From IMG/VR virus record IMGVR_UViG_3300045136_000892: DNA of 64,000 nt; one strand, given 5' to 3'. The stretch's first letter is position 1. Every line of letters begins with the position of its first letter. The notes beneath the pieces were generated by a model that did no database searches, was not told the origin of the DNA, and was given only the letters and a program-made list of their open reading frames with translations. The position numbers were made by a program, and so were the translations under genes. The stretch comes from a virus. Of this stretch, positions 1-64,000 are shown piece after piece.

Positions 1-279
1 CGCTCGCAGAGAGTACGACGAGGCTTTCGACCTCCCATACGACGATCCCGACCGCCTCGATCGCTTTCGGGCCGCGCGGGAGAGGGTTGCCCAGGCCAGA
101 AAGCTCCTCGCCCGTGCGTAGCAAAGTGGAATCCCAGGCCGAAGACACGGCACCGACCGGTTTGCCGCTCCAGCCAGTCGACACCTACACCGACGAGCAG
201 GGCCGGACGATCGCGATCTACCCCGCCAGGTACGCCGAGGGCGGGGGCAAGCAGCCGTTCACGGCCAAGCCGAGGCGTC

Positions 280-639
280 GTGAGTAGCGAGTCGGTCATC
301 GTCACCCAGTGCCTCGAGTGGCTTGCCCTCCGGCGAGTCTTCGCATGGCGGAACAATACTGGGGCCTGCAAGCTGGACGGACGATGGATCCGGTACGGGC
401 ACCCGGGTAGCGGGGACATCCTCGGCATTCTTCCAAGCGGCCTTTTCCTGTCCGTGGAGTGCAAGGCGCCTGCTGGCAGGCAATCCAAGCAGCAGAAGCT
501 ATTCCAGAAAATGATAGAGCGGAATGGCGGCGTGTATATCCTCGCCCGCAGTGCCGGCGAGCTAGAACGGCACCTCGTCGAACACCCACGATTCGCAGCC
601 TTCGGCTTGGACCTCGGGCGGAGGGACGGCCTGAGCTAG
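280..639 (+). CDS. VRR-NUC domain nuclease
   Basis: AWRNNTG...GSGDILG...SVECKAPAGRQSKQQ, a typical phage VRR-NUC PD-(D/E)XK pattern. Confidence 0.85.
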   Translation: MSSESVIVTQCLEWLALRRVFAWRNNTGACKLDGRWIRYGHPGSGDILGILPSGLFLSVECKAPAGRQSKQQKLFQKMIERNGGVYILARSAGELERHLVEHPRFAAFGLDLGRRDGLS

Positions 640-762
640 GCTGCAGAGCCCCCCTTGCCAGTGCCGGCACGTCCCGCATGACTTCTGCGTCTCAATACGT
701 TCGAGAAAAGTCGATAAACTCTTCAGCGCTTGCAGCAGTTCCTGCTTCAGCTTCGGGTCCAT
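562..762 (-). CDS. small Cys-rich phage protein
   Basis: CGTCRHW...C...C motif and DEVPF C-terminus; likely start MDPKLK at 762, overlapping the helicase 3' end. Confidence 0.5.
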   Translation of the reverse strand: MDPKLKQELLQALKSLSTFLERIETQKSCGTCRHWQGGLCSLAQAVPPPEVQAEGCESWVFDEVPF

Positions 763-2377
763 TAACCGTGAATCCCGTGAGGTCATAGCCTGTAATCTCC
801 CAATACTTATCCTGTTGCTTCACCCGGATGCTGAACGGCTTTCGGAGCACGTCCGAATAGTACAAGGCCGTCTCGATCCGGTCCGGCGGCTCGACGCCGG
901 ATCGACGCTTCCACCAGCCGATCGCCTTCGCCCTCGCGAAGCCAGGAGGGTGCTGGAGGCAGATCCACTCGCGGTAGGTCTGGAGACCGCATCGATACTC
1001 GACCCTGAGGCTCGGGATCTTCCCTTCCTTCGAATGCTTGTGGTAAGTAACTGAATCCACGCGCACCCACTCCCCGAGCTCGGTCGGCGGCAGTTCGCCC
1101 AGCGACATCACCTCGGCCGAACTGGCGGTAGTGTCGTGCTTGATCCGCTCCGGAGGCGTGAACAGCTTGCCGCAGTCTGCGCATTCCAGCGAGCCGAGCG
1201 GCGAGGCCATGCGGCAATCCGGGCAAATCAGGCAGGTTTTCTCGTGGGTCTCCCGCTTCCCCCGTGTCCCGGCCGTTCGGGGCGGTTTCACGTGGGTAAT
1301 AGGGCCGTGACGTTCGATGTTTCCCGCGTAGTCCAGCACCAGGCAGTTGGCCTTGCCCGGGTGCAGACGCATCCCCCTCCCGAGGATCTGCGTGTAGAGC
1401 CCCGGTGACGTCGTCGGGCGGAGCAGGACCAGCAGGTCGATGTTCGGGGCGTCGAAGCCGGTAGTGAGCACGTTGGCGTTGGTGACGGCCCGCAGCGTCC
1501 CGGCCTTGAACGCCTTGAGGATGGCGTCCCGATCGGCCGGCGGAGTGTCGCCGGTGACGGTGGCGGCCTCCACTCCTCGCAGGCAGAGGGCCTCGGCGAC
1601 GTGTTCCGCGTGATTGACGCCCGAACAGAAGAACAGCCAAGACTTTCGATCACTAGCGAGGGCGAATACCTCGTCCAGAGCGGCGGCGGTCAGGGCCTCC
1701 TTGTCCATGGCCTCTTCGGTCTGTCTTCGGTCGAATTCGCCGCCAACCAAGTCGACCTTGGACAGGTCGGCCTGTATCTCTGAGGGCCGGGTCCTCAGCG
1801 GGCAGATGTGACCGGCCTCCAGCAACTCTGCCAGGCTGATTTCCACGGCGATGTCCGTGAAAAGCCGCTTCTCCCCCTCGTGCAGCAACCCAGTCCTGAG
1901 CCGATAGGCCGTCGCCGTCAGCCCGACGACCTTAAGGCGGCGGTTCGTCTCCTTCAGCCCGTCGATGAACGCCCGGTACATCGAATCGGAATCAGGCGAG
2001 AGCAGGTGGCATTCGTCGATCAGCACCAGATCGCGCCAGCCGAAGACGTGCGGCTTGCGGTACACCGACTGGATGCTGGCGACGGTGATCGGGTCGCGGG
2101 AGGACTTCTTGCCGAGACCGGCGCAGTACAGCCCGGCGGGTGCCTGGGGCCAGAACGAAACGATCTTGCCGAAGTTCTGCTCCAGAAGCTCCTTGACGTG
2201 GCTGAGGACCATGATCCGCTGGTCGGGCCAGGATTCGAGGATCAGCTTGCAGAGCGCCCCGATGATGACGCTCTTGCCGCTGCCAGTCGGGGCGATGATG
2301 AGCGGGTTGCCGGAGTTATGCTCGAAATACTGGAACAGGCCGTCTATGGCGCGCTGCTGATAGTCCCTGAGCTGCAT
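692..2377 (-). CDS. SF2 DEAD/DEAH-box helicase (RadD/YejH-like) with Zn finger
   Basis: LRDYQ, PTGSGKS, DECH, TAT, QILGRGMR, CPDC..CADC. Confidence 0.93.
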   Translation of the reverse strand: MQLRDYQQRAIDGLFQYFEHNSGNPLIIAPTGSGKSVIIGALCKLILESWPDQRIMVLSHVKELLEQNFGKIVSFWPQAPAGLYCAGLGKKSSRDPITVASIQSVYRKPHVFGWRDLVLIDECHLLSPDSDSMYRAFIDGLKETNRRLKVVGLTATAYRLRTGLLHEGEKRLFTDIAVEISLAELLEAGHICPLRTRPSEIQADLSKVDLVGGEFDRRQTEEAMDKEALTAAALDEVFALASDRKSWLFFCSGVNHAEHVAEALCLRGVEAATVTGDTPPADRDAILKAFKAGTLRAVTNANVLTTGFDAPNIDLLVLLRPTTSPGLYTQILGRGMRLHPGKANCLVLDYAGNIERHGPITHVKPPRTAGTRGKRETHEKTCLICPDCRMASPLGSLECADCGKLFTPPERIKHDTTASSAEVMSLGELPPTELGEWVRVDSVTYHKHSKEGKIPSLRVEYRCGLQTYREWICLQHPPGFARAKAIGWWKRRSGVEPPDRIETALYYSDVLRKPFSIRVKQQDKYWEITGYDLTGFTVNGPEAEAGTAASAEEFIDFSRTY

Positions 2378-2378
2378 A

Positions 2379-2636
2379 CTACATGGATTCGCGAAGCTGG
2401 ATGGTTACCGTATACTGCTTGCCGTTTTCCTTGTTGCGGAACGACTTCTCCCACTGCATTGAATCGGCCGTTGCGAGCTGAGCATAGGCGTTGATCATTT
2501 GCAGCATGAACAGTTTGATGTCCGGCTTGTCCGTGGTCGTCGGCTTGACCGGAGCCGCAGCCTTCTCGTCCAAGCCGAAGAGCTTGTCGAAGAACTCCTG
2601 TGTCCTCCTATCCATGGCATACCTCCCTGAAATCAC
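2379..2636 (-). CDS. hypothetical phage protein
   Basis: ORF in the co-oriented operon; likely start MDRRTQ. Confidence 0.55.
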   Translation of the reverse strand: MISGRYAMDRRTQEFFDKLFGLDEKAAAPVKPTTTDKPDIKLFMLQMINAYAQLATADSMQWEKSFRNKENGKQYTVTIQLRESM

Positions 2637-3336
2637 ACATCTTGCATTTATAGTGTTCGGGCTTCTCCGACATGCGAGCTGGGGCCTCGCTGGCGGATAG
2701 AATCCGCTTGGCCTTGGCTAGCAGGGCCTTGGCCATGGTCGGGTTCGCCTCCGTCCGACAGGCGTCGTGGTCCCGGCCGCCCGGCGTGCAAACGGTCAGG
2801 TAGTGGCGTGTCAGGTCGAGCAGTTCCATGTACACGACTGCCTGGGCGTAATAGACCGGGTCCCAGGCCTGGAGCGTGAGCTTCTCGCCGAGCGAGGCCT
2901 TTAGCTTGCGGAATTCGTCGTACTTCTTCTGACCGACCTGCTTGTGCTCCCAGACATGCGGCGTCTGCGGGGCCTGAAGCAACCCGAGGATGACCCCGTC
3001 CACGTGCCAGCCGAACCGGTCGTCGTACAGCGTGCCGCCGATCTGGCCGCCGGTCGCGTCGTCCACCGTCCACAGCTCGACGCCCGGCACCATCCGCAGC
3101 CGCTCGGCCATGAGCGCCTCGCCACGGTGGCCATCCTCGAAACGCTTGAGGCTGGCGGAGTCGAAGGGCTTGCGGGGAATATCCGGCCTGATCGAGTACC
3201 AGAGCTTCCGCTCGCAGGCATCGCCGATGGCCGAGGCCCCGAGGTAGGAGCGGCGCGGTTCCAGTGCCGCACGCCGCTCCAACTCTCGGTCGATCGCCGC
3301 GAGCGTGGGGTCAACCACTTCGGGGATCAGGGCCAC
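2608..3336 (-). CDS. Cas4-like PD-(D/E)XK exonuclease
   Basis: YLGASAIG..C, HVDG, WEHK, QAVVYM, CKMCDFREVC (4-Cys staple). Confidence 0.85.
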   Translation of the reverse strand: MALIPEVVDPTLAAIDRELERRAALEPRRSYLGASAIGDACERKLWYSIRPDIPRKPFDSASLKRFEDGHRGEALMAERLRMVPGVELWTVDDATGGQIGGTLYDDRFGWHVDGVILGLLQAPQTPHVWEHKQVGQKKYDEFRKLKASLGEKLTLQAWDPVYYAQAVVYMELLDLTRHYLTVCTPGGRDHDACRTEANPTMAKALLAKAKRILSASEAPARMSEKPEHYKCKMCDFREVCHG

Positions 3337-3339
3337 AGG

Positions 3340-3855
3340 CTATTTCCGCGCCCAGGCGGGTGCCGCCTTCGCGGCCGCCGGTGCGGCAGACCCAGTCGCT
3401 GAGACAGCACCCGACGAGGATTCCCCGCCCACAGCCTCAAAGCCCTTGATGACGTTGCGGGGGTTGTAGCCCTCCTTCCGCTCCACATCGACCTTGATCA
3501 TCAGCGGCTTGTTGTGCAACTCACTGGAGTCCTTGACTTTCAGCTTGCCGACCGCGTGGCAGACCGCCGAAAGCTCACGCTGGCCGATCTCCTGGGCCTG
3601 CGGGTTCGTGTTGACGATGTTGAGGTTCGCGAAGATCAGGGCGTCCTTGTGGTCACCCTCGATGACTCGGAAGCTGAGGGTAAGAAGGCGGTCGTGGGCC
3701 TCCGGACCGTTGTATTGAATCGCCTCCTGAGCCTTCTTCGTCGGTTTCACGTCGCTGGCCTCGATGATAGCCTTGTACCAGCCGGGGGGGACCACTTCGC
3801 GGGGTTTGGAGGGTTCTACCTGAGAAGCGTCAAATTCAGCACCTAAGTAAGCCAT
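3340..3855 (-). CDS. DUF669-like ssDNA-binding protein
   Basis: PPGWYKAII..SDVKPTK; position between AAA ATPase and exonuclease; start MAYLGAEF. Confidence 0.75.
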   Translation of the reverse strand: MAYLGAEFDASQVEPSKPREVVPPGWYKAIIEASDVKPTKKAQEAIQYNGPEAHDRLLTLSFRVIEGDHKDALIFANLNIVNTNPQAQEIGQRELSAVCHAVGKLKVKDSSELHNKPLMIKVDVERKEGYNPRNVIKGFEAVGGESSSGAVSATGSAAPAAAKAAPAWARK

Positions 3856-3939
3856 AAGTTCTTCCTTTCGTAAGTTGATCGATGGGTTGTTGGCTGTAGC
3901 GGGGAGCCACCCCAATGGTCGCGGTCAGGCGGCCATGTC

Positions 3940-4725
3940 TTAAGCGGCCTCCACGCCTGCCTCGGACGTTTGAGGCTCAGAGAGGGCGCCGGTTAACGCC
4001 TCGTTGAACGCAGCCCACGAGAACGGCAGCTCCGGCGGGAGGCCGTAGCGGTTGCCGGCCATGAAGGCGGGGCTCTCGACGGTATGCAGCACCCGGTCGC
4101 CCGCGCGGCCCTTCGTGACCTTCTTCTTGAAGCCCACGTCCTTCGCGTCGATGTAGACGTCCTGATTGGCGAACAGGAGGCAGTCCGACCACTCGGTGAG
4201 GATCGCGGCCGACTTCGCGTGCAGCTTCAGCATGTGCCGATCGTAGGAGTCGGTGAGTGGGTTGTCGTAGCGCTTCACCTGGTCGTGAGCGATCAGCAGC
4301 ACGGCCATGCCCTTGTCGTTCCGCAGGGCCGTCAGTCCGTCGAAGAGCTGCTTCCAGAGATTCACGGCAGCCACATACCCCGCCCCGTAGCCGATGTCCT
4401 CGATGGACTTCTTCCCGGCCTCGGCGGCCACCTGCTGGAAGATCAGGGCCTCGAGCCAGTCGGCCGAGTCGATGACGACTGTGGAGAACGGGTGGTCTTG
4501 TGTGTAGAGGGCCTCGACTGCAGCAATCACATCGCCGTAGGACGTCAGTTTGTCCTTCTGTACGCGGGCCACGTTGAGCGCCCCGGAGCCACCCTCGATG
4601 TCGAGGATGATGGCGCCTTCGATGTCGGCGGCGAAGGTCGTCTTGCCAATCTTCGGAGGCCCATACAGCACAAGCCGGGGCGGCAGAATAACGCGGGAAG
4701 GTTTAATTTCGGAGAGGTTTAGCAT
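3940..4725 (-). CDS. AAA_24 / Sak4-like ATPase (recombination)
   Basis: LYGPPKIGKTT, VIDSADWLE, GYGAGY, LIAH; SD AAAGGA before MLNLSE. Confidence 0.88.
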   Translation of the reverse strand: MLNLSEIKPSRVILPPRLVLYGPPKIGKTTFAADIEGAIILDIEGGSGALNVARVQKDKLTSYGDVIAAVEALYTQDHPFSTVVIDSADWLEALIFQQVAAEAGKKSIEDIGYGAGYVAAVNLWKQLFDGLTALRNDKGMAVLLIAHDQVKRYDNPLTDSYDRHMLKLHAKSAAILTEWSDCLLFANQDVYIDAKDVGFKKKVTKGRAGDRVLHTVESPAFMAGNRYGLPPELPFSWAAFNEALTGALSEPQTSEAGVEAA

Positions 4726-4753
4726 TTCGGTTGTCCTTTCATATTCCTGGGAG

Positions 4754-5149
4754 TTAAGCCGCATCTTTCACACTGAAGGCAGGCTTCTTCGGCTTCAGCG
4801 TAAGGGCGGGCTGGATCTTCTTGTAAGCCTCCGGCAAATTGTCGCGCAGATAGCTGATGGCCTTGCCGTCGGGCTTCCAGACGCCGGTGAACGGGAACGG
4901 CACCGAGGCGTCCCAGTCCTGATAAGCGGCGTTGAGTTGCTCCTGCGACCATTCCTCGCTGAACCCCGTGGCGATCTTCATGCCGGAAGGTAGCGTGTGC
5001 GTGCCTTTCTCGGGCAGCTCTGCCTCAACCAGTTCATAGATTTGGGATTCGATAGCGATACGGCGGGCATTGGCTTCGGCTTCTTGCTGCTTTGCCTCTT
5101 TCCATGCCTGAGTGAGGAGTGCTAACTTCTGGTTGGCGTCTTGGTGCAT
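4754..5149 (-). CDS. hypothetical phage protein
   Basis: SD GGAG before ATG 5149; WKEAK..E..AN..R..IE and C-terminal KP.KPAFSV, as in phage replication modules. Confidence 0.65.
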   Translation of the reverse strand: MHQDANQKLALLTQAWKEAKQQEAEANARRIAIESQIYELVEAELPEKGTHTLPSGMKIATGFSEEWSQEQLNAAYQDWDASVPFPFTGVWKPDGKAISYLRDNLPEAYKKIQPALTLKPKKPAFSVKDAA

Positions 5150-5250
5150 AATGGCTCCGTAAGTTCGTTGTTGCATAATTTGGTAATTCGTAGTAAGCAG
5201 GACATTAAATGCGATGTTTTGCAATGTCAAGCGATATTATGCGAGGTGCT

Positions 5251-5460
5251 ATGGAGCTATGGAACGCTAAGCAGACAGCCAAGTTTCTCGGACTGACCTA
5301 CTCACAGCTATGGAGAATCATTGCTGAGGGGCTGCCCCATCCGCCCTATATCGTGGTTGGCGCGCGCAAGCGCTTCGTCCGCTCCGAAGTTGAGCGATGG
5401 GTGCTTGAGAACCAGGTCACCAGCCCTGCGTCCAACTCCGACGGCGGTACCGCAGCATGA
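5251..5460 (+). CDS. HTH DNA-binding protein (excisionase/AlpA-like)
   Basis: WNAKQTAKFLGL...PPYIVVGARKRFVRSEVERW; SD GAGGT. Confidence 0.75.
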   Translation: MELWNAKQTAKFLGLTYSQLWRIIAEGLPHPPYIVVGARKRFVRSEVERWVLENQVTSPASNSDGGTAA

Positions 5461-7634
5461 CCCGTAGCCCCTTTCAGGCCGCAGCACCCGGGCTACGCGC
5501 GCAGGGCTATTCCGTCATCCCTCTGGCGCCGACACAGAAATATCCGACGATCGAGCGTTGGAGCGAGTACTGCTCTCGCCTACCGACCGACGAGGAGCAC
5601 GTCCGCTGGATGGGCTGGGTGGCCTCGAACATAGGCCTTTGCCTGGGAGCGGCTTCCGGCGTCATGGCCCTCGACTTCGACGACGACGTCGACGGGCTGC
5701 ATGCCTCGATTCTGACGGTGATCCCCGATTCGCCGGTCAAGAAGCGCGGGGCCAAGGGCTTCACTGCGTTCTACCGCTACTCCGGCCAGCGGAGCCAGGG
5801 CTACAGCGTCCGCGGCACCCGCGTGCTTGACGTGCTCTCCGACGGGAGGCAGACCGTGCTCCCGCCTTCCCTGCATCCCTCCGGAGGGGCCTACGAGTGG
5901 GTGACGCCCGTGAACCTGAGCATGGTCCGGCCCGACTACCTGCCCGAGATCTCCGCCAGCACCATGCAGATCATCTCCTCGCTGTTCCGACCGGAGCCGG
6001 CACGGGCTGCCCCACGCCAGACCTTCCACGACCCGTATCGCGAGACCGAACTGGCGGACATCGCCGAAGCCCTTCGCTGCATCCCGGCCGACGATTATGA
6101 CGTCTGGATCCGGATGGGCATGGCCCTCCGGCAGCATCTGGGGGACCGCGGCATGGCCCTGTGGGACCAGTGGTCGGCGACAAGCCCGAAATACGACGCC
6201 CGCGAGATCCCGAAGCGGTGGCGGAGCTTCAACCGCTCGGACATCACGATCGCCAGCCTGTTCTACACGGCGATGGACCACGGTTACATCCCCCCGAGGC
6301 GGGGCCACGATCGTCCGGCCGCCCCGTCGGTCACCATTGAGGAGGGCGGCAACCTCCGCCCTTTCGCCATCGGCCGCGTGAGCTATACCCCCGATCACGC
6401 GGCCATTCTGAACCCTCCGGGCCTGGTCGGTAAGATTGCCCGCTGGATCAACGAGACGAGTATCTATCCGCAGCCGATGCTGGCCGTGGCGGCGGCGATC
6501 ACCGCCGCCGGGGCGGTCATGAGCCACAAGGTCCAGTCTCCGACGCGCTTACGGACAAATTTCTACACGATGGGGCTGGCGCCCAGCGGTGCGGGCAAGG
6601 ACCACGCCCGAGACTGCGTGACGACTCTCCTGTGCCGGGCAGGCCTTGAGGGGCTGATCGGCGGCACCCCGGCGAGCGGGGCCGGTCTTCTGACGGCGCT
6701 CCGGGAGGGGGGCGGGAGGTGCCTGGTGCTCTGGGACGAGTTCGGGCGCGTGCTGAAGAACCTGACCCACAAGAACGCCGGCAGCCACCAGCGGGACATC
6801 CTGACTTACCTGATCGAGCTGTTCAGCTCCTCGAAGAGCATGTACGCCGGGGTCCAGTACGCCAACCACGACGGCAAGATGAAGCGCACGCCCATCGACC
6901 AGCCCTGCCTGTCGGTCTACGCGACGACCGTTCCCGAGCGGTTCTTCCAGACGCTGACCTCGGACGACGCTATCGACGGCTTCCTGGCCCGCTGGCTCGT
7001 CCTGGAGAGCAAGGAGTACACCCTCAAGCCGGCCAGGCCCACGGGCGACGTCAACGACCCACCGGAGGAGGTCCTGGCCGAACTGCGGCGATGGAAGGAC
7101 GCCCCGAGCAACTACGACCCGCGTGGCAATGTGGACGGGGTGCTCCGGATAAGCCCGATGGTGGTCAGCTACTCGGAGGAGGCCGAGAAGATCATTGGTT
7201 CCTACAGCGAGGCCATGCGGCGCCGGGCCGCCGAGGAGTCGGCGGCGCGCAGCGGCCTGTCGGCCATCTACGCCCGCTCGGCCGAGCACGCCATCAAGCT
7301 GGCCCTGGTCGCCCACGAGGGCGACACGATCGAGGCGGTGGCCATGAGCTGGGGGATCGCCCTGGCCGACCACTGCGCGGCCTACATGGCCGAAGCGGTG
7401 AAGACCAACGTGGCGGAGAGCGACCACGAGCGAAACCTGAACAGGGTCCTGCAGGTCATCCGGGACGGAAAGGGCAACTGGGTGGACAACCGCACGCTGC
7501 TCCTGCGGACCCGCAACCTCAAGTTCAGGGAACGCAACGAGATCATCGCCGACCTGGTCGAGTCGGGTGACGTCGAGCGGGAGGAGGTCGACGGCAAGAC
7601 CAAGCACTCCTACCGCTACCGGGCATTGCGGTAG
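5457..7634 (+). CDS. bifunctional primase-polymerase / PriCT-2 / DUF3987 helicase-like replication protein
   Basis: NIGL..G...DFD, QTVLPPSLHP, YDVWIRMGMAL..W..WS...KYD, APSGAGKD, WDEFG. Confidence 0.9.
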   Translation: MTRSPFQAAAPGLRAQGYSVIPLAPTQKYPTIERWSEYCSRLPTDEEHVRWMGWVASNIGLCLGAASGVMALDFDDDVDGLHASILTVIPDSPVKKRGAKGFTAFYRYSGQRSQGYSVRGTRVLDVLSDGRQTVLPPSLHPSGGAYEWVTPVNLSMVRPDYLPEISASTMQIISSLFRPEPARAAPRQTFHDPYRETELADIAEALRCIPADDYDVWIRMGMALRQHLGDRGMALWDQWSATSPKYDAREIPKRWRSFNRSDITIASLFYTAMDHGYIPPRRGHDRPAAPSVTIEEGGNLRPFAIGRVSYTPDHAAILNPPGLVGKIARWINETSIYPQPMLAVAAAITAAGAVMSHKVQSPTRLRTNFYTMGLAPSGAGKDHARDCVTTLLCRAGLEGLIGGTPASGAGLLTALREGGGRCLVLWDEFGRVLKNLTHKNAGSHQRDILTYLIELFSSSKSMYAGVQYANHDGKMKRTPIDQPCLSVYATTVPERFFQTLTSDDAIDGFLARWLVLESKEYTLKPARPTGDVNDPPEEVLAELRRWKDAPSNYDPRGNVDGVLRISPMVVSYSEEAEKIIGSYSEAMRRRAAEESAARSGLSAIYARSAEHAIKLALVAHEGDTIEAVAMSWGIALADHCAAYMAEAVKTNVAESDHERNLNRVLQVIRDGKGNWVDNRTLLLRTRNLKFRERNEIIADLVESGDVEREEVDGKTKHSYRYRALR

Positions 7635-7637
7635 CGA

Positions 7638-8027
7638 CTACGGCTCGTCCTCGCCCATCTGCCGGAGCGTCTCCCTCAACCTTTGTATGGCTCGCCACAA
7701 CAGACTCCTCACCGACTGTTCGTGTCGACCGAGATATTGTGCGATGTCTTGAATCGAACGACCTTCCCAGTACCGCAAAAAGATGACGCGCTGTGTTTCG
7801 GAGCGAAGAGGGGGGCTCATCTGCGCGAACGCAGTCTCGAAGAGGTGGGTCAGCGCCTCCCGCTCCCACCATGGCAGCCTCTCCTCGCCCGCCGGCCTCT
7901 TCATCGTCAAGATGAGCCGGGTCCTGGGCGGCAGGGGCCGGAGCCCGAAGGTGATCGAGGCCAGCATCGTCGAGGTCCGAACCAAGCCGCGTGCGGAGGA
8001 CGAATCCGAGGTCTCCCCGGCCGTCAA
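7638..8027 (-). CDS. sigma-70 region 4-like HTH protein
   Basis: QRVIFLRYWEGRSIQDIAQYLG...SVRSLLWRAIQRLR; no region 2 visible; start uncertain. Confidence 0.6.
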   Translation of the reverse strand: MTAGETSDSSSARGLVRTSTMLASITFGLRPLPPRTRLILTMKRPAGEERLPWWEREALTHLFETAFAQMSPPLRSETQRVIFLRYWEGRSIQDIAQYLGRHEQSVRSLLWRAIQRLRETLRQMGEDEP

Positions 8028-8081
8028 TCGGTCTGGCCGGTCAAGGGCCTGACGAGAGCCGGACGATCAGCGAGGCAGAAC

Positions 8082-8116
8082 GGGGCCGCCCTTCGTGGGC
8101 GGCCTTGTTCTTTTTG
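8082..8116 (+). terminator. intrinsic terminator
   Basis: GGGGCCGCCC-TTCGT-GGGCGGCCTT then GTTCTTTTT. Confidence 0.7.
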
Positions 8117-8138
8117 AGCCCGATCTCGTCCTGCGAGG

Positions 8139-8423
8139 ATAAATCGCAAATGTTGCAATTAATCGCACCCTGTTCTGCGATTTATTGGACAGGGCCGACC
8201 CTCTGAATTTTCTCAATATCATTATTATGTTTAATATATAAAATAAATAAATCACATAAATCACATTCCTGCTTCGGTTCCATATTAACCATTAGGGTGG
8301 TATTAGGGGGAAGCAATTGCGATTTATTCGGCCTTCGGAGCCGGCTGTGCATCATTCCCCTTCTGTTTCAATGACATACAGGCAGCAGATAAATCGCAGC
8401 GACTTATTTGGGATGCGATTTAT
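8139..8423. repeat. putative replication origin: ATAAATCGCA iterons around an AT-rich core
   Basis: Exact copies at 8139+, 8176-, 8318-, 8389+, 8414-; one-mismatch copies at 8158, 8247, 8256; AT-rich core ~8207-8265; near the primase gene. Confidence 0.7.
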
Positions 8424-8535
8424 TCAGATGGGGCCCTTCGGTGCGGGCATGTACCGCCATAAATCCTCCGTAAAGAACGGCTTGCGCCCCACCACATCCT
8501 GTGGCAGACTGCCCAAAACCAGCTAGGGGTGGGGT

Positions 8536-9102
8536 ATGCAGGAGCCGGACATCGAGCAGGACGTCGTCACCGATCAGTGGCTCGCGCAGCATGGCATCCG
8601 CATCCCCCGTGCGGCCGGCGTCTTCCAGTCCGAATCCGCCTGGGTGAAGGTGAGCTCGGCGGGTAAGATCATCGCCGCGGGCGAGCGCGACCAGACGGTC
8701 CTCGCCTGGCTGGTGGAAAACGAGACGCTCAGCAGCGCCGACGTCGACTACGGCATCGCCTACGTCACCTGCCGGTCCGCCGAGCGGGCCTACCGGCGGC
8801 AGATGGGCTACAAGTCCAGCCTCGACCTCTCCGTCCTGGCAGGCGGCTCGGGGCTCTCCTGCGAGCAGGCCGCCAAGGTCTTCTGCCTCACCCGCAACGC
8901 CATCGGCCGGGAGAACGTCGCCATCATCGAGTACGCCTGCGACACGATCCGAAGCCCGGACATGCCCGCCAATCACAAGCCCAACTATCGCCGGGCGTTC
9001 TCAGCGCTCGCGAGGGCCTTCGACCAGGCAGTGAAGGACGTGCAGGAGGATCGCGTGAGCGACGAGCCGCAGATTCCGCTTGCAGACAGGATCAACATGT
9101 GA
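8536..9102 (+). CDS. hypothetical protein (position of a late regulator)
   Basis: 188-aa ORF with GC3-rich codons just upstream of a terminator and terS. Confidence 0.6.
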   Translation: MQEPDIEQDVVTDQWLAQHGIRIPRAAGVFQSESAWVKVSSAGKIIAAGERDQTVLAWLVENETLSSADVDYGIAYVTCRSAERAYRRQMGYKSSLDLSVLAGGSGLSCEQAAKVFCLTRNAIGRENVAIIEYACDTIRSPDMPANHKPNYRRAFSALARAFDQAVKDVQEDRVSDEPQIPLADRINM

Positions 9103-9146
9103 TATTCGTAGAATTAGAAAGGCCACCAGTGTGTCCAGATTTTACC

Positions 9147-9168
9147 GCCCGCGCATAGCGGGCTTTTT
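9147..9168 (+). terminator. intrinsic terminator before the late operon
   Basis: GCCCGC-GCATA-GCGGGC-TTTTT. Confidence 0.6.
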
Positions 9169-9174
9169 AGTTTT

Positions 9175-9621
9175 ATGGCCCGGAAATCCAGCTACAGCAC
9201 CAAGATTGCTCAGGAAATCTGCGATCAGATCGCGGGCGGCAAGAGCCTTGTCCGTGTCTGCAAGCAGAAGAAGCTGACCTACAGCACGGTGATGCGATGG
9301 CTAGAGCAATACGAGGATTTCCGCGAGAAGTACGCGCAGGCGCGGGAACTCCAGGCCGATTACCTCGCGGACGAACTGGTCGATATCGCCGATAACGAGA
9401 AGCTTCACCCGGAAGCCCGGCGCATCCGCGTGGACGCCCGCAAGTGGAAGGCGGCCAAGCTCCGGCCGAAGAAATACGGCGACAAGATTCAGCAGGAACT
9501 CACGGGCCCGGACGGCAAGCCGCTTCCTGCGGCCCAGCAGAACACCGTCATCCTGGCCGACCTTCAGGGCAAGTCGCTCGACGAGCTGACCATGCTGTTC
9601 ACCGAGAAGATGAAGGGCTAG
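9175..9621 (+). CDS. terminase small subunit
   Basis: ICDQIAGGKSL..C, FREKYAQARE.QAD, RIRVDARKW.AAKL.PKKYGDK. Confidence 0.9.
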   Translation: MARKSSYSTKIAQEICDQIAGGKSLVRVCKQKKLTYSTVMRWLEQYEDFREKYAQARELQADYLADELVDIADNEKLHPEARRIRVDARKWKAAKLRPKKYGDKIQQELTGPDGKPLPAAQQNTVILADLQGKSLDELTMLFTEKMKG

Positions 9622-9794
9622 CGCCCGAAGATCTCAATCGCTGCCGTGATCGTTCCGGAAGCCATGACCCACCCAAACCAAAGGAGGATGGCGGCGGGGA
9701 AAAGCAATAGGCAGCCGACGGAGAATTGCACGACGCCAAGTCCGAGGGTGAATACGAAGTTTACTCCTTCGGCGAGTCTGCTTGACTTCGGCAT
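9618..9794 (-). CDS. small membrane protein (58 aa, not in ORF track)
   Basis: MPKSSRLAEGVNFVFTLGLGVVQFSVGCLLLFPAAILLWFGWVMASG...; SD AAAGGA. Confidence 0.55.
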   Translation of the reverse strand: MPKSSRLAEGVNFVFTLGLGVVQFSVGCLLLFPAAILLWFGWVMASGTITAAIEIFGR

Positions 9795-9797
9795 AGT

Positions 9798-9977
9798 CTA
9801 TTCCTTTCTGTTGCGTTCGGCATCCAGCATCAGTAGCAGGGCTGCTACAGCCGGATGAATCGGGTTTTCCTTGCCCCACGCCGCGATAGTGCGACGCGGG
9901 GTTTTCAGTTGGCGCGCGGCCTCGGTCTGGGAGCCGAACAGCCTGTTGAGCAGTGCGACGAGTTGTTTGCGGGTCAT
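9798..9977 (-). CDS. Cro-like HTH protein (59 aa, not in ORF track)
   Basis: MTRKQLVALLNRLFGSQTEAARQLKTPRRTIAAW; ATGA overlap with upstream ORF. Confidence 0.65.
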   Translation of the reverse strand: MTRKQLVALLNRLFGSQTEAARQLKTPRRTIAAWGKENPIHPAVAALLLMLDAERNRKE

Positions 9978-10153
9978 GCCGCGAGGCTCTGCTGTTCGAC
10001 TTCAACCGAGTAGCCGAGCTTGCGAATGTAGTTCAGGTCACGCTGGGTAAGAGTCTTCTGACCAATCATGGCAGCGAAGTTCTGGGCCGCTTCACACACG
10101 GGGTAGATGGCTTCGTTGCCGTATACCTGGCGGATTTTGACGGTGATCTTCAT
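9974..10153 (-). CDS. small hypothetical protein
   Basis: MKITVKIRQVYGNEAIYPVC...; SD GAGGA. Confidence 0.65.
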   Translation of the reverse strand: MKITVKIRQVYGNEAIYPVCEAAQNFAAMIGQKTLTQRDLNYIRKLGYSVEVEQQSLAA

Positions 10154-10294
10154 GGTTCGATTCCTCTCTGTTTCCGGCGGCATCATCGCCGCTCATGAAC
10201 CTGACCATTGTGCAGCGGCTGCACTTGCGCAAGCAGAAAGTGCATGGAATGCACAACAAAATAAAATAATCACGATGACCCAATAGCTTGTAGC

Positions 10295-11854
10295 ATGGCC
10301 TTCGGCACGGATGAACTGAAGCAGAGCCTCATCCGGCGCCTGGAGATCATCGACAAGCTCGACCGGGACCCCGAACTGCAGGCCATCGCCATGGCGCGGG
10401 CGGCCAAGGACCCGGTGTGGTGGTTCAACACCTTCGCCTGGACCTACGACCCGCGCGGCGCGGCCAAGGGCCTGCCCGCTTACCTGCCCTTCGACCTGTT
10501 CCCCCGCCAGGAGGAGCTGATCCGCTGGCTGGATGACCGCGTGGCCGCCTCCCAGGAGGGCTTGGTCGAGAAATCCCGCGACGTGGGCTGGACCTGGGTG
10601 GCGGCGGGCTACGCCCTGCACAAGTGGCTCTTCGCACCCGGCTTCAAGACGACGTTCGGCAGCCGCAAGGAGGTCTACGTCGACCGCATCGGCGACCCGG
10701 ACAGCATCTTCGGCAAGATCCGCCTGATGCTGGACCGCCTGCCGCACTGGATGCTGCCGGCGGGCCTGAACCGGGCCGAGCACGACAACTTTATGCGCCT
10801 GATCAACCCGGCCAACGGGAACGCCATCACCGGCGAGGCGGGCGACAACATGGGCCGCGGCGGGCGCTCGACGCTCTACGTCGTGGACGAGGGCGCGTTC
10901 ATCGAGCACGCCGAGAAGGTCGACGCCGCCATCGTGGCGAACGCAAACACAAGGATCTGGGCGTCTTCGGTCAACGGCACCGGCAACGTCTTCTTCCGCA
11001 AGCGGCACTCCGGCCACATCCCGGTCTTCCGTTTCCACTGGTCCGACGACCCCCGCAAGGACGCGGCCTGGGCCGAGGCCAAGCAGCGGGAGCTCTCCTC
11101 GACTCCGGCCACCTGGGCGGCCGAGTACGACATCGACTACGCGGCCTCGGTCGAGGGCATCTGCATCCCGGCAAAGTGGGTGGAATCCTCCTTGAAGCTG
11201 GCCAGGGCGCTCAAACGGCAGCCGCAAGGGCCGGGTACGGCGGGGCTCGACGTCGGCGCCGGTAGGGCCAAGTCCGTGCTGGTCCCCAAGTTCGGGCCGG
11301 TCGTGGTCATGCCGACTTTCTGGCAGACCGTGGACAACATCCACGTCACCCACGACGCCCTGGACGTGGCCCGGAGCCTCGGCGTCCGGCAGGTCAACTA
11401 TGACTCCGCCGGCGTCGGCAACACGGTCACCAGCACGCTGGTGCATGCGAACACCGAAGGCGTCACCGTCAGCCCGATCAACGTGGGCGTGCCGCCGACC
11501 GAGACCCTGATGCCCGACGGCCGCATGGCCTCAGAGTGGTTCGGCAACCTCAAGGCCCAGCTCTGGTGGGCGATGCGCGACGCCTTCAAGGCCACGCACG
11601 AGCACGTCCGCTACCTGGAGGGCTACGAGGACGGCGTGCCGCACTCGGAGGACGAATGGATCCTGCTGCCCGACTGTAACGAGCTGATCGGCCAGGTCTC
11701 GCTCCCGAAGTGGTTCAGGAACGAGGGGGGCAAGATCGTCATCGAGACCAAGAAACAACTCGCGATGCGGGGCGTGCCCTCGCCGGACTACGCCGAGGCC
11801 CTCGTGCTCAACTATGCCCAGGGAGGTTCCGGCTTCCACTTCGCGTCGATTTAG
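10295..11854 (+). CDS. terminase large subunit
   Basis: EKSRDVGWTW ATPase motif, GRGGR, VVDEGA, GLDVGAG, SPDYAEAL nuclease. Confidence 0.92.
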   Translation: MAFGTDELKQSLIRRLEIIDKLDRDPELQAIAMARAAKDPVWWFNTFAWTYDPRGAAKGLPAYLPFDLFPRQEELIRWLDDRVAASQEGLVEKSRDVGWTWVAAGYALHKWLFAPGFKTTFGSRKEVYVDRIGDPDSIFGKIRLMLDRLPHWMLPAGLNRAEHDNFMRLINPANGNAITGEAGDNMGRGGRSTLYVVDEGAFIEHAEKVDAAIVANANTRIWASSVNGTGNVFFRKRHSGHIPVFRFHWSDDPRKDAAWAEAKQRELSSTPATWAAEYDIDYAASVEGICIPAKWVESSLKLARALKRQPQGPGTAGLDVGAGRAKSVLVPKFGPVVVMPTFWQTVDNIHVTHDALDVARSLGVRQVNYDSAGVGNTVTSTLVHANTEGVTVSPINVGVPPTETLMPDGRMASEWFGNLKAQLWWAMRDAFKATHEHVRYLEGYEDGVPHSEDEWILLPDCNELIGQVSLPKWFRNEGGKIVIETKKQLAMRGVPSPDYAEALVLNYAQGGSGFHFASI

Positions 11855-11869
11855 GAAAGACCGGACCGG

Positions 11870-13192
11870 ATGGGATTGTTCACGAGCTTCAAGCAGCGAC
11901 TGGGCCGCAGGCGGAATGAGCCGCAGCGCGACACCGAGGTCTACCCCCGGCTGATGCAGATCATGTCGGGGCAGCGGGTCGCGCACAACACGCCCGTCTT
12001 CAAGCCGACGCCCTGGAATCTCCGGGCGTTCTCGACGACGCCCTACGCCCGCCGGGCGATCAACACGATCAAGAACCCCATCGCCCAGCTCGAATGGGAG
12101 GTGGTGCCCAAGAAGGGCGTCACGGACAACTCCGAGATCCGCCGCCAGTGCCAACTGGTGACCACCTGCCTCCGCAGCCCGAACAACGAGGACAGCTGGC
12201 GGTCGCTGGTCGAGAAGGTCATCACCGACCTCATGCTCGGGGCCGGGGCCATCGAGATGCAGCTCGGCGGCGACGCGAGCCGCCCGCTCTGGCTCTACCC
12301 GGTGGATGCCCTCTCCGTGCAGATCTACGCGGGCTGGACCGGCGACCGGCGCGAGGCGAAATACTGCCAGGTGCCGGGCTACGGGATGCTGACCGCGGGT
12401 AACGGCATCGACCTGCTGGCGGACGAGCTGATCTACATCGCGCCGAACCCGTCGACGGCCCACCCCTTCGGGTGCGGGCCGCTGGAGATTGCCTTCACGA
12501 CCGTCTCCCGCCTGCTGGGCGTGGGCGAGTACGCGGGCAACGTGGCGACGAACGCCCGGCCCACGACCCTGCTCAACCTTGGCAAGGCCACACCCGAGCA
12601 ACTTGCGACCTTCCGGACCTACTGGACCAACGAGATCGAAGGCCAGGGCAAGATGCCCATCCTGAGCGGCGACGGCATCGAGCCCGTCAAGCTCACCGCC
12701 GACGGCGACGAGGCCCTATACCTGAAGTGGCAGGAGTTCCTGAAGACCGAGATCGCCACCGCATTCGACATCTCGCCGCAGAACCTCGGCGTCGAGCGGG
12801 ACGTGAACCGCAACACCGCCGAGGTGGCCGAGTCCCGCGACTGGGACCACGCGATCAAGCCGTGGGCCGGTCTGCTGGCCAGCCATATCAACCGGGACGC
12901 CATCGAGGGGCGGCTCGGGTTCAGCCAGGTCGAGTTCCGCTTTCTGGGCCTCGACCGCGAGGACGAGAAGCGCGAGGCGGAGATCCACCAGATTTACATC
13001 AAGAACAACGTCTACACCCCCAACGAGGTGCGCAACCGGCTGGGCGAGCCGCCCGCGGAGCACAAATGGGGCGATATGACCTTCGCCGACATCCAGATCG
13101 CCACCGCCGCCGCGGCGAAGGAGCGGAAACAAGACGGCCCCGCCGAGGACGGCGCGGGCGACGAACCGAAACCGAGCAAGAAAGGAACCTGA
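11870..13192 (+). CDS. portal protein
   Basis: Follows terL; GCGPLEIA, EIATAFDISPQNLG, YTPNEVRNRLG. Confidence 0.9.
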   Translation: MGLFTSFKQRLGRRRNEPQRDTEVYPRLMQIMSGQRVAHNTPVFKPTPWNLRAFSTTPYARRAINTIKNPIAQLEWEVVPKKGVTDNSEIRRQCQLVTTCLRSPNNEDSWRSLVEKVITDLMLGAGAIEMQLGGDASRPLWLYPVDALSVQIYAGWTGDRREAKYCQVPGYGMLTAGNGIDLLADELIYIAPNPSTAHPFGCGPLEIAFTTVSRLLGVGEYAGNVATNARPTTLLNLGKATPEQLATFRTYWTNEIEGQGKMPILSGDGIEPVKLTADGDEALYLKWQEFLKTEIATAFDISPQNLGVERDVNRNTAEVAESRDWDHAIKPWAGLLASHINRDAIEGRLGFSQVEFRFLGLDREDEKREAEIHQIYIKNNVYTPNEVRNRLGEPPAEHKWGDMTFADIQIATAAAAKERKQDGPAEDGAGDEPKPSKKGT

Positions 13193-13195
13193 TCC

Positions 13196-13966
13196 ATGTT
13201 CGCACTCCACACCATCGGCCTCCTGTCCGGCAGCAAGCAGCCCGCATTCGGCGATCGCCTGCTGATGGGCGTCGCAAACAACGTTGCCTTCCCGGCCTCC
13301 GCCAACGCGGTCACCGTGCTCGGCTCGATCACCGCCGGCACCGGCTTCACCAACATCAGCACCGTCACCCTGGCGCCCAGCGGCGGCACGGGCAGCGGCC
13401 TGAAGGCCGTGCCCACCTCCCTGAAGGCGGTCTCGGCTACCGTCGTCAACGGCGGCACCAGCGGCTACGCGGTGAACGACACCATCACACTGACCAACGG
13501 CGTCGTGCTGACCGTCGCAAGCGTGAGCAGCGGCGTGGTCGCCACCGTGACCGTCACCACGGCGGGTGCCTTCACAGGCCAGGTGGTCACCAACCCGGTC
13601 GCGCAGGCCTCGACCAGCGGCTCGGGCGTCGGCACCCCGACCTTCAACCTGTCCTACGGCCTCGGCACCGCGGCCATCGTCGACAGCGGCAACTACACCG
13701 TCGCCCCCTCGATGACGGTCACGGACAGCGCCGGCGGCACTGGCGCCTCCATCGGCACCTGCACCCTGGGCGGAAACGGCAACGCGATCTTCAAGTTCGT
13801 GCCCTTCCAGGCCGCCCCTCCTTACAACGTGCTGGTCGAACCCGGCCTCGACTGCCGCCACTACGTCCCCTCCTCGCTGAAGACCAGCACGGGGTTCACC
13901 GTCGCCCTGGTGCCGCCGAGCACCACGCTGGCCGCCGGCACGTTCGACGCAACGCTAATCGCTTAA
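13196..13966 (+). CDS. Gly/Thr/Ser-rich virion (decoration-like) protein
   Basis: Beta-rich; shares a domain with the tail sheath insertion. Confidence 0.6.
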   Translation: MFALHTIGLLSGSKQPAFGDRLLMGVANNVAFPASANAVTVLGSITAGTGFTNISTVTLAPSGGTGSGLKAVPTSLKAVSATVVNGGTSGYAVNDTITLTNGVVLTVASVSSGVVATVTVTTAGAFTGQVVTNPVAQASTSGSGVGTPTFNLSYGLGTAAIVDSGNYTVAPSMTVTDSAGGTGASIGTCTLGGNGNAIFKFVPFQAAPPYNVLVEPGLDCRHYVPSSLKTSTGFTVALVPPSTTLAAGTFDATLIA

Positions 13967-13984
13967 CGGAAAGGAGTTCCGACC

Positions 13985-14485
13985 ATGTCGAAGAAAAGCA
14001 CCCAGAAGCCCACCGAAACCAAGGCCGAGAAGTCCCAGGCGGTAGAGGGCACGGTCGAGACCACCGCCCAGGAAGCACCCGCTCTGGAACAGGTGGAGGC
14101 CTCCAATGAGCAACCGGGGGACAACGCGGTGAATGAACCCGCCGAACAGAATCCGGAAGACGCGAAGGCTGAGGAATCGGACGACGAAACCGCAGCCGCG
14201 CCTGCGCTCGCTACCGAGCCCGCAGCTGCGAAGGCATCCGATGAGGCGGAATCGACCCCGCTCCCGTCGGCCCCCGTCATCCCCCCGGCGCCCACCGACC
14301 TCGCCAACCGCCTCACTCTTGCCGTCCGTGCCATCGTCGCCACCGGCGCTCCCGAGGCGGTGCACGCCCTGCACAAGGCCGAGCTGATCCTGGGCGACCT
14401 CAGGAACGCCCTCCCGGCGGCCATCGCCTCGGCCGGTGACGAGCAGCTCAAGGCCGACCTGACGAGCCTGCTCGCGGTCCTGTAG
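13985..14485 (+). CDS. acidic Ala/Glu-rich hypothetical protein
   Basis: SD AAGGAG; low-complexity N-terminal half. Confidence 0.6.
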   Translation: MSKKSTQKPTETKAEKSQAVEGTVETTAQEAPALEQVEASNEQPGDNAVNEPAEQNPEDAKAEESDDETAAAPALATEPAAAKASDEAESTPLPSAPVIPPAPTDLANRLTLAVRAIVATGAPEAVHALHKAELILGDLRNALPAAIASAGDEQLKADLTSLLAVL

Positions 14486-14490
14486 GTCCC

Positions 14491-16005
14491 ATGTCCGAGC
14501 AGGGACTGTACGTCCGCCGTAACCTGACCCCCGATTCGGCGGCCGCTTTCGCCGCCTGGGCGAAGTCGCAGGGCTTCACAAACCTCGTTCCCGAGCACGA
14601 GCTCCACGCGACCATCGTCTACAGCCGGGCCCCGGTCTGGTTCCGCCCCCAGGGCGGAAACATGGCCGCGAGCACCGGCGGGCGATTCGTCACGCCGCTC
14701 GGGGCCAAGGGCGCCATCGTCTTGCACTTCGTCTGCCCCGAACTGGAGGCCCGCTGGAAGGAAGCCCGCCAGATGGGTGCGTCGTGGGATCACGGCGACA
14801 GCTACTCCCCCCACGTCACCATCACCTACGACGCCGGAGACGTGGACCTTTCGAAGGTTGTCCCCTTCGATGGCGACCTGGTGTTCGGCCCCGAGATCCA
14901 CGAGCCGCTTAACGAGCACTGGGCCGAGGAGAAGGGCTTCGTGAAGCTGGAGGCCGCATCCCTCGAAGTCGTGGACCGCATCGAGGCGATGGCACTCATC
15001 CTGCCCCACACGCCCGGCCACCCGAACAAGCATCCCTTCAAGGGCATCCTGACCCGCATCGACCAGCCGAGCGACCGGCCGCCCGAGGGCAGCAAGAACC
15101 GCCGCGTCATCCTGACGCGGGCGGCTGCCGAACGCGCGTTGCCCACGCTCCTGGGGATGCCCGTGGACCTCGCCTCCGACCTGGCGGGCCACGACGTCAA
15201 GCGCAAGATCGGGACCATCACGGCGGCCACCATCGAGGGGGACGCCATCCACATCGAAGGATTCCTATACGCGGCCGACTTTCCCGATGAAGTCGCCCGC
15301 GTGCGGTCCGAACGTAGCCTGCTCGGCTTCTCCTACGAGATGCGGAACATCTACGTGAAGGACACCACCGCGGCTTCGTGGGAGATCACGGACTGCGTCT
15401 TCACCGGGGCTGCGATCCTCTACAAGGACAAGGCCGCATACTCAACCACATCACTGGCCGCGCAGGCCGAGGAGAACACCATGGACATCAATGAACTGAA
15501 GGAACTGCTCAAGGCCCAGGCCGAATCCCAGGAAAAGGCGATGAAGGACGCCCTGGATGCGGGCTTCGCCACCGTGAACAAGCGCATCGACGCCATCGAG
15601 GCCGCCGCGGCGGAGGAGAAGCAGAAGGCCGAGGAGGCTCGCGCCGCTGCCGCCGCCGAGAAGAAAGCCGCGGACGAGAAGGCCGCTGCCGACATTAAGG
15701 CCGCCGCCGAGAAGGAGGCCAGCGACAAGAAGGTGAAGGAGCTGGAGGACAAGCTCGCGGCCCAGGAGACGCAGATCGCCGACCTGAAGGCCGCGGCGGC
15801 GAAGAACGCCCAGCCCGCCGAGCGCAAGACGCTGACGCCCCATGTGACCGCCCTGCTGGCGCGCAGCGGCCTCACCCTGCCTGGCGAGAACGCCAAGCTC
15901 TCCCTCGGCGAAGTCGACAAGGCGTTCGCCTCCGCCAACCTGGAGCCGGTCCAGCGCATCGAGCTGAAGAACGCCCTCTCCAAGGCCGGCCTGCTCGCCG
16001 TCTAA
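14491..16005 (+). CDS. Acb1-like 2H phosphoesterase fused to prohead protease and scaffold
   Basis: N-term LYVRR...LHATIVYS...YSPHVTITY (two HxT motifs); middle GHD..IG and GFSYE protease-like motifs; C-terminal coiled coil with internal SD+ATG at 15481. Confidence 0.8.
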   Translation: MSEQGLYVRRNLTPDSAAAFAAWAKSQGFTNLVPEHELHATIVYSRAPVWFRPQGGNMAASTGGRFVTPLGAKGAIVLHFVCPELEARWKEARQMGASWDHGDSYSPHVTITYDAGDVDLSKVVPFDGDLVFGPEIHEPLNEHWAEEKGFVKLEAASLEVVDRIEAMALILPHTPGHPNKHPFKGILTRIDQPSDRPPEGSKNRRVILTRAAAERALPTLLGMPVDLASDLAGHDVKRKIGTITAATIEGDAIHIEGFLYAADFPDEVARVRSERSLLGFSYEMRNIYVKDTTAASWEITDCVFTGAAILYKDKAAYSTTSLAAQAEENTMDINELKELLKAQAESQEKAMKDALDAGFATVNKRIDAIEAAAAEEKQKAEEARAAAAAEKKAADEKAAADIKAAAEKEASDKKVKELEDKLAAQETQIADLKAAAAKNAQPAERKTLTPHVTALLARSGLTLPGENAKLSLGEVDKAFASANLEPVQRIELKNALSKAGLLAV

Positions 16006-16036
16006 CGCAACCCATCACATCAGGAGTACCACACCC

Positions 16037-17044
16037 ATGACCATCAAACCCGAACACGGCGCGCAGTTCGTCGATTCCATGCAGGCCGCCGCCGACTTCC
16101 TCGGCAACGGCGCCATCGAAGTCAACATGTACGAGACCGAGATCTTCGACCTCGTACGCCGCTCCTCTCCGATCATGGAGCGCATCAAGGCCGAGCCCGC
16201 CAATGGCCACCCGCACCGCTTCTTCGAGCAGTCGGCGATCGCCCAGGGCGCGTTCACCGATCCCCGTAGCATCAGCTACTCTGCCGGCGGCCCGACCCGC
16301 ACCGAGAAGGTGATCTACATCAAGGGCATGGTGAACGGGTCCAACTTCGGCCTGTTCGACGTGCAGGTGACCCAGCAGCAGGGCCAGTTCAGCTACGTCG
16401 AGGCCAAGGACGTCAACGACATCATCAACGGCATCCAGGTCGTCCGCTGCCAGAAGATCTGGCAGGGCGCCGACACGTCCTACGCCTCGCCCACCAGCAT
16501 CGAGTACTACGGCCTGCTGAACCAGATCACCCGCCAGGCGACCATCGCCCCCGGCGCGTCGATCATCGACGGCATCAAGGCCGAGGTGGCCGCGATGGTG
16601 GCGAACACCAGCTACGTCGTCCGCCCGACCGCCGTCTACGTGAACCCCATAGTCGGTGACCTCATCGACCGCGAGGCGAAGGCGGCGAGCATCAAGCTGA
16701 GCGAGGTGGTCGTGGCCGGCGTGACGGTGAACGCGATCCAGACCCAGGCGGGCCTGCTTCCGATCATCTCGAACGACCCGTTCCTGCCCAGCGCCACGGG
16801 CTCGGCCTACGGGTTCTCGGCTCCCCCGGCCGGGTACAAGAACTACTTCTGCGCCATCCTGAGCGAGTCGCTTGTCACCCGCCCGTACATCGACGGCGGC
16901 AAGCACAACGGCGGCATCCCGCAGTTGTACCAGCTCGGCCTGGTCGGCGACCTCCAGAAGAAGTTCGTCGCCGTGCTGTTCGACGCGGTTCTCGCGAAGG
17001 GCAGTTCCTATGCCCACTCGATCGTGGCCGTGCAGCGTCCGTAA
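16037..17044 (+). CDS. major capsid protein
   Basis: 335 aa directly after protease/scaffold; strong SD; highly biased codons. Confidence 0.8.
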   Translation: MTIKPEHGAQFVDSMQAAADFLGNGAIEVNMYETEIFDLVRRSSPIMERIKAEPANGHPHRFFEQSAIAQGAFTDPRSISYSAGGPTRTEKVIYIKGMVNGSNFGLFDVQVTQQQGQFSYVEAKDVNDIINGIQVVRCQKIWQGADTSYASPTSIEYYGLLNQITRQATIAPGASIIDGIKAEVAAMVANTSYVVRPTAVYVNPIVGDLIDREAKAASIKLSEVVVAGVTVNAIQTQAGLLPIISNDPFLPSATGSAYGFSAPPAGYKNYFCAILSESLVTRPYIDGGKHNGGIPQLYQLGLVGDLQKKFVAVLFDAVLAKGSSYAHSIVAVQRP

Positions 17045-17127
17045 CGGTTGCGCGAACGGCCCGAGAGGGCTATAGCTGAAGGATAGGCCGCGCCATACCG
17101 GCGCGGCCGCCTTTCAGGGAGGAACCC

Positions 17128-17367
17128 ATGTTCGTTTATCTGCCGCACAAGAAGTCCACGCACACGATGCACATCAGCCCCGCCGCCGACCCGCGGATCA
17201 AGGGCGAGGTGCCTGCTGACTGGGTGGACGACAAGAACAACCCCCGCACCTTCCAGATCGAATTCCGCCACGGCAAGGCCGAGGTGGACGACCAGATCGG
17301 AAAATACCTGGTCGACAACGGCCTCGCACGCAAGACCAAGCTCATCATGCCGGAGGACGACGAGTAA
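17128..17367 (+). CDS. small virion-associated hypothetical protein
   Basis: SD GGAGG; F..GKAEVDD.IG.YLV..G pattern seen in post-capsid genes. Confidence 0.6.
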   Translation: MFVYLPHKKSTHTMHISPAADPRIKGEVPADWVDDKNNPRTFQIEFRHGKAEVDDQIGKYLVDNGLARKTKLIMPEDDE

Positions 17368-17412
17368 GCCATGACTCGTGCAGGTTCCCTCCGGCCTGGC
17401 GTCTGACGCCCG

Positions 17413-18321
17413 ATGGCCTTCGTTCCATACCTGGCCTCGGATGAATACGCGGCGTACGGGGTGCCCGACGCAACCCTGCAGCAGGTCGAATCGGCCTGCC
17501 GGGTCGTCAACACACACCTCGCCCGCCCCGAGGGGCTGATGTGGTCGCCGGACGCCACTGGCGCGCCGGCCTACATGACCAACCTCGCCCCGAGCCGGAC
17601 GCTGAACATCCCGGCGCCGATCGCACCGGGCCAGAACGTCGTGATCCCGATGCCCGGCCAGGCCATCGGGCAGCAGCATGTCGGCGAGGTCGTCATCCTC
17701 GACCGGGCGGATCCGGCCAAGGCCGAGGCCTGCGTCATCACGGCAGCCAGCGGCTCGGCGTTGACGCTCGAATCCGTTCGGTTTTCCCATTCCGCCCAGG
17801 CCCCCATGGACTTCGGGCTGACGATCTACCAGGAGCTGCCCGTCCCGCCCCGCCGCTCCACCGTCCGCCTGTCGCGCACGCCGGTGGTGCGGATCCTCTC
17901 CGGCTTCGGCCGCTATGCCGTCGGCAGGAGGTCCCAGCAGTTCGAAGGCCTCGACATCAACACCAACCTCCTCGCGATCACCGCGGCATTCGGCGGCCCC
18001 CCTGCGTGGACCCCGTTCCCCGCCGACCAGGCCGACGTCAACGTCCAGACCGGCGAGGTGTGGATACCGCCAGGGCTCCTGCTGGCTCATTTCTCCGACG
18101 TGCGGCTCCGCTACGTCGCGGGGTGGCCCAGGCAGAACATCCCGAGCGAGATCAAGCAGGCCGTCGCGGGCATCGTCCGCGCCGCCATCGACTCGCCGTT
18201 CGGCGGAAACATCAAGGTCATGAAGGCCGGGGACGCGACGCTGGAGCGGTTCAGCGCCAGCTCGCTCGACGCCGACACGAGGGCTCTGCTCGAGCCCTAC
18301 AAGGCCCTGCTGATGGCCTGA
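17413..18321 (+). CDS. head-tail adaptor/connector
   Basis: LRYVAGW...IPSEIKQAVA and LLEPYK C-terminus. Confidence 0.7.
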   Translation: MAFVPYLASDEYAAYGVPDATLQQVESACRVVNTHLARPEGLMWSPDATGAPAYMTNLAPSRTLNIPAPIAPGQNVVIPMPGQAIGQQHVGEVVILDRADPAKAEACVITAASGSALTLESVRFSHSAQAPMDFGLTIYQELPVPPRRSTVRLSRTPVVRILSGFGRYAVGRRSQQFEGLDINTNLLAITAAFGGPPAWTPFPADQADVNVQTGEVWIPPGLLLAHFSDVRLRYVAGWPRQNIPSEIKQAVAGIVRAAIDSPFGGNIKVMKAGDATLERFSASSLDADTRALLEPYKALLMA

Positions 18322-18325
18322 GCCG

Positions 18326-18667
18326 ATGAGCTTCCTGTACCCCCGGACCATCTCCATCCGCCGCCCGAACCAGGACCCGACGCTGGGCGCACAGCCCTAC
18401 AGCGGCCTGCGGGCCGACAGCGAGACGGAGATCGCCAGCGGCATCGCGGCCCATATCCAGATCGACAGGCAGAACCCGACCAGCCCATCGAGGCTGCCGT
18501 CGGATGCTGTCTCTCTCCCGGTCTACAAGATCATCGTCAAGGTCGCTCGCGGCCTCGTGAAGCGGGGCGATGTCATCACCGACGATATCGGCAACCGCTA
18601 CCAGGTCATCTCGCCCGACTGGGGCCCGATGGTCACGACCTGCCGCGCCCAGTTGCTGGAGACCTGA
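18326..18667 (+). CDS. head closure protein
   Basis: Size, position, GDVITDDIGNRYQV. Confidence 0.65.
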   Translation: MSFLYPRTISIRRPNQDPTLGAQPYSGLRADSETEIASGIAAHIQIDRQNPTSPSRLPSDAVSLPVYKIIVKVARGLVKRGDVITDDIGNRYQVISPDWGPMVTTCRAQLLET

Positions 18668-18671
18668 CCGC

Positions 18672-19499
18672 ATGCCCGACCTGAGCGAAGTCGAGAACGT
18701 GCTTGTCTCGCTGCTGACGCAGATCGTCTACCCGAACGGCACCGCGGCGGATTCGGCAACCGGCGACAGGGTCAAGGTCTTCCGGGGCTGGCCCATCCAG
18801 GGCAATCTGGACGCCGACCTGAAGGCCGGCATCGTCAACCTCTCCGTCTTCCCGAAGGATTCGGAGAAGAACGCCACCCGGGCCACCGGGCGAGAGTGGG
18901 AGGAAGTGCCCTCGCCGCCCGTCACACTGACCATGACGGTCTCGGGCAACGCCATCACCGTCGGCGGCACGCCCTGCTGCCCGTTGAACGTCGCCGTCCT
19001 CGTGGACGGCAAGCCCTTCGTGTATCCGCTCCAGGCCACCGACACACCCACGTCCATCGCCACGGCCCTTGCGTCGCTGATCAACACCTCGACCCTGGCC
19101 ACCAGCAACGGGCCGGTCGTGACTGTGCCGGGGGCTACCCGCCTCGTGGCGCGCGTCGGGGCGGTCGGGAGCATCGTGAAGGAGGTGAAGCGCCAGGAGA
19201 AGGGATTCTGCATCACCGCCTGGTGCAGCAGCCCGGAGGTGCGCGACGCGATCGCGGGCGTGCTCGATTCGGCCCTCGCCGACCTCACGTTCATCTCGCT
19301 GAGCGACGGGACCTCGGGGAGGATCCGCTACGAGCGCACGCACACCATCGATTCGCAACAGAAGTTCGGTCTTTACCGAAGGGATTTCCACTACGCGGTG
19401 GAGTACGCCACGACCGTCGTGCGCAAGGCCGCCGAGATGGTGGCCGACATCGTCAACGCGACCGGCGATACCGGCGCGTTATCAACCACTAATGAATGA
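18672..19499 (+). CDS. neck/tail-completion protein
   Basis: MPDLSEVE..L...YPNG, VFRGWP, LYRRD..Y.VEY. Confidence 0.65.
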   Translation: MPDLSEVENVLVSLLTQIVYPNGTAADSATGDRVKVFRGWPIQGNLDADLKAGIVNLSVFPKDSEKNATRATGREWEEVPSPPVTLTMTVSGNAITVGGTPCCPLNVAVLVDGKPFVYPLQATDTPTSIATALASLINTSTLATSNGPVVTVPGATRLVARVGAVGSIVKEVKRQEKGFCITAWCSSPEVRDAIAGVLDSALADLTFISLSDGTSGRIRYERTHTIDSQQKFGLYRRDFHYAVEYATTVVRKAAEMVADIVNATGDTGALSTTNE

Positions 19500-19689
19500 G
19501 GCAAGCATGAAGGCCCTGGTAGTCAAGGAACCGTTCGGGGGGTACGAGCGCGGTAATACCATCACCGACCCGCGGCGGATCGAGGAGATCCTGGCGGGCG
19601 AGCACGCCCGGCACGTCTCCCCGACCGAGCTGGAGGAGCCGCCCGCCGAGGCCTCCCCGGCCGAGCCGGCGAAGAAGAAGAGCAAGTAA
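19492..19689 (+). CDS. small hypothetical protein
   Basis: LVVKEPFGGYERG..ITD pattern preceding the sheath gene. Confidence 0.6.
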   Translation: MNEASMKALVVKEPFGGYERGNTITDPRRIEEILAGEHARHVSPTELEEPPAEASPAEPAKKKSK

Positions 19690-19713
19690 CCCGCAGAAAA
19701 ATAGGAGCCGCCC

Positions 19714-21480
19714 ATGTCCGGTCTGATCGTCCAGCAAGGCCAGGTGAACACGAACGCCATCGTCGTCCCCAATCTCATCATCCAGATCGTCCCACCCTCG
19801 TTCACGCTGCTCAACGGAGTTCCCACCAACGTTGTGGGCATCGTCGGCACCGCAACCTGGGGCCCGGTGAACAGCCCGGTGATCGCCTCGGGCATCTCCG
19901 ACGCCACCCGCCTGTTTGGCCCGATGCAGCCGCGCAAGCACGACCTGAACACCGCCGTCTTCGCCGCGGCCCTCCAGGGCGGCGCGGCCAACCTGCGCCT
20001 GGTGCGCGTCACCGACGGCACGGACGCCGCCGCCTCGGCGGCCGTCCGCCAGGTGGGCGTCTCCGCCGCCTCCGTCGCTGCGGGCGGCTCCGGCTACGCG
20101 GTGGGCAACACCATCACCCTGACCGGCGGCGCCGTGCTGACCGTGTCCTCGGTCTCCTCGGGCGCGGTAACCGGCGTCACCGTCACCACCCCGGGCTCGT
20201 ACTCCGCGATCCCGGCCAACCCCGTGGTCCAGACCGCGACCAGCGGCAGCGGCAGCGGCGCGACGTTCAACCTGACGTTCGCCACCGGCCTGACACTCAC
20301 CGCGATGTACACCGGCAGCAACGGCAACAACCTGACCTACGCGATCGGCGCCGGCTCGAACAGCACGCCGGGCGCGCCGACCTACAAGCTGACCTTCCAG
20401 CTCCCCGGCCAGCTCCCCGAGGTGTTCGACAACATCGGCGGAACCGGCAACGCCCTGTACCAGAACATGGCCAGCGCCATCAACCTCGGCCAGAGCGGGC
20501 TGCGCGGCCCGTCCGAGCTGGTGGTCGCCACCGCCGGGGCCGCCACCCTCGCCCCGATCACGGGAACGGGCACGCTCTCGGGCGGCACGGACGGCACGGG
20601 CACCATCAACTCGGCCACCCTCGTCGGCCAGGACACCGTCCCCCGCAAGGGCATGTACGCCCTGCGGGACACCGGGGTGAGCGTCGCCATGCTGGCGGAC
20701 GCCGACGACTCGGCCCAGTGGACCTACCAGAACGCCTTCGGCCTGTCCGAGGGGGCATACATGATCGGCGTCAGCCCGGCGGGCGACACCATCACCAATT
20801 TCGCCACCACGGTCGCCAGCGCGGGCATCGACAGCTACGCGATGAAGATCCTCTTCGGCGACTGGTGCTACATCTCCGACCCTGTGAACAACCAGGTCCG
20901 CCTGATCTCGCCCCAGGGCTTCATCGCCGGGCTGCTCGGCAACCTCACGCCCTCGAACTCGACCCTGAACAAGCCGATCCAGGGCATCGTGGGCACCCAG
21001 AAGACCCGCCTGAACCAGCAGTACAGCCAGGCCGAACTGCAGGCCATCGCGCTCGCCCGCGGCGACCTGATCACCAACCCGGCCCCCGGCGGCAGCTACT
21101 TCGCTGCCCGGTTCGGCCGCAACACTTCCAGCAATGCGGTGATCCACGGCGACAACTACACCCGGATGACCAACTTCATCGCCGCGACGCTGAACGCGGG
21201 CATGGGCCTCTACGTCGGCCGCAAGATCAGCCCGACGCTGATGAACCAGGCCTACGCCACGCTGGACGCTTTCCTGTCGAACCTGGAGCAGCAGGGCGAG
21301 AGCCAGGACCACCAGATCGTCCTGGACGCCTCCAACAACCCGTTCAGCCGCACAGCGCTGGGCTACCTGCAGGCCGACGTGAAGGTGCGGTACTTCAGCA
21401 TCACGGAGGTCCTGTTAGTGAATCTGGAAGGCGGCCAGAGCGTAAGAATTGATCGCGTGAGCACCAATCCTGCTGTATGA
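19714..21480 (+). CDS. contractile tail sheath protein
   Basis: GIVGTATWGPVN, VRVTDGTD, LSGGTDG, NYTRMTNFI, GYLQADVKV. Confidence 0.92.
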   Translation: MSGLIVQQGQVNTNAIVVPNLIIQIVPPSFTLLNGVPTNVVGIVGTATWGPVNSPVIASGISDATRLFGPMQPRKHDLNTAVFAAALQGGAANLRLVRVTDGTDAAASAAVRQVGVSAASVAAGGSGYAVGNTITLTGGAVLTVSSVSSGAVTGVTVTTPGSYSAIPANPVVQTATSGSGSGATFNLTFATGLTLTAMYTGSNGNNLTYAIGAGSNSTPGAPTYKLTFQLPGQLPEVFDNIGGTGNALYQNMASAINLGQSGLRGPSELVVATAGAATLAPITGTGTLSGGTDGTGTINSATLVGQDTVPRKGMYALRDTGVSVAMLADADDSAQWTYQNAFGLSEGAYMIGVSPAGDTITNFATTVASAGIDSYAMKILFGDWCYISDPVNNQVRLISPQGFIAGLLGNLTPSNSTLNKPIQGIVGTQKTRLNQQYSQAELQAIALARGDLITNPAPGGSYFAARFGRNTSSNAVIHGDNYTRMTNFIAATLNAGMGLYVGRKISPTLMNQAYATLDAFLSNLEQQGESQDHQIVLDASNNPFSRTALGYLQADVKVRYFSITEVLLVNLEGGQSVRIDRVSTNPAV

Positions 21481-21486
21481 TCATTC

Positions 21487-22296
21487 TTGAGTATGGAAAA
21501 ACGCAACAGGCATAGCGCAAAACGAAACGCGAGTCGCTCTGATTCGGAAATACAGTATCCGGCCGAGAAATGCTGTTCGGTTTGCAAAGAGACAAAGCTA
21601 GCGGCAGCATTTTCCAGGGCGCGGCGAGAGAAGGATGGCCTGAAATCCAATTGCAAGGGATGCGCCAAGGCGCAAAGACGCAGCTGGTACGTTCGGAATG
21701 CGGAACGTGAGAAGCAAAAGGCCGAGGAATGGCAGCGCGCCAATCCTGAGAAGAAGAAACTGATTGCCAAAAAGACCTACTACAAGAACCACGCCTCTCG
21801 CAAAGCACGTCTAATCGCTGCATACCGGGTCAACAAAGGGAAAATCAGCAGGCAGCAGCGTGAGCGTTACAACTCAGACCCTGAATTTCGCCAGAACAAG
21901 ATGGCGCGGGCAAAGCAGTACTACAAGAGAAGCAAGCCCAAAATTGCTGAATACAAAAAGAAACTGCAGAGGGAGCAACCCGAAAAGCTCCAGGCATGGG
22001 CCAATTCTGCTCGAATCAAGCGGGCTGCCGCATCGGGGAAATGCACTGCCGACGAGTGGCAGGAGATCCTCGAGTACTTCAATTACCACTGTGCCTACTG
22101 CCTCCAGCACGAAAGCATGGTTGGCAGGTTGTCAATGGACCACATGACACCGATTACACGAGGCGGGGATAACAGCCCAGATAACATTGTCCCGGCCTGC
22201 AAGCCGTGCAATTCCTCGAAGTACAACCTGACCGTACTTGAGTATCTTGGATCTATGAATATTCCTCGCAAAGATCGAACAATCATCGCCGTCTAA
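21487..22296 (+). CDS. free-standing HNH homing endonuclease
   Basis: CAYC...DHMTPITRGG.N...NIVPACKPCNSSK; N-terminal Cys pairs; lower GC than flanks. Confidence 0.88.
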   Translation: MSMEKRNRHSAKRNASRSDSEIQYPAEKCCSVCKETKLAAAFSRARREKDGLKSNCKGCAKAQRRSWYVRNAEREKQKAEEWQRANPEKKKLIAKKTYYKNHASRKARLIAAYRVNKGKISRQQRERYNSDPEFRQNKMARAKQYYKRSKPKIAEYKKKLQREQPEKLQAWANSARIKRAAASGKCTADEWQEILEYFNYHCAYCLQHESMVGRLSMDHMTPITRGGDNSPDNIVPACKPCNSSKYNLTVLEYLGSMNIPRKDRTIIAV

Positions 22297-22307
22297 GGAG
22301 CCGCCGC

Positions 22308-22745
22308 ATGACCGTCAACAACTTCACCACCGGGCGCGACGTCAGCGTCCAGATCAACACCGCCAACGGGCCGCTGCTCATCCCGGCCTCGGCCATCCTG
22401 AGCTTCAAGGCGAACCCCGAGGTGACCAAGCTCCGGTCGAAGGGCCTGGACGGCATCACCCGGAACGCCGTCATCCCCGACTCCTGGCAGGGCTCGATCA
22501 CCATCGACCGCCTCGACCAGACGGTGGACAACTGGTGGGCCCAGGTGGAGGCCGACTACTTCGCCAACCGCGCCACGGCCCCCGCCACGATCATCGAGCG
22601 GATCCAGGAGCAGGACGGCACGGTCAGCACCTGGCGCTACGAGGGCGTGTGCCTGACCCTGGACGAGGCGGGCGACTACGCCGCCGACAAGAAGGTCGAG
22701 CAGACCCTCTCCTTCGAGGCCGCGCGCAGGGTGAGGGTGTCGTAG
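22308..22745 (+). CDS. tail tube protein
   Basis: 145 aa after the sheath; FTTGRDVS, W.GSITIDR. Confidence 0.8.
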   Translation: MTVNNFTTGRDVSVQINTANGPLLIPASAILSFKANPEVTKLRSKGLDGITRNAVIPDSWQGSITIDRLDQTVDNWWAQVEADYFANRATAPATIIERIQEQDGTVSTWRYEGVCLTLDEAGDYAADKKVEQTLSFEAARRVRVS

Positions 22746-22746
22746 C

Positions 22747-23142
22747 ATGAGCAAGGTCAAAGTGCATGACGGGGCCGAAACGCCGTCCCAGAAGGTGGTC
22801 GCCGACGCTAACCGCATCGTGGAGGTGACAGACTCCCGCGGGCGGAAGCTCAAGCTCCGCCAGCCGCAGTTCGCAGACGAGTTCCGCATCGTGGCCGTCG
22901 TCGGCGCCGAGCTGGCCGCCAACCAAGTCTACATGGGGATGCTCAACCCGCTGCTGTTCATCACCGAGATCGACGGCATCGTGCAGCCGTTCCCGACCTC
23001 GAAGATCGCCGTGGACTCGCTCATCAACACGGCCGGACGCGAGGGCTTCATCGCCGCAGTCCAGGGCATCACGGAGCACTTCGGCGGCGACGCCGGCGAC
23101 CTGGAGGCCCAGATAAAAAACGGGGAAGGCACCCCGGGCTGA
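22747..23142 (+). CDS. tail assembly chaperone (G-like)
   Basis: Between tube and tape measure; slippery heptamer at its end. Confidence 0.75.
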   Translation: MSKVKVHDGAETPSQKVVADANRIVEVTDSRGRKLKLRQPQFADEFRIVAVVGAELAANQVYMGMLNPLLFITEIDGIVQPFPTSKIAVDSLINTAGREGFIAAVQGITEHFGGDAGDLEAQIKNGEGTPG

Positions 23143-23294
23143 GGAACCGGCTCTGGCTCGTGAAGAACGGGGTGCCTTATGACGTCGCCTTCTCCCTGCC
23201 CGAGGCCGACGTGGCCGCCTACGGCATCATCTTCGGCGAGTTCGAGGGCAACGAGTTCTCTTGGGCCACAATGAGCTGGAAAGAGCGTAAATGA
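23115..23294 (+). other. -1 programmed frameshift (A AAA AAC) and GT-like extension
   Basis: In-frame ata aaa aac at 23113-23121; -1 frame open to TGA 23294 (RGRHPGLRNRLWLVKNGVPYDVAFSL...). Confidence 0.8.
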
Positions 23295-23773
23295 AGGAAT
23301 TCGGCCACATGGCGGCCTTCGCCGCCCACCTGACGACCATGGCGGTCGCCGTGAAAAAGTCCGAGCACCGGATCCTCGATCGCATCGGGAAGCAGGTCAA
23401 GAAGCGGGCAAAGGCCAAGATCGGTGAGTACCAGGAGGCGGCCCCACCGTTCGCTGGCTGGGCTGAGCTGGCCGATTCGACCAAGGCCGACCGCGCCAGG
23501 CAGGGCTACCCGGAAGACGAACCGCTGCTCCGCTCCGGCGCGATGCGCGACAGCATCGGCCACAAGGTCCACGGCACCGAGGTGACCATCGGTTCGGATA
23601 GCGATATCGCCGTCTACCAGGAACTCGGCACCGAGCACATCCCTCCCCGCTCGTTCCTCGGCGGAGCGATGGCGGAGGAACTGCCCCGCCTGAAGGAGAT
23701 CCTGGGCGAGGAGATCGTCGCCGCGCTCGTTGGCAAAGACGTATTTCAGGGCAAGCTGCCCATCGGAGAGTAG
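23291..23773 (+). CDS. virion morphogenesis protein (HK97 gp10-like)
   Basis: PLLRSGAMRDSI, YQELGT.HIPPRSFL. Confidence 0.75.
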   Translation: MKEFGHMAAFAAHLTTMAVAVKKSEHRILDRIGKQVKKRAKAKIGEYQEAAPPFAGWAELADSTKADRARQGYPEDEPLLRSGAMRDSIGHKVHGTEVTIGSDSDIAVYQELGTEHIPPRSFLGGAMAEELPRLKEILGEEIVAALVGKDVFQGKLPIGE

Positions 23774-25513
23774 ATGTTCGAGGCTTACAAGGTCGGAGTC
23801 ACGCTGGCGCTGCACAGCAACGTAAGCGCCGCGCTGGGCCTGATCGCCCGCGACTTCGTCAAGACCGACCTCGAGGCCAAGAAGCTCCAGAAGACCCTCA
23901 AGGAGATCAAGCTGCTCGGGCTGACCGGGGCCATCGTCGGCGGGGCCGGATTCATGGGGCTGGGCCTGATCAAGTCCGCCGTCAAGCCCGCCAGCGAGTA
24001 CGTCCACCAGCTCGAACTGGCCAAGGCCGCCGGGATGAAGCAGCAGGAGATCGCCGAAGCCACCGCCGCCGCCTGGAAGACCGCCGGCGAGGTGATGACC
24101 AGCAGCCCGACCGAGAATCTCAAGGCCATCCGCGAGCTGCGCATGGTCTTCGGCGACACGATGGAGGCCATCCACTTCCTGCCCCAGATGCAGCGCATCC
24201 AGGCCGTGCTCGACGCCACCCTGCACGGGACCGGAGGAATCGGCGCCAGGGACGTGGCGTTCGCCGCCGCCAAGGCCCTCGAACTCCGCGGCGCGTCGAT
24301 GAGCCCGCAGACCTTCCAGGAGCAGGCCGACTACATGACCAGGGCGGTCATCGCCTCCGGCGGCAAGGTCACGCCCCAGATGCTGCTCCAGATGCAGAAA
24401 TACGCGGGCATCGGCGGCACGAGCTACAGCAACGACTTCCTCTACGGCATCGCCCCCACGCTGGTGCAGGAACTGGGCGGGTCCCAGACCGGCAACTCGC
24501 TGACCAGCATGTACCGAGCCATCGTGGGCGGCCGGATCGACAAGAAGGCCCTGGCCGTCTGGCAGCAGATGGGCCTGCTCCAGAGCGTCAAGGGGATCAC
24601 CGGCGAGAGCGCGATGATCCAGGCGAAGAACGCGGGGCTCTTCCAGGATAACCCGTTCCTTTACATGCAGTTCCTGCAGGGCGAGTTGGCCAAGCGGGGC
24701 ATCACCGACCCGAAGGCCCAGCAGGAGGTCATCGAGCGGCTCTTCTCGAACCGCGTGGCGGGCCGCATGGCCAATATCCTCATGATGCAGGGGCCCCGGC
24801 TCCAGAAGGATTTCGAGCTGATCAAGGGGGCCGGAGACTCCAGCGCCTATTACGACCTGATCAAGCGCGACCCGCCCACCGTCTACAGGGCGCTCGATGC
24901 CCAATGGGACGCCCTGAAAACCGCCCTCGGCATGACCGTGGTCCCGGTCATCATCCCCATGCTGCGGGGCCTCACGAACGCCCTAAACTCGCTCGCCACA
25001 TTCGCGGCCGACCATCCAACGCTGACCCAGGGGCTGATGCTGACGTTCGGCGGCCTGTCGGCTCTCGCCACGCTGGGCGGCACCCTGATGATCGCCGGGG
25101 CGGGCCTCAAGGTCATCGGCCTGGTCCTGACCACGCTCACCGGCCTGCCGCTGGCCGTCGCCGCCACCGGCCTTGGCACGCTGACCGCCGCCGTGGCGGA
25201 AGTGGTCGGGCTGGGCATGGCCGTCGCCAATGCGGACACGATCGGCGGCTGGAAGTACAACCCCATCAACATGATCGAGCAGGGCGGCGAGGCCGTCGGC
25301 GGCTGGCTCAAGGGAAAGATGGCCCCCAGCTACGGCCCGCCGATGCGGGAGAACTCGCGCGAGATCCACACCACCGTCAACATCGACGGCCGGAAGGTCG
25401 CGCACGCCGTGAACAAGCACAACGAGCGGGCCGCGTCCCGCCCCTCCGGCTCCGGCGGAGCGCCCGATTACCGTGCGATCCCACGTCACTCGGGATCGGG
25501 CGGGGGCCGGTAG
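23774..25513 (+). CDS. tape measure protein
   Basis: Ala/Gly-rich helical protein with hydrophobic C-terminal segments; position. Confidence 0.8.
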   Translation: MFEAYKVGVTLALHSNVSAALGLIARDFVKTDLEAKKLQKTLKEIKLLGLTGAIVGGAGFMGLGLIKSAVKPASEYVHQLELAKAAGMKQQEIAEATAAAWKTAGEVMTSSPTENLKAIRELRMVFGDTMEAIHFLPQMQRIQAVLDATLHGTGGIGARDVAFAAAKALELRGASMSPQTFQEQADYMTRAVIASGGKVTPQMLLQMQKYAGIGGTSYSNDFLYGIAPTLVQELGGSQTGNSLTSMYRAIVGGRIDKKALAVWQQMGLLQSVKGITGESAMIQAKNAGLFQDNPFLYMQFLQGELAKRGITDPKAQQEVIERLFSNRVAGRMANILMMQGPRLQKDFELIKGAGDSSAYYDLIKRDPPTVYRALDAQWDALKTALGMTVVPVIIPMLRGLTNALNSLATFAADHPTLTQGLMLTFGGLSALATLGGTLMIAGAGLKVIGLVLTTLTGLPLAVAATGLGTLTAAVAEVVGLGMAVANADTIGGWKYNPINMIEQGGEAVGGWLKGKMAPSYGPPMRENSREIHTTVNIDGRKVAHAVNKHNERAASRPSGSGGAPDYRAIPRHSGSGGGR

Positions 25514-25516
25514 CGC

Positions 25517-26308
25517 ATGACCGTCACCCTCACCCTCGGCGGGGTCGTCTTCACCGGCTTCGAGATCCCCGAGACCATCAACTTCGGCGGCGAGCAGAAG
25601 CTGGCCATCCACAAGCTGCCGGGCGGGGGCCGCGTCATCGACGCGATGGGCCCGAACGACGCCGACATCCGCTGGTCCGGGCGGCTCCGGGGGCCGAGCA
25701 GCGAGCAGCGGGGTATCCTGCTGGATTTCATGCGGCGGCGCGGCAGAAAAATCCTGCTGGCCTGGGGCCTGCACCGGTTCCAGGTCGTCATCCGCTCGTT
25801 CGAGGCCAACTACCAGAGCCCGCACGAAATCCCCTATAGCATCGTTTGCACCGTGGTCCTGGACGAGGCTCAGGCCATTGCGTCTTTCGCCGCCGGCCTG
25901 GCCGAGTCGCTGGCTTCAGACCTGGTGGAAGCCGCCGGGCTGAGCGACCTGATTGGGAGCGAGGAGATCAGCGCCGCCGTGGACGGCGTGGCCGCCGGCT
26001 TCAGCAACTTCCAGGCGGGCGTGCCGTGGTCCACCAACCTCATCACCGCCGCCATCGCGCCGACGGAAGGGGCGATCCTGGGCGGAATGCTCACCTCGGC
26101 CGCCGGGGCCCAGGCTCTGGTGGGCAAGGCCATCTCGAACATCAACCTCGGGCTGGGCACCTTGCTGCCGGCCGCGGGCGGGGCGGTCTCCGACATGGCC
26201 GCCGGCCTGGTGGAGCAGGCATCCGACTTTGCCCAGCTGAACAATCTCCACCGCCTGTCCGACTCGCTCGGGCGCATGACGCTGAACATCAGCAATTTTG
26301 GGAGCTGA
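25517..26308 (+). CDS. tail tube initiator/baseplate protein
   Basis: FEIPE.INFGGEQ.LAIH.LPGG.RVIDAMG. Confidence 0.7.
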   Translation: MTVTLTLGGVVFTGFEIPETINFGGEQKLAIHKLPGGGRVIDAMGPNDADIRWSGRLRGPSSEQRGILLDFMRRRGRKILLAWGLHRFQVVIRSFEANYQSPHEIPYSIVCTVVLDEAQAIASFAAGLAESLASDLVEAAGLSDLIGSEEISAAVDGVAAGFSNFQAGVPWSTNLITAAIAPTEGAILGGMLTSAAGAQALVGKAISNINLGLGTLLPAAGGAVSDMAAGLVEQASDFAQLNNLHRLSDSLGRMTLNISNFGS

Positions 26309-26311
26309 GAA

Positions 26312-26503
26312 ATGAAAACCGTGACCGTCGCCGGCGGCAACCTGTTCGTGCTGGCCCTTGAGCATCTCGGGGACGCCACGCAGTGGAACCGGATTGCCCA
26401 GGCCAACGGGCTGCTCGATCCGTTCCTCACCGGCACGGCGGTACTGCGCATCCCGGCGGCGGACCGGAACGCGGGCGGAGGCGTCTTTGTTCCTGCTCGG
26501 TGA
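26312..26503 (+). CDS. tail X / LysM-like baseplate protein
   Basis: NLF.LA...LGDATQW.RIAQANGL.DP. Confidence 0.75.
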   Translation: MKTVTVAGGNLFVLALEHLGDATQWNRIAQANGLLDPFLTGTAVLRIPAADRNAGGGVFVPAR

Positions 26504-27584
26504 CCTGAACCCCGTCGTCCTGAGCGACGTCCGCCGGCCGGTCGTCGAGCTCACCGTCAACGGCATCCCCATCCCGGGCCTGATCGAGGCCGAGGTGACG
26601 AACAACACGCACTTCGCCTCGGACACCTTCCATGCAGTCCTGGCGCTCTCCGAGTTGCCCGCCGCCTACGGCCCCGATTACTGGGCGAATTCCGTGTACG
26701 ACCGGATCGGCATCGCCGCCGGGTTCGCGGGCGAGCGGCTGATGCCGCTGATCCTGGGGCAGGTGGACGAGATCGACTACGACCCGGTGCGCCGGACCAT
26801 CACCCTGAGCGGGCGGGACCTGTCGGCCCCGCTGATCGACGCCAAGACCGCCGAGAAGTTCGTCAACCAGACCGCCAGCCAGATCGCCGAGACGCTGGCC
26901 GACCGCCACGGCCTCCTCTCGAAAGTCCAGGCCACGAGCACCAAGGCGGGCACCTACTACAGCCACGAGCACGTCGTGCTGACCCAGGAGCAATCCGAGT
27001 GGGACCTGCTCGTCTACCTCGCCGAGCAGGAAGGGTTCGACGTCTGGGTGACCGGCGACCGGCTGCACTTCGAGCCGTCCCCGCTGCCCACCAACCCGGC
27101 TTACAAGATCGCCTGGGACGAGGCGGCGCTGGCCTCCAACGCCCTCGACATCCGCCTGAGCCGGTCGCAGACGCTGGCCAGGGACGTGATCGTCATCGTG
27201 CGGAGCTGGAACCAGAAGCTGCAGCGGGCCTTCAAGGTCGAATTTCGGGTCGCGCGGCTGGCGAACGGCGAGAGGGAAGCGGGGCGCAGGGCGTTCCAGA
27301 CCTATAGCTTCAACGTCCCGAACCTGACCCGGGACCAGTGCCTTGCCCTGGCGAAGGCGAAGGCCGAGGAGATCACCCGGCACGAGCGCGTGCTGACCGC
27401 GAGCCTCCCCGGCGACAGCAAGCTCACCACGCGGGCGATGATCCATCTGGTCGGGGCCGGCAACGGCTGGGACCAGCTCTATTACCCGGATTCGGTCACC
27501 CGCCGCATCTCGTTCGAGGAGGGATACCGCATGGACCTGCGCGCCAAGAACCACGGCACCCAGAGCACGGTGGTGATCGGCTGA
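26487..27584 (+). CDS. baseplate hub (late control D-like)
   Basis: TTG start with GGAGG SD; LSGRDLSA.LID.K, SEWDLL..LA..EGF. Confidence 0.8.
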   Translation: MFLLGDLNPVVLSDVRRPVVELTVNGIPIPGLIEAEVTNNTHFASDTFHAVLALSELPAAYGPDYWANSVYDRIGIAAGFAGERLMPLILGQVDEIDYDPVRRTITLSGRDLSAPLIDAKTAEKFVNQTASQIAETLADRHGLLSKVQATSTKAGTYYSHEHVVLTQEQSEWDLLVYLAEQEGFDVWVTGDRLHFEPSPLPTNPAYKIAWDEAALASNALDIRLSRSQTLARDVIVIVRSWNQKLQRAFKVEFRVARLANGEREAGRRAFQTYSFNVPNLTRDQCLALAKAKAEEITRHERVLTASLPGDSKLTTRAMIHLVGAGNGWDQLYYPDSVTRRISFEEGYRMDLRAKNHGTQSTVVIG

Positions 27585-28234
27585 TGGACGGCTTGACCAA
27601 CATGATGCGCCGGGAGGCGGCACGGGCGATGACCCAGCTCTCCCTCACCCGCATCGGCGTCGTGAGCAACTACGACCCGGCCACCTACTCGGCCAAGGTT
27701 CGCATCCAGCCCGAGGACGTGGAGACCGGGTGGCTGCCCGTCGCCAGCCTCTGGGTCGGCAACGGCTGGGGCCTCTTCGCGCCGCCAAAGGTCGGGGACG
27801 TGGTCGAGGTGCGGTTCCAGGAGGGCGGCAAGGAGGCTGGCATCGTCGGCCTGCGCCACTACGGGGACGCCCTGAGACCGCTCGCGGTGCCATCCGGCGA
27901 ATTCTGGCTCCAGCACGCCTCGGGCAGCTTCCTGAAGTTCAGGAACGACGGCTCGGTGGAACTGCACACCGCGGGCGACCTGAACGCCACGGTGGCGGGC
28001 CAGGCCAACCTGACGGTGACGGGCAACGTGGTGGCCTCGGCCTCGCAGTTCAACCTGACCGGCGACGTGAATATCACCGGTGATGTGACGGTGGACGGGG
28101 AAATATTCGCCACCGGCGACATCACGGACCTGAACGGCACCGATGGCACCGTGGGGCACATCAGAGACGTGTACAACACGCACACCCACCCGACCCCGAG
28201 CGGGACCAGCGGCGTGCCCAATGAGCAACTGTAG
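27584..28234 (+). CDS. baseplate spike (gpV-like)
   Basis: ETGWLP, P.VGD.V.V.F, C-terminal H-T-H iron-binding apex (YNTHTHP). Confidence 0.85.
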   Translation: MDGLTNMMRREAARAMTQLSLTRIGVVSNYDPATYSAKVRIQPEDVETGWLPVASLWVGNGWGLFAPPKVGDVVEVRFQEGGKEAGIVGLRHYGDALRPLAVPSGEFWLQHASGSFLKFRNDGSVELHTAGDLNATVAGQANLTVTGNVVASASQFNLTGDVNITGDVTVDGEIFATGDITDLNGTDGTVGHIRDVYNTHTHPTPSGTSGVPNEQL

Positions 28235-28240
28235 GGCGAC

Positions 28241-28606
28241 ATGGCAGACATCGGACACTACTTCTCAGGCGACCTCGGCCTGGGGGCGACCGGCGGGCTG
28301 CAGGCGGCCGAGGGCTCCCTCCTCAGCCGGCAGCGCATCCTGCGCCGCCTGCTGACAAACCCCGGCGATTACATCTGGGAACCGGACTACGGGGCGGGGC
28401 TTCCCAGGTTCATCGGCCAGAAGCTCGACCTGACGGCGCTCACGGCCCTGATCCGCTCGCAGATGTACCTGGAAGGCAGCGTCCAGCAGCAGCCGGAGCC
28501 GCAGATCGAACTCACGCCCATCCTGAACGGCGTCTTCGTGCGCATCGTCTACGTCGAGGCGCAGACCGGCAGGACCGAGACTCTGGCCTTCGAAGTAACC
28601 GCGTAA
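28241..28606 (+). CDS. baseplate wedge gpW/gp25-like
   Basis: RRLLTNPGDYIW.PDYGAGL. Confidence 0.8.
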   Translation: MADIGHYFSGDLGLGATGGLQAAEGSLLSRQRILRRLLTNPGDYIWEPDYGAGLPRFIGQKLDLTALTALIRSQMYLEGSVQQQPEPQIELTPILNGVFVRIVYVEAQTGRTETLAFEVTA

Positions 28607-28615
28607 GGACACCGA

Positions 28616-29737
28616 ATGGCTCTTCAGACCTACACCTTCAACCAGATCGTCTCCGGGATCGCCACCGCTACCCAGGCCGCCGCGTCCTCCCTGATCGAAT
28701 TCGGCGTCGGCTCCATCCTGCGGGCACTCGCCCAGGCCGTGGCCGGGCAGCTCCTCTGGCTCCAGGCCATCGTCCTGCAGGTTCTCACGCTCACCCGCGC
28801 GGCCACGAGCGTCGGGGCCGACCTCGACTCCTGGTGCGCCGACTTCGGCTTCGCCCGGCTCCCGGCCCGGGCCGCCACCGGCCAGGTGATGTTCTCCCGG
28901 TTCACGTCGACGCAACAGGCCGTGGTCCCGGTCGGCGCCACGGTCCAGACCGCTGACGGCAGCCAGACCTTCGCCGTCACGGTCGATACCAGCAACAGCG
29001 CGTATAACGCCGGTCTCGGCGGCTATGTCATCCTGGCGAACACCGCCAGCGTGAACGTGCCCGTGCAGGCCGTCGTTGGGGGCAGCGGCGGGAACGTCCA
29101 GGCGGGGGCCATCTCCGTCATCACCTCGCCGATCGCTGGCGTGGACACGGTGACCAACTCCGCCGGATTCCTGAACGGGGCGGACGCCGAGCCCGACGCC
29201 GACTTCCGCGCCCGGTTCGTGCTCTTCCTGGCCTCGCTTTCCAGGGCCACCAAATCGGCCATCGGCTCTGCCATCCTCGGCGTGCAGCAGGGCCTGAACT
29301 ACACGATCACCGAGAACCAGAACTACAACGGCACGGCCAACCAGGGGTACTTCTACGTGGTGGTCGATGACGGGACCGGGCAGGCGTCCGCCGACCTGCT
29401 GAACAAGGTGAACGCGGCGATCGACGGGGTCCGCCCCTTCACCAGCAGCTTCGGCGTGTTCGCGCCCGCCATCGTCACGGCGAACGTGGCCATGACGGTC
29501 ACCTCCGCGCCCGGCTACAACCACCCGACCGTCGTCGGCAACGTCGGGGTGGCGCTCACGAACTTCCTGAACAGCCTCAAGCTCGGCGTGTCGGTGCCCT
29601 ACACACAGATCGCCAGCGTCGCCTACGGGGTGCCGGGCGTGCAGAACGTGACCGGGGTCGAACTCAACGGCGGCACGGCAGACCTGGCCGCCAACCAAAA
29701 ACAACGAATTGTTGCAGGAGTCATGACCATCGGCTAG
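28616..29737 (+). CDS. baseplate J-like protein
   Basis: GADLDSW..DFG..R.PA, NGADAE.DA.FR.RF, VVVDDG. Confidence 0.9.
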   Translation: MALQTYTFNQIVSGIATATQAAASSLIEFGVGSILRALAQAVAGQLLWLQAIVLQVLTLTRAATSVGADLDSWCADFGFARLPARAATGQVMFSRFTSTQQAVVPVGATVQTADGSQTFAVTVDTSNSAYNAGLGGYVILANTASVNVPVQAVVGGSGGNVQAGAISVITSPIAGVDTVTNSAGFLNGADAEPDADFRARFVLFLASLSRATKSAIGSAILGVQQGLNYTITENQNYNGTANQGYFYVVVDDGTGQASADLLNKVNAAIDGVRPFTSSFGVFAPAIVTANVAMTVTSAPGYNHPTVVGNVGVALTNFLNSLKLGVSVPYTQIASVAYGVPGVQNVTGVELNGGTADLAANQKQRIVAGVMTIG

Positions 29738-29746
29738 CACTGGGAT

Positions 29747-30496
29747 ATGAGGGTTACTCGAATATATGTGCTTTGCGATCCTGATACCGGCGAAGTTCGC
29801 TATGTAGGTAAAACCGCAATGCGCCTTTGCAATCGACTTGCAAAGCACATGGAGGCCAATCCGAAGGTGTATTCCGGTCGGTGGATAGGGAAGCTAAAAG
29901 CTGAAGGGAAGCGACCAATAATCCGTTGCATCGAGGAAGTCGGCGATAATTGGGCCGAGCGAGAGTGTTATTGGATCGCATATTACCGAAGCCAAGGATG
30001 CCAGCTCACAAACGTGAGTCCTGGCGGCGACGGACATAACGGACATGTTACGGCAATAAGCACTCGCAGAAAGCTGTCAAATGCCCGAAAAGGCAAGAAG
30101 CTGCCGCCAGACGTCATCCGAAAAATATCGGAATCACAAAAAGGGAAAGTCATCACGCAAGAGCAGCGCGCCAAGATCAGCGCCTCACTCAAGGGACGGA
30201 AGCGTCCCAGAGAAATCGCCGAGAAGGTAGCAGCTATCATGCGTGGCAAGAAGAAGCGACCGATGACGCCGGAGCAGAAGGCTCTCATCAGCGCCAGAAA
30301 CAAGGGCAGGAAACCTACTGCCGAGGAACGCGCTAAAATGTCTGCTGCAAATCGCGGCAAGCCTAAATCTGAGGAACATCGTCGTAAGTTGTCAGAGGCA
30401 GCAATGAACCGGGTGCTATCTCCTGAGAGGAAGAAGGCTCTGTCAGAAGCGGCAACGTTGCGAAACATTCGTAGGAAGATGAATGGCCACTGGTGA
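29747..30496 (+). CDS. free-standing GIY-YIG homing endonuclease with NUMOD3 repeats
   Basis: IYVLCDP...VRYVGKT, ERE.YWI, TN...GG; repeated R.KIS...KGK units; lower GC. Confidence 0.85.
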   Translation: MRVTRIYVLCDPDTGEVRYVGKTAMRLCNRLAKHMEANPKVYSGRWIGKLKAEGKRPIIRCIEEVGDNWAERECYWIAYYRSQGCQLTNVSPGGDGHNGHVTAISTRRKLSNARKGKKLPPDVIRKISESQKGKVITQEQRAKISASLKGRKRPREIAEKVAAIMRGKKKRPMTPEQKALISARNKGRKPTAEERAKMSAANRGKPKSEEHRRKLSEAAMNRVLSPERKKALSEAATLRNIRRKMNGHW

Positions 30497-31148
30497 TCGA
30501 TCCGATTTCTCCTCGCGAATCAAGGCCGTCCTCCCGGGCGGCTGGTTCCGCGACGAGACCCCCATCCTCGACGGCGTGCTGGCCGGCATCGGCTGGGCGC
30601 TGGCCGCAGCCTACGGGCTGGCCGACTACGCCCGGAGGCAGTGCCGCATCGGCACGGCCACCGACGGCTTCCTCGACCTGATCGCCTTCGATTTCTTCGG
30701 CTCCGGGCTGCCCCGCAAGCGGCAGGAGACCGACGACGCGTATCGCACGCGTATCCTCGCCGCCCTGTTCCCCGAGAAGGGCACCCGCAGGGGCCTGATC
30801 CGGACGCTGGAGATCCTCACCGGCCGCACCCCGTGGGTGTTCGAGCCGAGCAGGCCCGACGATACGGGCGGCTACGGCGTGGGCGGCGTGGGCTACGGCG
30901 TGGGCGGCGGCTACGGCTCGTTGGAGATGCCCCACCAGGCCTTCGTGGTCGCCTACCGGCCGCTCGGGCAAGGCATCCCCAACATCGCCGGGTACGGCGT
31001 CCCGAGTGGCGGCTACGGCCAGGCAAGCCAGGCGATGTACGCAAGCCTCGCGCTCGTCCAGGGCGCCGTGACGGATGCGGACATCTACGCCGCTGTCGAC
31101 GCGGTGAAGCCTGCCGCGACCACGGTGTGGACCCAGATTCAAAGCTAA
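30483..31148 (+). CDS. baseplate I-like protein
   Basis: LP.GWF, TATDGFLDLIA.DFFG, ETDDAYR.RI. Confidence 0.8.
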   Translation: MATGDRSDFSSRIKAVLPGGWFRDETPILDGVLAGIGWALAAAYGLADYARRQCRIGTATDGFLDLIAFDFFGSGLPRKRQETDDAYRTRILAALFPEKGTRRGLIRTLEILTGRTPWVFEPSRPDDTGGYGVGGVGYGVGGGYGSLEMPHQAFVVAYRPLGQGIPNIAGYGVPSGGYGQASQAMYASLALVQGAVTDADIYAAVDAVKPAATTVWTQIQS

Positions 31149-31163
31149 CAACCAGGAGACCTT

Positions 31164-32810
31164 ATGGATCGTGAGATCGTGTACCAGGGCCAGATCCCGC
31201 TCGAAACCGACCTGCTGCTCACCAACAAGAACACGATGGTGGCACTCGGCTTCCTCATGCGCGCGGTGCTCGGCACGAGCCTGTCGGTCGACGGCCTCGC
31301 CTGCACACCGAACAGCCCCGCGGATATGACCGTGCTGATTGGCCCCGGCTCGATCCACAGCCTGCAGAACGTCGACGGCACGGCCTACGGCACGATCCCG
31401 GCGGATACCACCAACCAGATCGTCAAGCAGGGCATCTCGCTCACCGCTCAGTCGTTCAACTGCCCGGCCCCGGCCACGACGGGGCACTCCATCGTCTACC
31501 TGATCCAGGCGGCCTATCAGGATCTCGACGCGGGGGCGACGGTGCTGCCGTACTACAACGCCTCCGACCCGACCCAGGCCTGGAGCGGCCCGAACAACTC
31601 GGGCGTGTCGCAGAACACGGTCCGCAAGGGGGTCTGCCTCCTGGGCGTGAAGGCGGGCACCTCCGCCACCACCGGCACGCAGGCGACGCCGGCCCCCGAC
31701 GCGGGCTACGTCGGCCTCTACGCCGTCACGGTGGCCAACGGCCAGACGACCATCACGAGCCCCGATATCGTGAGGTTGGCGACCGCCCCTTTCATCGACG
31801 CAAAGCTGCCCGCGATGCTCTCCACGATCCAGAGCGGGGCCGTGACGTTCGCACAGGACACGAGCGGGGCGGCGAACCAGATCAACATCGCCCTGAACCC
31901 GGCCCCGGCCGCGCTGACGAACGGGATGCGGGTCGCGGTCAAGGTGGCGAACTCGGTCACCGGGGCGACGGTCATGAACACGAACGGCCTCGGCAACGTC
32001 GCGGTGGTGACAACGAGCGGGGCGGCCCTGACGGCGAACGCGATGGTGGCCAACGGCATCTACACGCTGGTCTACGACGCCAACGGCAACCGATGGCAGC
32101 TCCAGGGGTTCACCGCGGCCTCGGCCACCGGGCTGCTCCCGGCGAACAATCTCTCCGACGTGTCGAACCCGGAGCAAGCGCTCATTAATATCGGTGGCAG
32201 GGTGCCGACGGGCATCTGCTGGCCGTTGCTGGTCAACACCATCCCCTCCGGCTGGCTGCTCTGCTCCGGCCAGACCATCGGCTCCGCCTCTTCCGGGGCC
32301 ACGGCACGGGCCAACGCCGACACGCAGGCCCTGTTCAACGCACTGTGGGCCGACTACACGGACGCCGAAATCCCGATCTTTACGAGCGGCGGCGCGGCCT
32401 CGATTCGCGGCGTGGATGCGGCGACTGACTGGGCGGCGAACAAGCGGATCAGCCTGCCGGACCTCCGGGGCCGAGGGCTGTTCGGCCGGGACAACATGGG
32501 CGGATCGGCCGCGAATCGCATTACCAATGCCGGCTCTGGCGTCACGGGCACGACGCTCGGCGCGACTGGCGGCGCCGAGAACGTGACGCTGACGGTAAAC
32601 CAGATCCCCGGCCACACGCACGAGATCACCGGCAAGACGGGCGGCGTCGGCGGTACCGGCGCCTACAGCGCGACCCCTTACTTCAGCAACGACGGCAGCG
32701 CTCCCTCACCGAGCTATCAGACGAATCCGCCCACCGGCTCCACGGGCGGCGGCCAGGCGCACAACAACATGCCGCCGGGCTTCATCTGCAACTGGATCAT
32801 CAAGCTGTAA
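31164..32810 (+). CDS. tail fibre protein with collar domain
   Basis: MDREIVY..QIP, PSGWLLCSGQ, LPDLRGR, HNNMPP...NWIIKL. Confidence 0.85.
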   Translation: MDREIVYQGQIPLETDLLLTNKNTMVALGFLMRAVLGTSLSVDGLACTPNSPADMTVLIGPGSIHSLQNVDGTAYGTIPADTTNQIVKQGISLTAQSFNCPAPATTGHSIVYLIQAAYQDLDAGATVLPYYNASDPTQAWSGPNNSGVSQNTVRKGVCLLGVKAGTSATTGTQATPAPDAGYVGLYAVTVANGQTTITSPDIVRLATAPFIDAKLPAMLSTIQSGAVTFAQDTSGAANQINIALNPAPAALTNGMRVAVKVANSVTGATVMNTNGLGNVAVVTTSGAALTANAMVANGIYTLVYDANGNRWQLQGFTAASATGLLPANNLSDVSNPEQALINIGGRVPTGICWPLLVNTIPSGWLLCSGQTIGSASSGATARANADTQALFNALWADYTDAEIPIFTSGGAASIRGVDAATDWAANKRISLPDLRGRGLFGRDNMGGSAANRITNAGSGVTGTTLGATGGAENVTLTVNQIPGHTHEITGKTGGVGGTGAYSATPYFSNDGSAPSPSYQTNPPTGSTGGGQAHNNMPPGFICNWIIKL

Positions 32811-32906
32811 ATATCGTGCTTTCCATCAAACCGGTGTATGCCGAGTATTGCGCGGGCGACATGATTCATGCGATAATTTTTATGGTTGCTTTATACAGGG
32901 GGCTGC

Positions 32907-33125
32907 ATGGCTGATGCCGAAGTACAGATCGCAATTCTACAGACCAAGGTAGAGGCGCTCACAACTCAGGTCTCAGAACTCAGTGCTGCGGTCAAGGAGC
33001 TGACGGCCATCATGAACCGCGGCAAGGGGGCCTTCGCCGCCTCGCTCGCACTGGCCGGCGCCATCGGGGCGGGGGTCATGAAACTGGTGATGTATCTGTT
33101 CTCGCTCGGCCAATCGGGTAGATAG
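32907..33125 (+). CDS. putative holin-like membrane protein
   Basis: Coiled coil, NRGKG, then one TM segment. Confidence 0.45.
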   Translation: MADAEVQIAILQTKVEALTTQVSELSAAVKELTAIMNRGKGAFAASLALAGAIGAGVMKLVMYLFSLGQSGR

Positions 33126-33127
33126 CA

Positions 33128-34942
33128 GTGGGAGCGAAGCGCCAGGACATCACCATCGAACAGGGAGCTGACTTCGCCGAGGTGTTCGACCTGCCCGCCT
33201 CGCTCGACCTGAACGGCTTGCAGGCTGCGATGCAGATCAGGGCCGACTACGGATACCCCGTCCCCCTGCTCACACTGACTCTGCAGGGGGGTGGCTTGCT
33301 CCTGGACACGGCCACGAGGCGCATCATGCCAGTGATCAGCGCGGCGACGGCCTCGGCCTTCCTGCCCGGAAGCTACGTGTACGACATCAAGACCCGCGAG
33401 ACGAGCGGGCGCCTGACCCGCACCCACCAAGGGGTGGTGACGGTCAGCCCCGAGGTGACGACCTTCGACTTCTCGGCCGCGCCGTCCCCCTCGCCCGCTC
33501 CGGCTCCCGCTCCCGCCCCGAGCCCGTCTCCGGCGCCGGCCCCCGCGCCTGCGCCCGCTCCGGCGCCGGCACCTCCTCCCGATCCCGTCGAATACCTGAG
33601 CGACGGAAACGGCAACACGATCACCGACCATCTGAACAACCCGATCGACATCAGGCCGGTGCCAGTCCCCATCATCCTGAGCGGGAACAGCCACTCGGTG
33701 ACGGAAGGGCAGAACCTGATCTTCGGCCTCACGGCGGACGTCCCCGTGACCTGGAGCCTGGAAGGCCCGGACGCGGGCTTGTTCTCCCTTGCCGGGAACA
33801 TCGTCACGCTGCCCTACAAGGACTACGAAGCCCCGGCTGACGCCAACGCCGACAACGTGTACGAGCTGACGGTGCGGGCGACGAACGCCGAAGGGAATGC
33901 GGCGACGAAGGCGGTGCGGGTGACGGTGATGAACATCGTGGATGATACGTCTCCGCTACCGTTCACCTTCATGGACGTGCTGACCACACAGCGCTCGACG
34001 CCGTTCACGAGCAACACGGTCACGGTCAGCGGCGTGAACGTGCCGACCCCGCTCAGCATCTCCGGCGGGGAGTATTCGATCAACGGCGGAGCCTACTCCT
34101 CGGCCAGCGTGAACGTCTTCGACGGCGACACGATAACCCTGCGGGTGACATCCTCGGCCGACGGCACGCCGGCAGTCGCCACGCTCACCGTGGGCACCTA
34201 TTCGGCCAACTTCGGGGTGTACGATGACCCGCCGCCGCCGGTCACCTCCGGGCTCCAGCTCTGGCTGACCAGCACGGACCTTGCCGATTTCACCGTCACG
34301 AACGGCGCCATCAGCCAGTGGAATGACCGCAGCGGGAATGGCAACCACGTGACGCAGTCGACGGAGGCGAACCAGCCTACCATCGGGACGCGCACACTCA
34401 ATAACCGGAACGCGCCCGACTTCCTGGGAACGACGGCTCAGTACCTGCTACTACCCTCCGCGCTCAACTCCATTCCAGGCGTAAGCAACACAATCTTAAT
34501 AGTCGCGCTGTCCGATACCGGAACAGGCTCTAGCGGAGCGCAGGCGCTGCTGAGGGCAAACACGACCAGCTTCCAGATGCAGCTCAACCCGGGCAGCACC
34601 CGGATCGAGAACCGGAACCACACCAGCACCAACGTCTTCACGACGATCACCAAGAACAACACGGCCAACATCTTCGCCCAGTGTCGCAACGGCTCGGCGC
34701 TGACGGCCTGCTTCAACACCACGCAGACGGTGAATGCCTCCGGGGCGAACAACGTCACCGTGACGGACATCGGCCTCGGCGCGAACCCCAGCGGCTCCGC
34801 CCCGTTCAACGGGATGATCGTGGAGGTGCTGGTCTACAACCGGGCGCTCACGCTGGTCGAGGCCAACCAGGTGGCCGACTACCTGAAAGAAAAGTGGAAC
34901 GTGACCAACTTCTCGGGCTCCTACACGTCCGGCTTCGCCTAA
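33128..34942 (+). CDS. multi-domain tail/adhesion protein (adaptor, PA linker, cadherin-like, LamG-like)
   Basis: TIEQGADF N-terminus; (PA)n linker ~33480-33585; DYEAPADANADNVYE; SQWNDRSGNGNH...YL.EKW. Confidence 0.7.
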   Translation: MGAKRQDITIEQGADFAEVFDLPASLDLNGLQAAMQIRADYGYPVPLLTLTLQGGGLLLDTATRRIMPVISAATASAFLPGSYVYDIKTRETSGRLTRTHQGVVTVSPEVTTFDFSAAPSPSPAPAPAPAPSPSPAPAPAPAPAPAPAPPPDPVEYLSDGNGNTITDHLNNPIDIRPVPVPIILSGNSHSVTEGQNLIFGLTADVPVTWSLEGPDAGLFSLAGNIVTLPYKDYEAPADANADNVYELTVRATNAEGNAATKAVRVTVMNIVDDTSPLPFTFMDVLTTQRSTPFTSNTVTVSGVNVPTPLSISGGEYSINGGAYSSASVNVFDGDTITLRVTSSADGTPAVATLTVGTYSANFGVYDDPPPPVTSGLQLWLTSTDLADFTVTNGAISQWNDRSGNGNHVTQSTEANQPTIGTRTLNNRNAPDFLGTTAQYLLLPSALNSIPGVSNTILIVALSDTGTGSSGAQALLRANTTSFQMQLNPGSTRIENRNHTSTNVFTTITKNNTANIFAQCRNGSALTACFNTTQTVNASGANNVTVTDIGLGANPSGSAPFNGMIVEVLVYNRALTLVEANQVADYLKEKWNVTNFSGSYTSGFA

Positions 34943-34966
34943 CGAATCATACTTTGAGGATGCAAC

Positions 34967-36526
34967 ATGCGGATTAGCCAACTCAATAGCGGAAATGCTC
35001 TCAGCTTCGCCAACCTCATCCCAGGCAGCGCCATGCTGCCGATCGAGCAGGGCGGCATTACATATCCCATAACGGCCCAGGACCTTCTCCAGGCTGGCCA
35101 GCTCTTCATCGACGTGCACGCTTACGGAGCCAAGGGCGATGCGGTTGGCAACCACGACGGCGTGGTGACCGGCGGCACGACGTTTTCCGCGGCCAGCTAC
35201 CAGTTCCCCGCCTCTCGCGTGGGACAGACGATCTATGTGAACGGCAGCGCGAGGGTCATCACCTCGGTCTCGAACGGGGTGGCGACCCTGTCGAGCAGCG
35301 TGACCAATGGCACGGGCATCCCCTGGCTGGTGGGGACGGACGACACCAACGCCATCGAGGCGGCCATGCAGGCTGCCAGGACCGTGGGCGCGGCGGTAGG
35401 GGACGGCTCGACCTCCGAAACGAACTCCTGGGGTCCGATTCCCTTCGGCGGTACGGTCATGCTCCGCTCGGGACGGGGTTACCTCGTCAAGAACACGCAG
35501 GCCCGGTTCGACGCCGGGAAGACCGCCGCCATCGTGGTGCCCCGCCGCTGCGCCCTGCGCGGGGGCGGCATGGGCCAGACGCACATCATTCTTGCGCCCG
35601 GCAATGTCGGCCACGGCGTCACCAACGAGAACTCGCAAATATCGGGCGGTAGCTGGTCGGACTTCCTCCAGGCCCAGGATTTCTCCGTGTTCTGCAACGG
35701 CGGATGGCAGTCCAGCAGTTGCCTCAGCGGCGTCTACGTAAAGGTGGCCTTCAACAATTATGTGAAGACCGACGCCTTCCCCTACATGGCCAACATCCGA
35801 GTCTTCGAGGCCAAGCAGGATGCCTTCTACATCAGCGGGCGAGGCGAAGGCGTGTACTTCAACCTTTTCGCCGGCAATGCCTTCCGCTACGGATTCTTCA
35901 TCGACGGCTCGATGGACAGCCGCTTCTTCGTCTGCAACTCCGGCGGCGCCTTCAAGACCGGCTTCCGGGTCAACAAGTCGGCGAACATCCACCTGACGAA
36001 TTGCAAGTCCTACTACTCGGGCGCGACTGGGGGCAGCAGCAACGCAGACTGCGCCAACTTCGCCCTCCTCGCGGACAGCTTCGTCAACGGTTTGGTCTAC
36101 CTCACGAACTGCGAGGCCCAGGAGAGCCGGGGTTCGGGCTTCTACATCGAGAGCGGCATGAACCTGCTGAATGGCTGCATCTCCTCGGACCCCGGCCGCG
36201 CGGCGTTGGTAGCCACTGGCACGCCGCCCACCGTCCGCGCCGGCTACCACCTGAAGGACGCCAACTCGGCCCACCAGAACCCGAAGTACAACCGCTTCAA
36301 CAGCTGCATCGCCCAGCCGACGCTAACTTTCGATTACAACGACCTGTCCAATACCGCGTCGTGCGGCACCAACGCCCTCTACATTGAGGGGACCGCGAAC
36401 AAGGGGAACATTGGCGACATCTACACCTTCCCCCAGGCCACCTACTCCGACTCGAAGGTGGCAGGGACCGGCACGACGAGCGGCCAGAACACCGGCCTGC
36501 GCGTTGATGGTGTGGCCTTAACCTAA
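34967..36526 (+). CDS. tailspike / beta-helix depolymerase-like protein
   Basis: DVHAYGAKGD, TDDTNAIEAA, Asn/Cys-rich parallel beta-helix repeats. Confidence 0.75.
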   Translation: MRISQLNSGNALSFANLIPGSAMLPIEQGGITYPITAQDLLQAGQLFIDVHAYGAKGDAVGNHDGVVTGGTTFSAASYQFPASRVGQTIYVNGSARVITSVSNGVATLSSSVTNGTGIPWLVGTDDTNAIEAAMQAARTVGAAVGDGSTSETNSWGPIPFGGTVMLRSGRGYLVKNTQARFDAGKTAAIVVPRRCALRGGGMGQTHIILAPGNVGHGVTNENSQISGGSWSDFLQAQDFSVFCNGGWQSSSCLSGVYVKVAFNNYVKTDAFPYMANIRVFEAKQDAFYISGRGEGVYFNLFAGNAFRYGFFIDGSMDSRFFVCNSGGAFKTGFRVNKSANIHLTNCKSYYSGATGGSSNADCANFALLADSFVNGLVYLTNCEAQESRGSGFYIESGMNLLNGCISSDPGRAALVATGTPPTVRAGYHLKDANSAHQNPKYNRFNSCIAQPTLTFDYNDLSNTASCGTNALYIEGTANKGNIGDIYTFPQATYSDSKVAGTGTTSGQNTGLRVDGVALT

Positions 36527-36542
36527 ACCGAAAGGGCAGCAC

Positions 36543-36896
36543 ATGATCGCACTCATCGAAAGGCGGTATCACCAAGTCAGCATCGCGTCCGGCCAGAACA
36601 TGACGGACCCGATCAATCTACAAAACGACTCGTTGGCCGGGATCATTTTCCCCGACGTTGACATGACAAACAGCACGCTGAAGCTGCAGGTGTCGGACAA
36701 GCCTGACACCGGGTTCGTCACACTCAAGGAAGGGCGCGGGGCTGGGGCCAGTGACTTCACGATCAACGTCTACCGTAACCAGGCGATCAGCTTCGAAAAC
36801 CTCGCACTCCTCGCCGGCTGGAAGTACGTTCGCCTCGCCGGGGCCCAGGCAGAGGCCGCAGCCCGCCAACTGATCCTGGCCCTGCGGCCTGTCTAA
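36543..36896 (+). CDS. hypothetical virion protein
   Basis: Beta-rich 117 aa in the tail module. Confidence 0.55.
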   Translation: MIALIERRYHQVSIASGQNMTDPINLQNDSLAGIIFPDVDMTNSTLKLQVSDKPDTGFVTLKEGRGAGASDFTINVYRNQAISFENLALLAGWKYVRLAGAQAEAAARQLILALRPV

Positions 36897-37939
36897 TGCG
36901 CCTGCTCACACTCCTTAAGCCGCCCGCTGCAGGGGCGGCAGACACCACCGCCCCCAGCGGCTATTCGGTCGTGTTCACGACCGACCCGATCAGCGACGCC
37001 AACGCCCCGGCAGCGGCCTTCCAGTTTTCCGGGGCGGAGGTGGGCTGCACGTTCAACTACACCATCACCAGCTCGGGGGGAGGCACGCCGGTCACCGGAT
37101 CTGGCACGATCAGCAGCTCGAACCAGAGCGTCACCGGCATCAACGTGTCCGGCCTGAGCGACGGCACGCTCACCCTTTCGGCAACTCTGACCGACGCGGC
37201 GAACAACACCGGCAGCGCCGCCACCGCTACCGTGACGAAGGCGTTCGTGCCCACCGACATCTCCAGCATGGCCCTGTGGCTGGATGCGGCGGATACCAGC
37301 AGCATCACCGCCTCGGGCGGTGCGGTGAGCCAGTGGAGCGACAAGTCGGGCAATGGCCGCCACGCCACCCAGGGCACAGCCGGGAACCGCCCGACGACCG
37401 GCACGCGCACGCTCAACAGCAGAAACGTGCTTGACTTCGTGCGGACCTCGCAACACCTGCTGGAGCTCCCGTCGGGCATGTACGGGGTTTCGGCGGGGGC
37501 AAACACGGTCATCATCGTGGCCGCAGCAGACGACACCACGAACAACCAGAGGTTCTACAACGGCAGCAACGCAGGCACTACCAACGTCACCGCCCGCTAC
37601 GGGTCCACCACGACCTTCTCGGTGCAGAACCGCACCGCCGTCGCCTTCACGAACATCACCATCACCCGGAACACCAGCGCCCACGCGCTGGGCTACCGTC
37701 GGTCAGGGACGGCCATTACCCCGTTCTATGACGGCGCTGACGGCACGCCGGGCAGCAACGCGCAGGACTGCACCTTGACCTCTCTGGGCATCGGGCGCGA
37801 CTCCGCGAACACCACCGACAGCCTCGACGGGATCGTCGCCGAGGTGCTTGTGTACGCCAAGTCCCTGTCGAACGCAGAACTTAACAAGATCGGCAGCTAC
37901 CTGGCGAGCAAGTGGGGAATTGCCTGGACCGGGGTGTAA
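36896..37939 (+). CDS. Ig-like + LamG-like tail protein
   Basis: DTTAP..., LWLDAAD..., SQWSDKSGNG, YLASKWG; paralogous to the C-terminus of 33128..34942. Confidence 0.7.
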   Translation: MRLLTLLKPPAAGAADTTAPSGYSVVFTTDPISDANAPAAAFQFSGAEVGCTFNYTITSSGGGTPVTGSGTISSSNQSVTGINVSGLSDGTLTLSATLTDAANNTGSAATATVTKAFVPTDISSMALWLDAADTSSITASGGAVSQWSDKSGNGRHATQGTAGNRPTTGTRTLNSRNVLDFVRTSQHLLELPSGMYGVSAGANTVIIVAAADDTTNNQRFYNGSNAGTTNVTARYGSTTTFSVQNRTAVAFTNITITRNTSAHALGYRRSGTAITPFYDGADGTPGSNAQDCTLTSLGIGRDSANTTDSLDGIVAEVLVYAKSLSNAELNKIGSYLASKWGIAWTGV

Positions 37940-37984
37940 GCCCATGTAGGGCGATGAGAACCTGAAAACAAGCAGAAAGGGACA

Positions 37985-38701
37985 ATGACCATGACCACCC
38001 CGACCGTGCATGACCTGGACATCCTCTCCCGAACTCTTTACGGCGAAGCCGAGGCGGGAAACGCCGCGGACGCCAAGGCCATCGCCTCGGTGGTTATGAA
38101 TCGCGCCAGGTACCGGAACTGGCCCGACACGGCCGCCGAGGTCTGTCTCCAGCCCTGGCAGTTCTCCTGCTGGAACGCCAATGACCCGAACCGTGCCCGC
38201 ATCCTGGCCGCAAAAGGCCCGTGGTTCGATCGGTGCCGCGAGATAGCCTCGGCCGCCCTGAGCGGGGCCTTACCGGACCCGACCAGCGGCAGCACGCACT
38301 ACTACGCCACGTTCATTAAAAAGCCGAAATGGGCCAAGGGCAAGCAACCCGTCTACCGTGTGACCCATAACCGGGGCCACGAACACCTGTTCTTCAACGA
38401 CGTCGACACGAAGCCCCCGGCCACGCCTAAGGAAGCACTCGACCAGCAACGCCCGCTGGCCCGCACCCGCACCATGTCTGCCTCCGGTGCGCTGGCGGGG
38501 ACCGGCGTCGTTGCTGTCGGCACCGGCTTGGCTGACCAGGTGAACCAGATGGCCCCGGCTGTTACCGTCGTTCGCGACGTAGCCGAGAGCGCCCACGAAC
38601 ACCCCGACGGCCTGCTTATCGTGTTCGGCCTGGTGGTGATCGCTGCCGCCGCATTCATCATGTGGAGCCGCTGGGACGACCGCCGCAGGGGGCTGCGGTG
38701 A
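37985..38701 (+). CDS. endolysin, SleB/Hydrolase_2 family, with C-terminal TM segments
   Basis: RTLYGEA, VVMNR, CLQPWQFSCWN, THYYA. Confidence 0.88.
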   Translation: MTMTTPTVHDLDILSRTLYGEAEAGNAADAKAIASVVMNRARYRNWPDTAAEVCLQPWQFSCWNANDPNRARILAAKGPWFDRCREIASAALSGALPDPTSGSTHYYATFIKKPKWAKGKQPVYRVTHNRGHEHLFFNDVDTKPPATPKEALDQQRPLARTRTMSASGALAGTGVVAVGTGLADQVNQMAPAVTVVRDVAESAHEHPDGLLIVFGLVVIAAAAFIMWSRWDDRRRGLR

Positions 38702-39030
38702 ACCCCGCGCTGATCCGGATGGGCCTCCTCACGCTGGCCGTTCTATCCGTCTTCCTCGGAGGATACTTCGTCAAGGGCAAGATCGAGGAGGCTGAGCAGG
38801 CCGACGTGCTGCGCCAGCAGATCAGGGCCCAGGTCGAGCGACAGGACAAGCTGGCCGCCAAGGCTGAGGCGGTGGAGGCTGAGCTCGCTGTCCTGCGGCA
38901 AAAGCAGTCAACCATCAACCGAAAGTGGAGTGAACTCCGTGCTCAAGAACCTTCTCCTTGCCTGCTTGGCGATAGCCGTATCGGGCTGCTCCGCGATGCC
39001 ACCGGCCCCGTGGGCGAGACCCCACGCTAA
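38698..39030 (+). CDS. i-spanin (Rz-like)
   Basis: N-terminal TM + coiled coil; GTG overlaps the endolysin stop. Confidence 0.7.
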   Translation: MNPALIRMGLLTLAVLSVFLGGYFVKGKIEEAEQADVLRQQIRAQVERQDKLAAKAEAVEAELAVLRQKQSTINRKWSELRAQEPSPCLLGDSRIGLLRDATGPVGETPR

Positions 39031-39166
39031 CCTCACGGCCAAATGCCCACCCCTGCGGCAGTTCGAGGGCCGCACCGCCGACGACCTGATCACCGACTAC
39101 CTGGAACTCGTCGTCATGTACCGCGATTGCTCTGCCCGCCACGCCGGATTGGTGGACTCGCTGTGA
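38930..39166 (+). CDS. o-spanin (Rz1-like lipoprotein)
   Basis: Lipobox AVSGC, Pro-rich, Y.DC..RH..L; overlaps the i-spanin in another frame. Confidence 0.75.
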   Translation: MNSVLKNLLLACLAIAVSGCSAMPPAPWARPHANLTAKCPPLRQFEGRTADDLITDYLELVVMYRDCSARHAGLVDSL

Positions 39167-39391
39167 TCCTGTTGCGCGTCGTCCGCGGCTGCCAAGCCCG
39201 CGAGCGTCTGCATGCGCGCCTGACCGGCCTGGTGCTCTTCGCCGCCTACGGTCGGAGCCCAGGATGATCGCCGTATGCGATTTCTGCGGGGATGGGCGGG
39301 GCAAGATACTCGTTGCCAATCCCTCGCGGAACGTGCATATCTGCGAGAACTGCGTGGAACTCTGCCTTTGGCGGATCGAAAAGGAGAAGGA

Positions 39392-39499
39392 ATGTACTGG
39401 CGATACTGGATCATCTTCGCGGTGACGATGGCCCTCATGTCGGGCTGCACACCGTACCCACTGTTTCCCCTGGTATTCGAGCCCCATGAACGCCGTTAA
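39392..39499 (+). CDS. small putative lipoprotein
   Basis: SD AAGGAG; MYWRYWIIFAVTMALMSGC lipobox-like. Confidence 0.35.
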   Translation: MYWRYWIIFAVTMALMSGCTPYPLFPLVFEPHERR

Positions 39500-39743
39500 C
39501 CCTTCCTTCGTCGCCCGCGAGGCCGAGCGCATGGCTCAGAATGCCAGCGGCAAGCAGGCCATGTTCTTGAACCAAATTGCCATCGGCTGCATGGTCCTGA
39601 TGGCTTTGCCGTGCGCCATTCAAGCTGCGCAGTCCATCTTCCGTCCCATCTCCCACCTGACCCACGCGCAGCGGATAAATATGGAGCGGGTCGGCCGCCG
39701 GCTCGACGAGCGAAGCATGTGGGCGGGGGACCGGAGGCGGTAG
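39486..39743 (+). CDS. hypothetical membrane protein
   Basis: 85 aa with one hydrophobic segment. Confidence 0.5.
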   Translation: MNAVNPSFVAREAERMAQNASGKQAMFLNQIAIGCMVLMALPCAIQAAQSIFRPISHLTHAQRINMERVGRRLDERSMWAGDRRR

Positions 39744-39773
39744 AACCCCGGCCGAGCTGCCCGCGTACCCTCC

Positions 39774-40328
39774 TCAAAGGGTCTGAATCGTGGCGCCCTC
39801 GAGCATCTTCTCGATCGTGGCGTTATCGAGCATCCTCTCCGCGTCTGCCGAGTCCACCGGCACGCGGATCAGGGCCCAGATGATCTGGAACCGCGGCCTG
39901 ACGATGGCCACCTTCGCCCGGACCCTCTCCGCCAGCCGCCGAGAGAAGAACAGGTGCCGCTCCGGCTCCTTCCCCGGCTCGTACGGCCCCACCCCCATCG
40001 AGTTCCAGTACCGCTTGTAGGCCCCGCAGTCCGTGTGGTCGAGGATGACCAGGCCGTTGATCGCGTGGGCCTCGATCGCGAGGAAGAGCGTCTCGTAGAA
40101 CGTCTGCTCCCAGTGCGGCTTCTGGTCGGGGCCGAAGTCCAGTTGCGGGGCGAGCGACGCGCCGGCCAGGATCGTCTGGTCGTACTCCTTCCTCGTGACG
40201 TCGTACCCCAGGTAACGCATGATCCCCGGTATCTGGGCCTGGATACGGTGGTCGATGCAGGTGAGCAGCAGCACCTTGGCCTCGTTCGAGCTCAGGAACT
40301 CGCGCGCCTTCTCGCGGTCGTCGGCCAT
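39774..40328 (-). CDS. beta-class carbonic anhydrase-like protein
   Basis: CIDHR and HTDCGAY Zn ligands; start MADDREK. Confidence 0.8.
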   Translation of the reverse strand: MADDREKAREFLSSNEAKVLLLTCIDHRIQAQIPGIMRYLGYDVTRKEYDQTILAGASLAPQLDFGPDQKPHWEQTFYETLFLAIEAHAINGLVILDHTDCGAYKRYWNSMGVGPYEPGKEPERHLFFSRRLAERVRAKVAIVRPRFQIIWALIRVPVDSADAERMLDNATIEKMLEGATIQTL

Positions 40329-40423
40329 GGCAGCATCCTGTGGGTTGGGGGATCTGGCGGGTTCGAGCATACTCGCCGGAAAGGGCGCCAGCCACAACGA
40401 AAACCGCGAGATGGGATCGGTGA

Positions 40424-40499
40424 TGGAGCGGGGTGCCGGATTCGAACCGAGCTCCTCCAGCTTGGAAGGCTGGCGTGCAACCGTCAGCACTTACCCCGC
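40424..40499 (-). tRNA. tRNA-Gly (TCC), slightly atypical
   Basis: GCGGGGT/ACCCCGC acceptor, CCAGC-CTTCCAA-GCTGG, TTCGAAT, encoded TCCA; A at position 8 and a bulged T-stem. Confidence 0.85.
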
Positions 40500-41001
40500 G
40501 ATCAGTGCTGCGGCTCCCGGTTGATTCCGGCTGGCTCGCTTCGTTCGGCTCCCAGGGGCCTACCCGCTCACCTACAGCTTCGCACCTCAATTGGCGCCGC
40601 CGCAGCAAGCTCACCCTATCCGCCCCAGTGCAATAGCGCAACTCCTTTCTGGTTGCCATTTTCATCATTCCCGGCATACTGGCTGCGTCAACCACCGCCG
40701 CCCGTCCTGAATGTCCTTCGCCAGCCGCTTTCCCCCCAAAGATCGCCCGGCCTCCTTCGTGGAGCGCGTCCGGCCCGCTCGCGGCCAGGCCTCGCTCTCT
40801 TTCGCCGAACCCCCTCCCCATACCGTCCATACCTCCCCGCCGGGTCCTTCCTCCGCGAAGGTACAGCCGCAGTCGGCCGGCTCAAGCCCGAACGGGTCCC
40901 CCAACCCCATTACGGGCGTTGACCCGTCCGCCCTGGCGTCTGTGGATCGCTCCGACGTCAGGCCCCCGCTCGCGGGGCCTCCAACGTCCCAAGGAGGTTC
41001 C

Positions 41002-44000
41002 ATGGACAATCCACTCTCTACCGGCGAGAAGGCCAAGGCCCGCGACATCCTCGCCGCCATTCGTGCCCTCAAGACCATCGAGCGGGAGCACCGCCCCCCG
41101 ACCGACGACGAGATGCAGGCCCTCTGCCGCTTCGGCGGCTTCGGCCCCGTCGCCCTCTCCATCTTCCCCGACCCGGTCACCGGCCGGTTCAAGGACGGCT
41201 GGCAGGAGATCGGCCAGGAGCTTCAGAGGCTCCTGACCCCCGAGGAATACGACTCCGCCAAGCGGACGACCTTCTCCCAGTTCTTCACCTCCCCCGTCGT
41301 CATGCGGGCCATGCACGAGGCCCTTTCGCGTCTGGGAGTCCCCGATAACGCCCTGGTCCTCGAACCGGGATGTGGCACCGGCAATTTCATGGCCCTCGCC
41401 CCCGCGAGCCAGCGGTTCATCGGCGTGGAGCTTGACTCCCTCACCGGCCGCATCGCCCGCGCGCTCAACCCGCAGGCCGACATCCGCATCGAGAACTTCC
41501 GCGATACCCGGCTCCCCCCGCTCGACGCGGTGATCGGCAACGTGCCCTTCGCCAACGTCCATCTCGACTTCCACGGCCAGAAGCTCTCCCTCCACGATTT
41601 CTGCATCGCCAAGTCGGTCGAGGGCCTGAAGCCGGGCGGCGTCCTCGCCGTGGTCACCAGCCATTTCACGCTCGACAAGCAGAACGCGGCCGTCCGCGAG
41701 CTGCTCGCCAGCCAGGCCGACTTCCTCGGGGCCATCCGCCTGCCCAACGACGCGTTCAAGCGGGAGGGCACGGCGGTCACCACCGACATCCTCTTCTTGC
41801 GGAAACGGGCCCCCGGGCAGGCGCCGAACCACGCCGACCCCGAATGGCTGGAGACCTCCGAGATCGGCATCGCGGGGGCCGACCTGCCGGTCAACCGTTA
41901 CTTCCTGAACCACCACGAGATGGTGCTGGGCGACTGGAGCCGGGAGCACCTGCTCCACGGCGCCGTGGGCTTCAGCGTGATCAGCAACGGCGACCTGGCC
42001 ACCCAGCTCAGGGAGGCCGTCGCCCGGCTGCCGCAGGTGAAGCAGTCCGAGGCGGAGCGGCCTAATCCGCCGCCCGCTGTGGCCGACATTAATCTCGGTC
42101 GCAAACCTGAAACGCCTCCTTTCGTCCCGCCCCCGCCGCTCCGGCACATCACCGAAGGCAGCCTGTTCATCGACGACGAGCGGGTTATCCGCCAGGTCGA
42201 GAACGGAAACGCAGAGCCCGTCACCTATTGCGGCGTCCTGCTTAAGGCCAATGGCACGCCCCAGGGCCGCAAGATCGGCTCGCTGATCGAGCTCCGCGAC
42301 CTCGCCCGCCGCGTTCTCCAATCCCAGAACGAGGGCTGGCCCGAGGCGAACCGCCAGGAGGCCCGCCGCGACCTGAACCGGGCCTATGACCGCTTCGTCG
42401 CCGCCTACGGCCCGGTCAACAAGACCACGTTCACGGAGACCAGGACCGGCACCATCCGCCGGATGCCCAACCTGGTCAAGTTCCGGGAAGACCCGGACGC
42501 CATGCTGGTCATGTCGCTGGAAGAGTACGACGAGGCCACCGGCCGGGCGGAGAAGGCCGCCATCATGAAGAAGGACGTGGTCGGGCCCAAGCCGCCCGTC
42601 ACCCGCGTAACTTCCGCCGAGGAGGGCCTGCTGGTCTCGCTGAATGACCACGGGTGTGTCGACCTGCCGTACATCGCTCAGTTGTACGGAAAGCCCGTAC
42701 AACTCATCATCGCCGAGCTGGGCGATCTGATCTTCGAAAACCCGGAGACCAGGAAGTTCGAAGTTGCCGACGACTACCTCTCCGGCAACGTCCGCGCGAA
42801 GCTGGCCGCCGCCGAGAAGGCCGGGCCGGAGTATGCCCGCAACGCCGTGGCCCTGCGATCAGTCCAGCCGGAGGACGTCCTCCCCGGCGACATCGACGCG
42901 AACCTTGGCGCTCCGTGGATTCCCGAGAAGGACATCAAGGCGTTCGCGGAGGAGCTCTTCGGCGGCTCGTTCAACGTCGGCCATCTGAAGAAGGATGCCG
43001 TCTGGAGCCTGGAGCCCGACTACCGGGCCATCCAGTCGGTCGCGGCGACCGCCGACTTCGGGACGGGCCGGATCAACGGCACGGAGCTGCTCGCCCAGGC
43101 CCTGAACCTGAAATCCCCGGTCATCTACGACACGATCCGGGGCGTCAACGGCGACGAGAGGGTCCTGAACCCGACAGAAACCCAGGCCGCCAAGGAGAAG
43201 CAGAAGCTCATCAAGGAGCGGTTCAAGGCGTGGGTCTTCTCCGACCCCGACCGCACCGAGCGGCTCGTCCGGATGTACAACGACACCTACAACAATCTTC
43301 GTCCCCGACTCTTTGACGGGTCGCACCTAGACTTCCCGGGGATGAGCCGGGCCATTTCGCTGAACCCGCACCAGAAGGACGCGGTCTGGCGGTGCATGAC
43401 GGCCGGGAACACGCTGCTGGCGCATTGCGTCGGGGCCGGGAAGACCTTCGAGATGGCCGCGGCCGCGATGAAGATGCGGCAGGCCGGGCTGGTCAAGAAG
43501 CCCATGATCGTGGTGCCGAACCACATGCTGGAGCAGTTCGGCCGCGAGTTCATGCAGCTCTACCCGAACGCCAAGCTGCTGATCGCCACGAAAGACGACT
43601 TCACGAAGGAACGCCGCAAGTTCCTGACCGCCAAGATCGCCACCGGCGACTGGGACGCCGTCATCACGACGCATTCGAGCTTCGAGCGTATAGGCATGAG
43701 CCGCGAATACCAGGAGCGGTTCCTGCGCGAACAGATCGCAGAATACGAGGCCCTGTTGGTCGACAAGGCCTCTCACGGCCGCAACATCATCAAGACGCTG
43801 GAGAAGCAGAAGGCGAACCGGGAGGAGCGGCTGAAGCACCTGCTGGCCGAGGACAAGAAGGACGACGGGCTGGTCTTCGACGAACTGGGCGTCGACCACC
43901 TCTTCGTCGACGAGGCGCACTACTTCAAGAACCTCGAGACTCCCACGAAGATGGAGCGTGTGGCAGGCATCCAGACCGGCGGCAGCGAGCGGGCGTTCGA

Positions 44001-46065
44001 CCTTTTCATGAAAGCCCGCTTTCTGGACGAGAAGCATCCCGGCCACGGGGTCACCTTCGCCACGGGCACCCCTATCAGCAACACGATGGTCGAGATGTAC
44101 ACGATGCAGCGGTTCCTCGACCCCGAGGGGCTGCGCTCACGTGGCATCGAGCACTTCGACGCCTGGGCGGCCACCTTCGGCGAGGTGGTCGACTCCATGG
44201 AGATCTCGCCAGACGGCGCCAGCCTGCGGCCTCGCAGCCGCTTCGCCAAGTTCGTGAACCTGCCCGAGCTGGTCCAGATGTTCCGGGCCTTCGCCGACGT
44301 GCAGACGGCGGAGATGCTCGACCTGCCCAGACCGAAGCTGGAGGGCGGCAAGCCCCAGACGGTGGCCTGCCCGATGTCGGATGACCAGAGGGAACTACAA
44401 GCCGGGCTCATCAAGCGGTATGACCGCATCCGCAACGAGAAGGTGGACCCCCGCGAGGACAACGCGCTGGCGATCACCACGGACGGCCGCAAGCTGGCCC
44501 TCGACGGGCGGATGCTCGGCGCCGGGGGCGACTTCCCCGGCTCAAAGATCAACGCCCTGGTCGGCAACGTCGTCCGGATATGGAGGCAGACCGAGGCGAA
44601 GCGCGGCACGCAGATGATCTTCTGCGACATGGGCGTCCACCCGAATCCGTTCTCGGTTTATGACGAAATCGTGGAGAAACTGGCCGACCACGGCCTCCCC
44701 CGCAGCCAGATCGCCGTCATGGGCGATGCCGACACCGACGCCAAGAAGCAGGCGCTGTTCGAGAAGGTGCGCCAAGGGACGGTGCGCGTCCTGCTGGGCA
44801 GTACGTCCAAGATGGGCACGGGCACCAACGTCCAGAAGCGGCTGGTGGCCATGCACCACCTCGACGCCCCATGGAAGCCCGCCGAGGTCGAGCAGCGCGA
44901 CGGCCGAATCCTCCGTCAGGGTAACGAGAACGCCGAGGTGGCGATCTTCCGCTACGTCACCGAGGGCTCGTTCGACGCCTACATGTGGCAAGCGCTGGAG
45001 ACCAAGGCCCGATTCATCGCCCAGGTGATGAGCGGCGACTGCGCTGTCCGTAAGGCCGAGGATATCGGCGGACAGGAACTCAGCTACGCCGAGGTGAAGG
45101 CCATCGCGTCCGGTAACCCCGCCGTGCTGACGCTGGCCGAGGCCGATGCAGAGCTGCAGCGGCTGGCCATCCTGCGGAAGAACCACCTGGACGAGCAGTA
45201 TCTGGCGAAGCGGAACCTCCGCGACCTCCCCGACGACATCCGGCGGCTGGAGAAGCGGCTGGACGGGCTGACGGCCGATATGGCGACGCTCGCGGCGAAC
45301 GATTTCATCCCCTCACAGGAGGCAATCGCCGAGCGCATGAAGCGCATGCCGGAGAAGGTGAGCGAAACCTACCGCACGCCGCTGGGGAGATACCGCGGAC
45401 TGGAAGCCAGCCTGATCCTGCACCCGCTGGGCGGGACGGAGGTCGTGCTGGACGGGGCGACCCGCCGGCGCGAGACGCTCATGCGCGATAACCCCGGCCC
45501 ACGTGCCGTGCTCAACGCCTTGGAGCGACTGGCGAACAGCTACGACTACGAGTGCCGGAGCCACCGGGCGGAGATCGGCGTGAAACAGGGGCAGCTCAAG
45601 GACTACGAGGCCCGCCTGGGCAAGCCGTTCGCCCACAGCGAGTTCATGGCCCGGCTGGCCGACCTGCGTGACCAGCTCAAGGAGGGGCTCTCGGAGAAGG
45701 CTCAGCAGGAGCCGAAGCCCGAGGGGCCGACCGTCGCGGAACTGGCCGAGAAGATTAAGACGTTGAGGGAGGCCAACACCGTAGAATCCGCGCCGGAGCG
45801 GGCGATCAGGAAGGCCGCGCGGGCTGAAAGGCCGGTCACGGCGAGGATTCGCTCGAAGCTGGGCGAGCAGTTGGCGGCGAAGGCAGAGGAAACCACAGGG
45901 CTCACGGCAACCAGCACGACGATCGAGGAGAAGCCTGAGGAGTCGCCGGCAGCCCCGACCGCGACGGTGATACTGATGCCGGACCTGTCAAAACCCGTGA
46001 ATGGCCATGCGAAGGCGGTTGAGAACCGCCGTCAGGCAAAGGCGGAGCAGCTACGGCTGTTCTGA
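41002..46065 (+). CDS. DarB-like N6-MTase + SNF2-type helicase
   Basis: LEPGCGTGNF, GNVPF, HCVGAGKT, VDEAH, QRDGRILRQGN; AGGAGG SD before ATG 41002 (ORF open from 40711). Confidence 0.85.
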   Translation: MDNPLSTGEKAKARDILAAIRALKTIEREHRPPTDDEMQALCRFGGFGPVALSIFPDPVTGRFKDGWQEIGQELQRLLTPEEYDSAKRTTFSQFFTSPVVMRAMHEALSRLGVPDNALVLEPGCGTGNFMALAPASQRFIGVELDSLTGRIARALNPQADIRIENFRDTRLPPLDAVIGNVPFANVHLDFHGQKLSLHDFCIAKSVEGLKPGGVLAVVTSHFTLDKQNAAVRELLASQADFLGAIRLPNDAFKREGTAVTTDILFLRKRAPGQAPNHADPEWLETSEIGIAGADLPVNRYFLNHHEMVLGDWSREHLLHGAVGFSVISNGDLATQLREAVARLPQVKQSEAERPNPPPAVADINLGRKPETPPFVPPPPLRHITEGSLFIDDERVIRQVENGNAEPVTYCGVLLKANGTPQGRKIGSLIELRDLARRVLQSQNEGWPEANRQEARRDLNRAYDRFVAAYGPVNKTTFTETRTGTIRRMPNLVKFREDPDAMLVMSLEEYDEATGRAEKAAIMKKDVVGPKPPVTRVTSAEEGLLVSLNDHGCVDLPYIAQLYGKPVQLIIAELGDLIFENPETRKFEVADDYLSGNVRAKLAAAEKAGPEYARNAVALRSVQPEDVLPGDIDANLGAPWIPEKDIKAFAEELFGGSFNVGHLKKDAVWSLEPDYRAIQSVAATADFGTGRINGTELLAQALNLKSPVIYDTIRGVNGDERVLNPTETQAAKEKQKLIKERFKAWVFSDPDRTERLVRMYNDTYNNLRPRLFDGSHLDFPGMSRAISLNPHQKDAVWRCMTAGNTLLAHCVGAGKTFEMAAAAMKMRQAGLVKKPMIVVPNHMLEQFGREFMQLYPNAKLLIATKDDFTKERRKFLTAKIATGDWDAVITTHSSFERIGMSREYQERFLREQIAEYEALLVDKASHGRNIIKTLEKQKANREERLKHLLAEDKKDDGLVFDELGVDHLFVDEAHYFKNLETPTKMERVAGIQTGGSERAFDLFMKARFLDEKHPGHGVTFATGTPISNTMVEMYTMQRFLDPEGLRSRGIEHFDAWAATFGEVVDSMEISPDGASLRPRSRFAKFVNLPELVQMFRAFADVQTAEMLDLPRPKLEGGKPQTVACPMSDDQRELQAGLIKRYDRIRNEKVDPREDNALAITTDGRKLALDGRMLGAGGDFPGSKINALVGNVVRIWRQTEAKRGTQMIFCDMGVHPNPFSVYDEIVEKLADHGLPRSQIAVMGDADTDAKKQALFEKVRQGTVRVLLGSTSKMGTGTNVQKRLVAMHHLDAPWKPAEVEQRDGRILRQGNENAEVAIFRYVTEGSFDAYMWQALETKARFIAQVMSGDCAVRKAEDIGGQELSYAEVKAIASGNPAVLTLAEADAELQRLAILRKNHLDEQYLAKRNLRDLPDDIRRLEKRLDGLTADMATLAANDFIPSQEAIAERMKRMPEKVSETYRTPLGRYRGLEASLILHPLGGTEVVLDGATRRRETLMRDNPGPRAVLNALERLANSYDYECRSHRAEIGVKQGQLKDYEARLGKPFAHSEFMARLADLRDQLKEGLSEKAQQEPKPEGPTVAELAEKIKTLREANTVESAPERAIRKAARAERPVTARIRSKLGEQLAAKAEETTGLTATSTTIEEKPEESPAAPTATVILMPDLSKPVNGHAKAVENRRQAKAEQLRLF

Positions 46066-46620
46066 CTGGCTTGCGGGGAGGATGTCCTGGAGTCGGCAGC
46101 CATCCGATGTCGACTCCGGGATGCCCACGGCGATCAGTCGCTCGCGAACCGTCCGGAGTTCCGGTTCGGTGTTGGCCAGGAAGAGGAATGGAGCGTGGGA
46201 GCGATAGTAAAACGAGGGAATTCCCTGCGTGCTCAAGTACGCCCGCTTCGATTCCCGTTGGGCTTCGGCATCAAGCTCGTGACGCCAGTCGTTCCCTTGG
46301 TCAAAGCAGACCATGTAGGCTGGTCGAAGCCGCCTGAGCTCTCTCACGATGAAGGCGAGTGGGGCGTGCTCGATTGTCGCTTCGATCATCTTGTGCTCGG
46401 GGACAGGTATCCCGGTGTGGGGATCGAGCAGCAGGCCGAAGCGTGCGGCTGGTGGTGACGCGGGATCGTAGATCGGCATCGAAATCAGCAGGGAGTACCT
46501 TGCACGGAGATCCTTTGGAATAAAGCGGTCGTGAGCCATTAACGGGGCGATCACCGAAAGCGAGTCGGCCCAGAACCGCTTCACCAAATCGAAGGAGTCG
46601 CCGAGGTACTTCTCGCGCAC
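46051..46620 (-). CDS. hypothetical protein
   Basis: MREKYLGDSFDLVK..., LLDPHTG; follows the HTH gene. Confidence 0.6.
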   Translation of the reverse strand: MREKYLGDSFDLVKRFWADSLSVIAPLMAHDRFIPKDLRARYSLLISMPIYDPASPPAARFGLLLDPHTGIPVPEHKMIEATIEHAPLAFIVRELRRLRPAYMVCFDQGNDWRHELDAEAQRESKRAYLSTQGIPSFYYRSHAPFLFLANTEPELRTVRERLIAVGIPESTSDGCRLQDILPASQSEQP

Positions 46621-46629
46621 CGGCCCACC

Positions 46630-46851
46630 TCAGATACGAGATCGGCGTCGTCTCGCTCGTCCAACAGCCAAGCTCTCGACCACCTTGGTGATGGCCAGCT
46701 CATCCGCCCGGCTGATCTTCGACTTCCCAGACAGTTTACGCCGAATCGTCGACGGGTCACAGCCGAGCAGACGGGCGAGCCTGGTCTGTCCTCCCGTGTT
46801 TCGATCGTCGTTCAGGACGTTGCAGATCGCCCGCAGCTCAACAGGGGTCAT
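46630..46851 (-). CDS. Cro/XRE-like HTH protein
   Basis: GGQTRLARLLGCDPSTIRRKLSG; ATGA overlap with the HD gene. Confidence 0.75.
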   Translation of the reverse strand: MTPVELRAICNVLNDDRNTGGQTRLARLLGCDPSTIRRKLSGKSKISRADELAITKVVESLAVGRARRRRSRI

Positions 46852-47393
46852 GCCTTCCCCCGCTCCAAACTCGCGTGGATGAGCTTCAATTGCGCTGCTT
46901 GCAGCGTTGAGTAGGCACGTTCCCAAAGCTCGGTATTACCGTGTTTAAGCACTCCGAGTAGCGCTTCTTTCTCGCGCAAATAGGCCTTGGCAAAAGCCTT
47001 ATCGTGCTCCACGATGGACCCCGTGTTGTCGATCAGGTCGGCCAGCTTGATCGTAGCGCCGTCCGGCGACGATCGGGCCAGATGTTCCCTATCCAGCCGC
47101 TTCCTCACCTCGCGGCTCCCATCCTCAAGCCGGGACACATCGGTCACCTCGATCACGAGCAGAGTCACCCTTTCGCCGAAGACGTCCTGAAGCTCGGCCG
47201 GCGTCACTTCTGTGTCCTCCAGCACGTCGTGCAGAGCGGCGGCAGCGATCACGGCAGGGTAACTGATGTACTCGGCAACGATGGAGGCGACGTTCCGGCA
47301 GTGGTTGGCATACGGCTCGCCGGTGTATTTCCGCTTCTGCTGCCGATGGGCACACTTGGCGAAGCCGAGGGCCAGAGTCGGCAGGTCTGTCAT
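46848..47393 (-). CDS. Mesh1/SpoT-type HD hydrolase (small alarmone hydrolase)
   Basis: AH..Q.RK.TGEPY..H, AALHDVLEDT, VIEVTD, IKLADLIDN; ATGA overlap with rtcB. Confidence 0.88.
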   Translation of the reverse strand: MTDLPTLALGFAKCAHRQQKRKYTGEPYANHCRNVASIVAEYISYPAVIAAAALHDVLEDTEVTPAELQDVFGERVTLLVIEVTDVSRLEDGSREVRKRLDREHLARSSPDGATIKLADLIDNTGSIVEHDKAFAKAYLREKEALLGVLKHGNTELWERAYSTLQAAQLKLIHASLERGKA

Positions 47394-48631
47394 CCCTTCA
47401 CGCATAGCACCTGCTTCAGCTCATAAGCGATTTCCACCAGATCCTGCTGCGCCGCCATGACCGCATCGATCGGCTTGTAGGCCGCCGGGCTCTCGTCCAG
47501 GACCCCTTCGTCCTTTCGGCACTCGACACCAGCAGTCGCCTTTGCGTGGTCTTCGAGGCTGACGCGTTTGCTGGCCTCGCCCCGGCTCATCACCCGTCCG
47601 GCGCCGTGCGAGCAGCTGCAGAATGATTCCTGGTTGCCCTTGCCCCGCACGATGAACGACCGGGCACCCATCGAGCCGGGGATGATCCCCAGATCGCCTT
47701 GGCGGGCACGGACGGCCCCCTTGCGGGTGAGCCAGACGTTCTTGCCATAGTGCTGCTCGCGGGCCACGTAGTTGTGGTGGCAGTTCACCGCAACCTCGTC
47801 CGGGCGGCCGACCCGGCCGGGGAAGTGCCGCTCCAGCACCCTGAGCACCGCCCGCATCATCACCTCGCGGTTCGCCCGGGCGAAGTCCTGCGCCCAGGTC
47901 AGGGCCTCGACGTAGTCGTCGAAAAGGTCTGACCCTTCCGGAATGTAGGCCAGGTCGGCGTCCGGCAGGTTGACGAACCAGCGGCGCATCTCCGCCTTGG
48001 CCCGCTCGATGAAGTAAATGCCGAACTTGTTCCCGATGCCCCGACTGCCGGAGTGGAGCATCACCCAGATAGCCCCGTCGGTGTCGAGGCACAGCTCGAT
48101 GAAGTGGTTTCCGGTGCCGAGCGTGCCGAGGTGGTGCGGAGCGCGTGTTGCGGACCGGGCCAGGTCGGGGTGCTTGGCGACGATGGCTTCGAGGCGTTCC
48201 TGAAGCGACGGCCCGAAGGCATCACTCTTGAACGCCCACGCGGATTCGTCCGGCAGATCGCCCCAAGCCCCACGATCGCTCGCCCCGCCGTTGTCGGTGC
48301 GACCGTGCGGCACCGCCGCCTCGATGTCGGAGCGGATCTCGAACAGGTTGTCGGGCAGGTCCTCAGCCCGAAGTCCGGTCCGAACGGCCATCATGCCGCA
48401 ACCGATATCCACGCCCACAGCCGCCGGAATGATCGCCCCGACTGTGGGGATGACCGAGCCGACGGTGGCCCCCATGCCCCAGTGGACGTCAGGCATGACC
48501 GCGACATGGTGATGGATGAAGGGCATCCGGGCGACGTTGCGGAGCTGGTCGACGGCTTTCTGGTCGAGAGGTACGCCTTCGGTCCAGCCGTAGATCGGAA
48601 CGGCTTCCTTGCCGAGGAACTGCCTACTCAT
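47390..48631 (-). CDS. rtcB: RNA ligase RtcB
   Basis: MPDVH.G.G, VDIGCG, GTLG.GNHFIE, HSGSRG, HHNY, SHGAGR, DESP.AYK. Confidence 0.97.
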   Translation of the reverse strand: MSRQFLGKEAVPIYGWTEGVPLDQKAVDQLRNVARMPFIHHHVAVMPDVHWGMGATVGSVIPTVGAIIPAAVGVDIGCGMMAVRTGLRAEDLPDNLFEIRSDIEAAVPHGRTDNGGASDRGAWGDLPDESAWAFKSDAFGPSLQERLEAIVAKHPDLARSATRAPHHLGTLGTGNHFIELCLDTDGAIWVMLHSGSRGIGNKFGIYFIERAKAEMRRWFVNLPDADLAYIPEGSDLFDDYVEALTWAQDFARANREVMMRAVLRVLERHFPGRVGRPDEVAVNCHHNYVAREQHYGKNVWLTRKGAVRARQGDLGIIPGSMGARSFIVRGKGNQESFCSCSHGAGRVMSRGEASKRVSLEDHAKATAGVECRKDEGVLDESPAAYKPIDAVMAAQQDLVEIAYELKQVLCVKG

Positions 48632-49922
48632 TGGCAGATTCAAACTTCACGATGTAGTCGAGGACCTTGTTCGACCAGCCGTCGATGTGGACCCACTGGC
48701 CGTAGCCGACGCCATTCTTGTTGCTCGCGACGTTGATCAGGTAGCCCTTCATCTGCGGTACCGGGTCGTGGCTCTGCTCGTCGGTGATGACGATCAGCCG
48801 ATCCCGAGCCGGCAGCGAGCGGACCGCCTTACCCAGTTCCGTCCCGCCGTGCGGCTGAGCACCAGTGATCGCATCCCGAAGGGCAAACCCACGCCGTCCC
48901 GGCACCTCGACCAGGCTGTTGGAGAAGGTGAAGACCCGCAGGTCGGAAAACATCTCCCGGCCGATCATCGCCAGCGAGCAGGCCACATCCATCCGGTTCA
49001 GCTCGGACTTGGAGGACAGCGCGGAGTCCATCGATCCCGACACGTCCACCAGGATGATCGTCTTGCCGCCCAGCTTCTCGCGGCCCGCGAAGCACTCGAA
49101 GAACTTGGCCTCCAGCTCAGGCTCGAACTGGGGGTTGTGCCGCGCCGAGGCGATGAAGTTGATCGGTAGGAGTCGACCGGCCTTCACGTCGCGCAGGCCT
49201 TCGCGGATCGCCTGGTCCTCCACGCCCGCCTTCGTCATATTGCGGACGTTGCGGAGCATGGCGAGTCCGCCAAGCTTGCCCTCGGAGAGTAGACGAGACC
49301 ACGAGGCCTTCTTGTCACCACCCTTCGACAGCTCGACCTCCCAGGTATCCGGAGTAGCCAGCTCGCCTTTGACGAGCTTGCGCCAAAGCTCGGCCTGTTC
49401 GAGATTGGCCGGCTTGGGGCGGGTGATCCGCAGGGCGTCGCGCAGTTTGACCGCCTTCTGACCTCCGTTGTACTTGGCTAGCTGGTACTCGTCGAACTTG
49501 CGGAAGGAGTCGCCCAGGCCGCGCTTGACCTGCTTGGCCAGCGGTTCGTCCTTGTTAGCCTTCCAATAGATTGACAGGAACTCGGTGATATCGTCCGGGC
49601 GGAGGATGACGCGGGGAAAGAGCCCCTTGGCCTGCGCACGGCCTTCCTTGGTCCGCATCAGCTCACGGGCGAGCAGGAGCGGGACGTGGCGGAGGCGCAT
49701 GTCCTCCTTCGCCTGGACGGCGACGCGGGCGACATCCTCGGCAGGCACGAGCTTCACCAGCTCGGCGATCCGCTGGCCGATGGTCTGGCCGTCCTCGTAG
49801 AACTCCGACTCCCAGAGCAGGCAGGACATGACGGAGCGTTCGAGTTGAGCGAGCGCGTTGATACGGGCAGCCGGAGCGCCTTCGTGGGTGAACTCCTTGC
49901 GGATTCGGTTCAGGGTAGCCAT
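48624..49922 (-). CDS. rsr: Ro60/TROVE-domain RNA-binding protein with vWA domain
   Basis: TPDTWE, AMLRNVRN, LVDVSGSM (MIDAS), GGT, VITDEQ. Confidence 0.9.
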   Translation of the reverse strand: MATLNRIRKEFTHEGAPAARINALAQLERSVMSCLLWESEFYEDGQTIGQRIAELVKLVPAEDVARVAVQAKEDMRLRHVPLLLARELMRTKEGRAQAKGLFPRVILRPDDITEFLSIYWKANKDEPLAKQVKRGLGDSFRKFDEYQLAKYNGGQKAVKLRDALRITRPKPANLEQAELWRKLVKGELATPDTWEVELSKGGDKKASWSRLLSEGKLGGLAMLRNVRNMTKAGVEDQAIREGLRDVKAGRLLPINFIASARHNPQFEPELEAKFFECFAGREKLGGKTIILVDVSGSMDSALSSKSELNRMDVACSLAMIGREMFSDLRVFTFSNSLVEVPGRRGFALRDAITGAQPHGGTELGKAVRSLPARDRLIVITDEQSHDPVPQMKGYLINVASNKNGVGYGQWVHIDGWSNKVLDYIVKFESANE

Positions 49923-49943
49923 GACACACCTACTTTCAATTGC

Positions 49944-50070
49944 GGGCGGGGAAGATTCGGAGAGGGACGAAACTGAGCTACTGAACCTTGCGGCCCAGGC
50001 GGGGATCGAACCCGCGACCTCCGGCGAACCGGCGCTCTATCCAAAGTATCCCTGTCCTGCACCACCGCCC
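49944..50070 (-). ncRNA. Y RNA-like ncRNA, tRNA domain opened in the D loop
   Basis: Terminal stem GGGCGG/CCGCCC; shared TGGTGCAG..AGGG.TACTT and TCTTCC motifs; T arm, capped acceptor stem, split D arm. Confidence 0.85.
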
Positions 50071-50082
50071 TGTTGCGGAAAC

Positions 50083-50212
50083 CGTGCGGGGAAGAAACGA
50101 CAAAGGTACAAAGCGTCCTAACCATTAGACGACGGCCCCGAAGGACCGGCGGGATTCGAACCCGCATCTCTCTCGTGGAAAGAGAAGTAACCCTTGCCTG
50201 CACCACCGCACG
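50083..50212 (-). ncRNA. Y RNA-like (YrlA-type) ncRNA with TCC anticodon loop
   Basis: CGTGCGG/CCGCACG stem; shared motifs; GCGGG-TTCGAAT-CCCGC; UUCG-capped acceptor stem; D arm GTC..GAC. Confidence 0.85.
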
Positions 50213-50223
50213 ATGGTTCAAGA

Positions 50224-50357
50224 GGAGGGGGAAGAGACGATAAAGGCACGTACGTGCTCTACCAGCTGAGCTACCGGCAGGTCGATCTGCCGGACGGGAC
50301 TCGAACCCGCGACCACGCGATTACAAGTCGAAGTAACCCTTATCTGCACCACCCTCC
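50224..50357 (-). ncRNA. Y RNA-like (YrlA-type) ncRNA with TGT anticodon loop
   Basis: Terminal GGAGGG/CCCTCC stem; shared motifs; T arm; CCGGCAG/CTGCCGG acceptor; TAGCTCAGCTGGTAGAGC D arm. Confidence 0.88.
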
Positions 50358-50366
50358 AAAACTTAA

Positions 50367-50428
50367 GAGCCGGGAAGATCGTCGAAGGTTCGCTTTCCAA
50401 TAAGTAGCCCTCGACTGCACCACGGCCC
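50367..50428 (-). ncRNA. minimal Y RNA-like ncRNA (Ro-binding module only)
   Basis: GGGCCG/CGGCTC and GTCGAGGG/CCTTCGAC stems with the same TGGTGCAG, TACTT, TCTTCC motifs; no tRNA domain. Confidence 0.75.
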
Positions 50429-50438
50429 GATGCAAATC

Positions 50439-50467
50439 ACCCTAGTGCAGGTTGCACGCAAGCGCAA
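50439..50467 (-). promoter_or_regulatory. putative promoter of the Y RNA-rsr-rtcB operon with palindromic operator
   Basis: TTGCGC-N17-TAGGGT on the minus strand; GTGCA-N3-TGCAC at 50445-50457. Confidence 0.45.
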
Positions 50468-50579
50468 GCATTATTTTAATCGTCATTCAACCTCTTTGAT
50501 TCCCGGCTATTGCGGCCTCGCGGGGGCTTGTTAAAATGGGCAATCTCGCGGCTGATTCCCGCTACCTGACGAGGTCGCC

Positions 50580-51020
50580 ATGGCCCGCAAGAAGACGGCA
50601 GCCCCGAAGCACGTCGAGCCCGAGGAAGAGGGCCCGGAAGGCGAGGAGGGAGGCGGCCAGGAAGGGCACGGCATCATCTCGAAGGCGGAGGCAATCCGCC
50701 GAATGCTGGCCGAGGGTATCGAGAATCCCTCTGTGGCTTCGGCTGAGATCAGGACCCGATTCGGCATCGACGTAACGCCGCAGCATTTCAGCGCGACCAA
50801 GAGCCAGATGAAGAGCCGAGAGGCCGCCAAGAAGGGCAAGCCAGGCCGGAAACCGAAGGCAGCCCCTAGCCAAGCCGTCGAGGGCTACCTGGCTCCGCCG
50901 CCGAAGCCATCAACGGACGGCGAGCAACCTGACCTGCTGGCGGCCATCGAAGCGATGAAGCCGCTGGTGGAGGCGCTGGGTAAGGAGAAGGCCCATCGCA
51001 TCGTCGATCTGCTGGGGTGA
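50580..51020 (+). CDS. hypothetical DNA-binding-like protein
   Basis: SKAEAIRR.L.EG...P...I..RFGI; Lys-rich. Confidence 0.7.
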   Translation: MARKKTAAPKHVEPEEEGPEGEEGGGQEGHGIISKAEAIRRMLAEGIENPSVASAEIRTRFGIDVTPQHFSATKSQMKSREAAKKGKPGRKPKAAPSQAVEGYLAPPPKPSTDGEQPDLLAAIEAMKPLVEALGKEKAHRIVDLLG

Positions 51021-51113
51021 GCGACGATACAATCTGTGGAAGAGAACATCTGACGGCTGATCCGACCGTCATCCTCAGGCTACTCGCAGCTAGGCCGCGG
51101 CCGGAGTCTATCG

Positions 51114-51671
51114 ATGCCAGAAGCACCACACGTACCAACCCTGACCGACCTCGCGCTCCTCCCTCGGTGGGCGAAGGTTCTGTTCCTTTCGAGGTGTGCC
51201 GCCAGGGTCATCCCTCTCATCCGTACTCAATGGCCCAGTTTGTCGGCCGGGGACTTGATGGTCATCGGGATGGCTGGGGCGAACGCGGATGCGTCGGCGC
51301 GGCTCGGACGAGAGGTTCACGTTGGGGCGGACCCGCTACCACGGTTGATGGAACTTATCGAGAGTGCCGAGCAGCAGGACAATATGGCTGGCTATGGCTT
51401 GGCGGTATGCGCTACAGCAGCTGGGCTGGCACAGGCCGAATCCGCCGAAAAGGCCACCAACCTTGCTGGTGCAGCACTTGAGCACATGATTCAGTCTTAT
51501 GCTGTCAGCGGGCTAAACGAGGGCGCCGTTGTCGGGTCTGTATGGCTCGATTACAAGGCCCTCCGGGACGCCGCACAAGCGGGCAGTTGGAACAACGAAA
51601 CCCGGATGACCGACGGCATCCTCGGCGAGCTTTGGCCGCATGGCACCCCTCCGGGCTGGCCCACCGAATAA
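51114..51671 (+). CDS. hypothetical protein
   Basis: Helical 185-aa ORF ending LWP.G.PPGWP. Confidence 0.6.
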   Translation: MPEAPHVPTLTDLALLPRWAKVLFLSRCAARVIPLIRTQWPSLSAGDLMVIGMAGANADASARLGREVHVGADPLPRLMELIESAEQQDNMAGYGLAVCATAAGLAQAESAEKATNLAGAALEHMIQSYAVSGLNEGAVVGSVWLDYKALRDAAQAGSWNNETRMTDGILGELWPHGTPPGWPTE

Positions 51672-51744
51672 AGCTAAAATCGACCTGGTGTACATCGCGT
51701 ACGTTTCGCTGGTCATGAGCCTGCGAACGGCGTATCCTCGCCGC

Positions 51745-52380
51745 ATGAAACGCCTTACCCTCATCCTCCTCATCCTCGCGGTCTGGCCGTTCCCGACCGT
51801 CGCCGCCGATTTCGCGGCCTGGGTCATTGGCGTCTCCGACGGCGACACGCTGACTGTCCTGACCGCCGAGAAGCGGCAGGTCAAGGTTCGGCTGCACGGC
51901 ATCGACGCACCGGAGACGGGGCAGGACTTTGGCACGCGCGCGAAGCAGGCGGCTTCGGAGCTGGCCTTCGGCAAGCAGGTAACCGTCCGGGAGGTGGACA
52001 GGGACCGCTATGGGCGCACCGTGGCCGAGGTAATCCTGCCGGATGGCCGTTCGCTCAATCGCGAGATGGTGCGCGGCGGGATGGCTTGGTGGCACAGGAC
52101 CTATGCGCCGGCCGACCGCGAGCTGGCCTCGCTGGAAGCCGAGGCTAAGGCCACGAAGCGCGGCCTGTGGGCCCAGCCCGGGGCCATCCCGCCGTGGGAA
52201 TGGAGGAGTAGCAAGGGCGACCCCGTCACGGCGGAGGTCGTGGGGAACCGCCGGAGCATGATCTACCACGCACTGAACTGCCGGGGCGCAACCGCAATCA
52301 GCGAGAAGAACCGGGTGGCGTTCAAGACTGCGGCCGAGGCCGAGGCTGCGGGCTACCGGAAGGCGAGGGATTGCAAATAG
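51745..52380 (+). CDS. secreted thermonuclease (SNase) with C-terminal Ada-like metal-binding domain
   Basis: Signal peptide; SDGDTL, RLHGIDAPE, DRYGRTVA, RGLW; YH...C...AEAAGYR.A..C. Confidence 0.9.
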   Translation: MKRLTLILLILAVWPFPTVAADFAAWVIGVSDGDTLTVLTAEKRQVKVRLHGIDAPETGQDFGTRAKQAASELAFGKQVTVREVDRDRYGRTVAEVILPDGRSLNREMVRGGMAWWHRTYAPADRELASLEAEAKATKRGLWAQPGAIPPWEWRSSKGDPVTAEVVGNRRSMIYHALNCRGATAISEKNRVAFKTAAEAEAAGYRKARDCK

Positions 52381-52511
52381 CCGCCTGCTCGCTGGCGTTG
52401 CTGGTCGCCCCGCTCCGGCTCAGAATAGGTTGCCAATTTCCATGCGCAACTATTGCCTTGCGCGTTCCCGGGCCTACAATTCCTGTGGACATCAGTTCAC
52501 AGGAGGCCGCC

Positions 52512-52778
52512 ATGAAGCCACGCCATGCGAACGTCCTCAAGGATATGGGCTGCACCGTTGAGCTCGAAGCTTTCCGTCGCGTGCTGGCGGAGGTGAAGGC
52601 CGAATTGTTCCCGGACATGACCGACGAGGAGCTCTGCTACACCCGCGATCAGGCGTCCGACTACTGCGCGGAGGTCAAGAAGCGGGTCGGTGCCCCCAAG
52701 CTCACCCGAGTCTTCATCCTCCGGTCGCTGGTCGGGCTCAGGAAGCAGCGGAAGCGAGCGGCCGGGGCTCGGGCTTGA
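52512..52778 (+). CDS. hypothetical protein
   Basis: SD AGGAGG before MKPRHA. Confidence 0.6.
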   Translation: MKPRHANVLKDMGCTVELEAFRRVLAEVKAELFPDMTDEELCYTRDQASDYCAEVKKRVGAPKLTRVFILRSLVGLRKQRKRAAGARA

Positions 52779-52846
52779 CCGCCATTATGCACCAACCTCA
52801 CCACCCGCCCGGCTGAATTCCCCGCCCCGCCTGCTACCCTGCCCGC

Positions 52847-53260
52847 ATGGCCGATCCGCACGTCATCACCGCCCTCGTGGAGAAGTACAGCCGTACTCTC
52901 GGCAGGCTCAGGGACTGCGAGCGGGAGGCGGAGACGCTGCGGGCGGACCTTTCCCACCTGGAGGCCGCAATCCGGCTGTTTCGGGCCGACTATGATTTCA
53001 CGGTAATCCTCCCGCGCCGCCGGTACACCCCGCAGGCTAGCCGGACCCTGATCCGCCGGGCGCTTGACGTGCTGCGGGATGCCGATGAGCCGCTGACTAG
53101 CCGAGGGGTGGCGCTGGCCCTGACCGAGGGAGAGCCGGAGGAACTGGCCCTGCGGAAGCTGGCGAACAACCTGACCGGACGGCTCCGCAGGCAGCAGAAG
53201 GCAGGCGTGGTGCGGGCGCTGGAGGGCAGCGGGGCGGTCAGGTGGGAGTTGGTGCGTTGA
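52847..53260 (+). CDS. hypothetical coiled-coil + wHTH-like protein
   Basis: ADLSHLEAAIRLF, LDVLRDA.EPLTS, terminal W. Confidence 0.65.
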   Translation: MADPHVITALVEKYSRTLGRLRDCEREAETLRADLSHLEAAIRLFRADYDFTVILPRRRYTPQASRTLIRRALDVLRDADEPLTSRGVALALTEGEPEELALRKLANNLTGRLRRQQKAGVVRALEGSGAVRWELVR

Positions 53261-53428
53261 CGGGGCGGGGTTGCGGCCAAGTGGGCGGGGGCGAGCGGCG
53301 GGGGAAGCTGTGCGCGTGGAAGTGGGTGGAGGGGGCGGGGAGAGGTATGGGGTGGGGAAGTGAAGGGCGGATATTTTTAAAATATTTCAACACCATAGCG
53401 AGTTTCTAGCGCTATGCTTAAAAATCAG

Positions 53429-53457
53429 TTGCTTAACATTCCGAAGACGACTACTTT
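53429..53457 (+). promoter_or_regulatory. putative sigma70 promoter antisense to the tRNA-like element
   Basis: TTGCTT-N17-TACTTT. Confidence 0.5.
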
Positions 53458-53468
53458 ATCCTTAGGCG

Positions 53469-53558
53469 TGCCCGTGATCGGACTCGAACCAACATACCCG
53501 CGTGAGCTAAGGTGCCAGGATGACAGCCTGGTGCGTCTACCAATTCCGCCACACGGGC
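53469..53558 (-). ncRNA. tRNA-like element: Leu-type scaffold, GTC anticodon, no CCA
   Basis: GCCCGTG/CACGGGC, TGGCGGAATTGGTAGACGC, CCAGG-CTGTCAT-CCTGG, long variable arm, TTCGAGT. Confidence 0.75.
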
Positions 53559-53665
53559 ACACCTAAGGATAAGTGCGTCCACACCGTAAAGCCGGGCATG
53601 GACGCGGTAGTCATCTAACTACGGAGGGGGCATATTCATGTTCCTTTTGTTGGTTGGACTCAGCA

Positions 53666-53710
53666 GCGGCCCGTTTGTTCATTGGTGATGAGGACGGGCC
53701 GTTTGCTATT
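53666..53710 (+). terminator. putative terminator hairpin
   Basis: GCGGCCCGT...ACGGGCCGT then TTGCTATT; G-U pairs favour the + strand. Confidence 0.5.
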
Positions 53711-53717
53711 CTGGGTG

Positions 53718-54122
53718 CTACACCAAAGACCAGATTTCGTCCTTGTAGCTAAATACGTCCTTTCGCTTCTGTAAGGCTCCTGAAACCACGTTTCCCGGCT
53801 TGGGTCCCGCGATAGCGATGCCCTGCTTCTCGGCAGCAAGCAGTATCTGCTTTGTGGCGCAGAAGTCGGCTTTCATAAGGTACAAGTACGCGATATTCTG
53901 GATTTGTTCTTCGACGGTTCGCGGTGTCGGGTTAGGCAGTCTGCCCTGCTCACCCCCTGCCGTTGCGCGCTGCGTGTAGAGCTTCACCAGTTCTTGCTCT
54001 TTGGATCGGCGCTCGTTGACGAGATGGCGGATTTCGCCCTGCTTTTTCTCGATCTGGGTGTCAATTCCGTGTATCTCGGCAATCAGTGCTTTTTCGGTGT
54101 CGGTGGAGGGGTCGGTAACCAT
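53718..54122 (-). CDS. hypothetical coiled-coil/wHTH-like cargo protein
   Basis: 134-aa ORF, lower GC. Confidence 0.6.
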   Translation of the reverse strand: MVTDPSTDTEKALIAEIHGIDTQIEKKQGEIRHLVNERRSKEQELVKLYTQRATAGGEQGRLPNPTPRTVEEQIQNIAYLYLMKADFCATKQILLAAEKQGIAIAGPKPGNVVSGALQKRKDVFSYKDEIWSLV

Positions 54123-54258
54123 AACTCAAGGTGCTTATGTTGATAAGGTGCCTTACCCTACCAATCGGTTGGCAACGTGTCAATCGTCAAGATTATTGAA
54201 CTGCGTCGGGGACCCCTACCGCACCCACCGCTGGCTATCCCGACGCCTACGACCGGCG

Positions 54259-54287
54259 TTGACATTTCCCTCTTGTCTCTCTAGCCT
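54259..54287 (+). promoter_or_regulatory. sigma70 promoter
   Basis: TTGACA-N17-TAGCCT. Confidence 0.65.
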
Positions 54288-54376
54288 CCCTCCCCGAGGC
54301 GGCATGTGTCGCCTTGGGGCTTGATAACCCCTTGGTTAGCGGTTTTGTACAGCCGTGATTTGTACTCCTCGCTTAC

Positions 54377-54460
54377 GGCGGGGAGGCGTGCGCGCATGTT
54401 CAGGCGCGAGCTAAAGGCGCACGCGACCTTCTAACCAAGGTTTATCAACTCCCCGTCACC
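54377..54460 (+). ncRNA. C4/CI-like antisense RNA with upstream target
   Basis: GGCGGGGAG/CTCCCCGTC outer stem; GCGTGCGC/GCGCACGC arm; loop CTAACC and TTATCAA complementary to upstream GGTTAG (54334) and TTGATAA (54321). Confidence 0.6.
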
Positions 54461-54473
54461 AGTGGGGATTGTT

Positions 54474-54578
54474 ATGGAAGATAGACACGGTAACCCGGCC
54501 ATCGTGCTGGGCTTTGCGCTTATGGGCATTTCAGGCGGCCTGGCCGGGCTGCTGCTCGGATGGATCATCTGGGGGTAG
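54474..54578 (+). CDS. 34-aa hydrophobic peptide (toxin-like)
   Basis: MEDRHGNPAIVLGFALMGISGGLAGLLLGWIIWG; SD GGGGA. Confidence 0.5.
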   Translation: MEDRHGNPAIVLGFALMGISGGLAGLLLGWIIWG

Positions 54579-54585
54579 GTGCCGA

Positions 54586-55542
54586 TCAAGCCACCATCCA
54601 CCTCTGGCTATACCCCTTCCACTGCCGCGACACAGGCGCAGCCAGGGCGGCGCCCACCAGCATCAGATACTGCTCGCCATTGCTCACCCGGCGGTTATCC
54701 TCGCGCCATGCCATCTCCGCGGCGTACAGGCCGAGATACGGCCCTGCAATGTGGTGATGCGTGCCGACCTCGGCCCGGCGCAGGCGGCTGAAATAGCTCT
54801 CTGCTTGATTGGTGCAGGCTCCGTTCTCGCTATAGGCCCATTTGTGGTTCACCCGCTTCGTCAGATATTTCGCGTGCAGCGCATCCCAAGCGGGCGCTTC
54901 ATCGGCGTGGATCACCGAGCCAGCGGCCACATGCTTCTGCACCAGGGGCACGGCCTCATCCTCCGAGCGGAACACGAAGGGTAGCGTCCGGCCCTTGCGC
55001 TCGCGCATGACGACGACGACCTGGCGCTTGCCCGTTTGGTTTGCCGCCAGGCGGCGGTCCTTGCGGTCTTCCTTGCGGTTCTCCGGCTTCACATGCCCGC
55101 CGAAATAGCCGCCGTCCACCTCGACCTCCCCCGATAGCTGACACTCGGCACGCATCGCCTCGCGGAGTTTGTGGGAGAGCACGAAGGCAGTCCGGTACTG
55201 GACGCCCAGGTCGCGGGATAGCTGCAGGGCGCTAATGCCCTTGGCCGCGTTCGTGAACAGGGCGATGGCCACCAGGATCTCGCGGATCGCCAGCTTGCGG
55301 GAGGCGAAGATCGTCCCCGAGGTCACGCTGAACTGGTGGCTGCATGCCTTGCACTTCCAGAGCGCCCGCGTCGTGTAGGTGTAGAGGGCGGCGCAGCGGC
55401 AGCGGGGGCAGTAGGGCTTGCCGCCCGTATCGGCCCAGCGGATGGCCTGGAACGCCTCGGCGGCCTGCTCGTCCGTCATGGCCATGATCGCCCTCAGAGA
55501 GAGGGACCGGGCGGCGGAGGAGAGGAGGAAGTGCTGGGTCAT
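54586..55542 (-). mobile_element. IS1595-family transposase
   Basis: CPRC/CKAC Zn ribbon, FSVTSGTIF, VEVDGGY, IHADE, TNQAESYFSRLRR; element ends not identified. Confidence 0.92.
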
Positions 55543-55655
55543 GGTTCGCGCTATCGGTTACTTGTTGTCATTTATAACAACACAGGCGGCGCGACTTGTC
55601 AAAGGAAAAGTTGTCGTTTATGCTAACTGAATCGCATTAGCGGCAAGGAATCGGC

Positions 55656-55898
55656 ATGGAGAAGGACGAGAAACGGCAGGATTTGGAGGAGCGGCTGGGA
55701 CGTTACCTCAAGGCGATGCTGAAAGCGGGCGGGCTCACCTACGAGGAACTGGCCGAAGGGCTGAAGGCCCACGGCTTCCCGGAGGAGACCAAGGCATCCA
55801 TCGCCAGCAAGCTGGCCCGAGGATCTTTCTCGGCAGCGTTCCTGGTGGCGGCGCTGCGGGTGGCGAAGCGGGAGGGGATCAGGTTGGAGGATGTGTAG
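55656..55898 (+). CDS. DUF6471-like HTH protein
   Basis: LKA.LK..GLTYEELA..L...G..ET.ASI.SKL.RGSFSA.F; divergent from the transposase. Confidence 0.75.
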   Translation: MEKDEKRQDLEERLGRYLKAMLKAGGLTYEELAEGLKAHGFPEETKASIASKLARGSFSAAFLVAALRVAKREGIRLEDV

Positions 55899-55973
55899 TT
55901 TTCGCTGTTTAAAGAAGGGTAATGATGGTAGAATAATCCTCGAACATCATAATGACTATCGAGAAGCTTCGCT

Positions 55974-56162
55974 ATGAATGAGCGCGACATGTTGATTAGC
56001 ATATTCTATGCTATCTGCGGACTAGCAGAGAAGCTGACCGGCGAGCAAATGGTCGTAACTATGACCAGCGAATCCGGCCAGCGTTTCTCTATGCATGGGC
56101 AGGGCGTGACTTGGGAACGTACTTCTCGGGAGGCGACTGAAGACCCGCCCTGTCAGTCGTAG
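55974..56162 (+). CDS. small hypothetical protein
   Basis: 62-aa ORF overlapping the convergent ORF. Confidence 0.35.
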   Translation: MNERDMLISIFYAICGLAEKLTGEQMVVTMTSESGQRFSMHGQGVTWERTSREATEDPPCQS

Positions 56163-56460
56163 CCAAAGTGGACCAGGCTGATTGCAACTCGTCCTTCGCG
56201 GTGTGGACGTTCTTAAGTGCCTGATGAATCTGATCCGCAGTCGGCCAACGGTTTGCGTCTGGGCTTGGCCGCGAATCCGAGCGAATCATAACAGCTTCGG
56301 CTGGCATTATGACGCTGCAATTGCTGAATGAGAATCGTAGCGGCGATTCAAACAACATCATCGCCACACCCCGAATCATGCCGATCATTTCGTCGCAGCG
56401 GGCGGTAGCTTCTTCGTACTTTACTCTGGCATCCAGATAGCGTCTTACAGGGTCGGTCAT
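56089..56460 (-). CDS. hypothetical protein
   Basis: SD AGGAG upstream; 123 aa. Confidence 0.55.
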   Translation of the reverse strand: MTDPVRRYLDARVKYEEATARCDEMIGMIRGVAMMLFESPLRFSFSNCSVIMPAEAVMIRSDSRPSPDANRWPTADQIHQALKNVHTAKDELQSAWSTLATTDRAGLQSPPEKYVPKSRPAHA

Positions 56461-56598
56461 CAGTATGTACTCCTATGGCGTTTTGCGCAGCCACAGCAGC
56501 AGACGACCGCTTGACGGAAAGACAGGCAGAATGGTATCATTCGCCTTGTTATTGCTGATTCCACAAGCGGTCGTCCAAAACTACTGTGGATCTGAATG

Positions 56599-56626
56599 AA
56601 GGCCGGGTTCCTCCCGGCCTTTTTTC
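56599..56626 (+). terminator. intrinsic terminator
   Basis: AAGGCCGGG-TTCCT-CCCGGCCTTTTTT. Confidence 0.75.
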
Positions 56627-56681
56627 ATTTCAGACAAGCGATATGATATAAGTTTTTCATGCCATTGAATAGATTTAAAAA

Positions 56682-59525
56682 TTAGCTTTCCGTCCGCACG
56701 CAATCCCCTGTCACGAACTCCCCCGCGTCCTTTACGCACGGAGGAAGCCCCGGCCCGACGATGGGCTTCATTGAAGCCTCGCGGTCGGCCAGCTCGCCGT
56801 TCAGCTTCAGCAGGAATGCCAGCGGATCGTCCTTCGCCCTCATGCCGTAGGCGGCACGCACGGCAGCGTCCAGCGCGTCCTGGGCATCCCGCAGCGGGTT
56901 CTTGCCCGGCGTCTCCAGCGTGCGGTACAGCTCACGCAGGCTCCAGTTATTCTCGGCCATGACCTTGCGGCGCAACTGCCGCAGGGCAACGGCGGCCTCG
57001 GCCACATTCTTCGCCTGCGGCAGCGTCGGCTTCTGCGGCCAAGGGAAGGTGTCGAACACCGTGTCGCTCGTGTAACGGAAGTCGCCCTTGAGCGTGGAGC
57101 AGCGGGCGACGAACCACGCCCAGTGGATGCCCGATTGCAGGATGCCGAACGAGTAGTCGTCGGGGAGGGTGAAGAGCTGCAAAGCGTCGTTCGGATGGAT
57201 GTCTGAAGCGATGAACTCGAAGATGGGGCGCTTCGTCACGCGGGCGCAGGCGATGTAGCGGGGTAGCCCGGCCAGGCGTTCCAGCATCTCCGGGCGTCCA
57301 CGCCAATATTTCCACCAGCGTTGGTAGTGGCTCTGGCGCGGCCCGTTGGGCTTGCCCGTCTCCTCCCGTTCCTTGTCGGCGTTCGCCTTCATCGTCGGCA
57401 GGACATGCGTTTCCACATGCCGGAAGGCCAGCCCATGCCGCTTCGCCGCCAGAATGTCGGGGCAGTGGTTCAGGTCAATGGCGTAGCGTGAGGGCTCCCC
57501 CGTGGATAGAAGGTCATCCCCGGTGAGATAGGGATGAACGACCGGCTTTGCTGCCGCGTCCTTCATCATTTCCTGGGCCTCTGCCGGACTCAACAGGAAT
57601 CCCTCGTGACCGTGCGTCTGCCCCTGGTAGCAGGCCCCGGAGTCCATGTTCGCCCGCAGGCGCTGCGCCCCCGTCACGTCAAATCCAGCCGAGAGGGCTG
57701 GGCCAATCTCATCTACCTCCACAGCCTCCCATGGGCTATGCCGATCATCCCCGAGCTGGGTGAACAGCTTTTTCTTGCCCGGGGCATCGCCCTTAACCCA
57801 GTTGGCGATTGAGACGTGCACCACCGCGTCTCCTGACCAGACCTGGGATGAGACCGCCTCAGTGATCGTGCCGCCGTTGCCGACGATGTAATCCAGGCCG
57901 CCCTCCCGGCTGTAGTTCTGGCGGATGGTATTCGTGCCGACCAGCCCGGCATGGCCCCCGGCTGGCAGCTCGTCGTGGGCCTTGCGGAACCAGTACACGC
58001 AGTAATCCGCACGCCCCGGCACATCCGGGTAGGCCTCCCGCAGCCGGTTCAGGTAGGCCGGGCCGTATTCCTGCTGCATCTTGTTCTTGGACTGGAAGGG
58101 CGGGTTGCCCACGATGGCGTCCGCCTCGGGCCACTCGCAGAACAGGGCGTCGTCGGCTTTGATGTTGTCGTCCAGGTTGTCCAGAGGCAGGGCCGCGTCG
58201 AACTCGATGGGCAGGTCCAACTGCTCCGCGTCGATCCACGCATGGCTCTCGTCGATCGCCAGTTCCTTGGCGATCATCAGCGTGACCTTCGCCAGCTCCA
58301 CGGCGAACTCTTCCTTGTCGATGCCGAAGAACTGCTTGGTACTGACCAGGGAGCGTGTGCCAACGGCGGCTTGCGCCCGCCTGCCGAACTCGGCATGGAT
58401 CTTTGCCATGAGGCTGAGTTCCAGCCGTTTCAGCTCCCGGAAGGCGACATAGAGGAAATTCCCACTGCCGCAGGCTGGGTCGAGGACCCGGAAGCCCCGC
58501 AGTTCTTCCAGCAGGGCGCGGAGGTCCTTTAGCGTCTTGGCCCCCTCGATACGCTCACGCCAGGGGCGGACGATGGTCGGCAGCACGACCTTCTGGATGT
58601 CCGCCTCGGAGGTGAAATGCGCCCCGTAGGCATGTCGCCGCTCCTTGCCCATGCTGCTCTGGAAGAGCGTGCCGAAGATGGGCGGCTGAACCTTGCTCCA
58701 GTTCTCCTCGGCGGCCTTCAGCAGCAGGTCGATCTCCTCCGGCACCAGCTCCAGCGGGTTGACCGTCTGGAAGATGCCGCCGTTGAAATAGCGCACGCCC
58801 TTGAAGCGCCCGCCCTTGGCCGGGGCCTGCGCGTTCATCTGCCGAAACAGCCCGCCGATTAGGTCGTAGGTGCTTTCGCCCCGCTTGCAATCATCCAGCA
58901 ACTCGCTGAACAGCCCGCGCGGCAGCAGTTCCGCATCCTCGGAGAACATCGCCACCACGCATTGCAGGGCGAACCGCTGGGCCTGCTCCCGGTCCTCGCC
59001 CCGCGCCACCAGCGAGTTGAACACACCCGCCACGTTCGCAGCCGCTGCCCGCGTGACGTCCACGCGGTTGTTGCCGAACTGCGGCTTCTTCTCGACGGGG
59101 AAGAGGAAGTTGAAGGCCGTGTACCGATGGGGCAACTCTTCGAGGGCCACCGTGTCCACAGGATCGTTGAGCTGGGAGTCGAAGTCGTAGATCCAGAATT
59201 CGTCGAAGTTGCAGAGCACCACATACTTGGGGCGCTGGGGGACGAGCTGGAGCCAGTATTCAAACGCCTGGGTATAGTGCTTCTGGAGCTTCTCGCCCCG
59301 TTTCTTCATCTCCATGAGCAGGCGGGGCCGCCAGAGGAGGTCGGCGAACTTCGTGCTCTTGGCTCCCTTCACCCGGAATTCCAGCGTGGCTCCGGCTTCC
59401 TTGTAGCCGCCATGCCCGAACGCCTTGAACAGGCGGTCGCAGAAGACCTGAGCCTCGCCCTTCTCGTCGCCTTTCAGCGTGCGGGCGTAGTCGATAAACT
59501 CGCGGATCGGCTCGGCGGGATTCAT
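56682..59525 (-). CDS. MmeI-like Type IIG/IIL restriction-modification enzyme
   Basis: N-terminal ADLLW..LLMEMK nuclease; GAHFT, LDPACGSGNFL, GNPPF; C-terminal TFPWP, LDAAV..AYG. Confidence 0.9.
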   Translation of the reverse strand: MNPAEPIREFIDYARTLKGDEKGEAQVFCDRLFKAFGHGGYKEAGATLEFRVKGAKSTKFADLLWRPRLLMEMKKRGEKLQKHYTQAFEYWLQLVPQRPKYVVLCNFDEFWIYDFDSQLNDPVDTVALEELPHRYTAFNFLFPVEKKPQFGNNRVDVTRAAAANVAGVFNSLVARGEDREQAQRFALQCVVAMFSEDAELLPRGLFSELLDDCKRGESTYDLIGGLFRQMNAQAPAKGGRFKGVRYFNGGIFQTVNPLELVPEEIDLLLKAAEENWSKVQPPIFGTLFQSSMGKERRHAYGAHFTSEADIQKVVLPTIVRPWRERIEGAKTLKDLRALLEELRGFRVLDPACGSGNFLYVAFRELKRLELSLMAKIHAEFGRRAQAAVGTRSLVSTKQFFGIDKEEFAVELAKVTLMIAKELAIDESHAWIDAEQLDLPIEFDAALPLDNLDDNIKADDALFCEWPEADAIVGNPPFQSKNKMQQEYGPAYLNRLREAYPDVPGRADYCVYWFRKAHDELPAGGHAGLVGTNTIRQNYSREGGLDYIVGNGGTITEAVSSQVWSGDAVVHVSIANWVKGDAPGKKKLFTQLGDDRHSPWEAVEVDEIGPALSAGFDVTGAQRLRANMDSGACYQGQTHGHEGFLLSPAEAQEMMKDAAAKPVVHPYLTGDDLLSTGEPSRYAIDLNHCPDILAAKRHGLAFRHVETHVLPTMKANADKEREETGKPNGPRQSHYQRWWKYWRGRPEMLERLAGLPRYIACARVTKRPIFEFIASDIHPNDALQLFTLPDDYSFGILQSGIHWAWFVARCSTLKGDFRYTSDTVFDTFPWPQKPTLPQAKNVAEAAVALRQLRRKVMAENNWSLRELYRTLETPGKNPLRDAQDALDAAVRAAYGMRAKDDPLAFLLKLNGELADREASMKPIVGPGLPPCVKDAGEFVTGDCVRTES

Positions 59526-59736
59526 TTGCTACCAAGGAGTTATGGCCAGAACAGCTTAGAGGAACGCGGCGGTTTGGCAAGCGATTCTACCGCCCCGCCA
59601 TGCCCTCAACCACCCGCTGGTGAGGCTGGTGCATAATGGCGTGAGAATCACGATGCCGCGTCTCTCCCCTGGTGATTATGCAAGCCTTGTTTTGGAGTCC
59701 GGGCCAGGCGCAGAACGCACTGGAGCTGTAGCCCGG

Positions 59737-60948
59737 TCAGCCCGGCGCGACGGGTGGGGTCCTCGGCGGGGGATTCTGGGTCCGTTGGCTGGCCGGGCTC
59801 GGGCAGAAGTGCTTGAAGTCGCAGGCAACGCAATCCCGCTCCTCGCCGCACGGCTGCCAGTTGTTAGGGATGTTCCCCGAATTGTGCTCCTGCATGGCCG
59901 ATAGCTCGATCTGCTCGACCACCTGGTCGATCTGGGCCACTGCGTTCAGCACCTGGGCATCGGAGACGTCGATGACCCTGATCGCGCGCCGGAGGCGGAA
60001 GCCGATCGATAGTTGAGGAGCTGGCACCCCGGGGCCCGGCTGCCATTGGTGCAGGGCGTAGTAGTCCGCCGAGCCGTTCTGAGGCACCACATCCGTACGG
60101 CCGTGCCTGACCTCCTGCTGCAGCTCTTCCAGGTCGGTGCGTGACGGCCGAAGCTCATTGATGTAGATGAGCAATCCGGCGCCTATAGGCCTCGCCTGCG
60201 GCACCTGGCGGCAGAGCCACGCATACGTCTGGACTTGCCACTCCTCGTGCTCCCAGTGAGACGATGTGGTCGCTCCAGGGACGGGCAGGCGGGGGCGGCG
60301 GGCCGCCTTGTAATCCACGATGAGGTCGTAATCCGGCTCGGACACGGTCGCGATGCTGTTGACCAGTTGCACGAGGGGATTCGTTGGCTGCGTGCTCATG
60401 CCGATGCTCGATATGACGTCGACCACGCCCGACAACTCGTATCGGTCGGCGCCACCCCGGGCCGGGTTCCCTCCGCCAGGCAGCGGTGGCATTGCCCGCG
60501 TGCCAGAGATCCTGTGTTCGGCGGCAGTGATCAGCGGGAAGAGGTGCGGGGCGAGGATATTGATGGCCGCCTCGACTCGCGCGTAGGCCGAATCCCTGGC
60601 AGCCTGGCTCCGCGGCCGTTTCCCGCTGGCGGCCAACCGTGCCTCCACCATATCCCCGAGGACGCCGATGTCGTGAGGGGGCCGCGCCGGCGGCGTGGGC
60701 GGAGGCGGCCAAGGCGTCTGGTTGCAGGGCCAGGGGAAGGGCGTCTGGTACGCCAGCCAGTGCCGGTAAGCCTCCTCCAGAACGCTATGGACGAATTCGC
60801 CCGTCCACATCTGCACGGGACGCGACGGCGGCAGCGAGCTGCCATTGTAGTAACGGTATTGCAGCGCACAGCGCTGAAAGGAAAGGATATCCCCTGTAAG
60901 GCTATAATTCGGGACCTGGAACGGCATCCCGCGCGTGCCCAAAGCCAT
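59737..60948 (-). CDS. PD-(D/E)XK RecB/AddB-like nuclease with Fe-S staple
   Basis: FQRC, GEFVH, GVVDVI, IVDYK, QVQTYAW, CVACDFKHFC. Confidence 0.8.
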   Translation of the reverse strand: MALGTRGMPFQVPNYSLTGDILSFQRCALQYRYYNGSSLPPSRPVQMWTGEFVHSVLEEAYRHWLAYQTPFPWPCNQTPWPPPPTPPARPPHDIGVLGDMVEARLAASGKRPRSQAARDSAYARVEAAINILAPHLFPLITAAEHRISGTRAMPPLPGGGNPARGGADRYELSGVVDVISSIGMSTQPTNPLVQLVNSIATVSEPDYDLIVDYKAARRPRLPVPGATTSSHWEHEEWQVQTYAWLCRQVPQARPIGAGLLIYINELRPSRTDLEELQQEVRHGRTDVVPQNGSADYYALHQWQPGPGVPAPQLSIGFRLRRAIRVIDVSDAQVLNAVAQIDQVVEQIELSAMQEHNSGNIPNNWQPCGEERDCVACDFKHFCPSPASQRTQNPPPRTPPVAPG

Positions 60949-60963
60949 GTTCCGCTCCTCCGG

Positions 60964-63348
60964 TCAGATGAGAGCTACAGTGCCAGCAGGGCAGTTCTGG
61001 CTCCATTGGTTCGCCGGCACGAACGTCAGCCCACGCGAGCCGTCGCTCAGGTTGCCTGCCGAGATGCAGGGTACCGGGCTGACGCGGATCTGCGTGGTGA
61101 GGCCGGCGAGGAGCAGTACGTTCTCGGGTCGGCTGTAGGCGACGAAGTAGAGCCGCCGGATGTCGTCCCAGGCGCGGTCAAGGTCGGACCTCGTGGTCCG
61201 GAGCGCCCCGATCGGACAGTATTGCGCCACGTCCGATTCGACAACGTGAACGCTGTCGCCCTGGTCGGGGCAGCGAGCACGGCGCTGCGTATGGTGGTTC
61301 GTCCTGAAATCACTCCCGACATCGACGATGACCAGCGGAAATTCGAGCCCCTTGGCCTGATGCACCGTCATCAAGGGGAAGTAATTCCTAGGCACATACG
61401 GCATGATCTCTTCGTCGACGTCCACGCTCTCCGTTGCGAAGGACTCGAAAACGGCACGGATAGCCTGCTGCACGGAATTGGCATCGTGCGGCGGATTCCC
61501 GTGCAGGATCTGCGCGCTGTAGGAGGACATCTGGCCGACCTCCGAAATCGTCCTGGCTACGGCCTCCAGATAGACCTGCCCCTCGGGGTTGTCCTGGAAT
61601 TCGGGGAACCATGTGGTGAGCGTGAACATGAGCTCCAGAAGCGGCCATTCCCGGGGCCAGTTCGCCGTGCCGGTGCGTGGCGTGCGGGTCCGCCAGTCCT
61701 GGACGAACTGGCCAAGGCCGCCCGGCGCGGGATTGGTGGCGATGAAGGCTTGAGCCGCCGCACGCCAGGCCATCATCCTCGCGCGGACAGCCTGGCTCAT
61801 CGACGTCGCCGGAATGGCACCGAGGACCGTGGCGTTCGGATCGATGCACTCCAGCCCCAAGCCGAGCAGCCGTTGCACCGCCGGAATGTCGCTGAGCGCC
61901 TGCCCGCGGGGGTTGAACGTGCTGATCCCCCGGGCCTGCAGCGATTGCCGCATCATGAGCGGTAGTCGGTCTCGTGGATTGTTGCCGCCTGTCCTCTCCC
62001 GGACGGAGTGCGCCAGCAGCACGCTATCCCCGAAGTCGCCGCCCGGCGGTGAGGTGATGGTGAACGTCGCGTTGGCGCAGGCGACCTGACGACCCGGACC
62101 CCGGAAAATATCCCAGAGGAATTGGGTCAGGTCGCCGGCCAGCGTCTGGACGTCGGTCCTGAACATGCCGAGGATTGGCACGTTCCTGGTTGGATGCGTG
62201 GCGTGTGGTGCCGAGGCGACGAGCGGGACCTTCCCCGGCGCGCGAGCGGGCAGGAAGCCTGTGTCCATCGTGATGAAGTGCTGGCAGAAATTCACCACGC
62301 GCTGCGTCGAGCGGTAGTTCCTGAACAGGTCGACGCGGTTGGGCGCCCAGGCCGGGCCCAGGGCTTGCACGATCCGACTCTGGAAATTGGCAAAAATCTC
62401 TACCGTGGCCCCACGGAATCGGTAGATGGACTGGTCATCATCGCCGACGACGGTCAGGCTCGCGTTGCTGTGACGACACAGCTCCAGATAGATCTGCTCC
62501 TGGAGGTAATTGGTGTCCTGAAATTCGTCGATCAGCAAGGCGTCCAACCCGTCGACGACGGGGCCAAGTTGGCCAGTCTGCAGTCGCTCAAGCACCAGGT
62601 GCTCCAGCCGCCCAAAATCCGCCAGATAATTCGCGCTCAGGTAGTTGAAGTAGTCGTTGATGGCGTCCACCAGCACCTGACGACCCGAGCCGGCCGCCGC
62701 ATAGGCGGCCATGTCGATGAGGTCGTGTCGCATGCGATCGGCAAAGCCGGCGACCGCCCGCAGCTTGTCAGCCAAGGAATTATTGAAGTTGGACGTCAAC
62801 GACAGGGCGTTCAGCAGGGCGTCTAGCTGGGGATCGCGGAAGCGGCCTTGGGGGAATAGGGCGTGACGCCGCATGATGCTCTTCGCCAGAAACCCCTCGA
62901 TCGTCGCCGGGATGATCTCGCCGGGGGCGCGGCACTCGACAAGGAATTCCTCGGCCAGCGAGTCCAGCGTGCCCGTCCGCAGCGCGTTGACGTCGATATT
63001 CCGGAGCCATGCCTCCCGGGCCACGTCGTGACTCGCCGCCGAATCGGCTACGGCGCGATTCATCACCGCGTAGCCCCACGACAGGGCCCGCGAGCGCAGT
63101 TCGCCCGCCGCTTTCCTCGTAAAGGTCGTGGCGATTATCCGACCCGGGGCAATCTGGTCCACCAGCATCAGCTTGAGCATTCGCAGAACCAGCACGGTCG
63201 TCTTGCCCGCGCCCGGTCCCGCCACAATGAAAGTGGGCGGGGTTGGGGGTGCCTGGACGGCCTGGTCTTGCTCCGCGTTGAGCCAATTCTGCTGGAATCG
63301 CGGGATGACAGCCCGCACGGTCGCTACAAATTCGGGGTAACTGAGCAT
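60964..63348 (-). CDS. UvrD/SF1 helicase
   Basis: AGPGAGKTT, TFTRKAA, IDEFQD, VGDDDQSIYRFRGA, NYRS, TVHQAKGLEF, YVAYSR. Confidence 0.93.
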   Translation of the reverse strand: MLSYPEFVATVRAVIPRFQQNWLNAEQDQAVQAPPTPPTFIVAGPGAGKTTVLVLRMLKLMLVDQIAPGRIIATTFTRKAAGELRSRALSWGYAVMNRAVADSAASHDVAREAWLRNIDVNALRTGTLDSLAEEFLVECRAPGEIIPATIEGFLAKSIMRRHALFPQGRFRDPQLDALLNALSLTSNFNNSLADKLRAVAGFADRMRHDLIDMAAYAAAGSGRQVLVDAINDYFNYLSANYLADFGRLEHLVLERLQTGQLGPVVDGLDALLIDEFQDTNYLQEQIYLELCRHSNASLTVVGDDDQSIYRFRGATVEIFANFQSRIVQALGPAWAPNRVDLFRNYRSTQRVVNFCQHFITMDTGFLPARAPGKVPLVASAPHATHPTRNVPILGMFRTDVQTLAGDLTQFLWDIFRGPGRQVACANATFTITSPPGGDFGDSVLLAHSVRERTGGNNPRDRLPLMMRQSLQARGISTFNPRGQALSDIPAVQRLLGLGLECIDPNATVLGAIPATSMSQAVRARMMAWRAAAQAFIATNPAPGGLGQFVQDWRTRTPRTGTANWPREWPLLELMFTLTTWFPEFQDNPEGQVYLEAVARTISEVGQMSSYSAQILHGNPPHDANSVQQAIRAVFESFATESVDVDEEIMPYVPRNYFPLMTVHQAKGLEFPLVIVDVGSDFRTNHHTQRRARCPDQGDSVHVVESDVAQYCPIGALRTTRSDLDRAWDDIRRLYFVAYSRPENVLLLAGLTTQIRVSPVPCISAGNLSDGSRGLTFVPANQWSQNCPAGTVALI

Positions 63349-63356
63349 CGTGGGCC

Positions 63357-64000
63357 CTAGGGATTCCGGCTGGTAACGCGCTCAAAGAGCCGGAGCGTGT
63401 TGTGCGCTCCGCGCCGCTTGTTGCGATTGATGCCTCGAAAGATCAGGACCTCTATCCCAAGGTCCTTGCAGACTTTGCAGCGGCAGGCCTTCCACGGCCG
63501 CTCCTCCAGCGTCTTCCGGTAGGCGTCGATCAGGCTGTCCCCCAGCAATTCGGCGCGGGAAAGCAGCCTGTCATAGGCGAGCACGGCCGAGAGGGCGGAA
63601 TCGATCGACGTTTCCCCTCGGTCGTATGCACGGAGTTGGCGGAGAGCGCTCTTTTCGAGCCCGCGCAGCTTCGCTTCCGGCACCCCGGACGACTGCAGCC
63701 GCTTCAAGGTGCGGGGGTCGCTGAGCGGTGGTACCCTAATCGCTGCGTACCACCGTCCGTCGACGCCGAGGTAATTCTGGTCGGACCTGAGCCATGCCTT
63801 TCGGAAGTAGGTGGCGCTGTCAAAGCTCCCCACCTCGCACTCCCTGAAGTGGCCCTGAAGTGACGGGCGGAAAACGCCGAGCAAGTGAATCCAGGGCCTG
63901 ATCCTGGTCTTTGATAGCTTGCCATGAACCGCCTTGACGATCTCAAGCACCTCGGCGTCGGACCTCGGCACGAGGCCGCCCAGGGCGATGTGGCGATAGC
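63357..64000 (-). CDS. TGT-family transglycosylase, DpdA-like (5' end outside the window)
   Basis: Frame open to the window edge: YRHIALGGLVP, IHLLG, SFDS, CRCKVC...HN Zn site. Confidence 0.75.
   Translation of the reverse strand, partial: YRHIALGGLVPRSDAEVLEIVKAVHGKLSKTRIRPWIHLLGVFRPSLQGHFRECEVGSFDSATYFRKAWLRSDQNYLGVDGRWYAAIRVPPLSDPRTLKRLQSSGVPEAKLRGLEKSALRQLRAYDRGETSIDSALSAVLAYDRLLSRAELLGDSLIDAYRKTLEERPWKACRCKVCKDLGIEVLIFRGINRNKRRGAHNTLRLFERVTSRNP

Follow-up and report, generated by a model that had tools for sequence, protein, structure and literature searches.

A predicted Acb1-type phosphodiesterase domain fused to a capsid-maturation protease with a nested scaffold gene in a planctomycete provirus

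Introduction

In phage lambda (C/Nu3), phage Mu (I/Z) and herpesviruses (UL26/UL26.5), an assemblin-fold serine protease forms the N-terminal part of a protein that ends in a scaffold; a second start inside the gene, in the same frame, yields the scaffold by itself, and the C-terminus common to both products targets them into the procapsid. Prohead proteases activate CD-NTases by cutting the activation loop, and are sufficient for CBASS activation (Hobbs and Kranzusch, 2026 preprint, PMC12991175), and CBASS escape mutations map to protease-scaffold fusions, of which the scaffold domain alone induces CBASS toxicity (Richmond-Buccola, 2023 preprint, 10.1101/2023.05.21.541620). Both papers support a premise of an earlier sequence-only reading of the DNA described here, namely that head-assembly proteases trigger CBASS cyclases.

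The best-known CBASS antidote, Acb1 (the T4 gene 57B product; Erwinia phage FBB1 Acb1, PDB 7T26/7T27; PF23474; Hobbs et al., 2022, PMC9117128), has a 2H fold with an HxT/HxT tetrad, and in its characterised form is a free-standing protein of about 150 aa. Iyer et al. (2017; PMC5512222) reported 2H domains on portal or MuF proteins, predicted them to be packaged in the head and injected, possibly degrading defence nucleotides, and also described an assemblin-like peptidase C-terminal to effector domains. According to Doherty et al. (2025), viral 2H phosphodiesterases differ markedly in substrate despite a conserved active site; protease fusions are listed there in passing, in one sentence. We found no paper in the literature describing an Acb1-prohead protease-scaffold fusion, the nearest being Iyer et al. 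(2017) and that one sentence, nor any test of the packaging or delivery of defence-countering enzymes fused to head proteins, predicted in 2017. Here we describe such a fusion in a stretch of 64,000 nt (the window) of IMG/VR record IMGVR_UViG_3300045136_000892. The source element is a provirus (prophage) of a planctomycete bacterium, with Limnoglobus roseus as the closest cultured host.

The fused gene and its neighbours

The gene order is terminase, portal, two small genes, fusion gene and probable capsid gene; a position between the portal and the probable major capsid gene is the arrangement expected of a capsid-maturation protease. The large terminase subunit (10295..11854, + strand; phrog_5989, E 6.6e-25; phrog_2, E 7e-20) is followed by a portal protein of 440 aa that lacks an Acb1 domain (11870..13192, + strand; PF04860, E 5.7e-48; phrog_12, E 1.5e-46). 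The ORF upstream of the fusion encodes an acidic, low-complexity protein of 166 aa (13985..14485, + strand), for which Pfam, PHROGs and NCBIfam gave no family match; it ends with a stop codon 5 nt ahead of the fusion ATG, and the fusion start has no Shine-Dalgarno (SD) sequence of its own, which together suggest that translation of the fusion is coupled to this gene. We also compared the 166-aa protein with the scaffold for a shared C-terminal targeting peptide, and there was no similarity.

The fusion gene (14491..16005, + strand) is a single uninterrupted ORF of 504 aa, with 1,515 nt free of stops and frameshifts, and it has the three parts that the sequence-only reading had assigned to it: an Acb1 domain (residues 1-146), a capsid-maturation protease (166-314) and a coiled-coil scaffold (331-504). 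The gene directly downstream (16037..17044, + strand; 335 aa), which has its own AGGAG ahead of the start, had been called the capsid gene. Its placement is as claimed and it is likely to be the capsid gene, but it has no match in Pfam, PHROGs, NCBIfam or PDB sequence searches; the grounds for the assignment are synteny and a language-model look-alike search (ESM Atlas, 0.98-0.99 to SU10_MCP/HK97-type capsid clusters).

The Acb1-type domain

Residues 1-146 (14491..14928, + strand) match Pfam family PF23474 over profile positions 1-143 of 144 (E 2.1e-43; 148 bits, cut-off 27), and in a genome-wide search for the Acb1 family the fusion protein scored 150.8 bits. PDB entry 7t26 (Acb1) was matched to the fusion N-terminus by phmmer (E 5.8e-13), and was also the best Foldseek match (E 3e-11, TMt 0.82, rmsd 3.2) of the AF2 model of the domain (pLDDT 90-98 over residues 11-140); LigT-type 2H enzymes appeared in the same search at E 2e-4 or worse. 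The identity to FBB1 Acb1 is 31%. The catalytic tetrad is intact, consisting of H39 (14605), T41 (14611), H108 (14812) and T110 (14818), with HAT at 14605-14613 and HVT at 14812-14820, exactly where the sequence-only reading had located them; when FBB1 Acb1 and the protease-fused and portal-fused homologs are aligned with the domain, H39-A-T41/H108-V-T110 does not vary. In addition, the dN/dS of the domain against its Limnoglobus ortholog is 0.105, indicating purifying selection.

Residues 147-165 (14929..14985, + strand) comprise the end of the module, a lid-like "NEHWAEEKGF", followed by a variable, flexible tether; the dN/dS of this stretch is 0.52, and AF2 pLDDT is below 50 over residues 151-185. 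Acb1 modules on all three protease families keep the pattern "WAE[ED]KG[FYL]", which in the alignment falls at the C-terminus of FBB1 Acb1. In FBB1 a C-terminal lid (residues 145-152) closes over the ligand; "NEHWAEEKGF" is aligned with that end of the protein, but runs on into the tether at low model confidence.

The N-terminal domain, as the sequence-only reading had proposed, is predicted to be a catalytically intact Acb1-type 2H phosphodiesterase, which should linearise CBASS cyclic di- and trinucleotides. Cleavage of cGAMP or cA3 is not assured, since 2H enzymes vary in substrate (Doherty et al., 2025), and an Acb1-family enzyme with another job, for which CBASS is not the main target, has to be considered; candidates are type III CRISPR cA3, 2'-5' oligoadenylates, Panoptes/Thoeris-type signals and RNA 2',3'-cyclic phosphate ends. 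The substrate differences among viral 2H enzymes are consistent with this explanation, as are the RNase or nucleotide-signal roles proposed for MuF- and portal-fused 2H domains (Iyer et al., 2017), the PHROGs label of the domain's family ("RNA ligase"), and the scarcity of CD-NTases in the host order, since SMODS cyclases were found in only 7 of 121 sampled genomes of the Limnoglobus order. However, the curated Acb1 family is matched at full length and far over threshold, the nearest solved structure is Acb1 (E 3e-11 vs 2e-4 for LigT-type enzymes), and the lid-like C-terminal residues are retained, so we regard a different job as quite improbable. The SMODS cyclases in 7 sampled genomes also show that the host clade does offer Acb1 a target. 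Searches of the 143-kb record and of the ortholog-carrying L. roseus genome turned up no CD-NTase. One sampled genome (G113) contains a 543-aa Acb1-protease-scaffold gene as well as a SAVED+SMODS operon, a single case without statistical weight.

The protease domain

The sequence-only reading had also seen a protease-like domain in the middle of the protein (residues 166-314; 14986..15432, + strand), and this was borne out by a structure model and structure comparison. Because a Foldseek search with the whole 504-aa model returned only 2H enzymes, the domain was modelled separately (pLDDT 87.6, pTM 0.81). Foldseek then gave 26 matches at E<=1e-3, and among the matches listed all were herpesvirus proteases or gp21 (for example, HCMV protease at E 1.6e-5). 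In VIA-align, the closest structures were T4 gp21 (5jbl; Z 11.4, 129 aligned, rmsd 3.4), VZV protease (1vzv; Z 11.2) and HCMV protease (8j3s; Z 8.8), while the next unrelated rows had Z <=7.5. The presumed catalytic pair is H234 (in GHD, 15190) and S281 (in GFSxE, here GFSYE, 15331), in the two motifs that the sequence-only reading had pointed out; both residues and E283 are invariant in 55-64 sequences. By interpolation of the gp21 alignment ranges, H234 and S281 fall near gp21 H85 and S140, the residues mutated in PMC12991175.

The identity of this domain is settled only by the fold search, since sequence searches gave no protease family: there was no Peptidase_S78, S77, S21, S78_2 or DUF2213 match in Pfam or NCBIfam, and a PDB search of the protease part (with the single sequence and with a 64-sequence profile) found no protease family. 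The PHROG "head maturation protease" matches were weak (E 4e-3 and 6e-3). We conclude that, on the modelled structure and the conserved residues, residues 166-314 are a protease of the assemblin/T4 gp21/HK97 gp4 fold, belonging to a sequence lineage that is uncatalogued in the Pfam copy searched. A newer family, PF27290, is present on some relatives of the protease. An invariant "AMAL...HPNKxPF" motif lies at the N-terminal edge of the domain; the invariant M167, within "AMAL", was considered as a second internal start giving an Acb1-free protease, but an SD precedes it in just 1 of 62 relatives, so it belongs to a protein motif and is not a start.

The junction and the nested scaffold gene

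Protease and scaffold are joined by a conserved disordered junction, "AAYSTTSLAAQAEEN" (residues 315-330; 15433..15480, + strand), which also holds an internal ribosome-binding site. Residues 315-336 have pLDDT below 50, yet A316, T320 and A324 are invariant, and in some relatives (L076-L079 and L081) the protease ORF ends right at the junction. By analogy with herpesvirus R-sites, residues 315-330 are a candidate self-cleavage (release) site. The two conserved junctions were compared for a common cleavage motif ("AM[AS]L" vs "T[ST]SL"), but their likeness is too weak to claim one, and no cleavage motif could be defined.

The Shine-Dalgarno sequence GAGGAG (15469..15474, + strand) is separated by a 6-nt spacer from the ATG at 15481 (M331), which opens the nested in-frame scaffold gene (residues 331-504; 15481..16005, + strand), so that the coiled coil has its own SD and ATG as the sequence-only reading had stated. 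Of 58 distinct relatives, 55 have an SD-like core 3-11 nt ahead of the conserved Met, compared with 33 of 555 (6%) other internal ATGs, and the nucleotide motif is kept while the encoded residues vary. At least 90% of sequences have M331, and all have R445 and K446. In the AF2 model the scaffold forms one long coiled-coil helix (334-438), then helices at 450-498, and the conserved C-terminal helical domain (445-504) is presumed to be the capsid-binding end. These comparisons identify an internal start, in frame and conserved, whose ribosome-binding site lies where protease and scaffold meet, and predict a nested scaffold gene.

Distribution of the fusion and partners of Acb1

We surveyed related phages for the Acb1 domain. 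The same fused frame is present in at least 24 protein clusters (41-93% identity), among them proteins from the complete genomes of Aquisphaera giovannonii and L. roseus. The ortholog in L. roseus PX52 is 75% identical and lies near 1.975 Mb of NZ_CP042425.1. If the fusion were an assembly or frameshift artefact of two genes, or an inactive passenger in decay, one would point to the many relatives without an Acb1 domain and to the one cluster (P0018) that begins inside it; this explanation is effectively refuted by conservation, given that the fused frame recurs in those clusters, even at 41% identity, and in both complete genomes, and given the four invariant catalytic residues, the low dN/dS of the Acb1 domain and the unbroken frame.

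The N-terminal slot of the protease family is modular, being empty or occupied by DUF6582, Acb1, DUF6582+Acb1, or DUF6582+MuF+Acb1. The presence of Acb1 on the protease tree requires 7 changes, and well-supported branches make at least 3 of these unavoidable. Since 79 of 80 related IMG/VR loci have no Acb1 within 10 kb, Acb1 is dispensable for the head machinery; the Acb1-less relatives had no Acb1 elsewhere, either portal-borne or standalone, within +-10 kb.

Most proteins with a related Acb1 domain are long: 132 of the 150 nearest cluster representatives exceed 260 aa, with a median of 514 aa. The best 120 long Acb1-domain proteins include 66 portals (with Acb1 C-terminal), 40 head proteases (with Acb1 N-terminal) and 2 MuF proteins. 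Acb1 is C-terminal on three portal families, and also occurs on MuF; it is N-terminal to three sequence-distinct head-protease families, namely the fusion's own, DUF2213 (phrog_2229) and XkdF/S78_2. Its co-passengers are NUDIX, Zeta-toxin kinase and ART+ParB polyvalent proteins. The Acb1 subfamily studied here thus appears mostly as a fused module, on capsid-interior proteins, and the feature common to its partners, judged by family assignments, is the capsid interior rather than the protease.

These counts bear on the proposal of the sequence-only reading that the fusion ties the antidote to the trigger, in which the prohead protease sets off CBASS, each trigger molecule carries one signal-destroying Acb1 to wherever and whenever it acts, and packaging is irrelevant. 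It draws on the cleavage of CD-NTase activation loops by prohead proteases, sufficient to activate CBASS (PMC12991175), and on the escape mutations in protease-scaffold fusions and the CBASS toxicity of the scaffold domain by itself. Moreover, Acb1 is joined to three different protease families, N-terminal every time, and protease-borne Acb1 domains are 51-64% identical to the query, compared with 48-52% for the aligned portal fusions. However, portal fusions outnumber protease fusions among the best 120 long proteins (66 vs 40), MuF and giant polyvalent proteins also bear the domain, Acb1 is missing from most relatives of the protease, and the signal is small and diffusible, so that linkage would add little over co-expression in one operon. 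We know of no portal, MuF or polyvalent partner that is a CBASS trigger. What stands of the proposal is that proteases do activate CBASS; with portal and MuF partners in the majority, the comparative data favour the capsid interior, and we consider the linkage of antidote to trigger an unlikely explanation. We are equally doubtful of a bolder version, in which selection has made the N-terminus of head-maturation proteases an attachment point for counter-defence enzymes for the very reason that the protease triggers CBASS, so that Acb1 in cis would cancel the alarm raised by its own molecule. Such a "self-silencing trigger" would have arisen separately in three protease families, and CD-NTase protease sensing and its evasion would be directly testable with one protein.

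Discussion

Packaging of Acb1, or its release by autoproteolysis, would fit the comparative data better than antidote-trigger linkage, since portals, MuF and the protease all lie inside the capsid, and portals and MuF are not known triggers. We observed three domains, an intact Acb1 tetrad and a conserved presumed His/Ser pair in the protease, a nested start, purifying selection on Acb1 and a rule of attachment to capsid-interior proteins; from this basis we infer enzyme activity and substrate, product stoichiometry, cleavage sites, packaging and injection. As in the nested genes of lambda, Mu and herpesviruses, one frame would give two products: an abundant one, the scaffold alone, from the internal SD/ATG at 15481, and a rarer one, the full-length Acb1-protease-scaffold chain, whose start at 14491 would depend on translation of the gene before it. 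The C-terminal region that both products have, with the scaffold and the capsid-binding end, would bring the full-length chain into the procapsid, and thereby place the protease and its N-terminal passenger inside the head. Acb1 could act in the cytoplasm late in infection, when the protein pool is unassembled and the protease active; once the chain has cut itself at its conserved disordered junctions, Acb1 would probably stay in the capsid as cargo, and packaged Acb1 may reach the next cell along with the DNA. The fusion thus probably loads a predicted Acb1-like enzyme into the virus head, and for the whole account, a nested two-product gene with Acb1 carried into the head as cargo, we put the chances slightly above even.

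Several points go against this account. CBASS fires late, and early delivery would bring no obvious gain. Head proteases usually digest themselves and exit the capsid, and the 17-kDa folded Acb1 domain may be degraded or lost with the protease. The same side gains from the failure to define a cleavage motif, the substrate variation among 2H enzymes, the negative CD-NTase searches of the 143-kb record and the L. roseus genome, the 79 of 80 related loci with no Acb1 within 10 kb, and the silence of the Pam3 virion paper on the Acb1-like part of its portal.

The fusion is of interest in that the best-known CBASS antidote, as predicted here, is built into the same protein as a reported direct CBASS activator, the prohead protease. 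The lineage has a cultured, fully sequenced lysogen, L. roseus PX52, which offers a simple natural system bearing on the packaging and delivery of head-fused counter-defence enzymes, and on whether the linkage of antidote to trigger matters. Screens of small ORFs for anti-defence genes miss Acb1 modules fused to capsid-interior proteins, and our survey suggests that published portal structures, e.g., Pam3, hold an unnoticed enzyme domain.

Comparison with known systems

The fusion domain resembles Acb1 in its 2H fold and HxT/HxT tetrad, matches the family over its full length, retains lid-like C-terminal residues and, like Acb1, comes from a phage and is encoded beside structural genes; unlike the free-standing characterised Acb1 proteins, it makes up the N-terminal third of a head-assembly protein of 504 aa. 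The closest portal-borne relatives include the cyanophage Pam3 portal gp3 (PDB 8HDS; PMC9942802), which carries the same Acb1 subfamily at 8hds residues 471-616 (E 7e-11), and the portal-Acb1 fusions of Pseudomonas phiPSA1, Rhizobium and Synechococcus phages, 36-43% identical to the fusion's Acb1. The Acb1-like C-terminal part of the portal is not described in the Pam3 virion paper (PMC9942802). In Pam3 and the other portal fusions the partner is the portal and Acb1 is C-terminal, whereas here the partner is the protease and Acb1 is N-terminal.

Similar to the protease-scaffold fusions of T1-like phages (Drexlerviridae) and T4 gp21, the fusion protein has a protease of the T4 gp21 fold followed by an alpha-helical scaffold; T1-like phages and T4 rely on point mutations or on acb genes of their own to evade CBASS, whereas here the predicted counter-measure is in the same polypeptide. 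Lambda C/Nu3, Mu I/Z and UL26/UL26.5, unlike the fusion, have no extra enzymatic passenger ahead of the protease. In the sense of Iyer et al. (2017), the fusion protein is a polyvalent protein, with an effector domain joined to a head-interior anchor and encoded among virion genes. Their text, which appeared before Acb1 was described and before head proteases were found to set off CBASS, gives MuF and portal as the 2H partners, and has no 2H domain on an essential protease-scaffold with a nested scaffold gene. The recurring design is a capsid-interior protein plus Acb1, and the protease-scaffold version described here is a variant of the packaged-2H theme (Iyer et al., 2017).

Gene neighbourhood

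The fusion gene, in the part of a 142,954-nt IMG/VR provirus record covered by the window, is one uninterrupted ORF of 504 aa (14491..16005, + strand), as the sequence-only reading had it; the motifs named there are also correctly placed (HAT at 14605, H39; HVT at 14812, H108; GHD at 15190, H234; GFSYE at 15331, S281). Upstream are the large terminase (10295-11854) and portal genes (11870-13192; PF04860, E 6e-48), and between the portal and fusion genes two small genes without family matches. The first (13196-13966, directly after the portal) encodes a 256-aa Ala/Gly/Thr/Val-rich protein sharing a module of ~79 aa with a 588-aa downstream structural protein (19714-21480; 59% identity, E 1e-17, residues 79-157 versus 116-192); family searches were uninformative for both, and the module may be a surface or decoration domain. 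The second (13985-14485) encodes a 166-aa acidic Ala/Glu/Pro-rich low-complexity protein and stops 5 nt before the fusion start at 14491, which lacks an SD. Directly downstream, the 335-aa gene at 16037-17044 gave no match in profile searches; a language-model look-alike search matched its product at 0.98-0.99 to clusters labelled SU10/HK97-type major capsid protein, which with synteny is a lead, not proof, that this is the major capsid gene. Directly after the 588-aa gene, within the virion module, a 269-aa Lys/Arg-rich ORF with Cys-rich stretches (21487-22296) looks, by eye, like an HNH-type nuclease.

An Acb1 domain joined to a capsid-protease fold

Residues 4-146 match PF23474 (Acb1) over the whole profile (Pfam; E 2.1e-43, 148 bits, cut-off 27), and the top PDB sequence match is FBB1 Acb1 (7t26, E 5.8e-13), followed by residues 471-616 of the cyanophage Pam3 portal (8hds, E 6.8e-11). 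The AlphaFold model of this domain (pLDDT 90-98) is also closest to 7t26 (E 3e-11, TMt 0.82), with LigT-type 2H enzymes far behind; profile and predicted-structure comparison thus agree on the proposed Acb1 identity. Acb1 has an HxT/HxT active-site tetrad, and a C-terminal lid has also been described (Hobbs et al., 2022). In an alignment of FBB1 Acb1 with protease- and portal-fused homologs, H39, T41, H108, and T110 are invariant, and the fusion retains a lid-like segment (NEHWAEEKGF); that the domain acts on a different substrate is unlikely in our estimation. Compared with the ortholog in a Limnoglobus roseus prophage, its dN/dS is 0.105 and that of the protease 0.165, so constraint on the Acb1 domain is no weaker than on the protease, and we give almost no credence to the fusion being an artefact or a product of decay.

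For residues 166-314, sequence libraries give no recognised family, the sole sequence matches being weak ones to a PHROG "head maturation protease" (E 4e-3). Folded alone with 64 homologs (pLDDT 87.6, pTM 0.81), the domain has three top matches in an exhaustive structural search: T4 gp21 (Z 11.4, 129 residues aligned, rmsd 3.4) and the varicella-zoster virus (Z 11.2) and HCMV (Z 8.8) proteases, with unrelated folds at Z 7.5 or below. Foldseek returned 26 matches at E<=1e-3, and among the matches listed all are herpesvirus proteases or gp21. The predicted structure therefore bears out the capsid-protease assignment. H234 and S281 are invariant in every one of the 55-64 aligned relatives and, with positions interpolated from alignment ranges rather than superposed by residue, fall near gp21 H85 and S140, whose mutation inactivates gp21 (PMC12991175).

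Partners of this Acb1 subfamily

The Acb1 domain is matched by 2,050 cluster representatives (E<=1e-3, no length filter); among the nearest 150, just 12 are short enough to stand alone (<=210 aa) and 132 exceed 260 aa (median 514 aa). We surveyed the 120 closest longer proteins bearing it. Portals are the partner in 66 (Phage_portal_3 47, Portal_Mu 17, Phage_portal 2), with Acb1 C-terminal to the portal domain in all examples checked, and head proteases in 40 (the fusion's own family 16; DUF2213, which is phrog_2229 "head maturation protease" at E 1e-63, 18; XkdF/S78_2 6), with Acb1 N-terminal in all examples checked; two have Phage_Mu_F (MuF), and 12 are other or unannotated, including NUDIX, Zeta-toxin, and ART+ParB polyvalent proteins. 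Four metagenomic representatives (P0122, P0125, P0126, P0145) join a NUDIX hydrolase, Acb1, and a DUF2213 head protease, so that two nucleotide-directed enzymes precede the protease; two others (P0130, P0191) have a Zeta-toxin/AAA_33 kinase after portal-Acb1. C-terminal Acb1-family domains with both HxT motifs are found in portals of Pam3 (8hds, gp3, residues 471-616), Pseudomonas phiPSA1-like, Rhizobium RHEph/RHph, and Synechococcus phages.

Judging from domain architecture, the sole common denominator of these partners (protease N-termini, portal C-termini, MuF, giant polyvalent proteins) is a predicted residence in the capsid interior. For this reason we favour Acb1 as head-loaded cargo, an enzyme that would also be active in the late cytoplasm ahead of assembly; to this statement as a whole we give slightly better than even chances. 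The sequence-only reading had tied the antidote to the CBASS trigger, with packaging into virions as a further possibility, and its premise is correct: prohead proteases cut a CD-NTase activation loop and are enough to activate CBASS (Hobbs and Kranzusch, 2026 preprint, PMC12991175), and CBASS escape mutations map within protease-scaffold fusions (Richmond-Buccola et al., 2023 preprint), neither work mentioning Acb1 fusions. However, portals, MuF, and giant polyvalent proteins carry the same Acb1 subfamily, which points to capsid residence instead and leaves a pure antidote-trigger tie as a minority possibility.

[quoted passage not shown] Extra domains, "proteases" included, were reported in 13/75 viral 2H phosphodiesterases, without discussion (Doherty et al., 2025, bioRxiv 10.1101/2025.08.21.671373). 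The paper on the Pam3 structure is silent on the Acb1-like end of the portal, Hobbs et al. (2022) mention no natural Acb1 fusion, and our literature searches turned up no account of an Acb1-protease-nested-scaffold design. The additions here are a quantified nested scaffold start, a modular N-terminal slot, a gain/loss pattern, and a cultured lysogen (L. roseus) usable for testing.

Distribution and CBASS in the host clade

In a collection of 5.8 billion proteins, at least 24 clusters (41-93% identity) share the Acb1-protease-scaffold architecture, with Aquisphaera giovannonii and L. roseus among them; no cultured phage record covers >=80% of the fusion protein. Among 80 related IMG/VR protease-scaffold loci, only the Limnoglobus prophage has Acb1 within 10 kb. 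The N-terminal slot of this protease family is empty or holds DUF6582, Acb1, DUF6582+Acb1, or DUF6582+MuF+Acb1; the last, a metagenomic chain of 866 aa (P0016) continuing into protease and scaffold, joins two head-anchoring modules. Acb1 presence requires seven changes on the tree of protease and C-terminal parts, at least three forced by well-supported branches, versus just three for this family on the tree of Acb1 domains, so Acb1 was acquired few times and later lost or exchanged.

SMODS cyclases were found neither in the 143-kb record nor in the L. roseus genome, and occur in 7/121 sampled genomes of the order of Limnoglobus. These 121 contain two strong Acb1 matches, both within open frames of >=520 aa, that is, fusions. 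As a single anecdote, one genome (G113) has a SAVED-effector and SMODS operon (L085, G113:C67:5913-9296), in which a SAVED-domain protein (481 aa) adjoins the SMODS cyclase (388 aa), and, elsewhere (L089, G113:C137), a 543-aa Acb1-protease-scaffold gene.

A predicted nested scaffold

Beyond the protease, a disordered yet highly conserved junction (AAYxTTSLAAxAEE) leads to a single long helix (residues 334-438) and a small conserved helical domain (445-504). The internal start proposed for this part is present: M331 has its ATG at 15481, 6 nt beyond a GAGGAG. The Met is kept in >=90% of relatives, and an SD-like core lies 3-11 nt 5′ of it in 55/58 distinct related loci, versus 33/555 (6%) of these genes' remaining internal ATGs. 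The GGAG/AGGA motif stays although the residues encoded at this SD vary (EE, GE, QE, KE, TE, among others), so selection acts on the nucleotides. In a few relatives the protease ORF stops exactly at the junction. We rejected Met167, invariant and ahead of the protease, as a start, since just 1/62 relatives has an SD there. Most Acb1-less relatives carry a ~60-aa insert within the coiled coil (VEPHAxALExCAxAMExxGIGxHxxxGHVxxxRxMAxxLRAxA), absent from the window's clade in the alignment.

In lambda C/Nu3, Mu I/Z, and herpesvirus UL26/UL26.5, an abundant scaffold and a minor protease-scaffold chain co-assemble via their shared C-terminus. The layout of the fusion gene, here read from sequence, is of this same type.

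What the first reader, a model, noticed from the sequence alone, without database searches (positions are those of the whole stretch)
49944..50070. Y RNA with a different permutation point: Ro handle grafted into the D loop
Seen, minus strand: handle - GGATA GAGC G CCGG-TTCG-CCGG AGGTC GCGGG-TTCGATC-CCCGC CTGGGCC-GCAA-GGTTCAG TA GCTC AG TT - handle. The D stem (GCTC/GAGC) is formed by the two ends of the payload, so the tRNA is opened in the D loop. The anticodon arm is continuous but capped by UUCG, and the acceptor stem by GCAA. Inference: a second, independently derived tRNA-mimic topology on the same handle, presenting a different tRNA face to Ro60 partners.
Basis: partly seen in the sequence, partly recalled or inferred. 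Interest (0 to 1): 0.75.

Follow-up and report, generated by a model that had tools for sequence, protein, structure and literature searches.

The report
Ro-partner RNA with D-loop-split tRNA
A prophage in a planctomycete encodes, just upstream of its Ro60-type RNA-binding protein, a small RNA whose working end is a complete tRNA shape cut open in its D loop and joined there to the Ro-binding stem; the layout recurs beside Ro genes in other phyla but is absent from Rfam and the Y RNA papers I could read.

Summary
Window 49944-50070 (minus strand) reads exactly as described. It is the last of four tandem Y-RNA-like units directly upstream of a TROVE/Ro60 gene, followed by RtcB and an HD hydrolase, inside a myovirus-like prophage.

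The payload is a four-arm tRNA cloverleaf. Both the acceptor and the anticodon arm are closed by tetraloops, and the D stem is formed by the two ends of the payload.

A covariance model of this topology found 13 distinct full examples, plus one more found by eye:
- All sit beside Ro genes, as the last tRNA-like unit before the gene.
- They come from Planctomycetota, Acidobacteriota and one viral contig.
- They score 70-139 bits, against 66 or less for every other Y RNA on the same handle.

The handle, anticodon hairpin, T arm and acceptor hairpin all covary. The split D stem never varies in the full examples. Support for its pairing comes from conserved tRNA context and two reduced variants with compensatory closing stems.

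Rfam YrlA scores this element at 20 bits (cut-off 69) and misses its counterparts.

"Independently derived" and "different face" remain untested.

The scan had already noted this stretch in overlapping windows of the same genome. It had also noted Ro-linked permuted tRNA mimics on much other DNA, but none of the notes shown describes the D-loop break elsewhere.

The parts
50048..50070 (-). Handle, 5' strand. It holds the terminal stem (RNA 1-6 and 8-9, with U7 bulged), the conserved GGUGGYGNAG-type motif and the inner stem (RNA 14-16 and 18-23).
   Evidence: Pairs with 49944-49968. Terminal helix: 4 of 8 pairs change on both sides. Inner helix: 7 of 9 pairs do, across 13 sequences.
50038..50047 (-). 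Single-stranded linker carrying the conserved UACUU motif, then GG and AUA. These match the 3' half of a tRNA D loop (G18, G19, A21).
   Evidence: GG, then 1-2 nt, then A and the D-stem strand is present in all 13 aligned examples.
50034..50037 (-). D-stem 3' strand (GAGC, tRNA positions 22-25), followed by G26 at 50033.
   Evidence: Invariant in 13 of 13. The proposed partner is 49975-49978 (helix 3).
50021..50032 (-). Anticodon-arm stub: a 4-bp stem capped by a UUCG tetraloop.
   Evidence: 3 of 4 pairs change on both sides and 100% of cells are paired. Caps elsewhere are GNRA, UUCG or 5-7 nt loops.
50016..50020 (-). Variable-loop equivalent (5 nt, ending in C48, which could pair with G15).
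   Evidence: AGGU(C/A) or AGGA in 12 of the 13 aligned examples; L216 has AAGGUC. The Levitt pair is inferred for the window only.
49999..50015 (-). T arm: a 5-bp stem and a 7-nt UUCGAUC loop.
   Evidence: 2 of 5 pairs change on both sides. The C-G to U-A change against L001 is compensatory.
49981..49998 (-). Acceptor stem, 7 bp, closed by a GCAA tetraloop. There is no free CCA end.
   Evidence: 6 of 7 pairs change on both sides. The sequences are unrelated between lineages.
49969..49980 (-). UA (positions 8-9), the D-stem 5' strand GCUC (49975-49978), AG (positions 14-15), then a linker back to the handle.
   Evidence: GUAGCU is invariant in 13 of 13. A14 and R15 are kept in only about half of the examples.
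49944..49968 (-). Handle, 3' strand, with the conserved UUCCCC end motif.
48624..49922 (-). Ro60-type gene (432 aa). It starts 21 nt after the RNA unit.
   Evidence: Pfam TROVE E 4.7e-18. PHROG 850 E 7e-49. Best solved relative is Thermus phage phiLo Ro60, 9KOP/9L5Y, E 1.4e-23.
50084..50428 (-). The three upstream units of the same array: 50367-50428 (short, no tRNA part), 50224-50357 and 50084-50211 (T arm, acceptor, closed D arm).
   Evidence: No promoter-like or terminator-like site lies between the units.

Best explanation
This is a Y RNA, a small non-coding RNA partner of the adjacent phage-type Ro60 protein. It is probably cut out of one transcript that carries four such units and the rsr gene.

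Its two ends form the conserved Ro-binding handle. Its other module is a complete tRNA-shaped fold that is circularly permuted at the D loop:
- The chain enters at G18-G19.
- It runs through the D-stem 3' strand, a tetraloop-capped anticodon stub, the variable loop, the T arm and a tetraloop-capped acceptor stem.
- It leaves after the D-stem 5' strand and A14-G15.

The handle therefore replaces D-loop positions 16-17, which are exposed in real tRNAs. The G18G19/T-loop elbow and the core contacts can still form.

The result would be a closed L-shaped tRNA mimic with no anticodon and no CCA end, tethered to Ro by its elbow side through 5-6 nt linkers. In YrlA the tether is the end of the anticodon stem. 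By analogy with other Y RNAs, it would then tether or gate Ro60 towards a tRNA-recognising partner.

Shown: sequence anatomy, genomic linkage to Ro, conservation, and covariation of five of six helices. Inferred: D-stem pairing, the L-shape, Ro binding, processing and the partner.
For: Linkage:
- Same strand as, and 21 nt upstream of, a TROVE gene, and fourth in a tandem array.
- In five whole genomes the model hits only next to Ro.

Recurrence:
- There are 13 distinct full examples at 70-139 bits; all other Y RNAs on the handle score 66 or less. A fourteenth was found by eye (L142).
- All 14 are the last tRNA-like unit before Ro.

Structure:
- 96.6% of cells are paired and 22 of 37 pairs change on both sides.
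- 0 of 500 shuffles reach the observed values, and structures with the 3' partners slid 1-3 columns pair only 38-52% of cells.
- The window and its closest relative (Tundrisphaera locus L001) differ at 6 of 127 positions, all structure-neutral. These are one compensatory pair, one G-U to A-U change, a change at the third position of the GNRA cap, the R57 purine and one mismatch site. The 21-nt spacer to the start codon is heavily diverged.

tRNA context:
- U8, G10-C13, A14, G15, G18, G19, A21, G26, C48, G53, U54-U55-C56, R57, A58 and C61 are all in place in the window.
- GUAGCU and GG..AGAGC are invariant in 13 of 13.

D stem: reduced variants keep a complementary closing stem with different letters.
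- L048 has GAGU/ACUC.
- L033 has GCG/CGC.
- L004 has a 5-bp version.

The forced YrlA-style alternative pairing does worse. One of its pairs is broken in 5 of 13 sequences, and C-to-U changes are compensated by the handle partner, not by the alternative partner.
Against: - The split D stem shows no covariation in any full example (helix 3), so the alignment neither supports nor refutes its pairing.
- RNAalifold does not predict it.
- Its predicted pairing probability ranges from 0 to 0.99 and is 0.27 in the window. The proposed structure lies 2 kcal/mol above the MFE there.
- The single-sequence fold is not better than shuffles (z = -1.5).
- A14/R15 and the fourth D-stem pair are not kept in several acidobacterial examples.
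- There are no expression, end-mapping, Ro-binding, modification or structure-probing data.
- The Ro-binding motif here (GGUGCAG) departs from the published GNCGAA form.
- Two reviews of bacterial Y RNAs and the 2014 supplement could not be read, so the novelty claim is limited.
Confidence: 0.75

Rival explanations
1. It is a decayed YrlA-order Y RNA. Only the T arm and acceptor hairpin matter. GCUC is the remnant of a D arm that lost its 3' half, the upstream GAGC does not pair with it, and the small hairpin is just a spacer.
For: - Rfam YrlA aligns the unit this way at 20.3 bits.
- RNAalifold and the MFE omit the D stem.
- Minimal units with only GG, a T arm and an acceptor hairpin exist in other loci.
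- The alternative 3-bp pairing is possible in 88% of cells.
Against: - Both D-stem halves and their tRNA-specific neighbours (U8-A9 on one side; G18, G19, A21 and R26 on the other) are invariant across three lineages, while the linkers vary.
- Reduced variants change both halves together (L048, L033).
- The alternative helix breaks in 5 of 13 sequences at one pair, and its variable column covaries with the handle instead.
Confidence: 0.13
2. It is not a free RNA but a structured 5' leader of the rsr mRNA, controlling Ro synthesis in cis, for example by Ro binding its own leader.
For: - Only 21 nt separate it from the start codon, and a purine-rich Shine-Dalgarno-like stretch lies in that spacer.
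- No promoter-like or terminator-like site lies between the units.
- It is always the Ro-proximal unit.
Against: - It has the same closed handle as the three upstream units and as units that lie kilobases from Ro in other loci.
- In two loci a further short unit sits between it and Ro (L011, L098).
- In Salmonella, Y RNAs lie within the rsr-yrlBA-rtcBA operon alongside the protein genes (PMC4201824, PMC7790460), so lying in one operon with rsr does not argue against a free RNA.
- The two roles are not mutually exclusive.
Confidence: 0.08
3. It is debris of two adjacent tRNA genes: the 3' part of one and the 5' part of the next.
For: Real tandem tRNAs give a similar linear motif order and were picked up as false positives by my regular expression (L043, L050 and L075).
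Against: - The acceptor strands are complementary to each other and joined by a tetraloop.
- The anticodon loop is a tetraloop.
- The whole is embedded in a covarying Ro handle and conserved beside Ro in several phyla.
Confidence: 0.02

Closest known systems
YrlA (Y RNA-like A; Rfam RF02553; Chen et al. 2014, PMC4201824; Wang et al. 2018, bioRxiv 10.1101/312249)
   Same: - Encoded next to Ro60/Rsr on the same strand.
- A terminal Ro-binding stem.
- A tRNA-like module with near-identical T-arm and D-stem sequences, a loop-closed acceptor stem, and G18G19 and T-loop residues for an elbow.
   Different: - YrlA has the order T arm, acceptor, closed D arm, and joins the Ro stem through the anticodon stem.
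- Here the D arm is split, the anticodon arm is a closed stub, and the Ro stem enters through the D loop.
- The Rfam model scores the window element at 20.3 bits against a cut-off of 69. It misses all twelve counterparts at E <= 0.01, while hitting their YrlA-order neighbours at 34-51 bits.
Deinococcus radiodurans Yrn1 (Rfam RF01053)
   Same: As described in PMC4201824, Yrn1 has D-loop-like features, then an anticodon-like arm, then the T arm. This is the same 5'-to-3' order as the first half of this payload.
   Different: - Yrn1 has no acceptor hairpin and no full D arm.
- RF01053 finds nothing in this prophage record.
- I could not fetch the Yrn1 sequence for a direct comparison.
Circularly permuted tRNA genes of Cyanidioschyzon merolae, type I (junction 20/21 in the D loop; Soma 2014, PMC3978253)
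   Same: A tRNA whose gene order is broken in the D loop, with the acceptor ends joined in the precursor.
   Different: - Those are eukaryotic pre-tRNAs. They are processed through a circular intermediate into working tRNAs with anticodon loops.
- This RNA has tetraloops in place of the anticodon loop and the CCA end.
- It is fused to a Ro handle, and its break lies on the other side of G18-G19 (about 16/17).
Thermus phage phiLo phiRo60 with Yrl1/Yrl2 (PMC12135203; PDB 9KOP, 9L5Y)
   Same: - It is the closest solved relative of the Ro protein here.
- It is phage-encoded.
- Its Y-like RNAs lie upstream of the gene.
   Different: Yrl1 and Yrl2 are described as stem-bulge-stem RNAs found through a CGAA motif. 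The passages I read do not report a tRNA-like module for them.

Membership tests
Bacterial Y RNA (Ro60/Rsr-associated ncRNA) | Encoded close to, and on the same strand as, a Ro60/TROVE gene | tested here: met
   The unit ends 21 nt before the TROVE gene at 48624-49922. The same holds in 13 other loci. Whole-genome hits lie only beside Ro.
Bacterial Y RNA (Ro60/Rsr-associated ncRNA) | The 5' and 3' ends pair into a stem that carries the conserved Ro-binding 5'-strand motif | tested here: inconclusive
   The terminal and inner stems covary. The motif in the window is GGUGCAG. Some relatives have the published GNCGAA form, for example GGCGAAG in L132. Homology of the motif is inferred.
Bacterial Y RNA (Ro60/Rsr-associated ncRNA) | Physically bound by Ro60 | not testable with these tools
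   This needs immunoprecipitation or a gel-shift assay.
YrlA (Rfam RF02553) | Scores at or above the family's gathering threshold (69 bits) | tested here: not met
   The score is 20.3 bits at E 0.17, and the D arm is marked as non-pairing. No counterpart is hit at E <= 0.01 in 12 loci.
YrlA (Rfam RF02553) | Order is T arm, acceptor stem-loop, closed D stem-loop, enclosed by an anticodon-like stem that continues into the Ro stem | tested here: not met
   The D-stem strands are 55 nt apart and enclose the other three arms. The anticodon arm is a closed hairpin.
YrlA (Rfam RF02553) | tRNA-like T arm, D-stem sequence and tertiary-contact nucleotides | tested here: met
   The T arm, GUAGCUC and GG..AGAGC match the YrlA consensus printed, and are conserved in 13 of 13.
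tRNA / permuted tRNA gene | Four-arm cloverleaf with the universally conserved core and elbow nucleotides | tested here: met
   Established by reading the un-permuted order. The payload alone folds to the cloverleaf as its MFE. Neither ARAGORN nor the Rfam tRNA model calls it.
tRNA / permuted tRNA gene | A 7-nt anticodon loop and a free acceptor end that can carry CCA | tested here: not met
   The anticodon loop is a UUCG tetraloop and the acceptor is closed by GCAA. Only L166 has a 7-nt loop at this place.
Deinococcus Y RNA (Rfam RF01053) | Match to the family model | tested here: not met
   There is no match in the 142,954-base record, while the control genome of D. radiodurans is detected.

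The most novel reading that the evidence does not exclude
The Ro handle is a general scaffold onto which a whole tRNA has been grafted at different break points: the anticodon stem, the D loop and the variable region.

The D-loop graft would be an old, conserved class carried by phages and bacteria, holding the tRNA elbow against the Ro ring. It contains both half-layouts previously treated as separate inventions: YrlA (T arm, acceptor, D arm) and Yrn1 (D loop, anticodon arm, T arm). Those two could then be reductions of one complete permuted tRNA.

The class may serve phages as a decoy or adaptor for a host factor that reads the tRNA elbow or acceptor/T minihelix.
Probability: 0.25. Interest if true: 0.75.

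Novelty: new variant of a known kind. Interest (0 to 1): 0.6.

Why it matters
Bacterial Y RNAs are known as tRNA mimics, but only in one well-defined connectivity (YrlA) and one loosely tRNA-like form (Yrn1). What the tRNA module does is still an open question.

A second, conserved way of joining the same tRNA fold to the same Ro handle changes which parts of the mimic are free and which lie next to Ro:
- Free here: both helical ends.
- Next to Ro here: the elbow.

This gives natural 'orientation mutants' for testing what the module binds. It also shows that current models (Rfam YrlA) miss a recurring class, and in fact all Y RNAs of these phyla and phages at the curated threshold. The payload on a fixed handle appears to be remodelled quickly between related prophages.

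Tried and rejected
- **Sampled CM searches.** A search of 151 genomes drawn from the phylum of the acidobacterial genome G003, and of 151 from its family, gave almost nothing new: 1 and 3 genomes with hits. Ro loci are rare and only 23 candidates per genome are scored.
- **My regular-expression classifiers of payload topology.** They were unreliable, missing the window itself and giving many false calls. I give no census from them and rely on CM scores plus inspection.
- **MAFFT alone.** It mis-registered the acceptor stems. I therefore seeded the model with two sequences and re-aligned to the model.
- **RNAalifold and single-sequence thermodynamics.** They do not settle the D stem.
- **The YrlA-style alternative pairing.** I tested the 3' side of the small hairpin against the 3' handle and found it inferior.
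- **A functional tie to RtcB.** Considered and rejected as general. Only 12 of 187 Ro loci with enough downstream sequence have RtcB. Among the 16 loci with the D-loop-open or a reduced unit, RtcB matched only in L001 and, partially at the locus end, in L120.
- **RF01053 (Deinococcus Y RNA).** It does not match.
- **Literature not held.** The Y RNA reviews (PMC10870794, PMC6047535), the 2014 supplement and Burroughs & Aravind 2016 were unavailable.
- **Ro protein tree.** A FastTree of 228 proteins places the class in three regions. The count of 11 changes is inflated by reduced variants and by loci with missing upstream DNA, so I draw no conclusion on single or multiple origin.

Full report
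**What is there**

On the minus strand, 49944-50070 is a 127-nt unit whose ends pair into a long interrupted stem. In order it holds:
- GG and three bases;
- GAGC, then one G;
- a 4-bp hairpin with a UUCG cap;
- five bases;
- a textbook T arm;
- a 7-bp hairpin with a GCAA cap;
- UA, GCUC and AG.

Read in tRNA numbering after un-permuting, every nucleotide needed for the tRNA core and elbow is in place. These are U8, G10-C13, A14, G15, G18, G19, A21, G26, C48, G53, U54-U55-C56, R57, A58 and C61.

The payload cut out on its own folds into the cloverleaf as its minimum-energy structure. Neither that fold nor the whole-unit fold is better than shuffled sequence (z = -0.5 and -1.5). The single sequence therefore proves little.

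**Context**

The unit is the last of four tandem units sharing one handle: 50367-50428, 50224-50357, 50084-50211 and 49944-50070. No promoter-like or terminator-like site lies between them.

Twenty-one bases downstream starts a 432-aa TROVE/Ro60 gene. An RtcB ligase and a SpoT-like HD hydrolase follow it.

The window belongs to a 142,954-base IMG/VR provirus record. It carries a terminase, tail sheath, tape measure and tail-fibre-like genes. The Ro protein matches PHROG 850, and its best solved relative is the Ro60 of Thermus phage phiLo. The nearest genome locus is in Tundrisphaera lichenicola (Isosphaeraceae), with 93% Ro identity.

**Is the topology real and recurrent?**

I collected 240 further Ro loci: 80 from species genomes, 80 from metagenomes and 80 from viral contigs.

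Model building went in two steps:
- R1 was built from the window and its Tundrisphaera counterpart, with the proposed structure.
- R2 was rebuilt from the six best matches.

R2 separates two populations cleanly:
- Thirteen distinct elements score 70-139 bits, 88 or more except one viral example.
- Every other Y-RNA-like unit on the same handle scores 66 bits or less.

Seven of the thirteen were not used to build the model: L053, L098, L120, L132, L145, L166 and L216. A fourteenth, L142, was recognised by eye at 60 bits.

The examples carry three handle variants:
- a planctomycete type (window, L001, L011, L098);
- an acidobacterial type (L025, L034, L049, L053, L120, L132, L145, L166, and also L142);
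- one from a 67-kb viral contig (L216).

In all fourteen the element is the last tRNA-like unit before the Ro gene. In L011 and L098 a short payload-less unit intervenes. In five whole genomes the model hits only beside Ro.

**Covariation** (13-sequence alignment A8)

- 96.6% of cells form standard pairs, and 22 of 37 pairs change on both sides.
- No shuffle out of 500 reaches the observed values.
- Sliding the 3' partners by 1-3 columns drops pairing to 38-52%.
- Pairs changing on both sides, by helix:
  - terminal handle helix, 4 of 8;
  - inner handle helix, 7 of 9;
  - anticodon stub, 3 of 4;
  - T stem, 2 of 5;
  - acceptor hairpin, 6 of 7.
- Caps vary among GNRA, UUCG and 5-7-nt loops. 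This fits a purely structural role.

The window and L001 differ at only six positions, all structure-neutral. They are a compensatory C-G to U-A change in the T stem, a G-U to A-U change in the acceptor, the third position of the GNRA cap, the R57 purine, and a mismatch site in the handle. By contrast, the short spacer to the start codon is heavily diverged.

**The weak point: the split D stem**

GAGC and GCU(C) never vary in the full examples, so the alignment says nothing for or against their pairing (helix 3). RNAalifold does not predict the stem. Its predicted pairing probability ranges from 0 to 0.99 and is 0.27 in the window. The proposed structure lies 2 kcal/mol above the MFE there.

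I still favour pairing, for four reasons:
1. Both halves are invariant together with their tRNA-specific neighbours, while the adjoining linkers vary freely.
2. Chen et al. 2014 (PMC4201824) already noted that D-stem sequences are nearly invariant in YrlA, so invariance is expected.
3. Three reduced relatives keep a complementary closing stem with other letters. L048 has GAGU/ACUC, L033 has GCG/CGC, and L004 has a 5-bp version.
4. The competing YrlA-style pairing imposed by the Rfam alignment does worse. One of its four pairs is broken in 5 of 13 sequences. Its variable column covaries with the handle partner (G-C 8, A-U 4) rather than with the alternative partner.

**Comparison with what is known**

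- *YrlA.* Chen et al. 2014 and Wang et al. 2018 (bioRxiv 10.1101/312249) describe it as T arm, acceptor stem-loop, then closed D arm, joined to the Ro stem through the anticodon stem.
- *Yrn1.* They describe it as a looser form with D-loop features, an anticodon-like arm and a T arm, in the opposite order.
- *D-loop break.* Neither text, nor the other papers I could search, mentions a D-loop break in a Y RNA.
- *Rfam.*
  - YrlA scores the window element at 20.3 bits against a cut-off of 69, with the D arm flagged as non-pairing.
  - In twelve other loci it hits only the YrlA-order neighbours, at 34-51 bits and so also below cut-off. It never hits the D-loop-open unit at E <= 0.01.
  - No other Rfam family covers them.
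- *Precedent for the fold.* D-loop-permuted tRNA genes exist in a red alga, with the junction at 20/21 (PMC3978253), so the fold tolerates a break there.
- *Limits on the novelty claim.* Two reviews and the 2014 supplement were not available. I cannot inspect the Rfam seed alignment.

**How it most likely works**

The handle binds Ro60. This is inferred from the shared, covarying stem and a motif related to the published GNCGAA.

The payload folds into a closed L-shaped tRNA mimic. Its elbow side is tied to the handle by linkers of five to six bases that replace D-loop positions 16-17. Both helical ends are then free and sealed, and the elbow sits close to Ro. In YrlA the elbow is at the far end of the anticodon stem.

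The module cannot decode or be charged. By analogy with other Y RNAs it would tether or gate Ro towards a tRNA-recognising partner.

RtcB is not that general partner. It follows Ro in only 12 of 187 loci. Among the loci carrying this class it matched only in L001 and, partially at the locus end, in L120.

The prophage setting, and the 87 viral contigs with this Ro type, make a role in phage-host RNA conflict plausible but untested.

**Origin**

'Independently derived' is not supported. The payload shares the conserved YrlA T-arm and D-stem sequences.

Units with the same outer stem in related planctomycete loci carry different payloads:
- anticodon hairpin plus T arm only (L003, L005);
- a version without an acceptor (L004);
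- T arm, acceptor and closed D arm (L009);
- nothing (L012).

In a FastTree of 228 Ro proteins the class lies in three regions. One is an acidobacterial clade in which most listed members carry the class or a reduced form at the Ro-proximal position. This points to long vertical retention there and to remodelling elsewhere, but I did not resolve single against multiple origin.

**Earlier notes of the scan**

- The same stretch had been noted in overlapping windows.
- One note reads the two upstream units as tRNAs opened at 28/29 with intact anticodon loops. My reading of unit 50224-50357 agrees with it.
- Ro-linked permuted tRNA mimics have been noted on many other genomes.
- None of the notes shown describes the D-loop break on other DNA.

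Noticed in passing
window 50367-50428 (-): A 62-nt unit with the same handle but no tRNA-like payload heads the array, resembling YrlB. Similar payload-less units sit between the D-loop-open unit and Ro in L011 and L098.
   Followed up: partly
window 50224-50357 and 50084-50211 (-): The two middle units have the order T arm, acceptor, closed D arm. Each has a hairpin with a 7-nt anticodon-like loop 5' of the T arm. They score only 43 and 27 bits on Rfam YrlA (cut-off 69), so standard annotation misses them too.
   Followed up: partly
L002:2745-2870, L005:2745-2870, L007:2781-2904: These show a third connectivity on the same handle: T arm, GCAA-capped acceptor, closed D arm, then a GAAA-capped anticodon-like hairpin. 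That is a tRNA opened in the variable region.
   Followed up: partly
L003:2882-2978, L005:2884-2979, L004:2852-2972, L009:2703-2822, L012:2912-2979: These are positional orthologues of the finding, with the same outer stem, and they carry quite different payloads:
- L003 and L005: anticodon hairpin plus T arm only, the Yrn1-like order.
- L004: a version without an acceptor.
- L009: T arm, acceptor and closed D arm.
- L012: no payload.

The cargo on a fixed handle turns over quickly between related loci.
   Followed up: partly
L027:2756-2851, L028:2753-2848, L051:2836-2932, L160:564-660, L161:1297-1391: These are minimal units of about 96 nt, made of the handle, a GG, a T arm and a tetraloop-capped acceptor hairpin, with no D stem. 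They recur next to Ro in proteobacterial-type loci.
   Followed up: no
window 10295-11854, 19714-21480, 23774-25513, 33128-34942 (+): Terminase large subunit, tail sheath, tape measure and tail-fibre-like genes place the Ro/Y RNA/RtcB module inside a myovirus-like prophage. The Ro protein matches PHROG 850, and 87 IMG/VR contigs encode relatives.
   Followed up: partly
all Ro loci (L001-L247): RtcB follows this Ro type in only 12 of 187 loci that have at least 1.3 kb of downstream sequence, and the HD gene follows in 2. The window's Ro-RtcB-HD arrangement is the exception, not the rule.
   Followed up: yes
L216:1-203: A permuted tmRNA (Rfam RF04321, 62.8 bits, cut off at the contig end) lies about 0.3-1.1 kb upstream of the Y RNA units (508-1418) in this viral contig. 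It may mark an integration site.
   Followed up: no
L043, L050, L027, L028 (whole loci): Ten to fifteen T-arm motifs per 7 kb flank the Ro gene. Some are genuine tandem tRNA genes, so Ro sits inside tRNA gene arrays in these Hyphomicrobiaceae and proteobacterial records.
   Followed up: no
window 53468-53558 (-) and 54586-55542 (-): A 91-nt tRNA with a GUC anticodon and a long extra arm (ARAGORN; Rfam tRNA 53.7 bits) lies near an IS1595-family transposase, a few kb upstream of the Y RNA array.
   Followed up: no
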